64,000 nucleotides of DNA from Bradymonadia bacterium (lineage in GTDB: Bacteria; Myxococcota_A; Bradymonadia; UBA7976; UBA1532). The stretch spans positions 96,001-160,000 of the forward strand of contig JBKAGE010000038.1 of NCBI GenBank assembly GCA_046290225.1, written 5' to 3'. The notes below the pieces were generated by a model. It ran no database searches. It saw only the letters and a program-made list of their open reading frames with translations, and was not told where the DNA came from. Below, piece by piece: positions 1 to 64,000 of the stretch (positions within the stretch are counted from its first letter, which is position 1; each line of letters starts with the position of its first letter). The position numbers and the translations under genes were made by a program.

Positions 1-1500
1 GAAGATCTCTGGGGCTTTGCTCGGCCAGATCGAACCCACGAGTGCGCCAAAGATCGCGCCACCCAGATGCCCGGCGAAGCTCACCTGAGGCATCAGCACG
101 TCGAAGAGTGACTGAGCCAGCCACAACATCAGCCCGCCTGAAGCCACAGCACGGGCGGTGAGGGTGCCCACGAGACCGCGGCGCACCCAGGCCACGGCCA
201 CAAGGGCCCCCATGAGGCCCATCACCCCACCAGAGGCACCGAGGGTGATGCCGTACTGGCCGAAGAAGGCGATGCACAGCCCCCCGCCGATGACCGAGCT
301 CACGAAGACCGCGACGCCACCCCACAGGCCATAGAGTCGCTGGATGATGGGGGCCAGCACGGCGATGCCGCACAGGTTGGTTGCCAGATGCAGACCCCCC
401 TGGTGCAGCCAGCCGTAGGTCACCAGACGCCACGGGCTCTCGCTCCAAAGGTCCGTGGCGTCCACCACCATCGCCCACTCTTCCACCGACAGGCGCCACT
501 CGAGGAGGCTCCACCCCAACACGAGGGGCAATGAGAAGACCACCAGCATGCTGAGGATCAGGGCCAGGGTGAGGCCGCTCTGGTGCGGGCGCCCCAGTCT
601 GAACGACAGCCCGGCCCGGATCTCGGGACCAAGGCGGTCGAGGAGGGCGTGGGTCTCGGGCAGCACAGCCGCCGGTGCAGGCATGCTCTTCAGGCGCCGC
701 CGGGCCAGGGCCCGCACGCCCAAGGGCATACCTTCGCCTTCTGCAATGGGCTCAAGGCGCCGACGCGCAGTCTCTGCATCCCCAGCAGCCGCTTCCGCCG
801 TGGCGATCCAGACCTCGGCGAGAGGCGCAGGCAACCTCAGCACCTGCCCGAGGGCCCTCACCCACCGTACCCGACCCGCAAAGGCCAGCGGAGGCAGAGC
901 GAGCCAACGGGCATGGCGCAGGCGCCCCAGCGTCATGCGCCGCGTGGACCAGCGCCGCGCCATGAGCTCGGTGGCCTCGTGTAGCTGACCGAGCTCGCAC
1001 AACGCCCTGACCTGGATGTCGGCGGCCTGGCTGTTCGCCGCACGAGACCATTGATCTGTCGCTGCAAGCAGCCAGTCCCTGAGGGCCTCTGCGCTCGCGC
1101 TCGAAGATGCAGCGAAGGTGTCGATGAGGGCGTGGGCGGCCTCGGGCTGCCCCTCGGCGAGGGCGCTCAGGGCGTCGAGAGTGGGCACCAGCCCCCGTCG
1201 TCCCATGGCCATTTTGTCGAGCATGCGGGCCCATCGACTCGCCCGACGCAGGCGCCCCTGACGCAGCGCCCGCGTGAGGCCCCATTGCGCCAGCACAGGC
1301 AACACGAGGCTGGGCGCGGCGATGGCCACGGCCATCCAGAGCGGCCACTCCAGCTCCGCTGCCGTGCCATAGGCCACAGCGGCGATGACGCCGAGGGACA
1401 ACACACTGCGCACGCGCAGCCGACGCCGACGCACGGAAGCGATGAGGTGGCCGAACGCCACCCCGACGCATACAAAGGCGAGGAGGTGCAGCAGGCTCAG
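1..1500 (-). CDS. Rhomboid-family intramembrane serine protease with long N-terminal extension (runs off the left edge; missing from ORF track)
   Basis: Manual minus-strand translation gives PWRLVTYGWLHQGGLHLATNL, GITLGASGGVMG (catalytic GxSG) and SFAGHLGG (catalytic His). Start uncertain: CTG at 1500 follows GAGGAG; next in-frame GTG is near 1461. Confidence 0.85.
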   Translation of the reverse strand, partial: MSLLHLLAFVCVGVAFGHLIASVRRRRLRVRSVLSLGVIAAVAYGTAAELEWPLWMAVAIAAPSLVLPVLAQWGLTRALRQGRLRRASRWARMLDKMAMGRRGLVPTLDALSALAEGQPEAAHALIDTFAASSSASAEALRDWLLAATDQWSRAANSQAADIQVRALCELGQLHEATELMARRWSTRRMTLGRLRHARWLALPPLAFAGRVRWVRALGQVLRLPAPLAEVWIATAEAAAGDAETARRRLEPIAEGEGMPLGVRALARRRLKSMPAPAAVLPETHALLDRLGPEIRAGLSFRLGRPHQSGLTLALILSMLVVFSLPLVLGWSLLEWRLSVEEWAMVVDATDLWSESPWRLVTYGWLHQGGLHLATNLCGIAVLAPIIQRLYGLWGGVAVFVSSVIGGGLCIAFFGQYGITLGASGGVMGLMGALVAVAWVRRGLVGTLTARAVASGGLMLWLAQSLFDVLMPQVSFAGHLGGAIFGALVGSIWPSKAPEIF

Positions 1501-1511
1501 AGGCGCTCTCC

Positions 1512-1847
1512 TCAGCCCGGAGGCCAGTGGAGGGCGCGACCGCCAATGACGTGAACGTGCAGATGGAACACAGTCTGGCCAGCCCCAGCGCCATTGTTGA
1601 TGACCGTGCGGAAGTCTTTGAAGCCTTGAGCGTGGGCCACCTTCGCCGCCACCCGCATGAGGTGGCCGAGCAAGGCTTCGTCACCGTCTTCAACGGCGTC
1701 GAGCTGTGCGATCTCCTTGCGGGGGATCACCAGCAGATGCAGAGGGGCGGCGGGGTTGATGTCACGAAAAGCGATGCACAGTTCGTCTTCGTAGACGCGA
1801 TCGCTGGGGATCTCCCCGCTGAGGATTTTGCTGAAAATCGTGGGCAT
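1512..1847 (-). CDS. hinT: Histidine triad (HIT) nucleotide-binding protein
   Basis: TIFSKI..GEIP..VYED, AFRDINP.AP.HLLVIP and GQTVFHLHVHVIGG triad. Confidence 0.95.
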   Translation of the reverse strand: MPTIFSKILSGEIPSDRVYEDELCIAFRDINPAAPLHLLVIPRKEIAQLDAVEDGDEALLGHLMRVAAKVAHAQGFKDFRTVINNGAGAGQTVFHLHVHVIGGRALHWPPG

Positions 1848-1923
1848 GAACGCCTCCGGTCATTGAAGGCGTCAGCATACACCAGGCGCATGCGAATCGC
1901 CTGCGCCTGGTGTATCGGCACTC

Positions 1924-3639
1924 TCAGGGACAGACGTTGTCGGCCCCAGGGCTCGGGGCAGCGAGCGCGAAGTCGGTGGCGTTGTCGTCACTGTCTGGCC
2001 CACAGCGACTATACGCCTCTGCCCCATTCTCACCTTCGAGGGACATCCCCTCACCGACGCCGGCCATCTCGCCTTCGTACGCCACACCATCCACGAGGGT
2101 ACCACCCTGCACCAGGCGCACCCCGTCAGGGGCGCCGTTCTGCAGGAAGTTCGCCGAGGCTTCGAGGGTGAGCACCCCCTCAGGCACGGCATTGATGATC
2201 GCGGGCACCCCGATGACGAGGTAGCCACCTGCGGGCAACTCGGCACCAGCCATCGACAACTCGAACCTGCCGTACACCCCGTTCCCGTTGCCGTTCACCG
2301 CCTCCACAACCAGACCGTTCAACGGCGCGGCTTCACCTGTGCCGTTGTAGATCTCCAGGAACTCGCCAGCGTCGGCCCCGGGCTGGTCATAGTCGATCTC
2401 GTTGATCACCAGAGCTGGGGCGTCACCGCCCATGCCCCCCATGGGCGCTCCGCCCATACCACCCTCGCCACCCATTCCGCCTTCGCCACCCATGCCGCCC
2501 ATGCCACCCATGCCACCCATGGGGGGATCGCCGAGTTCAAAGTCTTCAGCGACGCGGGGGTTGAGGCTGAACGTGCGCACGCCGCCGCGCTCGGTCACGC
2601 GAAGCACACCATCGACGCGGGGCGCCATCTGGCCCGCCACGGGCAGGGCGGGGAACGGCCCCAGGAAGTCGTCCACGAGCAAGTTCTCGCCCTCGGGGTT
2701 GGTGAGGGTGAAGTTGCCCGAGGCGTCGCTCACGCTGGCCACCACAGCACCGCGGATCGACAAGAGCATGCCCTCGAGGGCGTCATCTCCACCGCCCGTG
2801 GCGGCCACGGGCACAGTGGCCTCTCGAGGCATGATGACATCTGCGCCTTCGATGGAGAGGTTGGCCACCCGAGCCAGCTGACGCTGGGTGCGGAATTCCC
2901 CTGTGAAGCCCGTCACCGTCACCAGATCTCCAACGCTCGGGGCCGCGATCTCACAGTCGTCTTCGCAGGTATCGTCCCCGAGGTAGATCCAGATACCCTG
3001 GAATGCCCCGTCCCCTCTCGGGGACTGGATGGCCAGATTGGTGATCTCACCGTCGCCATTGGTCCGCACGGCGGTGACCACCCCTCGGGCCACCACCAGG
3101 GTGTCGAGGGGCGTCATGGTCCTGATCTCGGCGATGGGGGTCGGACAGCCGCCGAACCTGTCCGCAGGCTCGCCATCACAGGGTGCCTCACCACCCATGC
3201 CGCCTTCTCCACCCATGGGCAGGCCGCCGACGGGCTCGCCGCCCATACCGCCCTCTCCCCCCATGGGCTCACCACCGATGGGCATGCCGCCCACGGGCTC
3301 ACCCCCCATGCCACCTTCACCGCCGACAGGCATACCACCCACGGGCATGCCGCCGACGGGTTCACCGCCCACGGGCTCACCACCTGCTCCACCCTCAGGC
3401 ATGCCACCCACAGGCTCTCCCCCCATGGGCATACCGCCCATGCCACCTGCTCCACCGACGTCGATGATCATGCCGCCGACACCGGGCACCCCACCGCTGC
3501 CGGCGCCACCAGCGCCGCCGCGTCCGCCGGGCACACCGCGATCAGGCGAAGTGGCGCTCTCGTTTTCGCTCTCGCACCCCGCGAGGGCGAGCGCCCCCGT
3601 GAGCACAGCCCACAAAATCTTCTGTTGTGTGTATTGCAT
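1924..3639 (-). CDS. Lipoprotein with Gly/Met/Glu/Pro low-complexity linkers, OB-fold-like middle and C-terminal lamin-tail-like domain
   Basis: Lipobox LAGC; repeated GGMGGEPVGG; LVINEIDYDQPGADAGEFLEIYN and terminal SPG motif typical of LTD. Confidence 0.75.
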   Translation of the reverse strand: MQYTQQKILWAVLTGALALAGCESENESATSPDRGVPGGRGGAGGAGSGGVPGVGGMIIDVGGAGGMGGMPMGGEPVGGMPEGGAGGEPVGGEPVGGMPVGGMPVGGEGGMGGEPVGGMPIGGEPMGGEGGMGGEPVGGLPMGGEGGMGGEAPCDGEPADRFGGCPTPIAEIRTMTPLDTLVVARGVVTAVRTNGDGEITNLAIQSPRGDGAFQGIWIYLGDDTCEDDCEIAAPSVGDLVTVTGFTGEFRTQRQLARVANLSIEGADVIMPREATVPVAATGGGDDALEGMLLSIRGAVVASVSDASGNFTLTNPEGENLLVDDFLGPFPALPVAGQMAPRVDGVLRVTERGGVRTFSLNPRVAEDFELGDPPMGGMGGMGGMGGEGGMGGEGGMGGAPMGGMGGDAPALVINEIDYDQPGADAGEFLEIYNGTGEAAPLNGLVVEAVNGNGNGVYGRFELSMAGAELPAGGYLVIGVPAIINAVPEGVLTLEASANFLQNGAPDGVRLVQGGTLVDGVAYEGEMAGVGEGMSLEGENGAEAYSRCGPDSDDNATDFALAAPSPGADNVCP

Positions 3640-3746
3640 GCTCGGCTCCCTGATGTGGCCTCCAGGGGAGGCTGAAGGGGCGGGAACCTATCACACGACT
3701 CGAATACGAAAGTGACAGCTTGGTGAAAGCTCGTCGTGCAGTGCGT

Positions 3747-4586
3747 TCAGGTGTCGTCGGTGTCTTCTGGCACAGCGGCAGAGGCCAGCAGCGCCCGAAC
3801 ATCGGGGTTGTTGGGCAGGAAGATCTTCGCCGAGGGGCTCATGGCGATCCGCTCGAGGGTCTCGAGGTACTTCAGGGCCATCAGATACTGCACGGCGTTG
3901 GCCTTGCCCATCTCCGCTGCCGCCTGGCGGAAGACTTCCATGTCGGCGTCCACCAACGTACGCACCGCCTGGGCGGTGCCCTCGGCCTTGAGGAATCGCG
4001 CCTGGCGCTCCCCTTCAGCCCGTGAGACCAGAGCGTTGCGCTCCCGCTCTGCGGACATCTGCTGCAGCATGGCACCGCTGGCTTCTTCGTTCGCCGCCCG
4101 CAGCTCCTGTACCTCGACGCGGTTGACCCGGACACCCCACTTCTTGCCTGTGGCTTCGACCTCGGCGAGCAGCCCCTCGTTGATGCGCCCGCGGGCGCCG
4201 AGGGCCTCGTTGAGGGTCATGGCACCGAGCAGGTTGCGCAGCGTGGTCACCGCCAGATCGGTGATCGAGCGGGGCAGGTTCTCCACCTCATACACCGCCC
4301 GCACCGGATCGACGATCTGCCAGAAGACCGAAGCGTCGGCGAGCATCTCCACGTTGTCTTGGGTGATGATGGTTCGGGGCTGCGTGTCGGTCTGCTGCTC
4401 TGCGAGCTCGACGAGGATCGACTTCTCGCGATGCTTCCGGCAGGCCTGGGGCCAGTCGGGCAGCATCTTCGGGGCATCGAGCATCGGCACCCTGAACCGC
4501 AGCCCGCTCTGGGCAATGCGATGGAACCGCCCGAGGCGCTCGAAGATGATCACCGTCGCCTGAGGCACCTGATACAGAATGGCCAC
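3747..4586 (-). CDS. SPFH/band 7 (QmcA-like) protein
   Basis: IFERLGRF, IITQDNV, TTLRNLLG, KWGVRVNRVEV, QQMSAERER..AEG. Confidence 0.93.
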   Translation of the reverse strand: MAILYQVPQATVIIFERLGRFHRIAQSGLRFRVPMLDAPKMLPDWPQACRKHREKSILVELAEQQTDTQPRTIITQDNVEMLADASVFWQIVDPVRAVYEVENLPRSITDLAVTTLRNLLGAMTLNEALGARGRINEGLLAEVEATGKKWGVRVNRVEVQELRAANEEASGAMLQQMSAERERNALVSRAEGERQARFLKAEGTAQAVRTLVDADMEVFRQAAAEMGKANAVQYLMALKYLETLERIAMSPSAKIFLPNNPDVRALLASAAVPEDTDDT

Positions 4587-4597
4587 GGGATCCTCCT

Positions 4598-5050
4598 CTA
4601 TGCCTGCAGGGGGCCCTCACAGTGAATCACGGGCGTCTGCTCGTCGAGAGCCACCACCCGCGCTGCCCCACCGACGACAGGGGACGGCGAGTCTTCAGCG
4701 AGGCGAGCAGACCAGAGATCGCCTTCCAGCTCGATCATGATCGGCTGAGGCTCGACCCGTTTCACCACACAGCGACTGCCCACGAGTCGATCGACGTTGG
4801 TTTGTATCCGCGCCGGGAACAAGCGCTCGGTCACCCGCTCACCATAACGCACCGCCAGTGACACCGTGATCACCATACCCCCGGCAGCGAGCCCCCACCG
4901 CCACCCCACGGCGACGCCCAGAGCTGCGAGGCCCCGCTCGATGAGCAGGGCGATGCCTGCACCGGAGAGCAGCCCCCCGGAAGGGATGACGAGGTCCACC
5001 AGGACCAGAGCCGCGCCCACGAGGGTGAGGATCAACGTGAGATCGTCCAC
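4598..5050 (-). CDS. NfeD-family (YbbJ-like) membrane protein
   Basis: Hydrophobic N-terminus, NVDRLVG and LEGDLWSAR OB motif; directly upstream of SPFH gene, the usual pairing. Confidence 0.85.
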   Translation of the reverse strand: MDDLTLILTLVGAALVLVDLVIPSGGLLSGAGIALLIERGLAALGVAVGWRWGLAAGGMVITVSLAVRYGERVTERLFPARIQTNVDRLVGSRCVVKRVEPQPIMIELEGDLWSARLAEDSPSPVVGGAARVVALDEQTPVIHCEGPLQA

Positions 5051-6364
5051 CTACTCTCCCACCCGCACACACACAGCAGCGCCCCAGAGCGGTGCGCCCG
5101 AGGCATCGACAGGTCGCAGCACGTGCACACGCTCTGCTGGATCGAAGAAGTCTTCGAGGGCGACGAGGCCAAAGACCGGCTGAGTGCCGTCGAGGGTCGC
5201 GAGGCCGCCCTCTCGAACCACCTGGGCTTCCTCACCGGACCGCCAGCGCCAGACTCCGAGGGCGCTCAGGCGGGCGTCGGTGCCCACCACCTGCAAACCG
5301 TCGCCCTGTCCGACGACGCCGCAGTAGAAGAGGCCAGGTACGAAAGGTTGCCCCTGCTCTGCAGCGGAGGGCGACCAGCCCAAATACAACGCGTTGATGC
5401 GCTCACCTGGTATACGCACCTGACCAGCAAGACCCACAGAGCCAGCCGTGGCCGAGAGCGCACGCTCTGTGCCATCTTCAGTGCCCGGCAGCTCTTCGTC
5501 ACCAGGCAGGAACCGCCACCGCCTCAGGGTGGCCTCGGGTACGCCCATGCTCACCGAAGGCAGTGGCTCTGCGGCACCGACGGCCTGACGCTCCCGCTCA
5601 GCCCAGCGCATCGCCTCCGGATCACCGAGCCACAGGCCGTGCTCCCCGGCGCCTTCCACCGAGAGACGCACGTACTCAGCGTAGTAGGGCAGCGGCACCT
5701 GTCTCGCGCCGGGGCTGAGGGCCTGGACCATCACCGCAAAAGTCGGTGTCATGTTGCCGGCCTCGGTGTCGTTCACCAGCACGGCGATGCGGTTGGTCGA
5801 CTCCACGGCGCCTCGAAGCACGCCTGACACAGGGAACGCATCGAGCTGCACCTGATCAGGCTGCTCGGGGTGAGGCACCAGTTGGGTTTCGGTGAACAGC
5901 GGCGTGCCGTCGAAGTCGTACACGCCCACCTCCCGGCCACCATCAGAGACCACCAGTACAGTCTCGAAGACCTGCGTGCTTCCGGTGGCGATCTCGCTGA
6001 TGCCGTAGATGTGCCACTGCCCTTCGAGAGCAGCGACCTCTACAGGCGGAAGCATCATGTCTGGGATCTCTGCATCGACGACGGCATCAGACATCCACAC
6101 ATCTGGCGCAGCGTCAGGGATGACAGCATCCCCAGCCTCTCCACCATCGTGTGTGGTGGCATCCGAGAGGGTGGCCATATCAACCATCATGGCGTCGAAG
6201 TCGGCGCCGGCATCCCCAGGGGGGGTGCCCATGTCGGCGGATGCTGCGTCGGCGCGCTCATCGGGGAGTTCGATGTCACCGATGAGGACCTGGCACCCCA
6301 TTATGGGGGTGCAGAGCACCGCGAGGCGGGTCACGAAACGGGCGAGTGAAGGCAGCGCGTTCAT
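5051..6364 (-). CDS. Hypothetical lipoprotein with Asp/Ala/Met-rich linker
   Basis: Signal ending IMGC followed by DA(M)-rich low-complexity stretch; abuts the NfeD gene. Confidence 0.65.
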   Translation of the reverse strand: MNALPSLARFVTRLAVLCTPIMGCQVLIGDIELPDERADAASADMGTPPGDAGADFDAMMVDMATLSDATTHDGGEAGDAVIPDAAPDVWMSDAVVDAEIPDMMLPPVEVAALEGQWHIYGISEIATGSTQVFETVLVVSDGGREVGVYDFDGTPLFTETQLVPHPEQPDQVQLDAFPVSGVLRGAVESTNRIAVLVNDTEAGNMTPTFAVMVQALSPGARQVPLPYYAEYVRLSVEGAGEHGLWLGDPEAMRWAERERQAVGAAEPLPSVSMGVPEATLRRWRFLPGDEELPGTEDGTERALSATAGSVGLAGQVRIPGERINALYLGWSPSAAEQGQPFVPGLFYCGVVGQGDGLQVVGTDARLSALGVWRWRSGEEAQVVREGGLATLDGTQPVFGLVALEDFFDPAERVHVLRPVDASGAPLWGAAVCVRVGE

Positions 6365-6464
6365 CGAGGGGAAGCTAACCCCTTCCCCCCCATCACCACA
6401 AGCGAAGCAGCCATGTTGAGGCGACGAGAACAGGTCCTCAGCATGAGGATCGCCGTACCTCGGC

Positions 6465-7322
6465 TCAGAGCGCGTCGATCAAGCGCGGGATGGCAGCCTG
6501 CAGAAGCTTGATGAAGTCGCTGCGGCTCCGAGCAGCCACCGCCTTCACGTCTTCGTGAGTCAAAGCCTCAGTGCTCAAACCCGCCGCAGCATTGGTGATG
6601 CACGAGATGCCTGCGCAGCGCATACCGGCGTGGTGCGCGGCGATGACCTCGTGCACCGTGGACATGCCCACAGCGTCGGCGCCGAGGGTGCGCAGCATAC
6701 GGACCTCTGCGGGGGTCTCGTACGACGGCCCCAATACCCCGGCGTACACCCCCATGCGCAGCAGCAGGCCCGCAGCGGCGGCGCCTCGCTGAATGCAGTC
6801 CCGGAGATCCCTCGGGTAGGTGGTGGACATATCGGGGAAACGCACTCCGATGCGGGCGTCATTGGGCCCCGTGAGCGGGTTTTGCCCAGTGAGGTTGATG
6901 TGATCGGTGATCACCATCAAATCACCGGGGCGCGCGTCAGGGTGGATGCCTCCCGATGCGTTGGTGATGAGCACCCCCTTCACCCCCCATGCAGCGAGGC
7001 TGCGCAGCGGGCGCACCACGGCAGAGGGGGTATGGCCTTCATAGAGGTGCACCCGGCCGGAGAGGACCGCCACCGGGCGATCGTCCACCCGGCCGAGGAC
7101 CAGCTCACCTGCATGGCCCGTGACGCTGGCTTCTGGGAAGCCGGGGATCTCGCCAAAGGGGATCACCCTGCGATCGTCGAGGGTGGCGCTGAAGGCGCCG
7201 AGTCCGCTGCCAAGCACAGCCACCAGCGCTGGGGCCTCGCCCTCCTGGCTCAATCGCTCCCGTGCCTGGTCGATCAGCTCATAATCATTTTGATTGTTGT
7301 CAGTCAAACCGCACCTGTTCAT
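6465..7322 (-). CDS. punA: Purine-nucleoside phosphorylase (trimeric type)
   Basis: VLGSGLG, GHAGELV, GRVHLYEG, TNASGG, GPSYETPAE, GADAVGMST, CITN..AG. Confidence 0.95.
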   Translation of the reverse strand: MNRCGLTDNNQNDYELIDQARERLSQEGEAPALVAVLGSGLGAFSATLDDRRVIPFGEIPGFPEASVTGHAGELVLGRVDDRPVAVLSGRVHLYEGHTPSAVVRPLRSLAAWGVKGVLITNASGGIHPDARPGDLMVITDHINLTGQNPLTGPNDARIGVRFPDMSTTYPRDLRDCIQRGAAAAGLLLRMGVYAGVLGPSYETPAEVRMLRTLGADAVGMSTVHEVIAAHHAGMRCAGISCITNAAAGLSTEALTHEDVKAVAARSRSDFIKLLQAAIPRLIDAL

Positions 7323-7373
7323 TCATCGCAAACCCCTCATCAAGACCAGCTTTTGGTGAAGCTGTCAACGAAT

Positions 7374-8861
7374 TCACTCAGAGGGCTTTTCAATCGACGA
7401 AGCCCAAGCATCTCCGGACGATGTCGCCCGTCCGTCTTCCTCGAGCTTGATCAGGTGGGCCTTCAGGGAGAGCTCGGCGATGGGCCACACCTCGGGCGCC
7501 ACGTCGCCGTACACTTGGGGCAATAGCTCGGCGAGGGGCGTCGGCGCGGGTGTGAGCGCCCGCATCACCAGGGCCTCGCGCATGAGGCGGTGCTCGATGT
7601 ATCCCGTAAGCTTGGCCTCCACGCCGCCGATCACCGGCCCATGGCTGGGCATCAAACAGGCGGGGGCAATGTCTCTGAGGCGACGCAAGCTCTCGAGGTA
7701 CAAGGCCATCGATCCGTCGCCGGGCTCCACCAGGATCGTGCCGACGCCCGCGACCATGTCGCCGCTCACCATGCACCGAGTGGCAGTGTCGAGGAAGCAC
7801 AGGTGCCCCGGCGCGTGACCGGGCGTGTGCAACACCTGCCAGTCCCCCGTATCGCAGGGCAACACGTCGCCTTCGTCGATGAGCACGTCCACGTCGAAGC
7901 CCACCCTGCTCGCCGTCTCGGGGTGCCCGTAAATGGGCACGCCCAAGGCCCGGGCGAGGTGAGCGGCCCCGCCGACGTGATCATTGTGGTGATGGGTGAG
8001 CACCATGCCCTTCACCTCTGCGCCCTCGGCCATCCGCGCCCGCAAGTGTGCCTCCAGAGCCGACCGGCCCTCTGGATAGGGCGATGCAGGATCGAAGACC
8101 CACAACGTACGCTCACCGCCGATGTACACATTGGTGTGGGTTGCCGGGGGCAGCGTCGGCGTCAACACAGGGAACAAGGTCACCCCTGGACGAATGCGGG
8201 CATATCTCGGTGCCTGCCCTCGGGCCTCTTCGATGGCTTCGAAGCGCGCCGGCGCGTTCAATGCCCCTTCACCCAAAGCCTCCAGCAACCACTGTGTGGA
8301 AGGGGCCAGCAGAACCTCTCCTACAGACCACGCCGCAAGCGCCTCTTGGGCGGTGATCCATGCACCATCTTGGAGCTCGGAATGATCAGGCCCGATCTTC
8401 ACGTACTCTGGTGCCTCCACTTCAGCAGCATAGAAGTAAGTCAGGAATGGCTTCACCACGTAATCGGGGGTACGCCACCGACCTGCTGGGATCAGTCCGG
8501 TCAAATCCAAGGTGATGTGCAGCGACTTGAGCGCGTTGGCGAAAGATGTACCTGCGGAGATGGCCTGCTCGAAGGCAACGCGTTCACTGGGGCTCAACTG
8601 CGCCCCCACCAGATATCCCACCTCTTCCCAGGTCTCTCGAATCGCCGCCACCTGGGCCTGACGCACCTCGGGATCGGCGTCGCCTCCTTGGGTGGGGACC
8701 TCGAGATCCTCAGGCTCTGCCCGGCCTCCAGGGAAACAATGATAGCCACTCAGAAAGCTGCTGTTGGGGTGCCGACGGGCCCAAAAGACGCGGGGTGTTC
8801 CATCCCGCGAATGATGGATCAAGAGAATGGAGCCGCTGAGGACGAGCGAGGGGTTGGCCAT
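7374..8861 (-). CDS. NUDIX domain + metallo-beta-lactamase (LACTB2-like) fusion hydrolase
   Basis: FPGGRAEPED and AAIRETWEEVG Nudix box; TLPPATHTN, THHHNDH, HTPGHAPGH, SGD, PSHG MBL motifs; C-terminal AHLIKL winged-helix-like end. Confidence 0.9.
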   Translation of the reverse strand: MANPSLVLSGSILLIHHSRDGTPRVFWARRHPNSSFLSGYHCFPGGRAEPEDLEVPTQGGDADPEVRQAQVAAIRETWEEVGYLVGAQLSPSERVAFEQAISAGTSFANALKSLHITLDLTGLIPAGRWRTPDYVVKPFLTYFYAAEVEAPEYVKIGPDHSELQDGAWITAQEALAAWSVGEVLLAPSTQWLLEALGEGALNAPARFEAIEEARGQAPRYARIRPGVTLFPVLTPTLPPATHTNVYIGGERTLWVFDPASPYPEGRSALEAHLRARMAEGAEVKGMVLTHHHNDHVGGAAHLARALGVPIYGHPETASRVGFDVDVLIDEGDVLPCDTGDWQVLHTPGHAPGHLCFLDTATRCMVSGDMVAGVGTILVEPGDGSMALYLESLRRLRDIAPACLMPSHGPVIGGVEAKLTGYIEHRLMREALVMRALTPAPTPLAELLPQVYGDVAPEVWPIAELSLKAHLIKLEEDGRATSSGDAWASSIEKPSE

Positions 8862-9012
8862 GAAAACGACTGTGCTCCAGAGTGGTTAAGATGACTACAT
8901 TTAGGGATATGCAACCATGCTTCAGATGTGTAAAGATCTTCAACTGATCGCCGGGATCTCCCCCCGTTCGAAGGGCGCATCCCGTTGAAAATCATGACGA
9001 AAAGTTTGCCCT

Positions 9013-9021
9013 TTATCCACA
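9013..9021 (+). promoter_or_regulatory. Isolated perfect DnaA box (TTATCCACA)
   Basis: Exact consensus in a divergent intergenic region; only one copy seen. Confidence 0.3.
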
Positions 9022-9146
9022 GGGGCATACTCTCGGAGGTGGCTGGAATCCATAAGGAAGTTCCAACCCATTGAGACAACGCCGCTCTCTCCCGGGGTCA
9101 CGCTGACACCGGGTGGGCAGCCTCGACGCTCAACAGGGAGGCCCGT

Positions 9147-9740
9147 TTGCAATCCATCCAACACGACACGGTTCCTGGGCGGTTCGAAGCCCTGCTCTGG
9201 CAGGATGCTTCGGCGCCAGCGGTTCAACTTCGCGGTCCAGGGCGGATCCGCAGTTGGGTACGTGCGGCCATCGAGCACCGCGCGGCTCAGTACCTTGCAG
9301 CAGGTGTGCTCCCCGAGCAGCCCACCGCCATCGCCATCGGCCGCGGATCTGCAGTGGACACCCTCGCCCTCTGCTGGCTGGCCCTGGCCAATGGTCACCC
9401 GCTCACCGATCCTGCACGGGCCAACACCCAGCTCTCTGCTGGTGATCAAATCCTCGGCGGCGTCAAGCCGACCACCTACAGCATCAAGTCCCGGATTCAC
9501 CCCGAGACCATTGCGTTGATGTTGCCTGAGGGCCCCGTCACCCACGGCGAACTGATGGAGCGCTTGCAGGCCGAGCCTGACTGGCAACCCCTCAGCGCCA
9601 CGGTGAGTCAAGCGCTGCGCACATTGCTCACCGGCACCCCCTGGGTGATCCACGGCGCCCGCCGACCGGCCCTCGAGATCGCTGGCCGGGGCCCCTCCGC
9701 CAAGAACCCCGACGCCAAGGGCGTATCCACCGCAGCCTGA
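9147..9740 (+). CDS. Hypothetical protein
   Basis: 197-aa ORF, TTG start after GGGAGG; no motif recognised. Confidence 0.6.
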   Translation: MQSIQHDTVPGRFEALLWQDASAPAVQLRGPGRIRSWVRAAIEHRAAQYLAAGVLPEQPTAIAIGRGSAVDTLALCWLALANGHPLTDPARANTQLSAGDQILGGVKPTTYSIKSRIHPETIALMLPEGPVTHGELMERLQAEPDWQPLSATVSQALRTLLTGTPWVIHGARRPALEIAGRGPSAKNPDAKGVSTAA

Positions 9741-9766
9741 GCCCTCGATCCTCGGAGCCCACCCTC

Positions 9767-10171
9767 TTGGGCCCTCGTCTCAAATCCACCTTCTTCGTAT
9801 TCGTCTGCAGCGCGCCGGGCCTCCTGGCCTTGTGGGTGCTCATGCTGCCCCTCTGCGACGCCATTTTTCAGTGCGGATGTGACTGGGCCTGGTCCTGGAG
9901 CGAAGGGATCGCCCACTGCAACATTCACGATCCCTCCACACATGATTGCCCCTGGTGTTCTGGCGGTCCCTGGCGACAGTTGACGGTGCTGGGCAGCTTC
10001 TCGCTGTTGATCATGCTCACCGTCGCTTGGAGCCGTCGTGTGGTGCCAGGATGGGCGACTCCGCTGGTCGGTGTAGTGGCCGTGGCGCCGGCGAGCTTCC
10101 TCATCGGCCTCGTCACCTCACTGGTCACCGGCTACCCGTTCTTCGGGCGTCTGCTCTTCGGTGGGCCCTGA
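9767..10171 (+). CDS. Small membrane protein with Cys/His-rich loop
   Basis: Hydrophobic segments flanking LCDAIFQCGCDW..HCNIH..HDCPWC; start uncertain. Confidence 0.7.
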   Translation: MGPRLKSTFFVFVCSAPGLLALWVLMLPLCDAIFQCGCDWAWSWSEGIAHCNIHDPSTHDCPWCSGGPWRQLTVLGSFSLLIMLTVAWSRRVVPGWATPLVGVVAVAPASFLIGLVTSLVTGYPFFGRLLFGGP

Positions 10172-10175
10172 GCGC

Positions 10176-10919
10176 TCAGGCGGTGAGGGCGGCGGAGAAC
10201 AAAATCCCTGCAGCGACGGCGACGTTCAACGACTCGATCTGCCCTGTGCCCGGGATGGAGATCATCTGATCGCATTGGGCCTTCACGGCACGGGAGAGCC
10301 CCCTGCCCTCGTGACCCATCACCAGGCATACAGGCTTGGGCACGGCGGCGCCGGGCACCTTCATGGTGGCCCGAGCGTCGGCGCCGAAGATGCGCACCCC
10401 ATGATCTTTGATCTGCGCGAGGGCCCCAGGCAGATCGGTGGTGAGGGCGCAGGGCACCGTCTCTGCCCCACCTTGAGCGATCCTCAGCGCTGCGCTGGGC
10501 AGCGTCTTGCGCTCCGTCGCGTCGGCGATGAGCAGGCCACCGGCACCGAACCATGCGGCGCTCCGCAGGATGGCGCCGATGTTGTGGGGGTTGTCCACCC
10601 CGTCGAGGGCCATGATCACCCCGCTGGGCCCCATGGCCTGCACCAATGCCGGCAGATCCACGGGCTTCAGTGGCGTGGTCACCACCACCACACCTTCGTG
10701 ATGTTGGGTTCGGGCGATGCGGGCGAGCTCTTCGTCACCCACCTCTCGATATGGACGCCTTTGAGCGGCTGTGGCCTTGAGCAGCGCCCCCACGGCCTTG
10801 CGGCGCCCCTGAGTGTAGAACGCCCGCAGAATACTCTCGGGGCGATGCACAGCCACGGCGAGGGCGGCATTCACACCATAGACCACCTGCTCTCGGCCTC
10901 CTGAGCGACGATCAGACAT
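10176..10919 (-). CDS. TrmH/SpoU-family RNA 2'-O-methyltransferase
   Basis: VYGVNA, HHEGVV, LDGVDNPHNIGAILRS, VMGHEGRGL, IESLNVAVA. Confidence 0.93.
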   Translation of the reverse strand: MSDRRSGGREQVVYGVNAALAVAVHRPESILRAFYTQGRRKAVGALLKATAAQRRPYREVGDEELARIARTQHHEGVVVVTTPLKPVDLPALVQAMGPSGVIMALDGVDNPHNIGAILRSAAWFGAGGLLIADATERKTLPSAALRIAQGGAETVPCALTTDLPGALAQIKDHGVRIFGADARATMKVPGAAVPKPVCLVMGHEGRGLSRAVKAQCDQMISIPGTGQIESLNVAVAAGILFSAALTA

Positions 10920-12417
10920 CGGCCCCCCCCTCGATGAAGGCCCGGAGATCTTCTCCGAGACGCGTGAGAGAGCCCGGATGCAGGTACATCATGTGTCCCG
11001 CGGGGTACCATGTGCGCTCGATCCGCTCTGCGGCCCCAGGGAGCATGGCCACCTGATCGAGGGTGTACTCCGAGGCGAAGAAGGGCGTCGCCAGATCGTA
11101 GAGCCCGTTCGCCGCCAGCAAGCGCAGATGCGGCTGAGCGGCCATGACCTCTACGAGGGCTCCGGTGAGGTTGATGCCGCCTGCATACCAGGCCTTGCCG
11201 TGGCTCCACCCCTCGTTCGCTTCGGGGCTGAAGATGTTGTACGGGTGGTCGTGGAGCACTTCGAGGGTGTGGCGCAGGTGATGATTCACCGCGGCGGTGA
11301 AAGGCCCCATGGGACCCTCGATGCTCGGATCCTGCTCGGTGCGGCTCAAAGCAGGGTCGATGAGCGGGGCGCGGTAGCGAGAGTCCATCCGACCCACCAC
11401 CTCGGCGTCCGACTCCAACAACAATGTCATGAAGCGAGCGTCGTCGATGCGCAGCCGGTGCCTGATCCAGGTCGAGGCCGGGACCCCGGTGTAGGCCTCC
11501 AGAGTGGCGGCGAGGGTCTCCCGCTCCATGGGCTCCATGGCGCCGCCACGCATGAGGGCGCTGGCGTAAGTGTCACGGGCGAAGCCCCTCACCTCTTCGA
11601 GGAAGGCTTCGAGACCCTCTTCGTCGGGGCCTCGGTCCAGCTTGCCGTGGTACCAGGCCGTGGCGGCGTAGGTGGGCAGGAACAACACGTTGGACAACAC
11701 CCGGCCCGGTTCGAAAGTGAAGGTGCCGAAGTCTACAGCGAGGCTGATCAGGATCACGCCGTTCAGGGGCAGGCCCTTGTCGTGCAGATTCTTCGCCAGA
11801 GCCGCAGCCCGAGTGGTGCCGTAGCTCTCACCGGCGATGTACCTTGGGCTGTTCCAGCGATGATGCGTGCTCAACCACCGCTCGATGAACTGCGCCACCG
11901 ACTCCGCGTCGGTCTCCACCGCGTGATACGCCTTGGCGTCGCCTTCTCCCACAGGACGGCTGAAGCCCGTGCTCATCGGATCGATGAAGACCAGATCAGT
12001 CACGGGCAGCAAACCATCAGGGTTGTCGACGATTTTGTAGGGTGGCGGCAGCGGCACTTCGGCATCGGGCACGTCGACGCGCTTGGGCCCCAGGGCCCCC
12101 ATGTGCAGCCACACCGCGGACGATCCGGGGCCGCCATTGAAGATGAACGTCACCGGTCGCGGCGCAGCAGGATCTTCTGGCTCCACCACATACGACACCG
12201 AGAAGATGGCCGCCTCCGGCGCATCGCTGTCGGTGGCGGACTCGCCCTTCGGCCGTTTGATGGGCCCCTTCAGATGGATCGTGCTCGCCGTAGCGGTGTA
12301 GGCCAGGGCGCTTTGACCAGGGCGCTGCATCCGATGCTCGGTGGTGACGCTGAAGACGGGGGGAATCGACTTCTTGGTCTCGGTGCTGTCGGCGCTGGAG
12401 TCGGCAGTCTTGCTCAT
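10912..12417 (-). CDS. Peptidase S10 (serine carboxypeptidase)
   Basis: FNGGPGSS, DLVFIDP..TGFS, GESYG nucleophile, GLYDLATP, YPAGHMMY. Start moved to ATG 12417 after GAGGTGA. Confidence 0.93.
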   Translation of the reverse strand: MSKTADSSADSTETKKSIPPVFSVTTEHRMQRPGQSALAYTATASTIHLKGPIKRPKGESATDSDAPEAAIFSVSYVVEPEDPAAPRPVTFIFNGGPGSSAVWLHMGALGPKRVDVPDAEVPLPPPYKIVDNPDGLLPVTDLVFIDPMSTGFSRPVGEGDAKAYHAVETDAESVAQFIERWLSTHHRWNSPRYIAGESYGTTRAAALAKNLHDKGLPLNGVILISLAVDFGTFTFEPGRVLSNVLFLPTYAATAWYHGKLDRGPDEEGLEAFLEEVRGFARDTYASALMRGGAMEPMERETLAATLEAYTGVPASTWIRHRLRIDDARFMTLLLESDAEVVGRMDSRYRAPLIDPALSRTEQDPSIEGPMGPFTAAVNHHLRHTLEVLHDHPYNIFSPEANEGWSHGKAWYAGGINLTGALVEVMAAQPHLRLLAANGLYDLATPFFASEYTLDQVAMLPGAAERIERTWYPAGHMMYLHPGSLTRLGEDLRAFIEGGADV

Positions 12418-12818
12418 TGGGATCACCTCATGTGCGTGGAATTTTCGGGGAAGATGGCACGGGCCCCCCATCGAGGCAACGCTCATACTGCTCTGGTGCC
12501 TCTCCAAACCACCTCATCTTCAGGCCTTTTCGAAAATCCGCACCGCCCGTGTGACACCTCGGCCCGCGATGGTCTCAACACCATCGACCCCCGAGCTCGG
12601 TCGGTGAGGGGGTCCGCTCACCTCTCGGCGCGCCACTCCCAGCGCACCGGGAGGACAGGGGGCGCAGCTCACGCCCACCCTGCGCATACAGGGGGAGCCT
12701 CCTGATCTCGGGGCGGCCTGGTTCTCGCTTCCCAGGCCGCCCCACCCATCCTCTCTCAATGTATTTTCGAGATGGTGTTACCTTCTCTGGGCCTACCAAT
12801 GGCCACATGGGAGCGTTC

Positions 12819-13436
12819 ATGGATCTGCTCGATCTCTTCTCCACCCCGATCCTCGTGCAGCGACTCCCGGACATGGCACATCTCAATGTGAACTGCTTGA
12901 GCTGGATCAACGCTCGCCGAGCTGCCGATCCTGAGGGCATTCACAGGGCCAACGCGGGGGGAGGCTGGCACTCGACACCTGATCTCGCCCTGCGCCGTAC
13001 GGAGCCGTGCGGCCTGCTCCTCGATCACCTCGTAGCGGCGAGCCGGGAAGCCCTCGGCGCGCACTACCAGAGGATCACACCGGAGATGCCTCTCCTGGAG
13101 CTCGGCGTTCAGGCGTGGGCCATGGTCTTGGAGAAAGGGGGCTATGTGGTGCCCCACGATCATGTCGGGGGGCATTGGTCCGGGGTGTACTATGTCGACT
13201 CTGGAGACGCGGACTCAGGCGGTATGTTGAGCTTTCTGAGTCCGGTGACGGGTGCGCACAACGCGCCAGGGCTGCCGCCAGTGCCCACTGACTTCACCCT
13301 CACACCGGAGACGGGCATGCTCGTGCTCTTTCCGGCGTGGTTGAAGCACTGCGTGCACCCCTACCAGGGCGCTCGACCACGTGTTGCGGTGTCGTTCAAT
13401 CTCTCTCTCCGCACCCGACCACGCCCTGCGGGGTGA
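12819..13436 (+). CDS. Putative 2OG-Fe(II) oxygenase (TIGR02466-like)
   Basis: LFSTPI, GGWHS, PHDH..WSGVYYV, GMLVLFPAWLKHCV, RVAVSFN. Start at ATG 12819 after GGGAG. Confidence 0.85.
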   Translation: MDLLDLFSTPILVQRLPDMAHLNVNCLSWINARRAADPEGIHRANAGGGWHSTPDLALRRTEPCGLLLDHLVAASREALGAHYQRITPEMPLLELGVQAWAMVLEKGGYVVPHDHVGGHWSGVYYVDSGDADSGGMLSFLSPVTGAHNAPGLPPVPTDFTLTPETGMLVLFPAWLKHCVHPYQGARPRVAVSFNLSLRTRPRPAG

Positions 13437-13623
13437 TCTGAGTTCTCAAAACGTCTCACGCATTCAGAACGTTTTAGAACACCTTCTCCGCAATCGGTCC
13501 CCCTGACAAGCCCACGGCAGCCTCGACAGATGCCCAGGGGCCCTCTTTATCAAGCCGCCGTCAAACCAGACATGGAACTTGCACAGAGAGCGATGAGATC
13601 ATCTCCTCCTCGGTGAAGTCCCC

Positions 13624-15483
13624 ATGTCGAGTGCATACATCTACCCCCTGTCTCTGGCGGCCATCTCTGTCTTCGTCGCCATCTTGGAGTGGCGCTGGCC
13701 CAAGCGGCGTCAGCAGCAGCTACGCCCCGATCTGCTCTCCGACTTCATGCACCTCGTCTTCAACGGGCACTTCCTCGGGGTGATCCTCTTCGGGGTGGCC
13801 ACCCACTGGATCCTGCCTCATGTGGACATGTGGCTCGCCGGAGCTGGTCTCACTGAGACGCTGTACCGAAACGCCGCAAGCCAGTGGCCTGTGTGGGTAC
13901 AGATCGCCGTGTGCCTAGTGGTGGTGGACTTCGCCCAGTGGTGCGTTCACAACCTGCTGCATCGTGTGAGTTTTTTCTGGGGGTTCCACAAAACGCACCA
14001 CTCGGTGAAGAACGGCGAGATGGACTGGATCGTGTCGTTTCGGTTCCAGTGGACAGAGGTGGTCGTCTACAAAACCATCCTCTATCTGCCCCTGGCTTTC
14101 TTTGGCTTTGGCGAAGTCGCTGTCTTGACCCACGCCATCTTCGGCACCCTCATCGGGCACCTGAACCACGCCAACCTCGATCTCGACTACGGCCCCCTGC
14201 GGTATGTGCTCAACAACCCCAACATGCACATCTGGCATCACGACTACGAAGGCGACGCGCGCACCACAGTGAACTTCGGCATCATTTTCTCCACCTGGGA
14301 CTATCTGTTCCGTACGGCGAAGGTGCCTGATCACGATCCACCGCGCATCGGCTTCCCCGGGGTGGAGACTTACCCACGCAACTTCCTCGCCCAGATGGGC
14401 TGGCCGTTGAGCCAGTTCACTCAGGGCAGCGGTCACTTCGCCGCCGGCGCCCTCGGCATCGGTCTCATCGCTGGAGGGTGGCTGCTTCAAAAAGGCCCCA
14501 CGCACGCGCAGCACACCCCGATGTTCGGGGAGACGGCGGCGACCTCCCAACCTGCTGGGACGGGCGCAACACCAGGGCCTGGATCATTTGGCCAGAACGA
14601 AGCAGAGCGTACAGCGGCCCTCGCCGCCTTTGGGACCGAGGCTGCCGCCGCGGGGTTTCATGATCCGCAATCGATGGTGAGCGTGAAGGAGCTGGCCCGG
14701 GCGTTGGGGCACCCTCGACTGGTGTTGCTGGACGTGCGCCCGAAAGCACGCTTCGAGATGGGGCATATCCCCCTGGCGCAGCAAATCTACCGTGGCGACT
14801 ACTCGACCAGCGATGAGGTACCAGGCCTGTCCATGTCCTTCGATGCGTTGAGGCGCATGCTCAGTACCCTCGGGGTCCGCTCGGACTCGGTGGTGGTCGC
14901 CTATACCGACGGCGGCCCCGAAGCTTATCGGCTCTGGTGGACCCTCAAGCAGGTCACGGGTCTCTCGATCCGCGTACTCGATGGAGGTCTTCAGCAATGG
15001 AAGGCTCATGGCTTCGGCCTCGCCGAGGGCCGTGGGCTCGGCGTGAAGTCACACGATCTCGCCTTGGAGGCCCCTGCTCGACCACATCGCCCCAGCTGGG
15101 CAGCCATCGACGCCTTCCTGAAACGTCACGAGGACGCCGTCCTCATCGATACGCGCTCCAAGGCGGAGTTCGACGGTGAGAAGCACCACAAGAAAGCGGC
15201 TCGCCCCGGCCATATTCCTGGGGCGAGGTACATGCCGTGGTACGCCATCGTGCGAGACACAGAGACTGACTACCGCCTGAGCGTGCCAGGTGATCTCGCC
15301 CGGCGCTTTGAGGCGCTCGGGGTGACCCCGAAGGCCCCGGTGGTGACCTATTGTCAGTCGGGTACCCGCTCTGCAGGGGTGTACTATGCCCTCCATCAGC
15401 TGGGCTGGCCTCCGGATCGGCTGATGAACTACGACGGCTCCTGGGCCGAATACAGTCGTATGACAGACATGCCGGTGGAGTGA
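13624..15483 (+). CDS. Sterol desaturase/fatty-acid hydroxylase fused to tandem rhodanese (sulfurtransferase) domains
   Basis: His boxes HNLLH, HKTHHS, HLNHAN, HIWHH; then LLDVRP..GHIP, VLDGG, GHIPGA, YCQSGTR active loop, YDGSWAEY. Confidence 0.9.
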   Translation: MSSAYIYPLSLAAISVFVAILEWRWPKRRQQQLRPDLLSDFMHLVFNGHFLGVILFGVATHWILPHVDMWLAGAGLTETLYRNAASQWPVWVQIAVCLVVVDFAQWCVHNLLHRVSFFWGFHKTHHSVKNGEMDWIVSFRFQWTEVVVYKTILYLPLAFFGFGEVAVLTHAIFGTLIGHLNHANLDLDYGPLRYVLNNPNMHIWHHDYEGDARTTVNFGIIFSTWDYLFRTAKVPDHDPPRIGFPGVETYPRNFLAQMGWPLSQFTQGSGHFAAGALGIGLIAGGWLLQKGPTHAQHTPMFGETAATSQPAGTGATPGPGSFGQNEAERTAALAAFGTEAAAAGFHDPQSMVSVKELARALGHPRLVLLDVRPKARFEMGHIPLAQQIYRGDYSTSDEVPGLSMSFDALRRMLSTLGVRSDSVVVAYTDGGPEAYRLWWTLKQVTGLSIRVLDGGLQQWKAHGFGLAEGRGLGVKSHDLALEAPARPHRPSWAAIDAFLKRHEDAVLIDTRSKAEFDGEKHHKKAARPGHIPGARYMPWYAIVRDTETDYRLSVPGDLARRFEALGVTPKAPVVTYCQSGTRSAGVYYALHQLGWPPDRLMNYDGSWAEYSRMTDMPVE

Positions 15484-15484
15484 G

Positions 15485-16549
15485 ATGAGCGCTCAGCTTC
15501 ACCGACTCGCACTCGCGACGATGGCACTTGTCTGCCTTGCCTCAGCGTGCATGGCACCCGAAAGCATCTCCAACTCCGACTCGAGCACGGTACGAGGTGT
15601 CGCTCTGGGCCTCTTTGCCACAGATCCCGAGTTCGATTATGGAGACCTCGTCGATGAGATCGCCGCTCGAGGCGCCACGGAGGTACTGGTGGTGATCAAC
15701 GGGCACCAGAGCGATCTACACACTGCAGATGTCGCCCTGACGTATGGGCCCTCAGTCTCTACCATCGAGCGCACCTTCTCCCAGATCCGTCGTCACGGCA
15801 TGGGCATCACCGTGATGCCCACAGTACAGCTCCTTCGACGCTCCCCTGGGGTATGGCGAGGGCGCATCTCACCCCGTCAGGGGCCCAACGCCTGGTTCTC
15901 GGCCTATCGCCGCTTCATGCTCCCTCTCGCCCGCATGGCCTCGACGGCTGGGGCAGATCGCTTCATCGTCGGCAGCGAGCTGGTGAGTCTCACTGTGTAT
16001 GAGGCATCGTGGCGTGCCCTCATCAGCGAGCTGCGGACCATCTTTCCGGGGCGACTGACCTATTCGGCAAACTGGGATCACTACACTCAAGTGCCCTTCT
16101 GGGACGCCCTCGACGAGATCGGCGTCACCGGGTACTTCCCCCTCGTCGAATCGGGAGAGGCGATCCCAAGAGGCATCGCGGCGTGGCGCCCTCATCGAGA
16201 TGCGCTGAGCCACTTCGCGACACACCACGGCAAGCCCCTGCTCATCACCGAGCTGGGGTACGCGTCCACCCTTGGCGCGGCACAGTCTCCCTGGCAGGGC
16301 GGCGGCACCACCCCTTCTCGCGACGCGCTGCAGCTCCAAGCGGATCTCCTGACCCAGTTCTGTGATGCCTTCACCGCCCCCGACGCCAAGGCCATCGGCG
16401 GGTTCTTCTTCTGGAACTGGTTCGGGGTGGGCGGCCCTCGCGACCCGGGCTTCACCCCAAGAGGCAAGCCCGCAGCTCAGGCCGTGGAGCGCTGCCTGCG
16501 CAGCGCCCGATGGCCCAAACCCAAACCCGACGCAGTGGCAGCTCGATGA
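15485..16549 (+). CDS. Secreted glycoside hydrolase, GH113/GTA TIM-barrel-like, probable lipoprotein
   Basis: ASAC lipobox-like; WRGRI, IVGSEL, LTYSANWD, FWDALD.IG..GYFPL, LLITELGY, FFWNW. Confidence 0.8.
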   Translation: MSAQLHRLALATMALVCLASACMAPESISNSDSSTVRGVALGLFATDPEFDYGDLVDEIAARGATEVLVVINGHQSDLHTADVALTYGPSVSTIERTFSQIRRHGMGITVMPTVQLLRRSPGVWRGRISPRQGPNAWFSAYRRFMLPLARMASTAGADRFIVGSELVSLTVYEASWRALISELRTIFPGRLTYSANWDHYTQVPFWDALDEIGVTGYFPLVESGEAIPRGIAAWRPHRDALSHFATHHGKPLLITELGYASTLGAAQSPWQGGGTTPSRDALQLQADLLTQFCDAFTAPDAKAIGGFFFWNWFGVGGPRDPGFTPRGKPAAQAVERCLRSARWPKPKPDAVAAR

Positions 16550-18228
16550 GCGACGTACCCACCCAACCATCTCACGAGGACACGCTGACGATGTCTGATC
16601 GACCCCACGTGAACCGCCGTCGCTTCATCAGCGGCGCCCTCGCCAGTGCCGGCCTGGTGGCTTCGGGCTGTCAGAGAGATCGCCCTCAGGGCAGAAGCAC
16701 GCCCACGCCTGGAGAGACCCCCGTGGCTCCCCCCCTGGTGTCGCCGCCGGCCAACCCCTCCCCAGGTGTGCCCTCGATGCCTTCTCTCCCTGAAGGCCTC
16801 GACCCATCACTGTTTCACATGCACACCCGTCGCCCCCTCACCTTGGAGGCGAAGCGCTCGAGCATGGGCCAGAGCCCCATCACCCCGCTGTCTCGCTTCT
16901 TCGTGCGCAACAACCTGCCCATGCCCGACGCCAGCATCACGGCCCGACCTGATCTCTGGGCCCTCGAGATCCTCGGCGTGGTTCAGCCGAACACGCTGAA
17001 CGTAGGCCAGCTCAAGCAGCTGCCTGCTCAAACCATCACCACAGTGCTGCAATGCTCTGGGAACGGCCGCAAGTACTATGAGCACGGCCCCTCGGGCTCT
17101 CAATGGGGTACGGGCGCCGCCGGCTGCGCCATGTGGACAGGGGTGTCTGTGGCCACGGTCGTACAGGCCCTTGGTGGCGCGCTCGATGACACACGCTTCA
17201 TGACCAGCACCGGCGGCGAGGTGCTCCCCGAGGGCATCGATCCGCTCACCGCCATCGTCGAACGCTCCATCCCAAAGGAGAAAGGCCTGCAGGACTGCCT
17301 GCTCGCCTGGGAGATGAATGGTCAGCCAATCCCCATCACCCATGGGGGCCCCCTGCGACTCATCGTGCCCGGTTACTATGGCTGCAACCAGATCAAGTAC
17401 ATCAAGCGCCTCGCCTTCACCGCCGAGCAGACCCGCTCGAAGATCCAATCTTCGGGGTACCGCCTTCGGCGCATCGGCGCAAAAGGCAACCCCAGCCAGC
17501 CCTCGATGTGGCAGATGAACGTCAAGTCGTGGATCAACGGCCCCGGCGCTGACGATGCCCCGGTACTCGCTGGCCCGGTGCAGCTTCACGGCGTGGCGTT
17601 TGCCGGGGGCACACCGATCGAGACGGTGGAGATCACCCTCGACGGCGGCCAAACATGGCAGCCCGCGCGGTTCACCGGACCTGATTTGGGGCCCTACGCA
17701 TGGCGCACCTTCGCCTTCGAGACCCAGCTGCAGCCCGGCGAGCACGTCATCGCCTCTCGGGCCACCGACGCCGAGGGCAACCAGCAACCTCGACGCCGAC
17801 TCGAGAACGAGCGCGGCTACGGCAACAACGCCTGGGGCGATCTCGCCTTGAAGGTGAAGGTGGTGAAGACATTGCCAAAGCCTGTCCCTGAGCCCACCCC
17901 GTCGAAGGCACCTCCAACCGCAAAGGGCCACAACAGCTCACCATCTTCGTCAGGGAAGAAGGCGAAGCTTTCCGCTCAAGGTGAGCGCGGCAAAGTGCTC
18001 TTCACCCAGACCGCTCAGCCCTCATGCTCAGTGTGCCACAGCCTCGCAGACGCTGGCTCGAAGGGGGCGGTCGGCCCCGACCTGAACGACCTCGCCCCGG
18101 ACGCGCAGCGGGTGGTCCAGGCTGTGACCCATGGTGTAGGCACCATGCCCGCTTTCAAGGGCAACCTCTCGCCCGACCAGATTAAAGATCTGGCGCAATA
18201 CATCGTCGAAGCCACGAGCACCCCCTGA
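16546..18228 (+). CDS. Tat-exported sulfite oxidase-family molybdoenzyme (SorT/SorA-like) fused to C-terminal monoheme cytochrome c (SorU-like)
   Basis: NRRRFI Tat motif, FFVRNN, LQCSGNGR (Mo-ligand Cys), HGGPLRLIVPGYYG, SRATD dimerisation domain; then CSVCH..GAVGPDL..GVGTMP. ATGA overlap with upstream stop. Confidence 0.9.
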   Translation: MSDVPTQPSHEDTLTMSDRPHVNRRRFISGALASAGLVASGCQRDRPQGRSTPTPGETPVAPPLVSPPANPSPGVPSMPSLPEGLDPSLFHMHTRRPLTLEAKRSSMGQSPITPLSRFFVRNNLPMPDASITARPDLWALEILGVVQPNTLNVGQLKQLPAQTITTVLQCSGNGRKYYEHGPSGSQWGTGAAGCAMWTGVSVATVVQALGGALDDTRFMTSTGGEVLPEGIDPLTAIVERSIPKEKGLQDCLLAWEMNGQPIPITHGGPLRLIVPGYYGCNQIKYIKRLAFTAEQTRSKIQSSGYRLRRIGAKGNPSQPSMWQMNVKSWINGPGADDAPVLAGPVQLHGVAFAGGTPIETVEITLDGGQTWQPARFTGPDLGPYAWRTFAFETQLQPGEHVIASRATDAEGNQQPRRRLENERGYGNNAWGDLALKVKVVKTLPKPVPEPTPSKAPPTAKGHNSSPSSSGKKAKLSAQGERGKVLFTQTAQPSCSVCHSLADAGSKGAVGPDLNDLAPDAQRVVQAVTHGVGTMPAFKGNLSPDQIKDLAQYIVEATSTP

Positions 18229-18342
18229 GGGATCATATTTCATCGCGTTCTGGGACACGGGCCGTTGAAGCGAGCCCCAGGTCAACTCGACGACCACCGC
18301 ATGATATAGACTCTCTCTACACCCATCGGAGAAGCCACGATC

Positions 18343-18918
18343 ATGCGCACGCTTGCTCTGCTCACTTTCCTCTCGCTCACGCTGTTCTCAGAGATTGCTC
18401 TGGCCAAAGAGCCGGGCAACGAGGCCATCAAGGCCGACTGGGAAGCCCTCCTCGCCACCCAGTGCGATCTCACCGCTCGCAACGTGCGCACCCCATTCGC
18501 CGCGTCGGTCCTGCGCAATACGCCCTATGCCCTGGCGGGATACACCTTCAAGAGTGAGGGGTTGCGTGCGCTCTTCGCCGCCGACGGCAGCTGGTACACC
18601 CCCAAGGGCAAGATCAAACCGAAGTTCACCGCCGAGGTGAAGGCCTGCATCGACAAGATCAGGGCCTTCGAAGCTGAACAGGGCTTCAAGAGCAGCAGCT
18701 GGAAGACGCTCAAAGAGCGGGTCTTCAAAGATCGCCTCACCTATCTTGAGATCCGCGGCCACAGCCTCATCATGAAGGGCGGGCCCTCGACGACCTCGGC
18801 CATGGGGCCCGACATGGACGTGCGGTGCCCCACCTGCGAAGGGCTCAGGGTGTTCCAGCTTCACTGTGACGATCGCGAGTGCCTGGTCCTGGTGCCCGGC
18901 ACCGGGATGGCCCCCTGA
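18343..18918 (+). CDS. Secreted protein with YARHG-like domain
   Basis: Signal peptide; LRNTPYALAGYTFKSEGLRALF...WY resembles the YARHG core (LRNEIYARHG..F....L..YF...WY). Confidence 0.6.
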   Translation: MRTLALLTFLSLTLFSEIALAKEPGNEAIKADWEALLATQCDLTARNVRTPFAASVLRNTPYALAGYTFKSEGLRALFAADGSWYTPKGKIKPKFTAEVKACIDKIRAFEAEQGFKSSSWKTLKERVFKDRLTYLEIRGHSLIMKGGPSTTSAMGPDMDVRCPTCEGLRVFQLHCDDRECLVLVPGTGMAP

Positions 18919-18923
18919 TCAGC

Positions 18924-19748
18924 TCACTGACCTGCGATGGCCTCTCGCATGGCCTTCACTCGGTCCACGCTGATGCGGCCGCGCTCTTTGAGGGCCGTGC
19001 CCACGATGTAGCCGTGAGCGCCCAGGGTCTTCACCGTCTCCACGGTGGTGCCGCTGCCCACGAGGATGGGCACCCCCGGGGCGGCGACCTTATAAGCTTC
19101 CACCTGTTGCGGATCCGTGGGCTGCCCGGTGCCGGTCCCCGAGGCGATGAGGGCGTCGGCCCGGCCGCGGTGCACCGCGTCAGCCACCGCCTGCTCTCGG
19201 GGCAGATCTGCCAGCGGCGCCGCGTGCTTCACCTGCACGTCGGCGAGGATGGAGATCTCCGCGCCGAGTTGCTGCTTCATCCGCAACAGATCGGCAGCGC
19301 AGCCTTCGATGAGGCCCTGATCAGTGACCATGGCCCCGGTGAGCACATTGATGCGGATGAACCGCGCCCCTGTGGCCAGGGCGATGGCCAATGCCGCGGG
19401 GCCATCGTTGCGCAGGGCGTTGATGCCCAGGCTGATGCCGCCGCGCACAGCGTCCGCAGCCTGCTTCACCGACAACGCACAGCGCGTGAGCGCCGCGACA
19501 GTCTCGGGGCCCAATGACGCCTTGTAGAACGGCGCATCGTGATAGTTCTCCACCATGATGGCGTCCACGCCACCTTCGGCGAGCGAGATGGCGTCTTCCG
19601 CCGCCCTGCCGATGACCGCCTCGAAGTCCCCTGCGTAGGCAGGAGATCCCGGCAACGGCTCGAGGTGGACCATGCCCACGAACCACGGGCGGTTCTCCGG
19701 CATGGGCGGTGGGTGGTTCATCGGTCGGCGCAATGTGAGTTCGGCCAT
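18924..19748 (-). CDS. btpA: BtpA/SgcQ-family TIM-barrel protein
   Basis: VGMVHL.PLPGSP, VENYHDAPF, GINALRND, ADVQVKHA, GSG, IVGTALK. Confidence 0.92.
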   Translation of the reverse strand: MAELTLRRPMNHPPPMPENRPWFVGMVHLEPLPGSPAYAGDFEAVIGRAAEDAISLAEGGVDAIMVENYHDAPFYKASLGPETVAALTRCALSVKQAADAVRGGISLGINALRNDGPAALAIALATGARFIRINVLTGAMVTDQGLIEGCAADLLRMKQQLGAEISILADVQVKHAAPLADLPREQAVADAVHRGRADALIASGTGTGQPTDPQQVEAYKVAAPGVPILVGSGTTVETVKTLGAHGYIVGTALKERGRISVDRVKAMREAIAGQ

Positions 19749-19903
19749 GGGTTCCCCCTGTTGATCTTGGGTGCTGTACCGTACCCGGGTGCATGATGAC
19801 AGGCGGTTGCAGCGTGCACCACAGGTCTTCGACGTCGGCGACGCTGAGTTGACAACCTCTCTCCATTGCCCGACATCCAAGGTTCACCCTCCGAGAGGAC
19901 CCC

Positions 19904-21544
19904 ATGAAGAGCGCTCTCATCGCTTCGGCTCCCATCGCCCGGCTCCAGTGGCTGGTGCGGCTCAGATGGCTCGCCCTCTGTGGTGTCAGCGTCGGCGCGG
20001 TGATGGCGGCGTGGGGTGTCGTGCCCGGTGTGAACCTGCCTCTGGTGGCGGGGGCGGTCCTCATCGGCTTGCTCAGCAACGGGTGGCTGCACTTTCAGAG
20101 TCGCCGACGGCCCACCACCGATGAGCACTATGTGGGTCAGGCCCTGCTCGACACCGGGGCCCTCACCCTGGTGATCTGGGCCTCTGGCGGCGCCTCAAAC
20201 CCCTTCATCAGCTTCTACGTCTTCCCGATTCTGCTCGCGGGCCTGCTCGGTGGCCGGGCGGCGCTGCCGCCGACGGCCCTCGCCACGGTGGTGGGCATCT
20301 CATTTCAGATCATCACCCTGCAGGTACCAGCGCTTCAGGTGGGCACCTGGGATCCGATCCCTCAATGGTCCCAGCTGCTCTTCTTCGGCAGCATCGTGAT
20401 CACCGTGGGGGTAGCGGGCTACTTCGCCACGCGGTTCACCGAGGCCCTGAGGCAACAAATCAAGGCCCGCGAGAAAGCCGACCGGATTCTGGAGCTCACC
20501 TTCGAGGGCCTCGAGGCAGGCCTCGAGGTGGTGGAGCGGGGGGCGCTGATCTGGCAGAACCCCAAGGCCATCGCTCTCGTAGGCCCCCGAACGGGGCAAT
20601 GGCACTGCCCGGGCAAGGGCCAGTGTGCCCTCGGATTGGAGATGAACTGCGCCAGCCCTGGGGCCTCGTCGAGCCCCCGGCGGTGCCAGTTCCCCGTCCA
20701 CGTGGGCAGCGGCTCGGAGCAGATCTACGAGCTGGTGAACCTGCCGTTGCCTGATCGCGAGGGCTGGATGGTGCTCTACCTCGACCGCACCACCGAAGTG
20801 CTCGCCGAGCGGCAGCTGGTGTTCACCGAGCGCCTCGCCAGCCTCGGCCGCACAGTCCAGGGCGTGGCCCACGAGCTGAACACGCCGTTGTCCACCATCC
20901 AGACGCTCGCCCGCGATGTGCAAGATGCCCTGAGCGCCGCAGAGCTCCAGGGAGAGTTGCGAGAAGATCTCGACGAATCGGCGGGCATCATCACCGCAGA
21001 GGTGGATCGCTGTCGCCGGATCACCCACGCCCTGCTGGGCCGAGCCGAGTTCGTCGGCGGGGGTGGACTGCACCGCCTCGGCGACGCGGTCCAGCGGGCG
21101 GTGGCAGTGGCCTTTCCTCATCAGCGCGATCGCGTGGACGTCACCCTCGGCCGCGCCGCCGACGTGCACCTGCCCCTCGATCCCATCATGCAGGTCTTGG
21201 TGAACCTGCTTCAGAATGCAGGAGACGCTGATCCCGAGGGTCGACTTCAGCTCACCGCTCGGAAGGCCCACAATGGTGTGGAGATCAAGGTGCGCGATCA
21301 CGGCAGCGGGGTCCCCCCCGAAGTCTTCGTGCACCTCTTCGAACCTTTCTTCACCACCAAGCCGCCGGGCAAGGGCACCGGCCTCGGCCTCTTCACGAGC
21401 TACGAATTAATCCGCAAGCTCGGCGGCACCCTTCAGCTCGAAAACCACAGTGAAGGCGGCGCTCAAGCGACCATTCGGTTGCCGGTGACCGGAGACCCGC
21501 CGCAGACAGATCCGTCGTTGGATTCACGTTCAGGGCCGACGTGA
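19904..21544 (+). CDS. Membrane sensor histidine kinase, RegB/PrrB-like
   Basis: [16 protein letters not shown], multiple TM helices, AHELNTPL H-box, [25 protein letters not shown]. Confidence 0.92.
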
Positions 21545-21579
21545 TCTATGCTGAGCGCGCATCAACCCATGGAGCAGGC

Positions 21580-22428
21580 GTGTCACACAGTGATCAGATC
21601 AACCCGCGCAGGATCTTCATCGTCTCCGACGCCACGGGGGACACCGCCGAGACGGTGGTGAAGGCGGCGCTGATGCAGTTCGACCCGGAGGCTGCTCACC
21701 TCGAGCTGTTCCCCCGAGTGCGTCGCGAGTCCCAGATCGAAGAGATCGTCGAGCGGGCCGCCGACGAAGAGGCCCTCATCGTGCACACCACGGTGACCCC
21801 GTCACACCGGGAGCGCTTGCATGAGCTGTGCTCCGAGGCCGGGGTGGACGACGTCGACCTGATCGGCACCCTCATGGCCAAGCTGACCACCTTCCTCGAC
21901 GTGAAGCCACGGGCGGAGCCTGGCCGCATTCACACCGTCAACGACGACTACTTCCGCCGCATCGAGGCGGTGGAGTTCGCCGTGAAGAACGATGACGGCC
22001 AGCACCCCCGCAACCTCGACAAGTCCGACATCGTGCTCGTGGGCATCTCCCGGACCAGCAAGACGCCGCTGAGCACCTACCTCGCTCAGCGTGGGTACAA
22101 GGTGGCCAACATCCCCATCGTGATGGGCATCGAGCCCCCCGAAGAGCTGTTCCGCATCGATCAGCGCAAGATCTTCGCCCTCAGCATCCAGACCGAGGCC
22201 CTCTTCAGGATCCGTCAGGCGCGTCTGAGGCAGCTGGGTATGCCCGCGGACACCAGCTACGGCATGCAGGACCACATCGACGAAGAGCTGCAGTACGCCC
22301 AGTCGATCTACAAGGGCAACCCGCAGTGGCCCGTGCTCGACGTCACCGATCGAGCCATCGAAGAGATCGCCGCCACCTTGCTCAACATCAAGAAGCAGCG
22401 TGAAACGGAGAGCGGCTCAGAAGACTGA
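21580..22428 (+). CDS. PEP synthase/PPDK regulatory protein (kinase/pyrophosphorylase, DUF299)
   Basis: IVSDATGDTAE, YFRRIEAVEFAVKNDDG, GISRTSKTPLS.YLA, RAIEEIA. Confidence 0.95.
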   Translation: MSHSDQINPRRIFIVSDATGDTAETVVKAALMQFDPEAAHLELFPRVRRESQIEEIVERAADEEALIVHTTVTPSHRERLHELCSEAGVDDVDLIGTLMAKLTTFLDVKPRAEPGRIHTVNDDYFRRIEAVEFAVKNDDGQHPRNLDKSDIVLVGISRTSKTPLSTYLAQRGYKVANIPIVMGIEPPEELFRIDQRKIFALSIQTEALFRIRQARLRQLGMPADTSYGMQDHIDEELQYAQSIYKGNPQWPVLDVTDRAIEEIAATLLNIKKQRETESGSED

Positions 22429-22454
22429 GCCTGATGATGCGGTGAGCCCCACCA

Positions 22455-22895
22455 TCAGCCCCGGGTGTATTCGAAATCCGGCTTGGGGCCGCTGAGGACC
22501 AGATCGCGCTCCTCGGGCAGCTGATACTCGAACCCCGCACCGGTGAGGAAGGCCTCGACGCGCCGAATGCGCGCGTCGGCCATCTCCAGAGGCCAGCTCA
22601 GGCGCTCCACCCACGCCGCATTCACCATACTGGGCAGAGGCGGCAGACCGATGGAGGGCGGCCGGGGGATCAGCACCTCTCGGGGGTGCAGAAGATCGTC
22701 GAGGGCGACACACAGAGCAGAATCCATCGGTGTGTCTTCCGCTGGGTCGCCCTCCAGGGCGTCAAAGGCCCGGGCCAGGAGCTTTCGAGCGAGCCCCCTC
22801 TGCGTGCGGGGCAGACTTCGGGCGCTCAGGGCTTCTGCCACCCCCTTCGCCAGGGCCTCCAGCTCGCTCTTGGACCACAACACCGCGGACGCCAA
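22455..22895 (-). CDS. Hypothetical protein
   Basis: 146-aa ORF filling the gap between two plus-strand genes. Confidence 0.55.
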   Translation of the reverse strand: MASAVLWSKSELEALAKGVAEALSARSLPRTQRGLARKLLARAFDALEGDPAEDTPMDSALCVALDDLLHPREVLIPRPPSIGLPPLPSMVNAAWVERLSWPLEMADARIRRVEAFLTGAGFEYQLPEERDLVLSGPKPDFEYTRG

Positions 22896-23003
22896 TCTGT
22901 TGCCTCTCCAGGTTCTTGCAACTGTCTTTGGTTGTTCACTGGTCTGATTGGACCACTTAGGGTTAAATGACCATCAGATCAGTTCCGAGGCTCCCCCAGG
23001 TCG

Positions 23004-24503
23004 ATGGCCGAACACAAGTACAGCATCATCGAGAAGCTCGACTCAGGCGGTATGGCCGAGGTCTGGAAGGGCCGCGCCGCCAGCATGCGTGGCTTCGAAA
23101 AGCTCGTCGCCATCAAGCGCGTGCTGCCGAACCTGTCGAAGAACGAAAAGTTCATCGCCATGTTCCTCGACGAGGCCCGACTGTCTCTGCATCTGAACCA
23201 CGCCAATGTGGTGCAGACGTTCGACATCGGCCGCTCCGAGAACAGCTACTTCATCGTGATGGAGTACGTGAGCGGGGCCAACCTCAAGCGCATCCTCGAG
23301 CTCTCTCGAGAGCACGGCCACAGCATCTCCCCCGAGCTCTGCGCCTTCATCGGCCACGAGATCTGCAAGGGGCTCTATCACGCCCACCGTCGCCGAGACT
23401 CCAGGGAGCGACCGCTCAACATCGTGCACCGCGACGTGAGCCCGCCGAACGTGCTGCTCAGCGTCGAGGGCGAGGTCAAGCTCGTGGACTTCGGCCTCGC
23501 CAAGGCCGCGACTCAGGCCGCCCTCACTGATCCCGGCATCGTCAAAGGCAAGTTCAGCTACCTCAGCCCCGAGGCTGCTTATGGCGAGAAGGTGGACTTC
23601 CGGGCCGACATCTTCAGCACCGGCATCATCCTCTGGGAGATGCTCGCCGGGGTGAAGCTGTTCAACGGTCGCACTGATCTCGAGACCGTGAAGCTCGTGC
23701 GCCGGGCCAAGATCCCCCCGCTGAGTGATTATCGCAGTCAGGTCCCACCAGATCTCGAGGCCATCATCCGCCGGGCCCTCGCCCGACAGCCCCGCGATCG
23801 GTACCAGAGCGCCCGGGATCTCGCTCAAGATCTGAGTCGTTTCCTCTTCAACAACCGGCTCATGGTCACCAGCTTCGACGTCGCCGATCTCATCGCCCGG
23901 TGCCGTGAGTGGTCTCACGCGGGCCCCCGGCCCCGTCGGAACACGGGCAGCCTCGTCCGCGGGCAGCAGCAGGCCCAAATCCAAGAGGAGATGGGCAACT
24001 TCACCTCCCTTGAGAAGCTCGCGGAGATGTCGTTCCGCCCAGTGGCCACCGACGCCCCCGGCGAGGCGGTGCCCAAGAAGCAGGAGGTGGTCGATCCGCG
24101 GAACTGGACGAGCGAGCTGGGCCTCGATCACACCAACGAGGTCGAAGTGCCCGAGGCCAGCCTCATCACCGACGACACCCCGGTGTCGCCGAGAATGGCC
24201 GCGACACAGCCAGTGCCGACTCGACCCGTGCCGACCCAGCCTGCACCCACGAAGCCGCCGCCGCTGCCACCTGCTGCGCAACCGAGATCCTTCCGCGAGG
24301 CCAAGGCTGCGGCCCAGTCAAGCGCAGCCCAGGCAAGCACAGCACCGGCAACCGCGAGCCAGGCCACCGAGAGCCGTACGGTGCCTGCAGAGGCGATCCC
24401 CGGCGGGGAGATCTCAGAGGAAGACCAAGATCACACCGAAGAGATCACCCGGCCTGATCTCGACGGGCTTTCGAACAAGAATTCCTCGCCCGCCAACCAC
24501 TGA
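23004..24503 (+). CDS. Eukaryote-like Ser/Thr protein kinase (cytoplasmic, Pro/Ala-rich tail)
   Basis: [39 protein letters not shown]. Confidence 0.95.
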
Positions 24504-24557
24504 TTCTCCGATACATGACTGTCTTTGTTTGCCCCACCCTCACTCCAGAGAGGCAGG

Positions 24558-25805
24558 ATGCGACCGATCCATGACGAGCAGCTCCTCGCGATCATCCTCG
24601 CCGGTGGCGAAGGCCGCCGGCTTCGACCCCTCACCCTGGACCGCGCGAAGCCTGCGGTGCCTTTCGGGGGCCGATACCGGATCATCGACTTCGTGCTCAG
24701 CAACTTCGTCAACTCGGGCTTCTTCCAGATCAAGGTCCTGACCCAGTACAAGGCCTCGAGCTTGATCTCGCACCTGGTCCGCGGCTGGCAGCTTGCCCCG
24801 ATCCTCGGTCACTTCGTCGAGCCCGTGCCCGCTCAGCAGCGCACGGGCCCTGAGTGGTTCAAGGGCAGCGCCGACGCCGTGTACCAGAACCTGAACCTCG
24901 TCAGCGACATGAAGCCCGATCTCGTGGCGGTCTTCGGCGCCGATCACATCTACAAGATGGATGTCCGGCAGATGGTGGAGTTCCACCGCGACAAAGACGC
25001 CGACCTGACCATCGCCGCCATCCCGGTGCCCATCGAAGAGGCCCATCAGTTCGGCATCCTCAAGGTGGACGAGCACGGGCGGATGATCGACTTCATGGAG
25101 AAGCCTTCGGATCCGCCACCGATGCCCGGTGATCCCACAAAGTGTCTGGCCTCGATGGGGAACTACCTGTTCCGCACGTCCACCCTCGTGGACGAGATTG
25201 TCCGGGACGCCCGGGAGCAGAGCTCGGCCCACGACTTCGGGGGCAGCATCGTCACCAAGATGGTGGGGAACGAGAAGGTCTTCGTCTACGACTTCGCCAC
25301 CAACTCCCACCCGGGCATGGAAGAGAAGGAGCGGGGCTACTGGCGCGACGTGGGCACGATGGACGCCTACTGGTCGGCCTCGATGGATCTCATCGACGTC
25401 AACCCGGTGTTCAACCTCTACAACCGCAGCTGGCCGATCCGCAGCTGGTACGCCCACCTGCCCCCGGCGAAGTTCGTCTTCGACAGCCCCAACGACAACC
25501 GCACCGGCATCGCCGTGAGCTCCCTGGTGAGCCCCGGCTGTATCATCTCCGGTGGGCGGGTCTCCGAGAGCATCCTCGCTCCGAGAGTGCACGTGCACAG
25601 CTACGCCAGCGTGGAGCAGTCCATCGTCGGCGAGGGCTCCGACATCGGCCGCAACGCCCGCATCCGCAAGGCGGTGCTGGACAAGTTCGTCACCGTAGAG
25701 CCTGGGGCCACCATCGGCTACGACCTCGAACGGGATCGCGCCCGCTTCACGGTGACCGAGAGCGGCATCGTCGCCGTGGCCAAGGGGGCCCATGTCAGGG
25801 CCTGA
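24558..25805 (+). CDS. glgC: Glucose-1-phosphate adenylyltransferase
   Basis: [58 protein letters not shown]. Confidence 0.97.
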
Positions 25806-27939
25806 GGGTGGCGACCGACCGCTGCGGCTGGCTCTGGTGTGGCACATGCATCAGCCGGACTATCGAGACGCCGCCACGGGTCGGCCCACCATGCCATGGG
25901 TCCGCCTGCACTGTACCCGGGCCTACTTCGACATGGCCTGGATGCTCGCCCGACACCCCGAGATCAAAGGCGTCTTCAACTTTGTGCCGGTGCTCCTCGA
26001 GCAGCTCGAGTCCCTCATCGAAGGCGGTGAGGCCGATCTGTACTGGCACCTCACCCGCACCCCCGCTGATCAGCTGTCCGAGGCTCAACGTGAGTTCCTG
26101 CTCTCCCACTTCTTCTCGGTGAGCTGGGAGATGGAGGTCCGCACCCGGCCTCGATACAGCGAGCTGCTCGATCGACGGGGCACGCACCCGCCCTTCAGCG
26201 CCGTCAACGAGTTCGTCGATCAGGATTTCCGCGACCTGCAGGTGCTCTTCAACCTCGCGTGGTGTGGGTACGCCGCCTTTGAGGAAGAGCCAGTTCTCGC
26301 GGCGCTGAACGCCAAGGGTCGTGGTTACACTGAAGACGACAAGGTGGCTCTGCTCGACGCCCAGAGCCGGATTCTGGCCCGCACCCTGCCGCTGTATCGA
26401 GATCTCATCGCCAAGGGTCAGGTGGAGGCCACCACCACACCCTACTTTCATCCGATCCTGCCCCTGCTCATCGACTCCGACTTCGCCCACCGCTCGGCGC
26501 CGGACATGCTCCTGCCTGCGCGCTTCAACTGGCCCGCTGACGCCGAGGCCCACGTGGCTCGCGCAGTGGCCCGCCACGAGAAGCACTTCGGCGTGCCCCC
26601 CACGGGCATGTGGCCTGCGGAGGGATCAGTGTGCCCGGAGATGGTGCCTCTGCTTGCCCGTCATGGCATCCGGTGGATGGCCACCGACGAAGCGCAGCTG
26701 CAAGCGGCCCTCGGCGGCCGGCTCGACGATCGGCGCGATGTGTACCGCCCCTGGCGGATCGAGATCGACGGCGACACCGTGGTCACCGTGTTCCGAGATC
26801 GCACGCTGAGCGATTTGCTGGGCTTCACCTACGCCCGCAACCCCGTCGACGTTGCCGTGAACGATCTGATGGGCCGCCTCGGCCACCTGCATCAGATGAC
26901 CTCCGGCCTCGACGAGCCCCCAGTGGTGAGCGTGATCCTCGATGGCGAAAACCCATGGGAGCACTACCCGCAGAGCGGCAAGCTGTTCCTCGACGGGCTC
27001 TACACCGCCCTCGCCGAGGCGCCCTGGGTACAGACGACGACATTGGCAGAGCATCTCACGCACCACACCCCGAAGCGTGCCTTGGGCACCTTGGGCACGG
27101 GCTCCTGGATCGGCGGCAACTTCCGTATCTGGGCCGACGGTGACATGGAGCGGGAAGGCTGGCGGCTGCTCGGCGAGGCCCGCGCCTGGATGGAGGCGCG
27201 GCGAGATCACGTGGGCGCCGATGTGTGGGCCCAAGCCACGCACCACCTGATGGTGGCAGAGGGCAGCGACTGGTTCTGGTGGTACGGCGACGACTTCACC
27301 ACCGAGAACGACAGCCACTTCGACGCACTGTTTCGAGGTCACCTGCGTCAGGTCTACCGACTGCTCGGCGGGGAGCCGCCAGAGCCACTGTGCCGCTCTC
27401 TCTACCCTGAGCGTGGCCACAGCGCCGTCACCCCGCCGCAGGCCTTCGTCACCCCCCACTTCGATCGTCCGGGCACCTACTTCGACTGGATCGGCGCTGG
27501 GGAGTACGAGGTCGGGGGCCCGACGGCGTCGATGCATCGCGCCACCCACGCCTTCGCCCGCATGCTCTTCGGGTTCGATCTCGAGCACCTGTATCTACGG
27601 CTTGATCCCCCTGAAGAGGCTGAAGGGCCCTTCACCATCGAAGCTCAGCTGTGGGGCCCCCGTAAGGCCACAGCCCGTGTCGTGGCCTCTGAGCCGCAGC
27701 AAGCGAGCCTCACCGTGGACGGCGGCTCGCCGGAGCCACTGAGTCTCGTGCGCGTGGATCAGGGGACCATCCAGCTCGGGGTACCCTTCGAGGCCCTGGG
27801 TGCTCACCCCGGCGATGTCGTGCAGGTGCAGATCAGGGTGATGCAGGGGCAGGTGGAGGTGGAGCGCTATCCTGCTGCGGCGCCGCTTCAGGTGCAGACC
27901 CCTGATGCCCACTTCGAGGATCTGAACTGGACGATTTGA
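25792..27939 (+). CDS. Glycoside hydrolase family 57
   Basis: [48 protein letters not shown]. Confidence 0.95.
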
Positions 27940-29092
27940 CCTCGTAGATCACCACCCCCACCTTCGGGCTCACGGCCATGAGCGCGTCAGGGGCCAGCAC
28001 GAACAGCCGCTTCGCCCCCCCTGGCAGATTGGCGGTGCTCATGGGTACGAGACCGCCCTTGCGCACCCTGAACACGCTGAGCTTGCGCTCTGCAGCGACG
28101 GCAACGGCAGACCCTTCAGTGAGGACAGCACCCCGAGTACTCGACTGCCAGATCTCGGGGATCGGCTGGATGAGCTCTCCAGGGATCGGCAACACGGTCC
28201 GGGTCTTCTTCGGGCCCTGGGTCATGACCAGGCCATCTGAGGTGACCTCCAGACGACCACCATTCACGGGCGCCATGGGCATGTTGATGGTGGGTGGCAA
28301 CACCTTGCGCCCCCCCGCAGTAGGCGACACACGGACCTCGGCGCCGCTCACGTCGAGGGGCCAGCCGGTCCCCTTGTCGTCCACGATCCACAGCCACGCA
28401 TCATCGAAAAACACACGCTGAAGGTTTCGACTGGGGATGTAGGCGGGCAACACCACGAGCACGGGGCGCCCCTGGCCTGGGCGCCAGTGCCACAACCCCG
28501 AGGCCCCCACGGTCCAGACCTCTCGGCCCCGGACAGCAGCGTCGCGCAGATCCCCTGGAGCAAAACGCCACGCCTCGAAGCCCTGAGCACCAGACTGCAC
28601 GCCCCAGCCCCACTCTCCGGCGATGACCTGACGGCCATTGGCCAGGGCCCCACGCCAGCGACTGCCAGAAGGGGCGTGGGCCTTTGGTGGGGGCAGCGGC
28701 CATCCGTCGCGGATCTGTGGGCCTTTCCAGGCCACGCCTTCACTCGACAGCCCCATGGCATCTCCACCATGCAGGGACAACGTGAGGCGATCCCCACTGC
28801 AGCCGACGGATTCGATGGGCGTGCCTGAGTCGAGACTCGGACCGGCCCATCGATGGACCAGCTGCGGATCCCCACCTGCAGGAAAAGCCCAACGTTCGAC
28901 CTCGTGGCGACGGGCGAGCCAGACCTGATCACCCCCGACGACGCACCCGGTGACATAGCCCCCTTCAGCCCAGAGGCGAGGCACCAGAGTCAGCTCGCCC
29001 TCAGGCGGTGTCAGCACCTCTTTTTTCTCGGGTGCGCCACCACAACCAACCAGCAGCCCGCAGGCCAGGAGTAGATTGCCCCACCGGTTCAC
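27833..29092 (-). CDS. Hypothetical lipoprotein, possibly beta-propeller
   Basis: GTGA overlap with glycerate kinase stop; lipobox LVGC; Trp/Gly-rich beta-type repeats. Confidence 0.65.
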   Translation of the reverse strand: MNRWGNLLLACGLLVGCGGAPEKKEVLTPPEGELTLVPRLWAEGGYVTGCVVGGDQVWLARRHEVERWAFPAGGDPQLVHRWAGPSLDSGTPIESVGCSGDRLTLSLHGGDAMGLSSEGVAWKGPQIRDGWPLPPPKAHAPSGSRWRGALANGRQVIAGEWGWGVQSGAQGFEAWRFAPGDLRDAAVRGREVWTVGASGLWHWRPGQGRPVLVVLPAYIPSRNLQRVFFDDAWLWIVDDKGTGWPLDVSGAEVRVSPTAGGRKVLPPTINMPMAPVNGGRLEVTSDGLVMTQGPKKTRTVLPIPGELIQPIPEIWQSSTRGAVLTEGSAVAVAAERKLSVFRVRKGGLVPMSTANLPGGAKRLFVLAPDALMAVSPKVGVVIYEVKSSSSDPRSGHQGSAPEAAPQQDSAPPPPAPASP

Positions 29093-30297
29093 TGCACGCC
29101 TCCAGCGAGCGACCACAAGCGGGCGGCCCGAGCCACGGCCCGTCGAAGGTGGAGATCAGCGGTCTGCATACACGCCTCCAGAGAGATCGGCCCATCGGGG
29201 ATCGGGATCAACGCCACAGGGTGATCAGCGGCCCAGGCCTCTGCCTGGGCGGTGACCGCCCCTCCGACGATCCAGGTGGGGCGCCCGTGGGCCTCAGCAC
29301 GGGCGACCACCCCCGCCGCTACTTTACCCATGGCAGTCTGAGCGTCTACTTGGCCTTCTCCAGTGATGACGAGGTCAGCGCGCTGAATGGCGGCGTCGAG
29401 CTCCGTCAGCTCGGCGACACACTCGAGGCCTGAGTACAGCTCGGCCCCGAAGGCCGCCCACAGCCCGCCTGCAAACCCACCAGCGGCGCCGGCACGAGCG
29501 AGGTGGCGTGGATCCCGCCCTGTGGCCTCGGCAAGCGCCTCGCCCAAATGAGACAGCCCCGCTTCGAGCAGCTGAACCTCTTCTGGGCCCGCCCCCTTCT
29601 GAGGGCCGAAGACTGTCGGTGCGCCCAAGGCCCCGAGCCAGGGGTTCTGTACGTCACACAAGACCTTCATTGGCCCCGGCAGCTCGGGCATCGAGATCTC
29701 GGCGATCTGGCACAACCCCTCACCACCTGGGGCGATCGCACGGCCCTCAGCATCATTGATCTGCACGCCGAGGGCCTGCAGCGCGCCGGCGCCTCCATCC
29801 ACCATGGCGCTGCCGCCTGCCCCTACCCACACCTCGTCCACCCCTGCTCCGAAGGCGTCTGCGATGAGGGCGCCGGTGCCATAGCTGGTGGCGGTGCGTG
29901 GATCACGGATGTCGGTGAGGGTGATGCCCGAAGCCCGAGCCACCTCGACGACCGCGATCACGCGGCCACTCTTCGGGTGTTCGAAGGCCCACCACTCGGC
30001 GGCCACTGGCGCCCCCTGCGGTCCAGGGACCACCACCTCTCTCCCCTGACGATGGCATACCTCGGGCAAGGCGCCCTGAAGAGCCTCGGTCAGGCCTTCT
30101 CCACCATCAGCGAGGGGGTGCAAGGCCACCTCTGCATGGGGCCAGACAGTACGCAGACCTGCGGAGATGGACTCTGCTGCCTGTACGCAGGTCAGACTGC
30201 CCTTGAAGCTGTCAGGGGCGACGAGAATGCGATGGGGACGGCCTATGCGGGGTGCCGCATCGCTCGGTACTGCGGGGGGGTGTGATCGATCAGCCAA
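29089..30297 (-). CDS. glxK: Glycerate kinase (GlxK/GarK family)
   Basis: ILVAPDSFKGSL, PLADGGEG, TSYGTG, GGSA..DGG.G, FGPQKGA, GAAGG, ITGEG..D.QT..GK. Start uncertain (TTG 30297). Confidence 0.92.
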   Translation of the reverse strand: MADRSHPPAVPSDAAPRIGRPHRILVAPDSFKGSLTCVQAAESISAGLRTVWPHAEVALHPLADGGEGLTEALQGALPEVCHRQGREVVVPGPQGAPVAAEWWAFEHPKSGRVIAVVEVARASGITLTDIRDPRTATSYGTGALIADAFGAGVDEVWVGAGGSAMVDGGAGALQALGVQINDAEGRAIAPGGEGLCQIAEISMPELPGPMKVLCDVQNPWLGALGAPTVFGPQKGAGPEEVQLLEAGLSHLGEALAEATGRDPRHLARAGAAGGFAGGLWAAFGAELYSGLECVAELTELDAAIQRADLVITGEGQVDAQTAMGKVAAGVVARAEAHGRPTWIVGGAVTAQAEAWAADHPVALIPIPDGPISLEACMQTADLHLRRAVARAARLWSLAGGVQ

Positions 30298-31451
30298 CGG
30301 GTCACCTGGGGAAACACGATCTCTGGGGCTTTGAGCCCAATGCGGAGATCGTTGTGCCCGAAGCCGGGCAGCACCAGCAAGCCCCGATCGGCGCTGCCGA
30401 CGAGGTTGAGGCCATGACTGCGCATGATCGAAGGGGGCACGACCCGATCTTGAGCGCCGGCCACCCACAGCGCCGGCGTGCGGACGAGGTGGTGATAGTC
30501 GGCGTACTCGTGGGGATCCCGGCCCTCTGGACCACGACCATCGGCCACATGGGCCCGCATGGTGCCGTGGGCGATCCAGTCACAGAACTGCTCGAGCACT
30601 GGCACGGAGATGTCTTCGAGGGTGTGCAGGGTTTCAGCCTCGATGAGGGCCCGGCTCATGTTGCCGGGGTGCCAGACCACATGGCGCAGGGCCATCCCTG
30701 CCCCCTGACCCATCATGTGGGTCACCTCGCGGGTCAGGCGACCCACAGGGCCCCGCTTCTGAGCCAGCCAGCGCCCTCGAGCGGCGAGCCAGCCCGCCCG
30801 CACGCGATCGATGGGGGCGTGGCGTAGAATCCGTCGGGTCAGCCGACGGCCGAAGACGCCCTGAAACCACGTGTTGTACTCGTAGTAGCGGCCCGCGAGC
30901 GCCGAGGCCACGCCAGGACGGGCGTGCCAGTGCAGCACCGGCGGCACACCCACCAGCACCACACCAGAGACCTCACTGTTGCGCTGCTGAGCGAGGCCCG
31001 GCCGGTGGATGACCCGGCCGCTGCTGTCGTACAGCGCCCCCTGTAGATACATCAGGGTGGCCACTCCACCCATGCTGTGACAGACCACCAGCGGGGCCAT
31101 CCCGGTCTTGTGCCGCACCCGACTCAAGAACGCAGGCACATCGAGGAGCCCATAGTCGTCGATGCGGGCCGCCTGGGCCCCATCACCGCTCCGGTGTGGA
31201 TCGCGACCGTGGCCCCGGAAGTTGCCGAGCCAGACATCGAAGCCCGCCGCCCACAAGTGGTGCGCAAAGCTGTGGCCCGGGATCGGTAGATCCCAACCAT
31301 TGAGGTTCTGCGCCAGGCCGTGAAGGACCAGCACGGGCTGAGCACCAGGGCGAGGGTAGCGGCGCATGCCCAGCATCACGCCATCTACTGTCACGGTGCG
31401 CTCACAGGTGAACTCGGGGGTCGACACAGGGGTGGACACGATCGCGTTCAT
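30243..31451 (-). CDS. Alpha/beta-fold hydrolase (lipase/esterase-like)
   Basis: VLHGLAQN oxyanion loop, GFDVW..NFRGHG, CHSMGG nucleophile elbow, GAQD, FGHND. Confidence 0.9.
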   Translation of the reverse strand: MNAIVSTPVSTPEFTCERTVTVDGVMLGMRRYPRPGAQPVLVLHGLAQNLNGWDLPIPGHSFAHHLWAAGFDVWLGNFRGHGRDPHRSGDGAQAARIDDYGLLDVPAFLSRVRHKTGMAPLVVCHSMGGVATLMYLQGALYDSSGRVIHRPGLAQQRNSEVSGVVLVGVPPVLHWHARPGVASALAGRYYEYNTWFQGVFGRRLTRRILRHAPIDRVRAGWLAARGRWLAQKRGPVGRLTREVTHMMGQGAGMALRHVVWHPGNMSRALIEAETLHTLEDISVPVLEQFCDWIAHGTMRAHVADGRGPEGRDPHEYADYHHLVRTPALWVAGAQDRVVPPSIMRSHGLNLVGSADRGLLVLPGFGHNDLRIGLKAPEIVFPQVTRWLIDHTPPQYRAMRHPA

Positions 31452-31506
31452 TCAGACCTCTTGAACTGTCGGCACCGGAACCCGGGCCCATTGGCGGCGC
31501 AGGAAA

Positions 31507-31522
31507 AGCAACCCACGTGCCA
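31507..31522 (-). promoter_or_regulatory. Sigma-54 (-24/-12) promoter for the hydrolase-glxK-lipoprotein operon
   Basis: Minus strand reads TGGCACGTGGGTTGCT, an exact TGGCACG-N4-TTGCW match, about 55 bp upstream of ATG 31451. Confidence 0.8.
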
Positions 31523-31658
31523 TGGTGTCTCGGATCTCCACGTCAGGGCTCAACGGCGGGCAAGAGGGTGGGCAGGGCAATGTGAACAGTGCGTCGCTCA
31601 GGTGGCATTCAGGTGTCAACTGCCACCGAAAATTCGCACCATGTGGCCGGTGGGTCGC

Positions 31659-33419
31659 TCAGAAGGCCCCCATCCCCTTCTGCACGGCGGCGAAGGCCTT
31701 CTGGGCCAGCTCGGTGGGCACGTCGATGCGGAACTGCAACTGGCCACCCTCGGCACCCATGGAGATCGTGAGGCCCGTCTCCGCCTGGATGTCCTTAAGC
31801 AGGGAGACATAGGGGTTCATGCCACCCAGGGCGAGGCGCTTGGCCACCTCGACGGGGTTCACATACATGATCATGAAGGCGTTGGGGGCGGCGGTCTTCA
31901 GTGCCCGAGCGGGCCCCTTGGCCTTGTCAAGGCCACCGGCCATCTGCCCGCCGAGGAGCGCCTCGAGCACCGGCTTCGACCCGGGGCCGTAGCCCACGTA
32001 CATCAGATCATCTTTGATGGCGAAATGCTGCTCCGTGAAGGATTCCATCATGCCCATCATGGCCATGGCCTCGGGGGGCAGATCTTTCATCACAGTCTTG
32101 CTCGTGGCCACCTTGACGCCACTCACCTCATACGCCTCGGCGGTGTACTCCACCTTCACCCCGAGCTTCTCGTTGCTCGCCACGTAGACTGGATCGTTGT
32201 AGAGCTTGCTCATCAAGCCTGGGAACTTGCTCCCCTGCCCCTGCTGCATGCGCATCATGGCGCTCAGCGCCAGACCGGTACCGCTGGGATCAGGGTGCGC
32301 GGCGATCATCATCTCGTTGCCCAACAGCTTCATCACCTCGTCCATCGACGCGGCGAGGGCCTTACCCTGCTCAGGATCAGCTGCGACGGCGCTCATGATC
32401 GACGTGGCGAACTTGGAGAGGGTCTCCATGGGCAACGTCATCGAAGTGAAGAAAGGAGACTCTGGGGGGAACTTGCCCACGAGCTGAACCGGCTTGCCCT
32501 CAAGGCCCCGGAAAGTGCGGCTGAGCTCCGCCTCCAGCTTGGGGGCGAAGACCATCTTCAGCCCCGCTCCCTCGGCCCCGATGTCGAGGTTGACGTGCAG
32601 CGCGCTGAGATCGCGCACGGCGGACTCCATGAAGTCCACAATGCCCTCCACCATGGCCTCAGCGGCGGGGTTCTGCATCTGCTTCAGGTTGCTGGTCATC
32701 TCTGCGCGCATCTCGGTGAAGAAGGCCGCGATGGCGTCTTTGTGTACGGCGGCGATGTGGTCGAGCCGAACCACGAGCGAGCCCCCCTTGAGCAGGGCTG
32801 CAGTGCTCAGTGACTCGAAGAAGCTCTTGAACTCTCCGAACTGCCCCGGATGGCGGGTCACCACCACGGACTTGCCGATGAAGTTGATGTAGACCGGCGG
32901 TTTGGCACCCTCGTACTTGAGGTACGAGTAGGCGTTCCCCTCGTCCTTCTCTTTGAGGTACTTCTTGGGCAGTGAATCGACGAAGGCCTTCTGATCGCTG
33001 ATGGGCAACACCGCCGCCACCGGCGCCTTGGGGAACTTGGTGTTGTCGAAGACGGCCACCCGCATGGTGCCCTTCCCATCGAGGCCCTTGGGGCTGGTCA
33101 GGTAGAGCTCGGCCTGCAGCTGGCTCACCGCCTGCTCCTCCGCAGGCAACGCCTGGCCCGTGACCGCCTGCAACATCGCGCCGGCGCCGTTGAGGAACTC
33201 CGCGAGCCCCCCAGAGGTGCCGCCATAGGCCATGACCGATGCAGGCACCTCGAGGGTCTTCAGCTTGGGCGTTTTGGCCTTCTTCGGCGTCTCTACGCTC
33301 GCCTTCTTGGCCCCCTCCGCCGTCTTCTTGCCGCCCTCCTCGGGCTTCTTCCCGCACCCGGTCACCATCAACAGGCTCAGGGCAGCGGCCCCGATCAACT
33401 TGGTCCGACCCAATCGCAT
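31659..33419 (-). CDS. Hypothetical lipoprotein
   Basis: ATG 33419 after GGAG; lipobox VTGC; Lys-rich linker; strong coding bias. Confidence 0.75.
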   Translation of the reverse strand: MRLGRTKLIGAAALSLLMVTGCGKKPEEGGKKTAEGAKKASVETPKKAKTPKLKTLEVPASVMAYGGTSGGLAEFLNGAGAMLQAVTGQALPAEEQAVSQLQAELYLTSPKGLDGKGTMRVAVFDNTKFPKAPVAAVLPISDQKAFVDSLPKKYLKEKDEGNAYSYLKYEGAKPPVYINFIGKSVVVTRHPGQFGEFKSFFESLSTAALLKGGSLVVRLDHIAAVHKDAIAAFFTEMRAEMTSNLKQMQNPAAEAMVEGIVDFMESAVRDLSALHVNLDIGAEGAGLKMVFAPKLEAELSRTFRGLEGKPVQLVGKFPPESPFFTSMTLPMETLSKFATSIMSAVAADPEQGKALAASMDEVMKLLGNEMMIAAHPDPSGTGLALSAMMRMQQGQGSKFPGLMSKLYNDPVYVASNEKLGVKVEYTAEAYEVSGVKVATSKTVMKDLPPEAMAMMGMMESFTEQHFAIKDDLMYVGYGPGSKPVLEALLGGQMAGGLDKAKGPARALKTAAPNAFMIMYVNPVEVAKRLALGGMNPYVSLLKDIQAETGLTISMGAEGGQLQFRIDVPTELAQKAFAAVQKGMGAF

Positions 33420-33602
33420 CACCACTCCGTCTTCATCTCGAGGCGGCCTTAAAATTTGGCCGCGTCTGCACAGGCGCCGCGAAGCTCGCTCACATGCACA
33501 CTTCAGCGAACGTCGAGGCAATGGCCTCGGCAAACCTCTAACAAAACCGCACCAGCCTGTGTAGCGGAACAGCGCCACGGGCCTTCAGGAAGCTCGGCGC
33601 TC

Positions 33603-33632
33603 TTGACAGTGTAATCACAAGGTTGCTAATCG
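33603..33632 (+). promoter_or_regulatory. Putative sigma-70-type promoter for the OmpA gene
   Basis: TTGACA followed by TG-c-TAATCG, upstream of GAGGAG and TTG 33706. Confidence 0.45.
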
Positions 33633-33705
33633 AGGCGGCCGCCTTGGGCTCATCGGAGCCCCTCGAGGCACCCAATCATTCCGCCTTCATTGCGAGGAGA
33701 ACGCC

Positions 33706-35307
33706 TTGCGCCGCGCTGGACGACTGTCTGCATTTCTTCTCCCGGCCCTCGTGTGGGCCGCCCCTGCCCACAGCCAGGTCCGCCCAGGGAGCGTCGAGCT
33801 CGGCGTCTACGGCGGTTACTGGGAGGGTGACGGGATCCTCAAAGATGCCCCCATCATCGGTGGGCGCATCATGTACAACCTGAGCCGCATCTTCGGCCTC
33901 GAGGTCTCGTACGGCTTCGTGCCCACCGAGGCTGAGCGTTTCGAAGACGTGCCCACGGCCGGCGGCCTCACCCGCCAGGCCGTGACCGAGGATCAGAACG
34001 TCCACGAGACCTCTCTGAACCTGGTCGTGCACCTCAGCGACACCGTGATCACCCCCTACATCAGCGTGGGTGCCGACATGGTGAACGCCGAGGAGACGAG
34101 CTTCGGCCCCAACGTGGCCCTCGGCGCCAAGTACTACATGACCGAGGATCTCTCGCTCCGCGCCGACGTGCGGGCCTACTTCAGCGAGGATGATCAGTTC
34201 GGCAACAGCTTCTTCCACTCCGAGGCCACCCTGGGCCTGGGGTACCAGCTGGGCGGCGACTACGACATCGACAACGACGGCATCAAGAACGTCGACGATC
34301 AGTGCAAGACCAAGCCTGAGGACAAGGACGGCTTCGAAGACAGCGACGGCTGTCCTGAGCCCGATAACGATCAGGACGGCATCAAAGACGTCGACGACAA
34401 GTGTCCCAACGAGAAAGAGGATGCTGACGGCGATGCCGACGAGGACGGCTGCCCCGATCTCGACAAGGACGGCGACGGCGTCGACGACAAGGTCGACCAG
34501 TGCGTTGACACCCCCGAGGACAAGGACGGCTTCGAAGACGAGGACGGCTGCCCCGAGGATGACAACGACAAGGACGGCATCAAGGACGCCGAGGACAAGT
34601 GCCCCAACGAGGCCGAGGACAAGGACGGCTTCGAGGACACTGACGGTTGCCCCGACACCGACAATGACAAGGACAGCATCCTCGACACTGCGGACAAGTG
34701 CCCCGACGGCGCCGAGGATAAGGATGGCTTCCAGGACGAAGACGGCTGTCCTGATCCGGACAACGATCACGACGGCGTGCTCGACGCTGACGACAAGTGC
34801 CCCGCTGAAAAAGAGGTCATCAACGGCTTCGAAGACGAAGATGGCTGCCCCGACAAGGGTGCCTCCAAGGTGAAGATCACCCGCGAGGGCATCGAGATCC
34901 TGGAGCAGGTCTACTTCGAGAATGGCAAGGCTGTCATCAAGACCAAGAGCCTTGTCCTGCTCAACCAGGTGGCCCTCACCCTGAATGCCGCCGACTACGT
35001 GAAGAAGGTGGAGGTCCAGGGCCACACCGACGACCGCGGCAAGGATGCCGCGAACATGGAGCTCTCCCAGAAGCGCGCCGAGGCTGTCCGTGATTACCTC
35101 ACCAGCCGCGGCATCGCTGGCGATCGCCTCATCGCCAAGGGCTACGGCGAGACGCAGCCCATCGCCTCGAACAAGACCCGCAAGGGCCGGGCGACGAACC
35201 GCCGCGTGGCCTTCGTGATTCTCGAGCAGAAGCTCGTGGAAGAGGTCGAGGTGCCTGCTGAGAGCGGTAAGCCCGCTGAAGAGGCCCCCAAGAAGGAAGA
35301 GAAGTAA
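33706..35307 (+). CDS. OmpA-family protein: N-terminal beta-barrel, thrombospondin type-3 repeats, C-terminal peptidoglycan-binding domain
   Basis: Signal peptide, barrel ending LGLGYQL, six DxDxDG..D.CP..ED.DGF.D.DGCP units, then VQGHTD..N.ELSQKRAEAV..GYGE..P..NRRV. Confidence 0.93.
   Translation: MRRAGRLSAFLLPALVWAAPAHSQVRPGSVELGVYGGYWEGDGILKDAPIIGGRIMYNLSRIFGLEVSYGFVPTEAERFEDVPTAGGLTRQAVTEDQNVHETSLNLVVHLSDTVITPYISVGADMVNAEETSFGPNVALGAKYYMTEDLSLRADVRAYFSEDDQFGNSFFHSEATLGLGYQLGGDYDIDNDGIKNVDDQCKTKPEDKDGFEDSDGCPEPDNDQDGIKDVDDKCPNEKEDADGDADEDGCPDLDKDGDGVDDKVDQCVDTPEDKDGFEDEDGCPEDDNDKDGIKDAEDKCPNEAEDKDGFEDTDGCPDTDNDKDSILDTADKCPDGAEDKDGFQDEDGCPDPDNDHDGVLDADDKCPAEKEVINGFEDEDGCPDKGASKVKITREGIEILEQVYFENGKAVIKTKSLVLLNQVALTLNAADYVKKVEVQGHTDDRGKDAANMELSQKRAEAVRDYLTSRGIAGDRLIAKGYGETQPIASNKTRKGRATNRRVAFVILEQKLVEEVEVPAESGKPAEEAPKKEEK
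34264..34857 (+). repeat. Six coding 99-bp (33-aa) TSP3 tandem repeats
   Basis: Counted directly in the translation. Confidence 0.85.
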
Positions 35308-35380
35308 GCACGCTTCTCCCTGCCCCTCGCCCGCTTCAGGGCGCCATTCTCCCTCTCACATCTGATGGCCCGGCTCTGAC

Positions 35381-35817
35381 CTGTTGAGCGGACGGCCGTG
35401 CTTGCGCACCGCCTGTAGCGGACGGTCATCGCCTTGCGGCGACAGCCTGTGGCGGGCGCCTGAACCAGCTGTGCTGGTACAGAGCTGTAGCGGACGCCGA
35501 GTCTGCCTCCGGCAGCCTGAGCTGTAGCTTTTTTAAAGAGTTATGGTGTGCCTGGTGGGTTTCTCAACCCAGGTAGGGGCTTACGCTGGAACTGGTGCGT
35601 CAGGGCCAACTGCGTCTGCGGTAGATGAATCCACACACACCCCCCTCAACTGATCTTCAAAAGGCTACAGGGAATTTGCCGAAGGCAAATGAGCGTCCGC
35701 TACAGCTTTGCACCGGCGTAAGCCGGGGCAGGCGTCCGCTACAGACGCAGCGCAGCTGGGTCGTCCGCTACAGGCGGTGCCAAAGGCACGAAAGCTTTAG
35801 CTGGCCGTCCGCTCTAC
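35381..35817. repeat. Mirror-symmetric repeat/hairpin array (5+5 copies of CTGTAGCGGACG / CGTCCGCTACAG, some degenerate); possible structured ncRNA or MITE/BIME-like element
   Basis: Left copies at 35381, 35413, 35447, 35485, 35522 (partial). Right inverted copies at 35664 (partial), 35694, 35733, 35762, 35806. Each gap holds a short hairpin. Confidence 0.9.
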
Positions 35818-38800
35818 TTAACGACGATCTCACCCTCTTCAGTGAGCTCCACCATTTTGGTGATCGTGCCGTCTTTCTCGACGTTGAGCTTCAGCTCCGT
35901 CCGCGCCCGGGTCTCCTCGTCGAAGATCACCAGCTTCTGCTCGCCTTCTTCGATGGGGTGGTCCACCACTGGGGTCTTGCCGATCTCTTTGTTCCCCACA
36001 TAGACCGTGAGCTTCTGCTTCTTTTTGGCAGGCTTCACCGTCAGTTTGCCGAAGAACTTCGCCGGCGCGGTCATGCGGATGTAGATCGTGTAGTGGCTCT
36101 CCACCACATCGAGATCCCACTCCGCAGGATCATAGCCGTCGAGCTCAGCCCGGAGACGCAGCGGCGTATTCGGCTTGCGGCTCACCCGGAGTGGCTCGCG
36201 GCCACCAGCACGGCCCAGGGGCACCTTCGCGCCGGGCTCACTCATATCGAAGACCAGCGCCCCTGAGGGGATCGTCTCCACCATGATCGTCGACAGGGCC
36301 CTCGGGCCAGCATCAGGGACCATCCGGATGGCGATGTTCCGGTTCTCTTTCTCGCTCACCTTGAACCGTACGTGTTGAGGGTAGAAACCCTCCTTCGTCA
36401 GCTTCAGGCTGATGTCGTTGCGGGCACCCACCCGTGGGAAGCTCTTGGGGGTCTCACCCACGGCAGTGCCATTGATCTCGATTTGAGCACCCTCAGGGGC
36501 CGTCTCGACCTTCAAAGCGCCAAAGGCAGGCAAGCCTTCCTTCAGCTTGAAGTCGACATCAGCACCACCCTCGGCCACCTGAACCCTGCGCTCCGCGGGC
36601 AAAAAGCCGCCCAGCAGGACACGGACCGTCGAGGGACGGCCAACATAGGTCTCCACTGAGGTGGGCGTCTTGCCATCGAGCAAGTTGCCATTCACCACCA
36701 CCCGAGCGCCGAGGGGCTCACTGGTGATGCGCAGGATCGCCTTTCGAAGAGGCGGTGGTGGCGGTGCCTCTGTTGTCTGGCCCAGCTTTGGTTGCTCGAA
36801 GATGTTTGCAGTCTTGCCGAGCTTCGGCCCTTCGGTCTGGGTCATCAGGTAGTACAAACCGAAGCCGCCACCAGCCACCAGCAGCAGGATCACCAGGCCT
36901 GCGTAGCTGCGTCGAATGCGCAGCGACATCGAGAGGCTGCGCTCAGTCGGGGGTGGGTTCGACGGCTTGTTCTGAGCCTGCTTCTCTGCATCGGAGGCAG
37001 CAGTCAGATCAGGAGGCATCAGCAAAGCGCTCGCAGAGAGACGCGCTGACTCACCCGACCCCTTCACAGCAGACTCAGGGATCCGCATAGGCTGCTCTTG
37101 CGCTGCAGGAGAGGTCTGAGTCGCCGGTTGCACGGCGGGCGGAGCTGAAACAGGCGGCTGGGCAGCAGGCGGTGGGACAGGCTCTGACTGCATGGGGGCC
37201 GTGCGCCGCGGGTTGGGCGTCTCGAAGACAGGGATCTCCGGGCTCGGCGTCTGCTCGACCAGCGGCTGCTCGGGCGGTGCGGACACAGCGGGGCCCGCCG
37301 GGGTCTCTGTAGAGAGCTCGGCGATCAGACCAGTGGCAGGCGCCACAGGCGCTGCAGCAGGCTCCATCACAGTAGGGCCTTCCATGGGCCCGGGCTGGGG
37401 CGGAGGCGGATCGAGGAGCGGGTTGATCTCATCTGCCGAGGCCACCACGGTCACCACGGCCTCGGTGGCTGGACCTGGGGCCATCTCTGTGGGCGCCTCG
37501 AGATTCAGCGCCTGCTCTTCAGCAGAAGCAGGCATCGGTGCAGGGGCGCCCAAGTCGGGGGCGATGCTGGGGGCGATGTCGGCCTCGGGCACATCGAGGG
37601 AGGCCACCATCTCCGTCCTCGAATCGTCGAGTTCTACAGACTCGAGCATCGAGCCCGGCCCTGATGCCTGGGCAGGCTGAGCGCTCTCTGCCTGCTCTGG
37701 CTCCGATGCAGCAACTCCAGATGCAGTCGCTCCAGATGCCGTCGCTCCAGATGCTTCAGGCCCAGGTGCAGCCTCGGGATCTGGGGTCGCCTCGAGCAGC
37801 GCCGAAGGGATCGTCGAAAGCTGCGTGTCTCCAGTCGGGAAACCTTCCGCTGGGGTCATACCCGGCAACGCGGACTCGGCGTTCGAGTCAGTGGCCGGCA
37901 GGCTGGGTGATGGCTCCAACAAGTTGACCAGACCACCGGCAGGCTCACTCGCACGGGCCCGCTCGAGTTCCAGCGTCTCTCGGAAGAGGGTCTGCATGTA
38001 GTTGGCCAGCATGCCCGCGGTGGAGCGCATGCCTTCACCGGCGAGGAAGTCCTCCAGGGCGATCTGCATCGCCCGAGCATCCGGGTAGCGCGCCTCGGGA
38101 TCACGGGCGAGCGCCCGCATGATCACCTTCTCTAGGCGTTCGGGGAATTCGGGGTTCACCGAGCGAGGGGGCGGCACCTCGCACTGGGCCACCACGGCGA
38201 GTGTGTCTTCACCATCGGTGCCACGGAACAAGCGGCGGCCTACAGTGATCTCGTAGAGGTTGATGCCTGCAGCGAAGACGTCGGCCCGGGCGTCGACAGG
38301 GGCCTGAGTCACCTGCTCCGGCGACATGTAGCCAGCCTTGCCGGCGATCATCCCCGTGATCTCCTGAGGGCTCGAGGCATCTCGAGCGACCCCGAAGTCC
38401 ACCAGCTTCACCCCGCCGTCGAAGGTCACCAGGATGTTCGTGGGGGTGACGTCTTGATGCACGATGCCCAGGGCTTTGCCCTCTTTGTCCGATCGCGTGT
38501 GTGCGTAATGCAACGCATCGAGCACCTCGGCGACCACCCTCACGGCATGCTGGAGCGGCAGATAGTTGCCCTCAGCGATGCCCTGTGAGCAGACTCGGCG
38601 CAGGTCGACGCCATGGACGTATTCCATGGCGATGTAGTAGTCGTCCTGCTCACGTCCGAGATCGAAAATCTGGGCGATGTTGGGGTGGGTCAGCGCTGCT
38701 GCGATGCGCCCCTCTTCGAGGAACATCTGCACGCGATCGTCCTGCGACGCGAAGTTCGGCAGCAGGCGCTTGACCACGACCTCTTTTTCGAAGCCGCCCA

Positions 38801-38912
38801 TGCCTCCCTGACGGGCCAGAAAGATTTCCGCCATCCCCCCAGTCGCGAGGCGTCGCAGAAGGGTGTATTTACCAAATTGCTGCGGAAACTCCATGGGCAA
38901 AAGGCCCCTCAT
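35814..38912 (-). CDS. Membrane Ser/Thr kinase with long Pro/Ala linker, TM helix and PEGA-like domains
   Basis: TGGMAEIF, VVVKR, HQDVTPTN, DFG, GKAGYMSPEQ; TM YAGLVILLLVAGGGFGLYYL; ITSEPLGARVVVNG..GKTP and VETAPEGAQIEING..GETP. Start could be ATG 38894. Confidence 0.93.
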   Translation of the reverse strand: MRGLLPMEFPQQFGKYTLLRRLATGGMAEIFLARQGGMGGFEKEVVVKRLLPNFASQDDRVQMFLEEGRIAAALTHPNIAQIFDLGREQDDYYIAMEYVHGVDLRRVCSQGIAEGNYLPLQHAVRVVAEVLDALHYAHTRSDKEGKALGIVHQDVTPTNILVTFDGGVKLVDFGVARDASSPQEITGMIAGKAGYMSPEQVTQAPVDARADVFAAGINLYEITVGRRLFRGTDGEDTLAVVAQCEVPPPRSVNPEFPERLEKVIMRALARDPEARYPDARAMQIALEDFLAGEGMRSTAGMLANYMQTLFRETLELERARASEPAGGLVNLLEPSPSLPATDSNAESALPGMTPAEGFPTGDTQLSTIPSALLEATPDPEAAPGPEASGATASGATASGVAASEPEQAESAQPAQASGPGSMLESVELDDSRTEMVASLDVPEADIAPSIAPDLGAPAPMPASAEEQALNLEAPTEMAPGPATEAVVTVVASADEINPLLDPPPPQPGPMEGPTVMEPAAAPVAPATGLIAELSTETPAGPAVSAPPEQPLVEQTPSPEIPVFETPNPRRTAPMQSEPVPPPAAQPPVSAPPAVQPATQTSPAAQEQPMRIPESAVKGSGESARLSASALLMPPDLTAASDAEKQAQNKPSNPPPTERSLSMSLRIRRSYAGLVILLLVAGGGFGLYYLMTQTEGPKLGKTANIFEQPKLGQTTEAPPPPPLRKAILRITSEPLGARVVVNGNLLDGKTPTSVETYVGRPSTVRVLLGGFLPAERRVQVAEGGADVDFKLKEGLPAFGALKVETAPEGAQIEINGTAVGETPKSFPRVGARNDISLKLTKEGFYPQHVRFKVSEKENRNIAIRMVPDAGPRALSTIMVETIPSGALVFDMSEPGAKVPLGRAGGREPLRVSRKPNTPLRLRAELDGYDPAEWDLDVVESHYTIYIRMTAPAKFFGKLTVKPAKKKQKLTVYVGNKEIGKTPVVDHPIEEGEQKLVIFDEETRARTELKLNVEKDGTITKMVELTEEGEIVVK

Positions 38913-39004
38913 AACAACCTTGAAATCAAGGGGAATCCTATGAGCGCCAGCGTTGTAGTGTCAAAAGAAATGCCCCAGTGGTTTCAGGAAAGCCCTGCAT
39001 TTAA

Positions 39005-39034
39005 CTTGACATTTGTTCAGTGCAACACCATGCT
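39005..39034 (+). promoter_or_regulatory. Putative cinA-recA promoter (TTGACA-N17-CATGCT) overlapped by a Myxococcus-type LexA-like box
   Basis: CTTGACATTTGTTCAGT at 39005-39021 matches 14 of 17 positions of CTRHAMRYBYGTTCAGS. Confidence 0.55.
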
Positions 39035-39099
39035 CCCCTCATCGCCCCCGAACAGAGCCCTGAAAAATCAGGGTCATGCTCATCACCAGGGAGAGTGCG

Positions 39100-40326
39100 A
39101 TGCAGAGTGAAATCTTGATCATTGGTGATGAGCTGCTCGATGGCCGAGTGAGTGATTTGCACACAGCAACCATCGCTCACCACCTCGAGCCCCTCGGCCT
39201 GACCATCAATCGACAGCAGGCTCTGCCCGATCATTTGGAGACGCTGCAGACAGCATTTGTGGAGATCTCCGAGCGCGCAGAGTTGTGCATTGTCACTGGT
39301 GGTCTCGGCCCGACCTCTGATGATCTGACTGTGGCTGCCTTTGCTGCTGCAGCCCAGGTCTCACTCGCCGAAGACGCCGAGACCTGGCAACACATCGTCA
39401 CGCGCTATGCCCCAGCCCTGCCTCCGGAGACCAACCGCAAGCAGGCGCTGGTGCCTGAGGGTGCCACCGTGTTGGCGACATCTGTGGGCACCGCACCGGG
39501 TCTCGTGGCTCGCTTCGGTCGCTGCACCTTCTTCCTCTTGCCCGGGGTGCCTCGGGAGATGCACTGGCATTTGGAAGAGCATGTCCGCCCAGCTCTTGCG
39601 CGGATGATAGACGAGGGCCAGCTCCAAAGTGCCCCATCAGCCCACCAACGCACCCTCACCTTCGTCACTGTGGGTGAGTCTGCTCTCGCTGAGGGCGTGG
39701 CATCGTTGGGGCTCGGTGATCACATCCAGCTCAGCTATCTCGCCCACCCCATGGGCGTCGATGTTCGCCTGCAGAGTACGGAGCTGGATGCGATCAATCA
39801 TGCCGCAGAGGCCATCATCGCTCAGCACCCCGATGCCTTCCTCAGCGACGACGGCACGGGTCTTGTCGAGGCTCTACTTCAGCGCCTCAAGGGTCGCAAG
39901 CTCACGGCAGGCACCGCAGAGAGCTGCACAGGTGGCCTGGTTGCAGGTGCGCTCACCGCGATCCCAGGCAGCTCCGCAGTGGTCCTCGGTGGCATCGTGG
40001 CCTACAGCAACAGCGTCAAGATGGCCCGCCTCGCCGTGCCCGAAGCCGTCCTCATCGAGCACGGCGCCGTGAGCGAGCCCTGTGCTGCCGCTATGGCTCG
40101 AGGTGCTCGCGAAGCGCTGGGGTGTGATGTCGCCATGTCCATCACCGGCATTGCCGGTCCTGGCGGCGGCACCGCCGAGAAGCCGGTGGGCACAGTCTGT
40201 TTCGGCTGGTCCGGGCCCGACTTCGATCGCACCCAGACCCATCTGTTTCGCGGTGATCGCGAAGCGGTACGGCGCAAGTCCATGGTGTGGGCCCTCGCCG
40301 GCCTCTGGCGGGAGGTGGGGCGATGA
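39100..40326 (+). CDS. cinA: CinA competence/damage-inducible protein (MoCF-like + PncC domain)
   Basis: IIGDELLDG, TGGLGPTSDDLT, GTAPG, LPGVPREM, TAESCTGG, HGAVS, SITGIAGPGGG..KPVGTV. Confidence 0.95.
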   Translation: MQSEILIIGDELLDGRVSDLHTATIAHHLEPLGLTINRQQALPDHLETLQTAFVEISERAELCIVTGGLGPTSDDLTVAAFAAAAQVSLAEDAETWQHIVTRYAPALPPETNRKQALVPEGATVLATSVGTAPGLVARFGRCTFFLLPGVPREMHWHLEEHVRPALARMIDEGQLQSAPSAHQRTLTFVTVGESALAEGVASLGLGDHIQLSYLAHPMGVDVRLQSTELDAINHAAEAIIAQHPDAFLSDDGTGLVEALLQRLKGRKLTAGTAESCTGGLVAGALTAIPGSSAVVLGGIVAYSNSVKMARLAVPEAVLIEHGAVSEPCAAAMARGAREALGCDVAMSITGIAGPGGGTAEKPVGTVCFGWSGPDFDRTQTHLFRGDREAVRRKSMVWALAGLWREVGR

Positions 40327-41207
40327 GCCAGTTCCAACTGCATCTCATGCTCAGCGGGTCCATCACTGGCGCGTTGCAGCAGGTTCAGAAGCGGATGAGC
40401 CGGTTTGCTTCAGAGCAAGGCCTGAAGTGGCGTGGCACCCCCCGGGGGGCGCTCTCGGTCGTCTCCATCAGCTTCGAGCCGTGTGCCCCCGAGGCTGGCG
40501 AAGCGCTTTACGTTGCCTGTCACAGGGCAGAGCCTCGTGCAGTACAGCTCGACGTCAGCGGCTGGTCCCTCGTCGAGGGCGCCAACGGCCAGTGGCAGTG
40601 CATCGCCAGCGTAGAGGGCGCAGCAGCTGTCACTGAACAGCGCACCAGCCTCCTCGAACACATCACCCCTTACGGTTTCACCCCCATCGATGATCCCCGT
40701 GGGGCCTACATCCTCGTGGGCGTATTGCACGCGTCCGGAAAAGGAGAACCGATTGATCCCACCCTGCTCCCCCAAGGCGATGGTCCGTTGGGCACTTGCT
40801 CCACCGAAGCCCTCGCCCTGATCGAGTGCACCGAGCCCGATGCGCACCGGCAGATCTGGTCCCTGGCCCACAGTCAGAGTTCAGAGCGCGCATCCGTTGA
40901 AGGTGACGCAGTGCGTCAGCAGATCTCTGCCGCTCTCGATCGCCGTATCGCTCGTTATGCCCAGACGCGGCGACGTCGTCCCACGACGGGGCGCCCTGGC
41001 GGAAAGCGCCCACGGGCTCAACCGTCCAGGGAACAGTCAGCCCGGGGCCAGCACCCCAAAGCGAAGCGACCGAGAAACAACCCGGCAAACCAGACCCCGT
41101 CCAAAGCGCCGGAGCGCAGCCGCGCCGCCGGGCAGGACGAACAAAAAACACAGCCTTCGCGGCGCAGACGCCGCCGACGGCCCAATAAACCTCGTAACCC
41201 CTCATGA
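40323..41207 (+). CDS. Divergent 2H-phosphoesterase (ThpR/LigT)-like protein with Arg/Lys-rich tail
   Basis: Lies between cinA and recA with ATGA overlap; LigT-like layout but no HxT/S motifs visible. Confidence 0.5.
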
Positions 41208-41239
41208 GAACGGGCGCTCGGCGCCCAAGGAGAAGCAGC

Positions 41240-42292
41240 ATGCCTCGCGGTCAAAAAGAGCCCAACAAGGATCAGGCCCTCGCCCTCGCAGTGAGCGCCA
41301 TCGAGAAGCAGTTCGGCAAAGGTTCCATCATGCGCCTCGGCGAGGGTGACAACCTCGTCAAGGACATCCAGGTCGTGCCCAGTGGCGGCCTCGCCCTGGA
41401 CATCGCCCTCGGCATTGGCGGGTTCCCCCGTGGGCGGATCATCGAGATCTATGGCCCTGAGTCCAGCGGTAAGACCACGCTGACCCTGCACGCTGTGGCC
41501 GAGGCCCAGAAGCTCGGCGGTGTCGCCGCCTTCATCGACGCCGAGCACGCCCTCGACATCAACTACGCCCGCAAGCTGGGGGTGAACACCGACGAGCTGC
41601 TCATCTCCCAGCCTGACACCGGTGAGCAGGCCCTCGAGATCGCCGACATGCTGGTGCGCTCTGGCGCCATCGATTGTCTGGTCATCGACTCCGTCGCCGC
41701 GCTCGTGCCCAAGGCCGAGATCGAGGGTGATATGGGCGACAGCCACGTGGGTCTCCAGGCCCGCCTGATGTCGCAGGCTCTGCGGAAGCTCACCGGCAGC
41801 ATCAACCGCAGCCACACCGCCGTGTTCTTCATCAACCAGATCCGCATGAAGATCGGGGTGATGTTCGGCAGCCCCGAGACCACCACTGGTGGTAACGCGC
41901 TCAAATTCTACGCCTCTCAGCGACTCGACATCCGTCGAATCGGGGCCATCAAAGATGCCGGTGAGGCCATCGGCAACCGGACCCGGGTCAAGGTGGTCAA
42001 GAACAAGCTGGCGCCTCCCTTCAAGGAGGCCGAGTTCGACATCATGTACGGCAAGGGCATCAGCAAGTCCGGTGACGTGCTCGATCTCGCCGTCGCAGCC
42101 AACATCGTCGACAAGTCCGGTGCCTGGTACAGCTACGAGCGGGAGCGCATTGGTCAGGGCCGTGAGAACTCCAAGAAGTTCCTCGAAGAGAACGTCGATC
42201 TCATGAACGAGATCGAAGCCAAGGTGCTCGCCCACCACGGCATCGCTGGCCGTGCCGGCTCTGCGGAGCAGTCTGCAGAGAGCGAGGGCTGA
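41240..42292 (+). CDS. recA: Recombinase RecA
   Basis: [65 protein letters not shown] 41240 after AGGAGA. Confidence 0.99.
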
Positions 42293-42409
42293 TCAGGCAG
42301 AGCGATCTGCCCCACAGCCCCAGCCTGCTCACACCGTGTGAGGCCCGCTGTTCTGGCAGTGCCTCATAGGCCATCAACCCTCGCCTGTCGGTGTGCTAGT
42401 CTCCCCTCC

Positions 42410-43819
42410 ATGAACACCCAGCCTTCATCGAAATGCCCTCGGCGTGCCCTCCGTATCTCGTGGGGTCTCCCCTGGTTGTTGCTCACCCTGCTGCTGCTCA
42501 GCAGCATCGCTGAAGCCCGCACCCGGGTGGCCATCGGTCGTCTCAATGGCCGTGGCGGGGGTGTGCGAGCCATCGGTAAGCTTCAAAAAGCGCTCAAGAG
42601 CTACGACGACATCGCCATTCACTCAACCAAGAGCTTTCAGCGCAAAGCCAAACGGTTGAGGGTCGAGGGTCAGATCCCCGCCGATCCCAACGCTCTGGCA
42701 GAACTGTGCGAGGCCCTCGACATCGACGCGGTGGTCTTTGGTCAGGTGGAGAAGGCTTCACGTCGGAGCCGACGACGCATCGTACGGGTGCAGGTATACG
42801 ATCGCACCGGCCGGCAGGTGGGCAGCCACGAGATCAACGCAGGGCGGAAGAAGAAGATCCCCACACGGGTCTGGACTGCAGTGGCTCGAGCCATCGAGCC
42901 CGATCTGCGCAGCATCGGCGAGGTGGTCGAGGGCCCCATCATCACCCCTGAAGACACTGAGCCGAGGCCTCGGACCGTGAGGCCAGATCCCGTGGCTTTG
43001 ACACCAGAGCCCGAGCGTGTGGGCCGGCGGCCCCGTGCCGAGACGCGCATCGACGAGCCCATGGGCCCTCGCACCCATGAGATCTTCAAAGCCTCTGCAG
43101 GCCTGTTCTTCTTGTCTCGAACCTTCGAGTACAGCGTCGCCGACCAATCGATCCCCTTCGCCGAAGGCGGCATCGACTACACCACCTCGCTTTCTCCTGG
43201 CATCGTCGTCGAAGCCGAGGTGTTCCCGCTGCGCGCCTTTGTGCGCAACGCTGCTGCCCACATCGGTTTGGGGCTCACCTTCGAAAAGGCCTTCCTGAGC
43301 ACGGAACAGGAGGTCACCGATCTGCAGGGCCAGACTCGGGCCCAGGAGCTCAATACGTCTCACCAGCACATTCGGGCGCGGCTGCAGTACCGCGCACCGC
43401 TGGGCCGCAGCGCGACAGCGGTCCAGGTCGGCGGTCACCTGGGTCTGGGTTGGCTGAAGTTCAGGCTTCAGGACAACCCCGAATACCAGGGGGTAGACGC
43501 CTCGTACTTCGACGTGGGCATTGATGGTCTGTTCCCCCTGGGCACCCCCAAAGCCGCCATCAAAATCGCAGTGCGATACCTACCCAGCGCCGATCTCGGC
43601 GATACCGCAGAAGAGCTCGGCGGTGAAGTCACCACCAGCGGCTTTGGCCTCACCGGGGGTGTCACCTCCAAGCTCGGCGGTGGACTCACCGCCGACCTGC
43701 TCGTGGACTACACGGGCCTGAGCCACGACATCAGCGGTGAGGGTCGGGGGCAGCGCCTCGGCGACACTGCATCGGATGCCTATCTCGGCGTGCGGATGAT
43801 GGCGGGGTATGCCTTCTGA
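42410..43819 (+). CDS. Hypothetical outer-membrane protein (periplasmic N-domain, Pro linker, beta-barrel)
   Basis: Signal peptide, amphipathic beta strands, C-terminal GYAF. Confidence 0.7.
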   Translation: MNTQPSSKCPRRALRISWGLPWLLLTLLLLSSIAEARTRVAIGRLNGRGGGVRAIGKLQKALKSYDDIAIHSTKSFQRKAKRLRVEGQIPADPNALAELCEALDIDAVVFGQVEKASRRSRRRIVRVQVYDRTGRQVGSHEINAGRKKKIPTRVWTAVARAIEPDLRSIGEVVEGPIITPEDTEPRPRTVRPDPVALTPEPERVGRRPRAETRIDEPMGPRTHEIFKASAGLFFLSRTFEYSVADQSIPFAEGGIDYTTSLSPGIVVEAEVFPLRAFVRNAAAHIGLGLTFEKAFLSTEQEVTDLQGQTRAQELNTSHQHIRARLQYRAPLGRSATAVQVGGHLGLGWLKFRLQDNPEYQGVDASYFDVGIDGLFPLGTPKAAIKIAVRYLPSADLGDTAEELGGEVTTSGFGLTGGVTSKLGGGLTADLLVDYTGLSHDISGEGRGQRLGDTASDAYLGVRMMAGYAF

Positions 43820-43827
43820 GCCTGCTG

Positions 43828-43877
43828 CTCAGCAGCATATCCTCAGCAGCATATCCTCAGCTGCACATCCTCAGCAG
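43828..43877. repeat. 14-bp tandem repeat (CTCAGCAGCATATC x ~3.6) between convergent genes
   Basis: Copies start at 43828, 43842, 43856 (two changes) and 43870 (partial). Confidence 0.85.
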
Positions 43878-43884
43878 TGGGCAC

Positions 43885-45216
43885 TCAGCAGATACGGGTG
43901 CGCTGGCGCAGAGCCACGGTATCTCCGTCCCACCCCTCCCGGATGTCGTCCGCGGGGCTGCGTCCCTTCTCTACTGACGCATCGAGCACATCGAGCAGGC
44001 GTACGGCCTCGGGCTCGAGACGCGTCAGGCCTCGCCGGGCAATGGCGAGGGTCTCTGCGGCGAGCTCCTTGATGGCGTAGCCACCGCTCACGCCAGCGAG
44101 GCCATGCTCCACAGCGGCAGCGCGCAGATCGATACGGGCCGGCTCGTCAAAGGGTGACAGCAGCGCCTCGAGCTCTGACAGCGCAGTTTCGTCGTACAAC
44201 AAGCCATTGTGCAAAGCCGGCAGCGCCAGCACGTACTCACGGCTGCCCATGTCCGCACCTCGAACCTCCATGTACTTCTTGAGGCGCACATCGGGGAACA
44301 GCGTCGACAAGTGGAGGGCGAAGTCTCCCATGTTCGCCGAGTAGCCTTCGAAGCCGTCGCGCATGAAGTCGGAGAACTTCAGCCCTGCGCAGTCCACATA
44401 GCGGCCCTCGCGGTGGATGAAGAACATCGGCACCTGAGCGGCCCAGGCGGCATATTCGGCGAAGCCGGCACCGGGCTCGAGCACATCCGGGCTCAGCTCG
44501 CAGCGATCCGGATCGGTGTGCTCCCAGATGCGGGCCCGGAAGGTCTTCACGTCGAGCAGCTTGCCCTGCTGTACCGTGGAGTTGCTCCACAGGGCGATGA
44601 CCAGAGGCTGCAGGCGCATGGCCACCCGCAGCTTGCGCATGGCGTCAGCCTCGCTCTCGAAATCGTAGTTCGCCTGCACCGTGCAGGTGAGGGCCATCAT
44701 GTGGTGGGCCAGGTTGCCGCGGGTGGGCAGGTAGCGGCGCATGATGGCGTAGCGGGGCTTGGGCATCCAGGGCACCGAGCTCGGCTCCCCCTCGGGGCTG
44801 TACCCCATGCCGCTCCAGATGAGGCCGAGCTCATCGCTCACCCCGCGGCTCTCCTCGAGGTGACGATCCAGCTCGGCCTCGGTGTCGAGGAGAGACACGA
44901 AGGGCGCCCCCGACAGCTCAAGCTGCCCGCCGGGCTCCAGGGTGATCGTGGCGCCGTCGCGGCTCAAAGCCACGATGGCCCCGTGCTCCTCTACAGCCTT
45001 CCAGCCATAGCGAGCCACCATCTGCTCCAAGAACGCCCGGATCCCCTTGGGGCCGTCGTAGGCCGGGGGCTGGGCATCAGCCAGGGACCAGCCGAGCTTC
45101 TCATGCTCGGTGCCCACTCGGAACTGATCTCGGGGCTTGCACCCCTGGGCAAAGTAGCCCGCCAGCTGAGAGATGTCTTCGAGTGGGGTCGCGTCTTCGA
45201 GGGTCTGGGAGCTCAT
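43885..45216 (-). CDS. gshA: Glutamate-cysteine ligase (plant/alphaproteobacterial type)
   Basis: VGTEHEK, TLEPGGQLELSGAP, WMPKPRY.IM, TCTVQANYD, HLSTLFPDVRLKKYMEVRGAD. Confidence 0.95.
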   Translation of the reverse strand: MSSQTLEDATPLEDISQLAGYFAQGCKPRDQFRVGTEHEKLGWSLADAQPPAYDGPKGIRAFLEQMVARYGWKAVEEHGAIVALSRDGATITLEPGGQLELSGAPFVSLLDTEAELDRHLEESRGVSDELGLIWSGMGYSPEGEPSSVPWMPKPRYAIMRRYLPTRGNLAHHMMALTCTVQANYDFESEADAMRKLRVAMRLQPLVIALWSNSTVQQGKLLDVKTFRARIWEHTDPDRCELSPDVLEPGAGFAEYAAWAAQVPMFFIHREGRYVDCAGLKFSDFMRDGFEGYSANMGDFALHLSTLFPDVRLKKYMEVRGADMGSREYVLALPALHNGLLYDETALSELEALLSPFDEPARIDLRAAAVEHGLAGVSGGYAIKELAAETLAIARRGLTRLEPEAVRLLDVLDASVEKGRSPADDIREGWDGDTVALRQRTRIC

Positions 45217-45379
45217 GGGCAGGCCGCCTCATTATGGTGGAGAGCTTGGGGGAACCTAGCCTCTGGTGGTTCCCTCGTCAATCAGAGCACCATCTACCTG
45301 TTCATGCGGCGCTTGTGCACCGGCCAGGTATCTGCTAAAGATGCGCGCGCTTTTCAGGGGCCCCGGTTGTCGGGGTCTC

Positions 45380-45491
45380 AAACACACACACCGGAGCCCG
45401 CGTCGGCGTCCCCACAGACTCTGGAGAGTCGCGGGGCGATGCGAGGTGTAGATGGTGCGTGGAAGATGCCAACGCCATACAGAGGATTCAC
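45380..45491 (+). promoter_or_regulatory. Putative structured rpsB 5' leader
   Basis: ACACACACC...GGTGCGTG flanks plus inner CCCC/GGGG and GACTC/GAGTC stems ahead of the AGAGGA RBS; rpsB leaders are known autoregulatory sites. Confidence 0.4.
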
Positions 45492-46361
45492 ATGGCCATC
45501 ATCAACATCCGTGAAATGATCGAAGCCGGGGCTCACTTCGGCCACCAGACCAAGCGCTGGAACCCCAAGATGCGCCCTTACATCTACGGCGCCCGGAACG
45601 GGATCTACATCCTCGACCTCCAGCGGACCGCCCCCCTCTTCGACTCGGCCTACAACTTCGTCAGCGCCACCGTGGCCCGTGGCGAGTCCGTGCTCTTCGT
45701 GGGCACCAAGAAGCAGGCTCAGGATGTGATCACCAGTCACGCCGCTCGCTGCGGCATGTACTCGGTCACCCACCGCTGGCTCGGCGGCACCCTGACCAAC
45801 TTCAAGACCATCCGCGGCAGCATCGAGCGCCTTAAGAACATCGAGAAGATGTTCGCTGACGGCACCGCCGAGCGCCTCACCAAGAAAGAGGCCCTCAAGC
45901 TGCACCGCGAGCAGGAGAAGCTCGAGGCCAACCTCGGCGGCATCAAGAACATGCCCGACATCCCGGGCGTGATCTTCATCGTCGACACCCTCAAGGAGCA
46001 CATCGCCGTCGCCGAGGCCCGCAAGCTGGGCATCAAGATCGTGGCGCTGGTGGACACCAACTGTGATCCCGAGGGCATCGACTTCCCGATCCCCGCCAAC
46101 GACGACGCCATCCGCTCCATCGAGCTGTTCACCAGCAAGATCGCCGACGCCGTCATCGAGGGCAAGATGCGCCACAACGAGCGCTACGCCGGTCAGGGCG
46201 GTGGCGCCAGCGTCAACGTCGAGCTCACCAGCGACGAGGGTGGCCCTGAGGTCGAGTTCAAGGCCCCCGGCATGGAGATGCCCACCCCCGAGGCCAGCGC
46301 CTCCCCTGAAGAGGCCGTCGCCGAAGAGGCCGAGGCCGCCGAGGCACCTGCAGCGGAGTAA
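45492..46361 (+). CDS. rpsB: 30S ribosomal protein S2
   Basis: [41 protein letters not shown]. Confidence 0.99.
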
Positions 46362-46548
46362 TTCGCTGTAGTCGGCGCGCTGCAGTCGATCGACTGTCAG
46401 CGTTTCTGCTGCCCCTGACGGGGCGGCAGCCCTCGATATATCCAGCCCACCAGGCAGCAATTTCAGCAGCCCCGGGCCCCCGCTTTCATGACCCAAAACC
46501 TGGGCGGCCGCGTGTCGCCCACCAGAAAATATCGGCGGAGAAACCACC

Positions 46549-47199
46549 ATGGCTATCAGCGCCAAAGACGTCGCCGCGCTCCGTAAGAAGACCGGCGCCG
46601 GCATGATGGACTGCAAGAAGGCTCTCACCGAGGCCGAGGGCGATCTCGCCAAGGCCGAAGAGCTCCTCCTCAAGAAGGGCCTCGCTGCCGCCGCCAAGCG
46701 CGCCGACCGCGTCGCCGCCGAGGGCCTCGTGGGCAGCTACATCCACCACGGCGGTGGCATCGGCGTGCTCGTCGAGCTCAACTGCGAGACCGACTTCGTC
46801 GCAAAGACCGAGGCCTTCCAGCAGCTCGTGCGCGACGTCGCCATGCACATCGCAGCCACGAACCCCAAGTTCCTCGACGACAGCGAGATCCCTGCCGCCG
46901 ACGTGGAGAAGCAGAAGGAGATCTTCCTGGCCCAGAACCAGGACTCCGGCAAGCCGCCCCACATCATGGAGAAGATCATCACTGGCAAGATCGCCAAGTG
47001 GAAGAAGGAGCAGTGTCTCGTCGACCAGCCCTTCGTGAAGGATCCCGACGTCACCGTGGGCAAGCACGTGATCAACACCGCGGCCTCCATCAAGGAGAAC
47101 GTCAAGATCCGTCGCTTCGTGCGCTTCGAGCTCGGCGAGGGCATCGAGAAGAAGGTCGACGACTTCGCAGCCGAGGTCGCCGCACAGGTCAAGGGCTGA
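46549..47199 (+). CDS. tsf: Elongation factor Ts (short form)
   Basis: [37 protein letters not shown]. Confidence 0.99.
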
Positions 47200-47203
47200 T
47201 TCG

Positions 47204-47917
47204 ATGAGCACCACCCCCCCCCGCCGGATCCTGCTCAAGCTCTCCGGCGAAGCTCTCATGGGCGAGGGCCAGTACGGCATCTCCCCTGAGGTGGTCGAGC
47301 GCATCGCTGCCGAATTGAAGGTGGTGCACGAGCTCGGCCTGGAGGTGGCGGTGGTCATCGGCGGCGGAAACATCTTCCGTGGTGTCGCCGGGGCCGCCAA
47401 GGGCATGGATCGTACCAGCGCCGATTACATGGGCATGCTGGCCACGGTCATCAACGCCCTGGCGCTGCAGGACGGCTTCGAGAAGAACGGCCTCATGACC
47501 CGGGTCATGAGCGGTCTCGACATGCCGGCCGTGGCCGAGCCCTTCATCCGCCGTCGGGCGGTGCGTCACCTCGAGAAGGGGCGAGTCGTGGTCTTCGCCG
47601 CCGGGAGCGGCAACCCCTACTTCACCACCGACACCGCCGCAGCGCTTCGGGGCAACGAGATCAACGCCGACATCATCCTGAAGGCCACCAAGGTCGACGG
47701 GATCTACGACGCTGATCCCGAGATCTACCCCGAGGCCAAGAAGTTCGACCAGCTCAGCTATGACGAGTGCCTCACCCGCAACCTGCGGGTGATGGACGCC
47801 ACGGCCATCACGCTGTGCCGCGAGAACAACATGCCCATCGTGGTCTTCAACCTGTTCACCCCGGGCAACATCGTCCGCGTGGCCAAGGGCGAGACCATCG
47901 GCACGCGGGTCGAGTAG
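47204..47917 (+). CDS. pyrH: UMP kinase
   Basis: [42 protein letters not shown]. Confidence 0.99.
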
Positions 47918-48046
47918 CCCGACCACTCCAGGGGTGAACCGCCCGGCTCACCCCCTCCCCTCCCTCTTTCACATACCGCTTTTGACCCGAGTTTGGGGTG
48001 TGCTAGGTTCCTCTACGCACATGCAACGAATGTAAGGCACGACAAC

Positions 48047-48601
48047 ATGCAAGAGGTTTACGACGATCTGGAAGGCCGCTTCGAGAAGTCCTTCGAGGCG
48101 CTCCGTCGTGAGCTCAGCCGGGTCCGCACCGGGCGAGCCAACATCAACCTGCTCGATACCATCCGCGTCAACTACTACGGCCAGCCCACCCCGCTCAGCC
48201 AGGTGGCGGCCCTGCAGGTCCCCGAGCCTCGCTTGATCACCATCAAGCCCTGGGAGGCCAGCATCCTCAAAGACATCGAGCGGACCATCATGCAGTCCGA
48301 TCTCGGCATCACCCCCACCAGCGACGGCCAGATCATCCGGCTGTCGATCCCGCCCCTCACCGAGGAGCGTCGTAAAGATCTGGTGAAGCAGGTGCACCGC
48401 ATCGCCGAGGACACCAAGGTCTCTCTCCGCAACGCCCGTCGTGACGCCAACGCGTTCCTGAAGCAGGCAGAGAAGGACAGCGACATCACCGAGGATGATC
48501 TCGCGAGATCCCTCAAGGTGGTTCAGGAGCGCACCGACGCCGGTGTGGCCAAGGTGGACCAGATCATCGGTGAGAAAGAGAAGGAGCTGATGGAGGTCTG
48601 A
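48047..48601 (+). CDS. frr: Ribosome recycling factor
   Basis: RTGRAN, YYGQPTPL, PPLTEERRKDL, RNARRDAN, KEKELMEV. Confidence 0.99.
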   Translation: MQEVYDDLEGRFEKSFEALRRELSRVRTGRANINLLDTIRVNYYGQPTPLSQVAALQVPEPRLITIKPWEASILKDIERTIMQSDLGITPTSDGQIIRLSIPPLTEERRKDLVKQVHRIAEDTKVSLRNARRDANAFLKQAEKDSDITEDDLARSLKVVQERTDAGVAKVDQIIGEKEKELMEV

Positions 48602-48645
48602 TCCCCCTCAGCCTACAGCGCAGCCCCCGGGGGCGGCGCCTACTG

Positions 48646-48676
48646 AAGAGCCCTCACCTCGGTGGGGGCTTTTTTT
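48646..48676 (+). terminator. Rho-independent terminator after frr
   Basis: AGCCCTCACC-TC-GGTGGGGGCT stem followed by a T run. Confidence 0.85.
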
Positions 48677-48712
48677 GTGGGCGCGCTCTCAGAAGAGGCA
48701 TCAGAAGAGGCA

Positions 48713-50080
48713 TCAGAAGAAGTAGTTGTAGGCCGCGTTGATCGTGTGAATCAGCAGCGGATCATCATTGCGGAGATCTTGCACCTCCGCCTCGACCAGA
48801 GCTTCATAGTTCAGATCGATTTGATGATGGCGGTTCGGGCGAATCAACACCCCACCCTGTACGGTGTAGAGGGTCTGCTCTTCGTCGAAGGTCCGACTCT
48901 GGCCAGAGGCACGGCCGATCGTCCGGCCGGTGAAGTATGACAACAGCGCATTGAGCGTCAGCCACTGCCCCGCGTCGTACTCCAAATCGAGCAAGAGAGT
49001 GTACGAGTCGGAGACGAAGTTGTTGAGCACCACCCCCTGAAGATCAGCCCGGGCGCCCACCCCGAAGAGATCGTCGTCTCGCAGCCCGGCGATGTATTGC
49101 CAGGCAGAGTCGTCTCCGCGGTTCTGGCCCTGATCTCGCGTACGGTACTCCACTGACTGGTAGTGGTAGTAGCTCGTGCCGAAATTGAGCGATGCCTGAA
49201 AGCGCACCCGATCGTACGCCAGATCCAGCGGCAGCAAACCCAAGGCGTCACGCTGGTTGGGCTCAAGCACATTCCGGAACACCGTGGGATCAGAGTAGTC
49301 AGCCAGTGAGAAGTGACTGTAGGTCAGCATCAGGTTCAACGGCTGTGTCGGCGTGTAGTCCAGCGTGCCGAGGTAGGTGGCCACGTTGGGGCCGTCGATG
49401 AAGTCCATCACCAGATAGCTCGAGACAAAGAGATCTTCGGTGAGCTTCATGTGGATGCGGTTGAAGCCGAACTGCCTGATCTGCTCGCCGTCTCGCATCA
49501 TGGTGTTTGCCGCCAGCGACAAATCGAAGCCTTCTCGATGCAGCGAGCCGTAGAGGCCAGCGGCCTGGTATTCGGTGTTGAACGCCGTGTCGTACGGATC
49601 AGGCGACAGACCACCATAGACCCCAACCACAGCCTTGCGGTTGTCGGCGACGGCGAAGTTCACGTCCACGCCGTCCACCCAGGCGTTCCCCGCCTCGAAG
49701 ATGAGCCGACGGCCCATGGCCAGCTCTACGTCACCGCCGGAGAGCGGCTGCAGCACATAGAACGACCGGGCCCGGACCACCTCTTCGGTCTCGCCAAAGC
49801 GCCGCTCGTTGGACTCGTTGATGTCGAAGATGAAGGTGCTGTCGAGGACCAGCTTCAGGCCCCCCTCGGTGAGCTTGTCGGCCCGCACATCGGCGTCGAG
49901 AAACACGTACGCCGGCTCGGGATAGTCGAGGCTGGCGTTGTCGGTGCTGTAATACCCCCGGAGCGTCATGCGGCCATACAGATCAGCCGGCGACGGCTCA
50001 GTGGACTTCTGCGCCTCTGCGATGCCACCCCAGAGCGCGCCACCGACGATCAGGGCCCGGGCCCACCGTGCGGTGCTCAT
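48713..50080 (-). CDS. Outer-membrane beta-barrel (putative porin partner of the multiheme cytochrome)
   Basis: Signal peptide, many amphipathic strands, C-terminal YNYFF; ATGA-coupled to the cytochrome gene. Confidence 0.75.
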   Translation of the reverse strand: MSTARWARALIVGGALWGGIAEAQKSTEPSPADLYGRMTLRGYYSTDNASLDYPEPAYVFLDADVRADKLTEGGLKLVLDSTFIFDINESNERRFGETEEVVRARSFYVLQPLSGGDVELAMGRRLIFEAGNAWVDGVDVNFAVADNRKAVVGVYGGLSPDPYDTAFNTEYQAAGLYGSLHREGFDLSLAANTMMRDGEQIRQFGFNRIHMKLTEDLFVSSYLVMDFIDGPNVATYLGTLDYTPTQPLNLMLTYSHFSLADYSDPTVFRNVLEPNQRDALGLLPLDLAYDRVRFQASLNFGTSYYHYQSVEYRTRDQGQNRGDDSAWQYIAGLRDDDLFGVGARADLQGVVLNNFVSDSYTLLLDLEYDAGQWLTLNALLSYFTGRTIGRASGQSRTFDEEQTLYTVQGGVLIRPNRHHQIDLNYEALVEAEVQDLRNDDPLLIHTINAAYNYFF

Positions 50081-52317
50081 CGGCTGCTCTCACAGGTGCC
50101 ACAGGTGACCCCTGGGCGGGCAGGGACGAAGCTGCGGGTGGTGTGACACTCGTGGCAGTTGTCCGGGGAGCACTGGCCCACGTGGTTGCAGCTCTGGCTC
50201 GCCTGGGTGCCCTGGAACGTGTCGAGGTGACAGAAGCCACAATCGCTCGGCAGCCCACCGAAGACCCGGTTCGGGTGACAGTTGCGGCACTGCACGAAGC
50301 GGTGCGCGCCAGACAGCCGGAAGCCCGTCTGGTTGTGCAGGAACGTCGACGGCAAGAAGGCGTTCTGCGTGTGGCAGTTGTAGCACTGGGGCCCGAGGCT
50401 GCCGAAGTGCGGATCGCGGTGACAGTTGATGCACTCGGGGCCAGTGCCTGAGAGCGCCTTGCTGCGATCAGGGCCGTGGCACTCTTCACAGGGCAACCTG
50501 TCATGCAGGCCATCGAGCTTGAAGGCGCCGAAGTTGTGGTTCTGGGTGCTGTTCGTGGACCAGTCGGCGGTGGTGTGACACAGCGAGCAGTCCGACCCCT
50601 TGGTGCCCTTGTGGATGTCGAGGTGACACCCGTCACAGGTCTGGGGCAGCCCCTTGTAGTCGTTGTTGATGTGGCACTTGGTGCAGTCGACCTCGCGATG
50701 TTTGCCGTACAGGCGGTATTGCGTCTGCTCATCGTGATCGAAGTTGTCGACCTGCGCCCAGGTTTCAGGGGTGTGGCATGCGTCACATGCGCTGTTGAAC
50801 TGCCCCTTGTGGAAGTTCTTGTGGCAGTTGCCGCAGGCGGTGTCGATGGGCCGGTAGTGCCCCTGCTTGTGACAGGCGTTGCAGTCCACCACGGTGTGGC
50901 GCCCCTGCAGCTGGAACTGGCTGAGGGTGTGATCAAACTGCTGAATCCGCCAGCGCTCGAAGCCATTGTGACACCGATCGCATCCTGCCCCTTCGAACTG
51001 CCCGCTGTGGGTGTCGGTGTGGCAGAACGCGCAGTCTTGCAGCGTCTTCACCTCGGTCTCGGTGCCGTTGGGGTGGCACCGATAGCATGGCTGCTCGTAG
51101 TGACGCCCCTCGAGGGCGAAGCCGGTGATGCTGTGATCGAAGCGGGTCTTCAGCCAGCCCACGGGGGAGTGGCAGTTCTTGCACGGCGTCTCCCCGAAGG
51201 TGTCGCCGTGGGGGCTCTCGTCTTTGTGGCAGTCGCGGCACTCGCTCTTGAGGGGCTTGTACTTCCCCCCAGGGTGGCACTTCTGACACGCCACCTTGCG
51301 GTGCTTCCCCTTGAGGGAGAACCGGCTCATGGTGTTGTGGTTGAACTTGGTCCGCTTCCAGCCGGTCTCCTGGTGACACCGGTTGCAGTCGGTGCCGTCG
51401 AACTGCCTGCCGTGAGGGCTCTCGCTCTTGTGACACGTGGAGCAGTTGTTGTTCTTGGGCTTCCACTTCTCCCAGGAGTGACAATCCAGGCAGTCGGCCT
51501 TCTTGTGCTTGCCTCTCAACGCCCAACCGGTGGTGTTGTGCTCGAAGATGTTGGTCTTCTTGAAGCCCGAGGTGACGTGACACTCTTCGCAGATACGGCG
51601 GCCGAAGACCCCTGGGGGGTGGGGGTTCTTGTGGCAGGTGACGCAACCCGTGACCTCGATGGGCCCGAACTTCTTCTTATCGAGGTGGCACTTGTCGCAG
51701 TCCACCTTCTTGTGACGCCCTGTACGGGGGAACCGGGTCTCCCGCTCGTGGTTGAACTTCAGGTTGGCGTTGAGCTTGTTCCAGTCGAAGGTGTTGTGAC
51801 AGTTCTTGCAGTCTTTGAGGTTCACCCGCCCGATGGACTTGCCGTGGTACTCGCCGTGGCAGCCCTGGCAGTCTTTGGGCGCCCCGAGGTAGGAGTCGCG
51901 GTTGCTCCCGGGGCGTTTGGCGGTGTGGCACTCCCGACAGCCCACCCCGACGTGGCCCCCGGTCAGGTTGTACCCCGTCTGCTTGTGGTTGAACTTGCGC
52001 TTGTCGAGGGGGGTGATCTCGTGATTGCGCCCCAGGTGCTCGCGGTGACACGCGTTGCACGGCACCCCTCGGGCCATCCGGCCGTGGTACCCCTGCCCTC
52101 TCTGCATGCGCTTGTCGATGTCGCGGTGGCAGTCGAGGCACTTGGTGTTGGGCACCCCCTTGAACTGCACGTGACACGTGGTGCACTTCGCCGATTTGTC
52201 GAGGTGGGCGTGGGGCCGCGACAAGGGCAGCGGATCGCTCGAGGCGAGCCCGGGAACCAGCAACACCATGATGCAGGTGAGCAGGAAGAGGAGGTATCGA
52301 GAGCCGATGAGAGACAT
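50077..52317 (-). CDS. Multiheme cytochrome c, 30 CxxCH motifs in about ten triheme repeats
   Basis: Likely start ATG 52317 (MSLIGSRYLLFLL signal peptide); 30 CxxCH counted by hand; repeat FxH..T.F.L.G.H...CxxCH...CxxCH...H...CxxCH. Confidence 0.93.
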   Translation of the reverse strand: MSLIGSRYLLFLLTCIMVLLVPGLASSDPLPLSRPHAHLDKSAKCTTCHVQFKGVPNTKCLDCHRDIDKRMQRGQGYHGRMARGVPCNACHREHLGRNHEITPLDKRKFNHKQTGYNLTGGHVGVGCRECHTAKRPGSNRDSYLGAPKDCQGCHGEYHGKSIGRVNLKDCKNCHNTFDWNKLNANLKFNHERETRFPRTGRHKKVDCDKCHLDKKKFGPIEVTGCVTCHKNPHPPGVFGRRICEECHVTSGFKKTNIFEHNTTGWALRGKHKKADCLDCHSWEKWKPKNNNCSTCHKSESPHGRQFDGTDCNRCHQETGWKRTKFNHNTMSRFSLKGKHRKVACQKCHPGGKYKPLKSECRDCHKDESPHGDTFGETPCKNCHSPVGWLKTRFDHSITGFALEGRHYEQPCYRCHPNGTETEVKTLQDCAFCHTDTHSGQFEGAGCDRCHNGFERWRIQQFDHTLSQFQLQGRHTVVDCNACHKQGHYRPIDTACGNCHKNFHKGQFNSACDACHTPETWAQVDNFDHDEQTQYRLYGKHREVDCTKCHINNDYKGLPQTCDGCHLDIHKGTKGSDCSLCHTTADWSTNSTQNHNFGAFKLDGLHDRLPCEECHGPDRSKALSGTGPECINCHRDPHFGSLGPQCYNCHTQNAFLPSTFLHNQTGFRLSGAHRFVQCRNCHPNRVFGGLPSDCGFCHLDTFQGTQASQSCNHVGQCSPDNCHECHTTRSFVPARPGVTCGTCESSR

Positions 52318-52388
52318 CGGCGCACATACTACCCTGATCTGCCGGGAGAGTGGACCTCGTTTATGCGGCTCTTTTTCGCAGCGGCTGT

Positions 52389-54431
52389 TCAGTTGCCGAC
52401 GCGGTACACCAGAGACAGCACGATGTGCATGGCCAGGGCCACGAACATCACGTTGCTCGAGACCACGTGCACGATGCGGTAGCGCCTGAGTACGCGGGTC
52501 ATGAGGGCGTGGCGGGCGATGGAGCGCTCGAGGCGGGCGCGCTCCTTGAGCAGCACCAGCATGTCGTGGGCGTCGCCCTCGTTGATGCCCGCATCTTTGA
52601 GCTCGTCCATGAGGTCGAGCACCTTGCTCTTCTGCACCCGATCTTCGCTGGACAGCTGAGCGATGCCCGCCAGCAGCTGCTTTGCCTCGTCGGTGCTGTA
52701 GCCCGACTGGTCGAGGCGCAGCATCTCGTCGATGCGCATCATCATCGTGTGGCCCACGGCCTTGTTGCTGAAGAGGCCCTGCATCTCCTGGTTCAGGAAC
52801 TGGATCTGAGTGCGCAGCTCTTCGAGGGCCATCATCTGCCCCGCCTGGCTGCGGGGGATCAGATAGATGATGTAGCGACCCACGATGCCGGTGACGATGG
52901 CCAGCATCATCGTGGCAAAGGCAGCAATGGAGACGAAGCCGTGAAAGTAGAAGGCGGTGTGGAAGAAGCCGTATATGCCGCCCAATATGCCGGTGAAGAT
53001 GTGCAGCTCCATCCAGACCTGCACGCTGCCCATCTTCGGGGCCACCCACTTGCCTAATTTGTAGAGCTGCGTGGCGACGCACAACCCGCCCCCCACGTAT
53101 CCGAGGGCGTGGCTGAGGAAGTCACCGGGCCGGAAGGGCGTCAGCGGATCGATGCCCTCTTTGAGGAACCCTGCCTGATGCAGCAGGGTGGTGAACGTGA
53201 GCTCGGGCCAGTGCAGGCGGCCGAAGCACTCCCAGGCCACCGCCAGGGTGTTGAGCAGGGTCATCACCACCCAGAAGAACCGCCAGCCTCTGACGTTCCC
53301 CTCTGGAGAGACCACGTCGCTGAAGCCCGGCGCGTGGTGCACACTGAACTGCTGCCAGTGATCGAAGATGTCCTGGCCGTCGACCTGGAACATGGCCCCG
53401 GTGGGGCAGGCGGTGATGCAGGCCTGATCATCGTAGCCCGTGCAGTTGTCGCACTTCTGGGCGATGTTCTTGCCCTTGGCCTCCGGATCGCGGTCGGGGA
53501 AGTAGCGATCGATGTCGAGATCTTCCACCGAGTGCATGCGGATCGCGTCGAAGCTGCAACCCCGAGCGCACATGGTGCAGCCGACGCAGTTGTCGTCGAT
53601 GACGATCTCCCGCGTCTCTGGGTGAATGCTGATGTGGCCGAACTTGCACTTGTCGATGCACTCCGGCACCACGCAGTTGTGACAGTTCGCCGGGATCTCG
53701 GTGAGGCCGAACTTCACCTCGCTGGGACCGAGACGATCGGTGCCGTGACGATCACGGCAAGCCTCGTAGCACCCGTCGCACTCGATGCAGATGTCCATGC
53801 GCTTGATCTTCACCCGACGGGCGAAGGTAAGGCGCTCCTGCACGATGAACTGAGAGATGTTCTTGCGAAAGTCGTCATCAAAGCGGGTCTGCTGACGCTC
53901 AGTCACGCCCCGGATCGACTCGCTCACCACCTCACGAAAACCCGCTTCCTTGCGCAGCAGGTAGTTGATGTCGGTGTAGCTGAGCTTGAGGACCTTCGCA
54001 GGGCACATGGCCTTGAGCACGACCTTCTGAGTGTCTTCGGTGATGAAGAGCTTCTCGATGAAGGCCTCACCCACGGTGAGATAGTTCACGATGTCAGGGC
54101 CAGGGAAGCCCCGATCGTGCCGGCTCACGTTCACGTCACCGAAGATGACGACAAAGACCGTAGAGGCGTCGTCCTTGGCGCTGGGCGGCGCGTCGTAGAG
54201 CACGTCGCCTCGGGCGAGCTCCACGTGCTCCACCCGAGGGGCGAGGCGCTCGAGCAGGCCCCGCTCCAGATGGCTGAAGGGGCTGTGCTGGGCCAGAAGC
54301 TCCGCGGTGACCTCCACCGGGGCGTTCTTCTTGCCCTTACGGCCACGCTTCGGTGCCGCCTTCTTTGCTTTTTTGAGCTTGAGGGGCTTCTTGGCGCCGG
54401 ACTTGCGCGGGCTGTTTTCGGTGACACTCAC
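52389..54431 (-). CDS. cNMP-binding-like domain + four [4Fe-4S] ferredoxin motifs + multi-TM domain with His residues
   Basis: HSPFSHL..LARGDVLY..VFVVIFGDVNV..VGEAF; CIECDGCYEAC, CHNC..PEC...C, CVGCTMCARGC, KCDNC...ACITACP; TM region with WMELHIFTG, GFFH, RIVHVV, AMHIV. Confidence 0.85.
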   Translation of the reverse strand: MSVTENSPRKSGAKKPLKLKKAKKAAPKRGRKGKKNAPVEVTAELLAQHSPFSHLERGLLERLAPRVEHVELARGDVLYDAPPSAKDDASTVFVVIFGDVNVSRHDRGFPGPDIVNYLTVGEAFIEKLFITEDTQKVVLKAMCPAKVLKLSYTDINYLLRKEAGFREVVSESIRGVTERQQTRFDDDFRKNISQFIVQERLTFARRVKIKRMDICIECDGCYEACRDRHGTDRLGPSEVKFGLTEIPANCHNCVVPECIDKCKFGHISIHPETREIVIDDNCVGCTMCARGCSFDAIRMHSVEDLDIDRYFPDRDPEAKGKNIAQKCDNCTGYDDQACITACPTGAMFQVDGQDIFDHWQQFSVHHAPGFSDVVSPEGNVRGWRFFWVVMTLLNTLAVAWECFGRLHWPELTFTTLLHQAGFLKEGIDPLTPFRPGDFLSHALGYVGGGLCVATQLYKLGKWVAPKMGSVQVWMELHIFTGILGGIYGFFHTAFYFHGFVSIAAFATMMLAIVTGIVGRYIIYLIPRSQAGQMMALEELRTQIQFLNQEMQGLFSNKAVGHTMMMRIDEMLRLDQSGYSTDEAKQLLAGIAQLSSEDRVQKSKVLDLMDELKDAGINEGDAHDMLVLLKERARLERSIARHALMTRVLRRYRIVHVVSSNVMFVALAMHIVLSLVYRVGN

Positions 54432-54444
54432 CGGCGCCCCCGAA

Positions 54445-56133
54445 TCAGAAGGGCAGGATGATGCAGAAGCCGGGGCTCATCGGATCGAACTGGAGGCACG
54501 CCTGGCCGGGCTGACACGGCAGGATGTGGTTCTCCGGAGGCTCGAAGAAGTCTGCGGGATCGCGCTTGATACAACTACAGTTACCCCCCAGTGAGGGATC
54601 GAGTGCGTTGGGCAAACATTGGGCGCCCGGATAACAGACGCTCACGCCGCCTTCCCCGTCGCACGTGGCGTTCACTCCGTCATAACACTGCCCAGTGGCC
54701 ACATTACAACGATGGATCATCGGATCGGGGCAGTCAGCGTCGGCGTTGCACCCGGGATCACAGCGACCGGTGTTGATGTTGCACTCGGATCCCATCTGGC
54801 ACTCGGTGCCACGACAGGGGGCGGCGACGCAGGCCTGGCCCTCGCACGCGAAGCCCGCCATGCAATCAGAATCCTGAATGCACTGCACGCACTGACCGAC
54901 GAAGCAGATGGGGGTGTTGGGATCCTGCGCCTGGCAGTCGACGTTTTGCACACAGCCACCCATGGGGGCTTCGCCGCAGGTGTTGTCCATACGGCAGACC
55001 TCACCGGCGTCGCAAGGTACGTCGGGGCCACACTCGGCGCACTCGCCGGTGGCGGCGATGCAGGCTGGGGTGTCGCCCCCGCAGGTGCCACCACAGGCGT
55101 CGCAACGGCCCGACTGGGGCTTGCAGAGATCATCTTCACAGACATAGCCGTCGCCACAGCCTGCGCCACAGGGGGCGAGGCAGAAGCTCTGGGGATCGCC
55201 GTCGGCGAGAGGGGCGCAGCTCAGGCCGTCCTGGCAGCCCTCGGGGCCGGTGCAGGCGCCGCACACCGCGGCGGGGGCGTTGCAGTTGCCATCGAGGCCG
55301 CAGATCTCGCCCGCACCACAGCCGTTGAGGAAGCAGCCCTCGCAGCGGTAGGTGAAGGGTACGCACTGAGTGAGGGTGGCGTCACAGCGGAAGCCCGAGG
55401 GGCAGGCCTCGGCGTCGGCAGGATCACAGGCGCTGGTGCAGTGGGCGTTGGCGCCGAAGCCGGTGCACTCTGCCCCCTCACCGAGGCCAGCACAGTCGTC
55501 GACCCCACGACAAGGAGAGCAGAGCTGGGCGTCCTCAGGGTTGATCATGCCGCCAGCGCCGCCAATCTCACCGCCAGCGCCGGCCATACCGCCAGCGCCG
55601 CCTTCACCACCGGCCATGCCGCCTTCGCCACCGGCGCCACCAGCGCCGCCGATGATGCCGCCGCCGGCGCCGCCCATCCCGCCGGCACCACCCACGGGAC
55701 AATCGGTGCCACAGACGCCACCGCAGCACTGGTAGCCCTGGCCGAGATCACTGCAGTCAGCGCCGCTCTGGCAGCTGATGGCGGGATCCGCGCAGGAGAA
55801 GCGGAAAGGACCAGTCTCGAGACAGACCGGGCGCTCGTCGGGACAGATGCCGCTGGCCCCTTCGGGCACGTCGGCGCACTCCTTGGCGCTGCAGCTCTGG
55901 GTATCGAGCAAGCAGGTTCGCCCTGTGCCGGAGCACGCGTTGATGCTGGCACACGACTCGGTGGTGCAGCTGCCGCCGTTGCACACCTGCCCGCGGGGGC
56001 AGGCCAGATCGTTGGCGCAACCCGCCGCCTCTTCGCTGTCATCACAGCCGACGAAGGCCAGGCTGCTCAGCAGGAGCATGGCCCCCAGCGTCAGACCGTC
56101 AATGGTGCGCCGCAGCGCAGAGCGTTGTTCCAT
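54445..56133 (-). CDS. Cys-rich repeat lipoprotein with Gly/Ala/Met linker
   Basis: Lipobox FVGC; dozens of C-x-x-D-x-x-C / CxxGxxC modules; 13-bp gap to the downstream gene. Confidence 0.8.
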   Translation of the reverse strand: MEQRSALRRTIDGLTLGAMLLLSSLAFVGCDDSEEAAGCANDLACPRGQVCNGGSCTTESCASINACSGTGRTCLLDTQSCSAKECADVPEGASGICPDERPVCLETGPFRFSCADPAISCQSGADCSDLGQGYQCCGGVCGTDCPVGGAGGMGGAGGGIIGGAGGAGGEGGMAGGEGGAGGMAGAGGEIGGAGGMINPEDAQLCSPCRGVDDCAGLGEGAECTGFGANAHCTSACDPADAEACPSGFRCDATLTQCVPFTYRCEGCFLNGCGAGEICGLDGNCNAPAAVCGACTGPEGCQDGLSCAPLADGDPQSFCLAPCGAGCGDGYVCEDDLCKPQSGRCDACGGTCGGDTPACIAATGECAECGPDVPCDAGEVCRMDNTCGEAPMGGCVQNVDCQAQDPNTPICFVGQCVQCIQDSDCMAGFACEGQACVAAPCRGTECQMGSECNINTGRCDPGCNADADCPDPMIHRCNVATGQCYDGVNATCDGEGGVSVCYPGAQCLPNALDPSLGGNCSCIKRDPADFFEPPENHILPCQPGQACLQFDPMSPGFCIILPF

Positions 56134-56263
56134 AGGAGCTCATCCTCATCTTGAATACCGCGCTTCCTCGAGGTGACCGGGGGCGGTCAGCCTTGAAGAC
56201 GGCGCAATATAGGATAGGGGTGGGGCTCGGAGCAAAGGCCCCGTGATCACATTGAAGGAGAGC

Positions 56264-57712
56264 CTACGCGCGCAGGCCCGGGTGAAGAAAATCCAAGCCG
56301 GTGATGGGCTTCATCATCTCCCGGATGAAGCGACGCTCCCGGGCGAGCTCGCGGTAGCCGTTGCGCAGGGCAAGGCTGAGCTTCCGCTCTTCGGGCACAA
56401 GCTCGAGAGGGCTGAGCACATGCCTGAAATTCTTGGTAAACCCGGCATATCGGGCGTTGGACGACACCTGAGGACGGATCAACCGCTGCAGCGGGTGCGC
56501 CATGAGGTTGCGGGTGAGTTGAGGCGCAAAGCAATCCATGGCCAGGATGAAAGCGTTCTGCGTGCCCACATCACCGCGCTGCACCGACTCCCAGGCCACG
56601 CGGCTGGGCACGTTGTTCACCACCCCGCCGTCCACCAGTCGGTTGATGCCGTTCTGCTCCAGCAGCTGCGACATCAGGGTGTGCATGTGATCATCCTGGC
56701 GCCAGATGTCGTAGTGGATCAGCGCCGGCACGGCAGAGGAGAAGCCCACAGCGTCGACGACGTCGAAGCGCCGCGTCATCTCGTCTCCGCCGATGACCAC
56801 CTCTCTCAATCGAGGGCGCTTCACCAACTCGGCGATGACTGCAAAGACCCGCCGTAGCTGGCGGCGGATCACAGAAGGCGACACCTTCTGCTGCTCCACC
56901 ACCTCGTCCATCAGGTGCTCGTAGTAGTCGAGATCCCGGCTGAGATCCCCCTTGCCGATGCCTGCAGCCACCACCCGCATGGGGATGCCGAGCTCTTCCA
57001 TCCAGAGGGCCCGCTCGCCGCTCTCGTGCATGAAGTGGCGGCCGATCCCCTTGCGCAGATAGAGCCGGAGCGAGGCCGGCACCCCATAGCGGCTCGCCGC
57101 CGTAGGCTGCATGAAGACCTCACGAAATTTAAGTCCCCGAGCAAGCTCGTAGGCCTCGTCGAGATCGAACCGACGGTGCCGTGCCCGGAACAAGCTGATG
57201 ATCGAGCCCATGGAAGTACCCACCAACAGCTTGGGCACCAGCCCCATGTCGTCGATGAGCTTGAAGGCGCCCATGTACACATAGCCCGATCCGCCTCCAC
57301 CACCAGCGACGGTGATCAACGCCTTGCGACACACTTCGTGGTCGAGGGCTGCGGCGGAGACGCGCTGCTGCTGGTCGACGATACGCTTTCGCGTACGATC
57401 GGTGATGGTGTGCAGAACAGGCAGCGCCTCACGAAGCGTTCGCCAGTCGATGGCGCCTGGGGTCTCGAGGAGCAGGGGCTCAAGGACTTCGACCACCCGG
57501 GCATGAAACTCGTCGAGGGCCCCTTCAAGGTCGACGGTGCGCCCCTCTTCAGGCACGCACTCCACCCGAGCGAGATTCAACGCATACCGCAGCGCAGCAG
57601 CCTCACGAGGGGCGAGGCGATCAGGGCGCTCCACGAGGCCCCGAACCACGGCGACCTCCATGTGCTCCAGGGGGTTGATGCGCTCGAATCGTTTGTCGAG
57701 GTTGATGGTCAC
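56264..57712 (-). CDS. Patatin-like phospholipase
   Basis: AGGGGGSG, GTSMG, SSAVPAL, DGG; GTG 57712 after GAGGA. Confidence 0.9.
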   Translation of the reverse strand: MTINLDKRFERINPLEHMEVAVVRGLVERPDRLAPREAAALRYALNLARVECVPEEGRTVDLEGALDEFHARVVEVLEPLLLETPGAIDWRTLREALPVLHTITDRTRKRIVDQQQRVSAAALDHEVCRKALITVAGGGGGSGYVYMGAFKLIDDMGLVPKLLVGTSMGSIISLFRARHRRFDLDEAYELARGLKFREVFMQPTAASRYGVPASLRLYLRKGIGRHFMHESGERALWMEELGIPMRVVAAGIGKGDLSRDLDYYEHLMDEVVEQQKVSPSVIRRQLRRVFAVIAELVKRPRLREVVIGGDEMTRRFDVVDAVGFSSAVPALIHYDIWRQDDHMHTLMSQLLEQNGINRLVDGGVVNNVPSRVAWESVQRGDVGTQNAFILAMDCFAPQLTRNLMAHPLQRLIRPQVSSNARYAGFTKNFRHVLSPLELVPEERKLSLALRNGYRELARERRFIREMMKPITGLDFLHPGLRA

Positions 57713-58018
57713 TGATCCTCGAGGTGAGAAAAGTACACAAACATTTACAGGATCAACGACCTCTTCAGTCCAGCATTTTACACGTTCACCACAACTCGAC
57801 CCACCCTCGGGCACCTCGGCCCGAAGTGGATCCGGGTCGAGGCTCGCCAGCCTCAGCAAAAATATTGGGCGAGAATGTCAGAGTTCGACCTTCCATCTCG
57901 AACCACAGCTCAGGGACACGGTGAAGTTGCTCGATTGACGTGTCACAACCCCAAAGAGTGTTGGGGACACAACCCCGAAAGCACTTCCGAATACACGAAT
58001 ACATGGAGTGCTGTTTTG

Positions 58019-59299
58019 ATGAAATCCGCTCGCATTTTTCTCTCTTCGATCGTGGGTGCTGGTCTATTGGTCTGCCTTGGCGCTGGGGTGAGCCACAGTG
58101 GCACAGTCTCCCCGGGTGATTGTGCGCCAGGCCGTGATACTGGTGCTCGGCAGCTTGTGCACAGTTACCTGACGGGGCAGAAGAACCGTCACACCTCAAA
58201 GCTGTTGGTGACCCCACAACGTAAGCTCGAGCTCGGTGGTCGTCTGCGCGCCAAGGTCACAGAGCAAAAGTTCGCCTTCGTGAGCGTGCCCTACTTCTCT
58301 TCGAAGGGTGTAAAGCTGACAGTCCGTGGCGGCATGAGCAAGAAGGCCGATGGCTTCGTCATCGAATACGCGCTCAAAAAGTCAGCCCGAAATTGGAGCC
58401 GTTTCAGCGCTGGCGATCTGGTAGTGACGAAGTGTTACCGGTTCAACCAGGCAGGCAACCCCACCACCGCCTTCGAACTCAACCCTGCAGGTGTGGCCAA
58501 CGTAAAGCCCGGCCGCGTGCTGGTCAGCTCGTTCGCGAAGCGGGGCTTCACGGCTGACATCATGCTCAGAGAGAGCGGTGGGCGGGGGAAGCCACACACC
58601 TCGGCAGGTGGCGGCCGCAGTGACAATGGGGGTTCACGCGGCCAGAGGCCTATGAAATCCAGCGGTTACTACTTGCCCCTCCCCTGTGGCACCACAGCAA
58701 GGATCACTCAGGGCAACAACGGGGGCTTCTCCCACAACAACACCAAGAACCAGTACGCATTCGATTTCGGGATTGGTACGGGCAAACCGCTGATGGCCAT
58801 GAGGGCAGGCACTGTACACGCCGTCTATGATGGCACCCGGCCAGGGGACCCCTGTTACAACGGTGGTGATAAATCCTGCTACAGCAAGGCCAACTATGTG
58901 GTCCTGAGCCACGATGACGGCTCGAGATCCATCTACAAACATCTCAGCCGGGTCGATGTACGCAAAGGCGTTCGGGTTCGCCAGGGCCAACAGGTCGGAC
59001 TGTCAGGCTCTACAGGACAGTCGACGGGGCCGCACGTACACATCATGCGCCAGAAAGCGTGCTCGGGGCTGGCCACGAAATGCCATTCGCTGCCTTTGAA
59101 GTTCGAGGACGTCCCGGGCGGGGTACCCAAGAAGAACGATCGCGTCACCTCGGGCAACTGCCCTGCAGGCCAGCGCACGTCCGGCGCCAGCGCAGGTGGG
59201 CGCAACACTGGCGATGGCAACCGCGCGAGCGGTGGTAGAGCCAACAATGGGCGCCGCAAGAGCAACAACACACGCCGCGGCCGTCGCAAGAACCGTTGA
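58019..59299 (+). CDS. Secreted M23-family metallopeptidase
   Basis: Signal peptide; SH......YAFDF, ANYVVLSH, YKHL, GLSGSTGQSTGPHVH; basic Gly/Arg/Asn tail. Confidence 0.9.
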   Translation: MKSARIFLSSIVGAGLLVCLGAGVSHSGTVSPGDCAPGRDTGARQLVHSYLTGQKNRHTSKLLVTPQRKLELGGRLRAKVTEQKFAFVSVPYFSSKGVKLTVRGGMSKKADGFVIEYALKKSARNWSRFSAGDLVVTKCYRFNQAGNPTTAFELNPAGVANVKPGRVLVSSFAKRGFTADIMLRESGGRGKPHTSAGGGRSDNGGSRGQRPMKSSGYYLPLPCGTTARITQGNNGGFSHNNTKNQYAFDFGIGTGKPLMAMRAGTVHAVYDGTRPGDPCYNGGDKSCYSKANYVVLSHDDGSRSIYKHLSRVDVRKGVRVRQGQQVGLSGSTGQSTGPHVHIMRQKACSGLATKCHSLPLKFEDVPGGVPKKNDRVTSGNCPAGQRTSGASAGGRNTGDGNRASGGRANNGRRKSNNTRRGRRKNR

Positions 59300-59357
59300 G
59301 GCCTCCCCACAGCCAGCCCTCACAGCCCCGCTGAGCAGCGCTCATTGTCGGCCCAAG

Positions 59358-61022
59358 TCATCGCCGAGGTGGTCGTTTCATCTGGTGATATCGAGGCCCC
59401 GACCAGATCTGCGCATAGACACGGCCCTCGATCTTCACCTCGTGCAACAGTGTCTTGCCATACCGTTTGAAGTGCCCCGACCACCACCTCCGCTGTCGGA
59501 TGGAGAGGTAGTACACGAGGTAGTCGGCCTCTTTGTGTGACTTCACCCTCTGCATGGCGGGCAGGTAGGGCCTCAGGGTCTGGTGCATACCCGACCAGAC
59601 CTTGGGCCGAGCCTTGGGCCCGGCATCCTCGCTGATCCATGCGCCGACCTCCCGCATACCCTCACCCCAGCCCATTTGAATGGCCTCTTCTGCGGGGATC
59701 GGCATCCACTCGGCGGCCCAGGCGATGGCGTACGGGTGCACCCTGATCAGACGCCCACTCCGGCCGAGGGCCAACATGCCCACGGCCAACGCCGAGATCC
59801 ACACCACCTGCCGTGAGATCTGCGGCCACCTCCGCCCAAGACGCCGCGCGGTGCGGATCACCCACCACAGGCCATAGGCCGCGAAGACGCTCATCAACGG
59901 CATGAAGGGCAACAGATAACGATCCATCTTCTTGGCCCCGAGAGTGAGGACCATGGCCATGGGCAGGTGCGCCAACAACAACCCCCACATGATCCCACGG
60001 ACGGGTACCCGGCGCGTATGACGGGTCATGGGGGTCAGCCGACTTCGTCGCCTCAGAGTGACCCACGCCCCCACGAGCATGGTGAGCAGGACCTCGGGGC
60101 TGGTCTTGTAGAGGGCGAGCACGGCATAGAACGACATGCCCGCGTCGGCATCCGAGGTCTCACCGAGGAAGAAGGTTCGATGGCCCTTCTTCACCAACGC
60201 CTCCCCTTCTTTGATCAGCCGCTCGATGATCTTCTCGGGCTGCTCCCACAGGGCGGGCCATACCGCATACACGACGGCAACGGCGACGAGGGTCATCAGG
60301 GCGAGCTGTGGCACGATCTTCCAACACCGCCATCGCCTGAAACCGCTTGGGTGGTTGAGCCACGCGCTGATGCACCAAAGGCCCCCACCGACGGCGATGG
60401 CGCCAGCGCTGATCTTGGTGAGTACGGCAAGGCCGAAACACACCCCAGCCACCCAAGCCCAACGCCACCGGCCTCGGCGCAGCATCAACGCCACAGCGAG
60501 GAGCCCGATCCACCCGAAGGCGGTGAGCAACTGGTCGAGATGCATGGTGCGGCTCAGCGCCACGAGGTAGGGCTCGGTGGCGATGATGAAGCCGGCGATG
60601 AAGGCAGGGGCGATGTGGCGCGGGCCCATGAGCCGCAGCCACATCACGCTGGTGAGGGGCGCAAGCAGGGCGCCGATGAGCGCCACGGGTGCGGCGCCAG
60701 CGGCCACATGGAGCGGCGTGGGGGTGGAGGTCCAGCCAGGGCCGTGCTCGAGGAATGGCCCTGCCAACCACATCAATGTGACGCCTGGGTGGGTCTTCTG
60801 AAAGGTCTTGTGCCACTGCTCTCGCTCGATGGCCTGCCAAAATCGTCGCGTCCGGCCCATCCATCCGTGGCCGGCATCGATGTTGAGGTAGGCGTCGAGA
60901 TCGGGCAGGCGCGCCCAGAGTGCAATGGCGGTGAGGGTGAGGGCGCCACAGGCGACGAGCAGACGCCGGCGCTGAGCGTGGGGGCGTCGAGCCCACCAGG
61001 CGGTGAGCCGAGGGAGGATCAC
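59358..61022 (-). CDS. GT-C (ArnT/PMT, GT39/83-like) membrane glycosyltransferase
   Basis: YLNID, THPGVTLMWL, SRTMHLD, GLAVLTK, DRYLLP; many TM helices. Confidence 0.8.
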   Translation of the reverse strand: MILPRLTAWWARRPHAQRRRLLVACGALTLTAIALWARLPDLDAYLNIDAGHGWMGRTRRFWQAIEREQWHKTFQKTHPGVTLMWLAGPFLEHGPGWTSTPTPLHVAAGAAPVALIGALLAPLTSVMWLRLMGPRHIAPAFIAGFIIATEPYLVALSRTMHLDQLLTAFGWIGLLAVALMLRRGRWRWAWVAGVCFGLAVLTKISAGAIAVGGGLWCISAWLNHPSGFRRWRCWKIVPQLALMTLVAVAVVYAVWPALWEQPEKIIERLIKEGEALVKKGHRTFFLGETSDADAGMSFYAVLALYKTSPEVLLTMLVGAWVTLRRRSRLTPMTRHTRRVPVRGIMWGLLLAHLPMAMVLTLGAKKMDRYLLPFMPLMSVFAAYGLWWVIRTARRLGRRWPQISRQVVWISALAVGMLALGRSGRLIRVHPYAIAWAAEWMPIPAEEAIQMGWGEGMREVGAWISEDAGPKARPKVWSGMHQTLRPYLPAMQRVKSHKEADYLVYYLSIRQRRWWSGHFKRYGKTLLHEVKIEGRVYAQIWSGPRYHQMKRPPRR

Positions 61023-61035
61023 TGATCGCGACCGA

Positions 61036-61767
61036 TCACTTGAAGTGGTACGCCACACCAATGGTGAAGAAAGCCTGGAACTCCCACTCGGTGCTGATCT
61101 CTCTGATGCGCGCAGTGTTCCCTTCGAGATCCACGGTGGGGTATCGATCGGTCACCTTCCGGGAGAAGCCCGGCGTCCAGTTGCCTCGGAACGCGATGGG
61201 GATGCGGATGTCAGCGTCGGAGACGGGCAGGATGATGTCCATACCGAGCCCGAACCCCAGAGCGGTGTAGAAGTCGGCGCTGGCGCTCTTGAGATCAGTG
61301 ATGCTGCCCGCATCGACCTCGGAGCTCACGGGGATCACGAACTCGGGGCCCACCATCAAGAAGGGCCGTGTGGTCCGATAGGGGATGGCGGCCTTGACCA
61401 TCAACGGGATGTGGATCGACGACTGACTCAAGGTGACGTCGACATCGAGAGCACCAAAGTCATAAGTACCCGTGCCCCGCTCGGCCATGTAGAGCAGATC
61501 GAGTTCGAGGCCGATGGCGCCCCGGTACATGTAGGCGAAGGAGAGGCCACCGCCACCACCGACGCCGGCAAAGCCGGGGTAAGGCAGCTGAGCGTTCTCG
61601 TAGGCTTTCTCTTCTTCAGAGGGCTCGCCGATGAAGCTGCCGTTCACCAGCCCCATGGCGCCGATGCCGAACTCGTGCTTCCGCGCTTTTTTGGCCTGGG
61701 CCTGACCCGCAGCGAGCAGGAGGCCAAAGGCCACACATGATGTGGTGATGAGTGTGGTGAGTTTCAT
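61036..61767 (-). CDS. Small outer-membrane beta-barrel protein
   Basis: Signal peptide, LELDLLY, IHIPLMVKA, PFLMVGP, terminal IGVAYHF. Confidence 0.8.
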   Translation of the reverse strand: MKLTTLITTSCVAFGLLLAAGQAQAKKARKHEFGIGAMGLVNGSFIGEPSEEEKAYENAQLPYPGFAGVGGGGGLSFAYMYRGAIGLELDLLYMAERGTGTYDFGALDVDVTLSQSSIHIPLMVKAAIPYRTTRPFLMVGPEFVIPVSSEVDAGSITDLKSASADFYTALGFGLGMDIILPVSDADIRIPIAFRGNWTPGFSRKVTDRYPTVDLEGNTARIREISTEWEFQAFFTIGVAYHFK

Positions 61768-61957
61768 ACATGCTCCTCACTGGCAGTCGCTCTGCAGGCA
61801 GATTCGGGAGCTACATAGCACACACACAGCCTCAGTGGTACGACAGGGAAGACGCCCTGCAATGTGCCTGACTGTGACTCTGATATGAACCATGATGGAT
61901 GTTGATGTTGAGTGTGGGACCACGACGAGCCATCGACGATCCATTTGAAAGGCGCTC

Positions 61958-63076
61958 ATGATTCTTCAGCTGCTCGCCCTCGCCACCACTCTGCTCACGC
62001 CCCCGCCCCCGCTGGTCTTCAAGGGGCCGATCGTGCAACAGGTCACGACCACTTCGGCCAAATTGCTCTGGGAAGCCACCGACAAGGGCCCGTTCAAGGT
62101 GATCATCGGCAGCGAGGCAGGGCGACGGGACATCCCCATCGAGGCCACGGGGCCATTCCCCGCCATGGTCTCGGTCCCCATCGAGGGTCTCAAACCCGGC
62201 TCGACGTATACATGGGGCCTGCTCGGCGGCACACCGGAGCGCCCCATCAAGCAAGGCACCGTCACCACTCAGGGTCCATCGAACCGACCGTTCACTTTCA
62301 TGGTCTACGGCGACAACCGCTCTGATCATCGCGCCCACACGGGGGTGGTCGAAGCCATGGCCAAAGAGAAGGCCGACTTCTGGATCAACACGGGCGATCT
62401 GGTGGCGGTGGGCGCTCGCCCACGAGACTGGCAGATCTTCTTCGCCATCGAGGGGCGACACCTGGCGTCAACCCCCATGTGGCCGGTCATCGGCAACCAC
62501 GAGGTGGTGGGCCAGGGTCACAGGCTGTTCCAGCGCTACTTCGATCTGCCCGGGAACGAGCTCTACTACGCCATGACCTGGGGCAACGTTCGCTTTGTCT
62601 TCATCGACACGTACGTGCACGTCGATCAGGGCGCCCCCAATGCTGCTCAACAGGCGTTTTTGCTCGAAGAGGTCGAGAAGGCGAAGGCGGATCCCAAGAT
62701 CGATCACATCATCGGGGTGGCGCACGCGGGGCCCTACAGCAGCAATCCCCACCGCCATGGCAACCCGCCTCTTCGCCCTCTCCTGAAGAAGCTGAAGGCG
62801 GCTGGCATGAAGGCCCTGCTCGCGGGCCATGATCATTTCTACGAGCGCGGCACCACCGACGACGGTCTGCCCTATCTGGTGGTGGGCTGCGGTGGCGCGC
62901 CGCTCTACCCCACGGTGGGCCCTGGCAAGCACGATGGATACACGGCCCACGCCAGCCGCAGCACCTACGGTTACGTGCGCATGCACAGCGCTGGGCCAGT
63001 GCTCAAGGGCTGCGCCGTCGATCTGGACGGCACGGCCTTCGACTGTTTTTCTATCTCCGGCGCTCCGGCCCCGTGA
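61958..63076 (+). CDS. Purple-acid-phosphatase-like metallophosphoesterase with N-terminal FN3-like domain
   Basis: GLKPGSTY, YGD, TGDLV, GNHE, GHDHFYER. Confidence 0.92.
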   Translation: MILQLLALATTLLTPPPPLVFKGPIVQQVTTTSAKLLWEATDKGPFKVIIGSEAGRRDIPIEATGPFPAMVSVPIEGLKPGSTYTWGLLGGTPERPIKQGTVTTQGPSNRPFTFMVYGDNRSDHRAHTGVVEAMAKEKADFWINTGDLVAVGARPRDWQIFFAIEGRHLASTPMWPVIGNHEVVGQGHRLFQRYFDLPGNELYYAMTWGNVRFVFIDTYVHVDQGAPNAAQQAFLLEEVEKAKADPKIDHIIGVAHAGPYSSNPHRHGNPPLRPLLKKLKAAGMKALLAGHDHFYERGTTDDGLPYLVVGCGGAPLYPTVGPGKHDGYTAHASRSTYGYVRMHSAGPVLKGCAVDLDGTAFDCFSISGAPAP

Positions 63077-63724
63077 GCGGCCGTCTGCGTCGCGATGCGC
63101 AGCGCTCAGGCGGCGCTTCCCTCCTCGACGATGCTTCCAGCATCGCCTGCGGGTGAATCACCACCTGCGCACTACGCCTCACGACGCAGTCGACCACTCA
63201 CGTGACCTCCGCGCCTCCGTGGGCTGGCCAGATGGGGGGGAGGAGTTGGGGTTGGGGTTGGGGGCGCAGGTGTCAGTGGTATCAGGCCATTGGATGGGCC
63301 TGATATGTATGTGTCAGAGAGGCGCTGTGCATGTACCCCGCCAGAGCGGCGGCTTCGATCAAAAGCTCTTGCTGTCGTAAGGGGCACAGACCTTCGTGCA
63401 GCCAACTCGACTGAACATAGCTGGAGAGTGGTGACAGTCAGCGCTGTTGCCGTTGTGGGGTCCACGAATCTTCATGCAAACGTTGTGAAGAAGAGAGACC
63501 CGTAGCCAGGAGATCCCACAGAGCCCTTTCAAAGCCGTAATCCACGTATGCACGTGCTCCGCGGAGGCGTGGAGGTTCTGGGGGTCGTCAGCTGAGGGGT
63601 GAGTTGGTGTGCAGTCGTGGTGGCAAAAGCGCAGGCGCAGCAGCGCTGCGTCGAGCATTTTGGCGCCGCGAATGTGCGCCAAATCGCCGCTCAGATGGCG
63701 GCCCACAGAGCCGGAGCGCCGGAG

Positions 63725-64000
63725 CTAGAGCAACAAACACTGGAAGGAGCCGAGGAGGCAGACGAAGTCATCGCCCATGGCTGCGTTGGCGAGATCGATG
63801 TAGCACTGAGCCTGAGCCTGGGCCGCAGCAGGATCTTGAGCGAGCAGGTTGCGGCAGCTGTCGAGGTAGGCCTGCTCACCGCCGACGAGATCTTGGAGGT
63901 TGCAGTCCAAGATGGCAGCGAAGCCGTCAGTGCAGATGTCGGCAGGGTTGTCGAAACAGGCCTCGATCTCCTCCGCAGAGCAGCCCGCCATGCGGGCGTC
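63725..64000 (-). CDS. C-terminal part of a Cys-containing hypothetical protein (likely starts beyond the window)
   Basis: Frame is open to the right edge; spaced cysteines; stop at 63725. Confidence 0.6.
   Translation of the reverse strand, partial: DARMAGCSAEEIEACFDNPADICTDGFAAILDCNLQDLVGGEQAYLDSCRNLLAQDPAAAQAQAQCYIDLANAAMGDDFVCLLGSFQCLLL

What the first reader, a model, noticed from the sequence alone, without database searches (positions are those of the whole stretch)
35381..35817. Mirror-symmetric array: two head-to-head runs of a 12-nt repeat interleaved with unique hairpin spacers
Seen: the non-coding gap between the convergent ompA and kinase genes holds five left copies of CTGTAGCGGACG (35381, 35413, 35447, 35485, partial 35522). 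It also holds five inverted right copies CGTCCGCTACAG (partial 35664, 35694, 35733, 35762, 35806), spaced 29-44 nt. Every spacer differs in sequence yet forms a hairpin. Read outward from the centre the loops are purine-rich, mostly GNA/GNRA. Right arm (+): ATTTGCC-GAA-GGCAAAT, CCGGC-GTAA-GCCGG, CAGC-GCA-GCTG, GTGCC-AAA-GGCAC. Left arm (-): CTGCC-GGA-GGCAG, ACCAGC-ACA-GCTGGT, TCGCC-GCAA-GGCGA, GTGC-GCAA-GCAC. Inference: conserved structure with variable sequence implies selection on a single-stranded form. It could be a multivalent protein-binding RNA, a processed repeat-spacer RNA, a ssDNA substrate (GNA triloops are very stable in DNA) or a non-autonomous mobile element. It fits no CRISPR, REP or ncRNA family I recognise, and no cognate enzyme is adjacent.
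Basis: partly seen in the sequence, partly recalled or inferred. Interest (0 to 1): 0.9.

Follow-up and report, generated by a model that had tools for sequence, protein, structure and literature searches.

The report
Mosaic hairpin repeat after stop codons
The mirror-image array is one copy of a roughly 440-base non-coding repeat found about 30 times in this bacterium's genome, wedged just after the stop codons of genes; it resembles known bacterial palindromic repeats (REP/BIME), but the enzymes known to handle those were not found here.

Summary
The 12-mer CTGTAGCGGACG occurs 197 times in this 8.6-Mb genome against 2 for a control word. The copies lie in 45 clusters. About 28 clusters are full elements of about 440 bp: a 150-bp core between two inverted arms of [12-mer + hairpin]. 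Others are coreless, one-armed or minimal forms. The hairpin "spacers" come from five or so module classes in a fixed outer-to-inner order. Stems covary. Loops read C-TNC-G on the 12-mer strand, so C-GNA-G on the other. The 12-mers are far better kept than the cores: 1.6% against 12.8% per-site divergence. All 30 elements examined lie 3' of genes, often touching the stop codon. At one locus seven relatives keep the same convergent gene pair with -4 to 15 nt between the stops, against 404 nt here. I found no Rfam match, no RAYT, no small Ssn-type GIY-YIG gene, no IS110, no autonomous copy, and no copy in 27 genomes of the same family. The 12-mer holds GTAG, and CGTC on its complement, the two tags of known REP superfamilies. 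Verdict: a lineage-specific REP/BIME-like mosaic foldback element with an unknown partner.

The parts
35381..35394 (+). Left terminal repeat CTGTTGAGCGGACG (12-mer variant; the invariant part is AGCGGACG)
   Evidence: 60 of 74 terminal units genome-wide end in AGCGGACG
35395..35412 (+). Hairpin module A (GCCGTGC-TTGC-GCACCGC)
   Evidence: this exact spacer occurs 8 times in the genome
35413..35424 (+). 12-mer CTGTAGCGGACG, exact
35425..35446 (+). Hairpin module B (GTCATCGCC-TTGC-GGCGACAGC)
   Evidence: B class has 24 instances and 9 variants that differ mainly in the loop
35447..35458 (+). Degenerate 12-mer CTGTGGCGGGCG (2 mismatches)
35459..35484 (+). Hairpin module C (CCTGAACCAGC-TGT-GCTGGTACAGAG)
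35485..35496 (+). 12-mer, exact
35497..35521 (+). Innermost module I1 (CCGAGTCTGCC-TCC-GGCAGCCTGAG)
   Evidence: 34 I1 instances genome-wide
35522..35670 (.). Core, bounded by CTGTAGC...GCTACAG with T/A-rich edges. Homologous cores occur in 26 or more other copies and, more distantly, in the second family (Fam2).
   Evidence: RNA fold z -2.3 (+) and -2.8 (-)
35671..35693 (-). Innermost module I2 (on - strand CTCATTTGCC-TTC-GGCAAATTCC)
35694..35705 (-). 12-mer, exact (reads CGTCCGCTACAG on +)
35706..35732 (-). Hairpin module C variant (CCTGCCCCGGC-TTAC-GCCGGTGCAAAG on - strand)
35733..35744 (-). 12-mer, exact
35745..35761 (-). Hairpin module D (ACCCAGC-TGC-GCTGCGT on - strand)
35762..35773 (-). 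12-mer, exact
35774..35805 (-). Module A carrying a 13-nt palindromic micro-insert (35791-35803). The insert is absent in a contig of a related strain.
   Evidence: run X2, record 14: 13 letters left out at 35790
35806..35817 (-). Right terminal repeat (GTAGAGCGGACG on - strand). Its TAG is the stop codon of the kinase gene.

Best explanation
The region is one copy of a lineage-specific, non-coding mosaic foldback repeat ('Fam1'), closest in kind to tagged REP/BIME elements and hairpin MITEs. Shown: it is dispersed in the genome, and at one locus it is an insertion into the few bases between two convergent stop codons. Each arm is a head-to-tail chain of small GC-rich hairpins joined by an invariant 12-mer, in a fixed module order, around a less constrained core that is dispensable. 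Inferred: the 12-mer is a sequence-specific recognition site and the hairpins are structure-specific ones. Both would serve a trans-acting protein that works on extruded or single-stranded DNA, as RAYT does on GTAG REPs and Ssn on CGTC/NTS repeats, though neither enzyme was found here. That interaction, through copying, gene conversion or selection, would keep the arms intact in place while the cores drift. As a side effect the element gives both neighbouring genes a hairpin-rich 3' end.
For: Copy number and architecture:
- 197 exact 12-mers against 2 for the control word, in 45 clusters.
- 26 full-length core matches.
- Fixed module grammar, outer to inner: terminal unit, A, then B/A2/D, then C, then I1 or I2, then core.

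Hairpins:
- 75 of 88 distinct spacers have a perfect stem of 4 bp or more, against 18% of shuffles (maximum 30%).
- In the 107 A/D modules the basal pair is G-C 67 times and A-T 40 times, never unpaired. Inner pairs use 2-3 Watson-Crick types with 3% or fewer unpaired.
- Loops in 268 spacers: first base T in 243, last base C in 203, 5' closing base C in 251. Only one loop is reversed. On the complementary strand this is C-GNA-G / C-GNNA-G, the very stable DNA mini-hairpin motif (abstracts of PMC3201870 and PMC13037366).
- A.C on the 12-mer strand (G.T wobble on the other strand) occurs 99 times against 27 for G.T on the 12-mer strand.

Constraint:
- 193 of 215 internal 12-mers are exact, 1.6% per-site divergence, against 12.8% over 123 core columns.
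- Nearest-neighbour core identity has a median of 90% and a maximum of 94.6%.
- Two coreless copies at different loci share one junction.

Position and insertion:
- Of 30 elements, 20 lie between convergent genes, 10 between tandem genes and 0 between divergent genes. Stop codons lie in or within a few bases of the termini.
- Empty site: seven relatives have -4 to 15 nt between the same two stops, against 404 nt here, and the right gene keeps the same C-terminal length.
- As ssDNA the whole element folds back on itself with z = -11.

Tags: the 12-mer holds GTAG, and CGTC on its complement, the two REP tags of PMC3733652 (sections 5-7 read).
Against: - No partner enzyme was found. PF01797 (Y1/RAYT) gave no match. 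PF01541 (GIY-YIG) matched only one 625-aa frame. PF02371 (IS110) gave no match.
- The four TnpB genes have unrelated ends.
- There is no autonomous copy of Fam1 or Fam2.
- No target-site duplication is visible.
- No two cores are closer than 94.6%, so there is no sign of recent jumping. Mobility is inferred from dispersal and from one empty site.
- Nearest-neighbour energies do not favour the GNA strand. The 12-mer strand is the more stable in 52 of 60 arms with RNA parameters and in 40 of 60 with DNA parameters.
- Core orientation shows no bias against GC skew: 8/7/6/5.
- Compensatory changes in palindromic DNA can also arise by templated repair, without selection.
- The copies are related by descent, so the counts are not independent events.
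- The C.C mismatch in A/D modules was part of how I defined that class.
Confidence: 0.55

Rival explanations
1. RNA-level 3'-end element. Because the arms are mirrored, transcripts entering from either convergent gene carry the same-sense CUGUAGCGGACG motifs between stable hairpins. The element would then act as a bidirectional terminator or insulator, an mRNA stabiliser against 3' exonucleases, or a multivalent site for an RNA-binding protein. This is not exclusive of the main explanation.
For: All 30 elements examined lie 3' of a gene, and 20 of them lie between convergent genes. They start at or within a few bases of stop codons. Both core edges read CTGTAGC followed by a T-run when read inward; one of them was flagged as terminator-like. 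With RNA parameters the inward-read strand folds better in 52 of 60 arms. REPs are proposed to act in this way (PMC3733652 abstract; PMC3184786 passages).
Against: An RNA hairpin role does not explain an invariant 12-nt linker. On the inward transcript the loops are UNC, not a known stable RNA loop; the GNA/GNNA loops and most wobble pairs lie on the opposite strand. The T-runs do not directly follow a strong stem. Transcription has not been shown.
Confidence: 0.2
2. Classical double-stranded MITE. The 12-mers would be multiple subterminal binding sites for a DDE-type transposase (as at the ends of Tn7 or Mu; recalled, not tested), and the hairpins would be incidental.
For: Inverted termini (YTGAGCGGACG ... 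CGTCCGCTCAR). Repeated subterminal sites in inverted orientation on the two arms. Arms better conserved than the interior.
Against: No target-site duplication. No parent element with these ends. The spacing between 12-mers varies from 26 to 44 bp, so there is no helical phasing. The hairpins are actively maintained with strand-specific loops, which a double-stranded site does not need.
Confidence: 0.15
3. The core is a structured small RNA gene and the arms are its flanking processing or terminator signals.
For: Conserved blocks are shared by the cores of Fam1 and Fam2. A 251-nt contig in an RNA library holds another Fam1 copy.
Against: No Rfam match at E up to 10. Core folding is only weakly better than shuffles (z -2.3 and -2.8). 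The consensus fold is mostly the terminal inverted repeat. The core diverges eight times faster than the 12-mers. Coreless copies exist at two loci. No promoter-like site was found.
Confidence: 0.05

Closest known systems
GTAG-tagged REPs and BIMEs with RAYT (Y1 HUH) transposases (Di Nocera et al. 2013, PMC3733652, sections 5-7 and passages read; Nunvar et al. 2010, PMC2817692, listing and abstract only)
   Same: Small GC-rich hairpin units with an unpaired GTAG tag. Subfamilies with complementary stem changes. Clustering into mosaics. Position between convergent or unidirectional ORFs. Termini that supply stop codons. Species-specific families.
   Different: Units are chained head-to-tail by an invariant 12-mer; HT arrangements are rare in described REPs. 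Two such chains are mirrored around a 150-bp core in a fixed module order. No RAYT was found in a genome that is 99.4% complete.
CGTC-tagged REPs: dRS3/NTS repeats, NIMEs and the Ssn GIY-YIG ssDNA nucleases (Chenal et al. 2025, PMC11893778, sections 6, 7, 10 read; PMC3733652 section 6)
   Same: An oriented hairpin repeat with non-palindromic flanks, a CGTC motif and short purine-rich loops. Acts as single-stranded DNA. In Neisseria it forms large intergenic mosaics interleaved with other repeat modules.
   Different: Here CGTC is the first four bases of the 12-mer and lies 8 nt from the next stem. The stems are GC-rich, not AT-started. No small GIY-YIG gene was found.
Hairpin or foldback MITEs (Correia/NEMIS, ERIC, RUP, BOX, Chunjie; Delihas 2011, PMC3184786, passages read)
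   Same: A few hundred bp, non-coding, multi-copy, with terminal inverted repeats and strong foldback. BOX is also modular.
   Different: No target-site duplication, no related IS, GC-rich, and arms made of ordered tagged hairpins.
Mini-hairpin DNA, d(GCGNAGC)/d(GCGNNAGC) (PMC13037366 and PMC3201870, abstracts only)
   Same: C-GNA-G and C-GNNA-G loops on one strand of nearly every module.
   Different: That is a physical motif, not a genetic element. Its stability in these contexts was not measured, and the energy models I used do not show it.

Membership tests
GTAG-tagged REP / RAYT system | 20-40 bp GC-rich stem-loop units in high copy number | tested here: met
   268 parsed spacers of 12-34 nt; 85% of the distinct ones have a perfect stem of 4 bp or more
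GTAG-tagged REP / RAYT system | Unpaired GTAG motif at one end of the hairpin | tested here: met
   Each hairpin is followed by CT-GTAG on the 12-mer strand. A dinucleotide between stem and tag is described for GTAG-1/2 (PMC3733652 section 5). Here the tag is part of a longer invariant 12-mer shared by neighbouring units.
GTAG-tagged REP / RAYT system | A RAYT (Y1 HUH transposase, PF01797) gene in the genome | tested here: not met
   0 matches; the control search matched 6 of 14 reference genomes; genome 99.4% complete
GTAG-tagged REP / RAYT system | Extragenic, downstream of ORFs; termini can give the stop codon | tested here: met
   20 convergent, 10 tandem, 0 divergent of 30; stops overlap the termini
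GTAG-tagged REP / RAYT system; BIME | Neighbouring units mostly in opposite orientation (HH/TT; alternating in BIMEs) | tested here: not met
   Units are head-to-tail within each arm; only the two arms are inverted
CGTC-tagged REP / Ssn (NTS, SRM) | CGTC directly abutting an 8-9 bp stem that starts with A/T pairs; loop of 4-5 nt; short tail | tested here: not met
   CGTC begins the 12-mer, 8 nt before the next stem; stems are GC-rich with 3-4 nt loops
CGTC-tagged REP / Ssn (NTS, SRM) | A small single-domain GIY-YIG (Ssn) gene, often flanked by the repeats | tested here: not met
   The only PF01541 match lies in a 625-aa frame
MITE | Short, non-coding, multi-copy, with terminal inverted repeats | tested here: met
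MITE | Target-site duplication | tested here: not met
   No direct repeat flanks the termini in the copies printed. At the empty-site locus the element fills the whole gap between the stops.
MITE | A parent IS with the same ends | tested here: not met
   Lone arms lead into other short repeats, not genes. No multi-copy repeat over 1 kb with these ends. Fam2 pairs are 150-900 bp.
IS200/IS605 derivatives (PATE) | Ends shared with a TnpA/TnpB element | tested here: not met
   Four tnpB genes are present but their ends are single- to three-copy and unlike Fam1; no TnpA
CRISPR | Repeats of about 23-50 nt in one orientation, with unique spacers | tested here: not met
   12-nt repeat, mirrored arms, and spacers that recur genome-wide in a fixed order. 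I did not search for cas genes.
Any Rfam RNA family | Match to a covariance model | tested here: not met
   The best of 5 hits scored 16.7 bits against a gathering threshold of 45

The most novel reading that the evidence does not exclude
The invariant 12-mer, which carries the GTAG and CGTC tags back to back, together with chains of C-GNA-G mini-hairpins, is the substrate of an undescribed single-strand-specific DNA enzyme. This enzyme would be neither RAYT nor Ssn. It would keep the arms intact in place by cutting and templated repair or conversion, and would seed new copies just after stop codons. Fam1, Fam2 and the minimal palindromes would all be products of that one system.
Probability: 0.2. 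Interest if true: 0.75.

Novelty: new variant of a known kind. Interest (0 to 1): 0.45.

Why it matters
REP-type repeats are abundant, but for many of them the handling enzyme is unknown. The CGTC class stayed an orphan until Ssn was described in 2025. This element combines both REP tags in one invariant linker. Its loops are strand-specific and point to a single-stranded DNA form. It is kept intact where it sits while its core drifts, in a genome where I found neither RAYT nor an Ssn-type gene. That makes it a defined bait (12-mer plus hairpin, either strand) for finding a new repeat-handling protein. It also matters for annotation: repeats of this kind fill many convergent gene junctions in this genome. 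99 of 871 convergent spacers are 400-700 nt long, while 383 are under 25 nt. These elements also appear to be where the assembly breaks.

Tried and rejected
Searches outside this genome:
- Rfam at E up to 10 on 34800-36400, and on nine loci of the other repeat families: nothing usable.
- No tRNA or tmRNA in the window.
- A literature search for the 12-mer found only three unrelated papers. A search for Bradymonad + repeat + intergenic found one unrelated preprint.
- The 12-mer is at background level in 40 relatives.
- BLAST of Fam1 and Fam2 against 27 genomes of the same family gave no match.
- The minimal palindrome pattern occurs 0-2 times per relative, the same as its control.
- The genome-contig scan gave 5 stretches and the metagenome scan gave 9. 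All are coding or unrelated tandem repeats, except a Haliangium MAG array.

Search for a partner gene:
- The 5-kb interval between two copies on C80 holds SPFH/Band 7 and glycosyltransferase genes.
- The 4.6-kb interval on C63 holds a VIT-domain protein.
- TnpB ends are unrelated.
- Self-BLAST and contig-end BLAST show only short repeats.

Empty sites:
- At the window's own locus the closest relative has a different downstream gene.
- Two further loci lacked synteny.

Other tests:
- Sequencing runs gave contigs only, with no joint that skips the element. One 251-nt contig in a metatranscriptome library holds another Fam1 copy, which does not show transcription.
- Nearest-neighbour energies do not separate the strands.
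- No sigma-70-like promoter was found.
- Core orientation shows no bias against GC skew.
- That both ends abut stop codons is largely explained by this genome's short convergent spacers, median 35 nt.

Full report
OBSERVATION. Exact CTGTAGCGGACG stands at 35413 and 35485 on the + strand and at 35694, 35733 and 35762 on the - strand. A 2-mismatch copy is at 35447. Terminal variants are at 35381-35394 and 35806-35817. Half copies CTGTAGC / GCTACAG bound a central 149-bp core. All five exact matches in the 64-kb window lie here. The eight spacers each form a local hairpin. The kinase stop codon lies inside the right terminal repeat.

NOT A ONE-OFF. The 12-mer occurs 105 + 92 times in the 8.58-Mb assembly of 83 contigs, against 1 + 1 for the reversed control word. 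The copies fall into 45 clusters.
- About 28 clusters have the pattern +++--- with roughly 203-211 bp between the inner copies. These are full elements of about 440 bp.
- 26 give full-length core matches with nhmmer.
- Two are coreless.
- Eight are single arms that run into other short repeat families.
- Seven are minimal forms.
- A search with the invariant 8-mer adds small palindromes of the type TGAGCGGACG-(GC or one hairpin)-CGTCCGCTCA. The pattern matches 20 places in this genome, some of them inside clusters already counted.

GRAMMAR OF THE ARMS. Read from outside to inside on the 12-mer strand, each arm runs as follows.
- A terminal unit, YTGAGCGGACG.
- A module of class A (RCCGYGC..GCRCCGY).
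- Optionally B (GTCATCGCC-NNNN-GGCGACAGC), a second A, or D (ACCCAGC..GCTGCGT).
- A module of class C (CCTCGCC..GGCGAGAG, or CCTGC..GCAGAG with nested inserts).
- An innermost I1 or I2 module. Typically I1 is on one arm and I2 on the other (two elements differ).
- CTGTAGC and the core.
Modules are joined by the 12-mer. The "unique spacers" are therefore a small ordered vocabulary: 88 distinct sequences among 268 parsed.

HAIRPINS ARE MAINTAINED AND STRAND-SPECIFIC.
- 75 of 88 distinct spacers have a perfect stem of 4 bp or more closing a 3-5 nt loop, against a mean of 18% (maximum 30%) in 200 shuffles.
- In the 107 A/D modules the basal pair is G-C in 67 and A-T in 40, never unpaired. I defined this class by its RCC..CGY frame, so its C.C mismatch is true by construction.
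- Inner pairs use two or three Watson-Crick types, with at most 2 unpaired cases among 88.
- The first loop base is T in 243 of 268, the last is C in 203 (T in 49), and the 5' closing base is C in 251. A single loop is reversed.
- On the complementary strand, which reads outward from the core, this gives C-GNA-G and C-GNNA-G. That is the motif of very stable DNA mini-hairpins (abstracts of PMC3201870 and PMC13037366).
- Non-Watson-Crick stem positions are A.C on the 12-mer strand (G.T wobble on the other strand) 99 times, against 27 for G.T on the 12-mer strand. Among distinct sequences the counts are 29 against 12.
- Against this, nearest-neighbour energies do not favour the outward strand. 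The 12-mer strand is the more stable in 52 of 60 arms with RNA parameters and in 40 of 60 with DNA parameters. To my knowledge these models carry no bonus for GNA loops.
- As single-stranded DNA the whole element folds back on itself. The left and right 12-mers pair and the modules stick out as branches (z = -11).

ARMS ARE CONSTRAINED, THE CORE IS NOT. 193 of 215 internal 12-mers are exact, a per-site divergence of 1.6%. The core diverges by 12.8% per site over 123 columns. The nearest-neighbour identity between cores has a median of 90% and never exceeds 94.6%. So there has been no recent burst, yet the 12-mers have not decayed. Either each inserted copy is under selection, or the arms are homogenised in place. 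Two coreless copies at different loci share the same junction, so the core is not needed for spread. The core folds only a little better than shuffles (z -2.3 and -2.8). Its consensus structure is mostly its terminal inverted repeat.

POSITION AND INSERTION. Of 30 elements, 20 lie between convergent genes, 10 between co-directional genes and none between divergent genes. Long inward-reading frames stop in or within a few bases of the termini, often on both sides. This genome has very short convergent spacers: the median is 35 nt and 383 of 871 are under 25 nt. That explains much of the two-sided contact with stop codons.

At C34:201797 the right-hand gene has orthologues of 71-79% identity in the 13 relatives' loci fetched. 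In seven of them the left-hand gene's homologue (29-35% identity) is also convergent. The stops there are -4 to 15 nt apart, against 404 nt here. The right-hand protein ends at the same residue position in all. This is a filled site against seven empty sites. No target-site duplication is visible. The window's own locus and two others lacked synteny.

RELATIVES AND PARTNERS.
- According to earlier notes of this scan, which I did not verify, the genome is an uncultured Bradymonadia (Myxococcota).
- The 12-mer, both element families and the minimal palindromes are at background level or absent in 27-40 related genomes. None of those is of the same genus.
- Public genome and metagenome scans found nothing related, except a Haliangium MAG. 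It has a tandem array with a period of about 54 nt, CCTGTAGCGG.. plus hairpins, just after a stop codon.
- A second family in this genome (Fam2; 41 paired copies of about 540 bp) has a homologous core. Its arms are made of other GTA(G)-containing boxes and covarying hairpins. One copy has a Fam1 left arm and a Fam2 right arm.
- No RAYT, no small GIY-YIG gene and no IS110 were found. The four tnpB genes have unrelated ends. No autonomous copy was found.

SEQUENCING RUNS. Only contigs were available. A DNA contig of a related strain spans the right end and lacks 13 nt (35791-35803) inside the outermost hairpin. An RNA-library contig of 251 nt holds another Fam1 copy, which does not show transcription.

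COMPARISON WITH KNOWN FAMILIES. Di Nocera et al. 2013 (PMC3733652; abstract, sections 5-7 and passages read) sort most REPs into GTAG-tagged and CGTC-tagged superfamilies. They note complementary stem variants, a position between convergent or unidirectional ORFs, termini that give stop codons, and the rarity of head-to-tail dimers. Chenal et al. 2025 (PMC11893778; sections 6, 7, 10 read) show that the CGTC-type NTS/dRS3 repeats are cut as single-stranded DNA by the GIY-YIG nuclease Ssn.

The 12-mer here contains GTAG, and its complement begins with CGTC. The element therefore works like a tagged REP/BIME. It fails the membership tests that matter: no RAYT, no Ssn, head-to-tail chains, a tag embedded in an invariant 12-mer, and a mirrored two-arm-plus-core design. 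It also fails MITE membership on target duplication and on a parent IS.

VERDICT. This is a real, lineage-specific, REP/BIME-like mosaic foldback repeat, not a singular array. It is a new variant of a known kind. Its most interesting open point is the unknown factor that reads the 12-mer and the hairpins, most likely on single-stranded DNA.

Noticed in passing
G000 C16:15470-16010 (L006) and about 40 other loci; chimera at C82:48339-48803 (L059): A second family (Fam2, about 540 bp, 41 paired copies). Its core is homologous to the Fam1 core, but its arms are built from other GTA(G) boxes (CCTGCGTAGGCG, CGCGTACACG, CCGGGTAGGCAGGG) and covarying hairpins. One copy has a Fam1 left arm and a Fam2 right arm.
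   Followed up: partly
G000 C51:27109-27341 (L012) and C51:30099-30280 (L017), and many others: Two further GC-rich repeat families of about 220 bp (over 100 BLAST hits) and about 180 bp (about 75 hits). They look structured and have no Rfam match. Contig ends are dominated by such repeats.
   Followed up: partly
G000 C78:372561-373068: This Fam1 copy has an extra insert of about 160 bp in its core. The insert has its own inverted ends, so it is probably a nested small element.
   Followed up: no
window 35791-35803; also C75:159532 and the long form of D modules: A 12-13-nt palindromic micro-insert (core AAAGCTTT) sits inside hairpin stems. At the window site it is absent from a related strain's contig (run X2).
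   Followed up: partly
G000 C35:40056-41313, C35:142917-144199, C64:11624-12956 (L061-L063); C45:38100 (L064): Three TnpB-only IS200/IS605-like elements of about 1.3 kb (88% identical), ending in ...GGATGTCAA, plus a fourth tnpB gene. No Y1 TnpA was found in the genome.
   Followed up: partly
L003:480-1100 (Haliangium sp. MAG contig): A tandem array with a period of about 54 nt: CCTGTAGCGG(A/C).. followed by GC-rich hairpins, starting just after a stop codon. It has the same head motif as Fam1, in another order of Myxococcota.
   Followed up: no
whole genome G000: Convergent-gene spacers are bimodal: 383 of 871 are under 25 nt and 99 of 871 are 400-700 nt. Repeat elements therefore occupy roughly a tenth of convergent junctions (crude ORF-based gene calls).
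   Followed up: partly
L079 (relative G018), junction of the syntenic convergent pair: The 15-nt spacer between the two stops reads TGA-GCGGGCGGCCGCAGG-CTA. It resembles the minimal palindrome TGA-GCGGACGGCCGTCCGC-TCA of this genome. This may be chance in GC-rich DNA.
   Followed up: no
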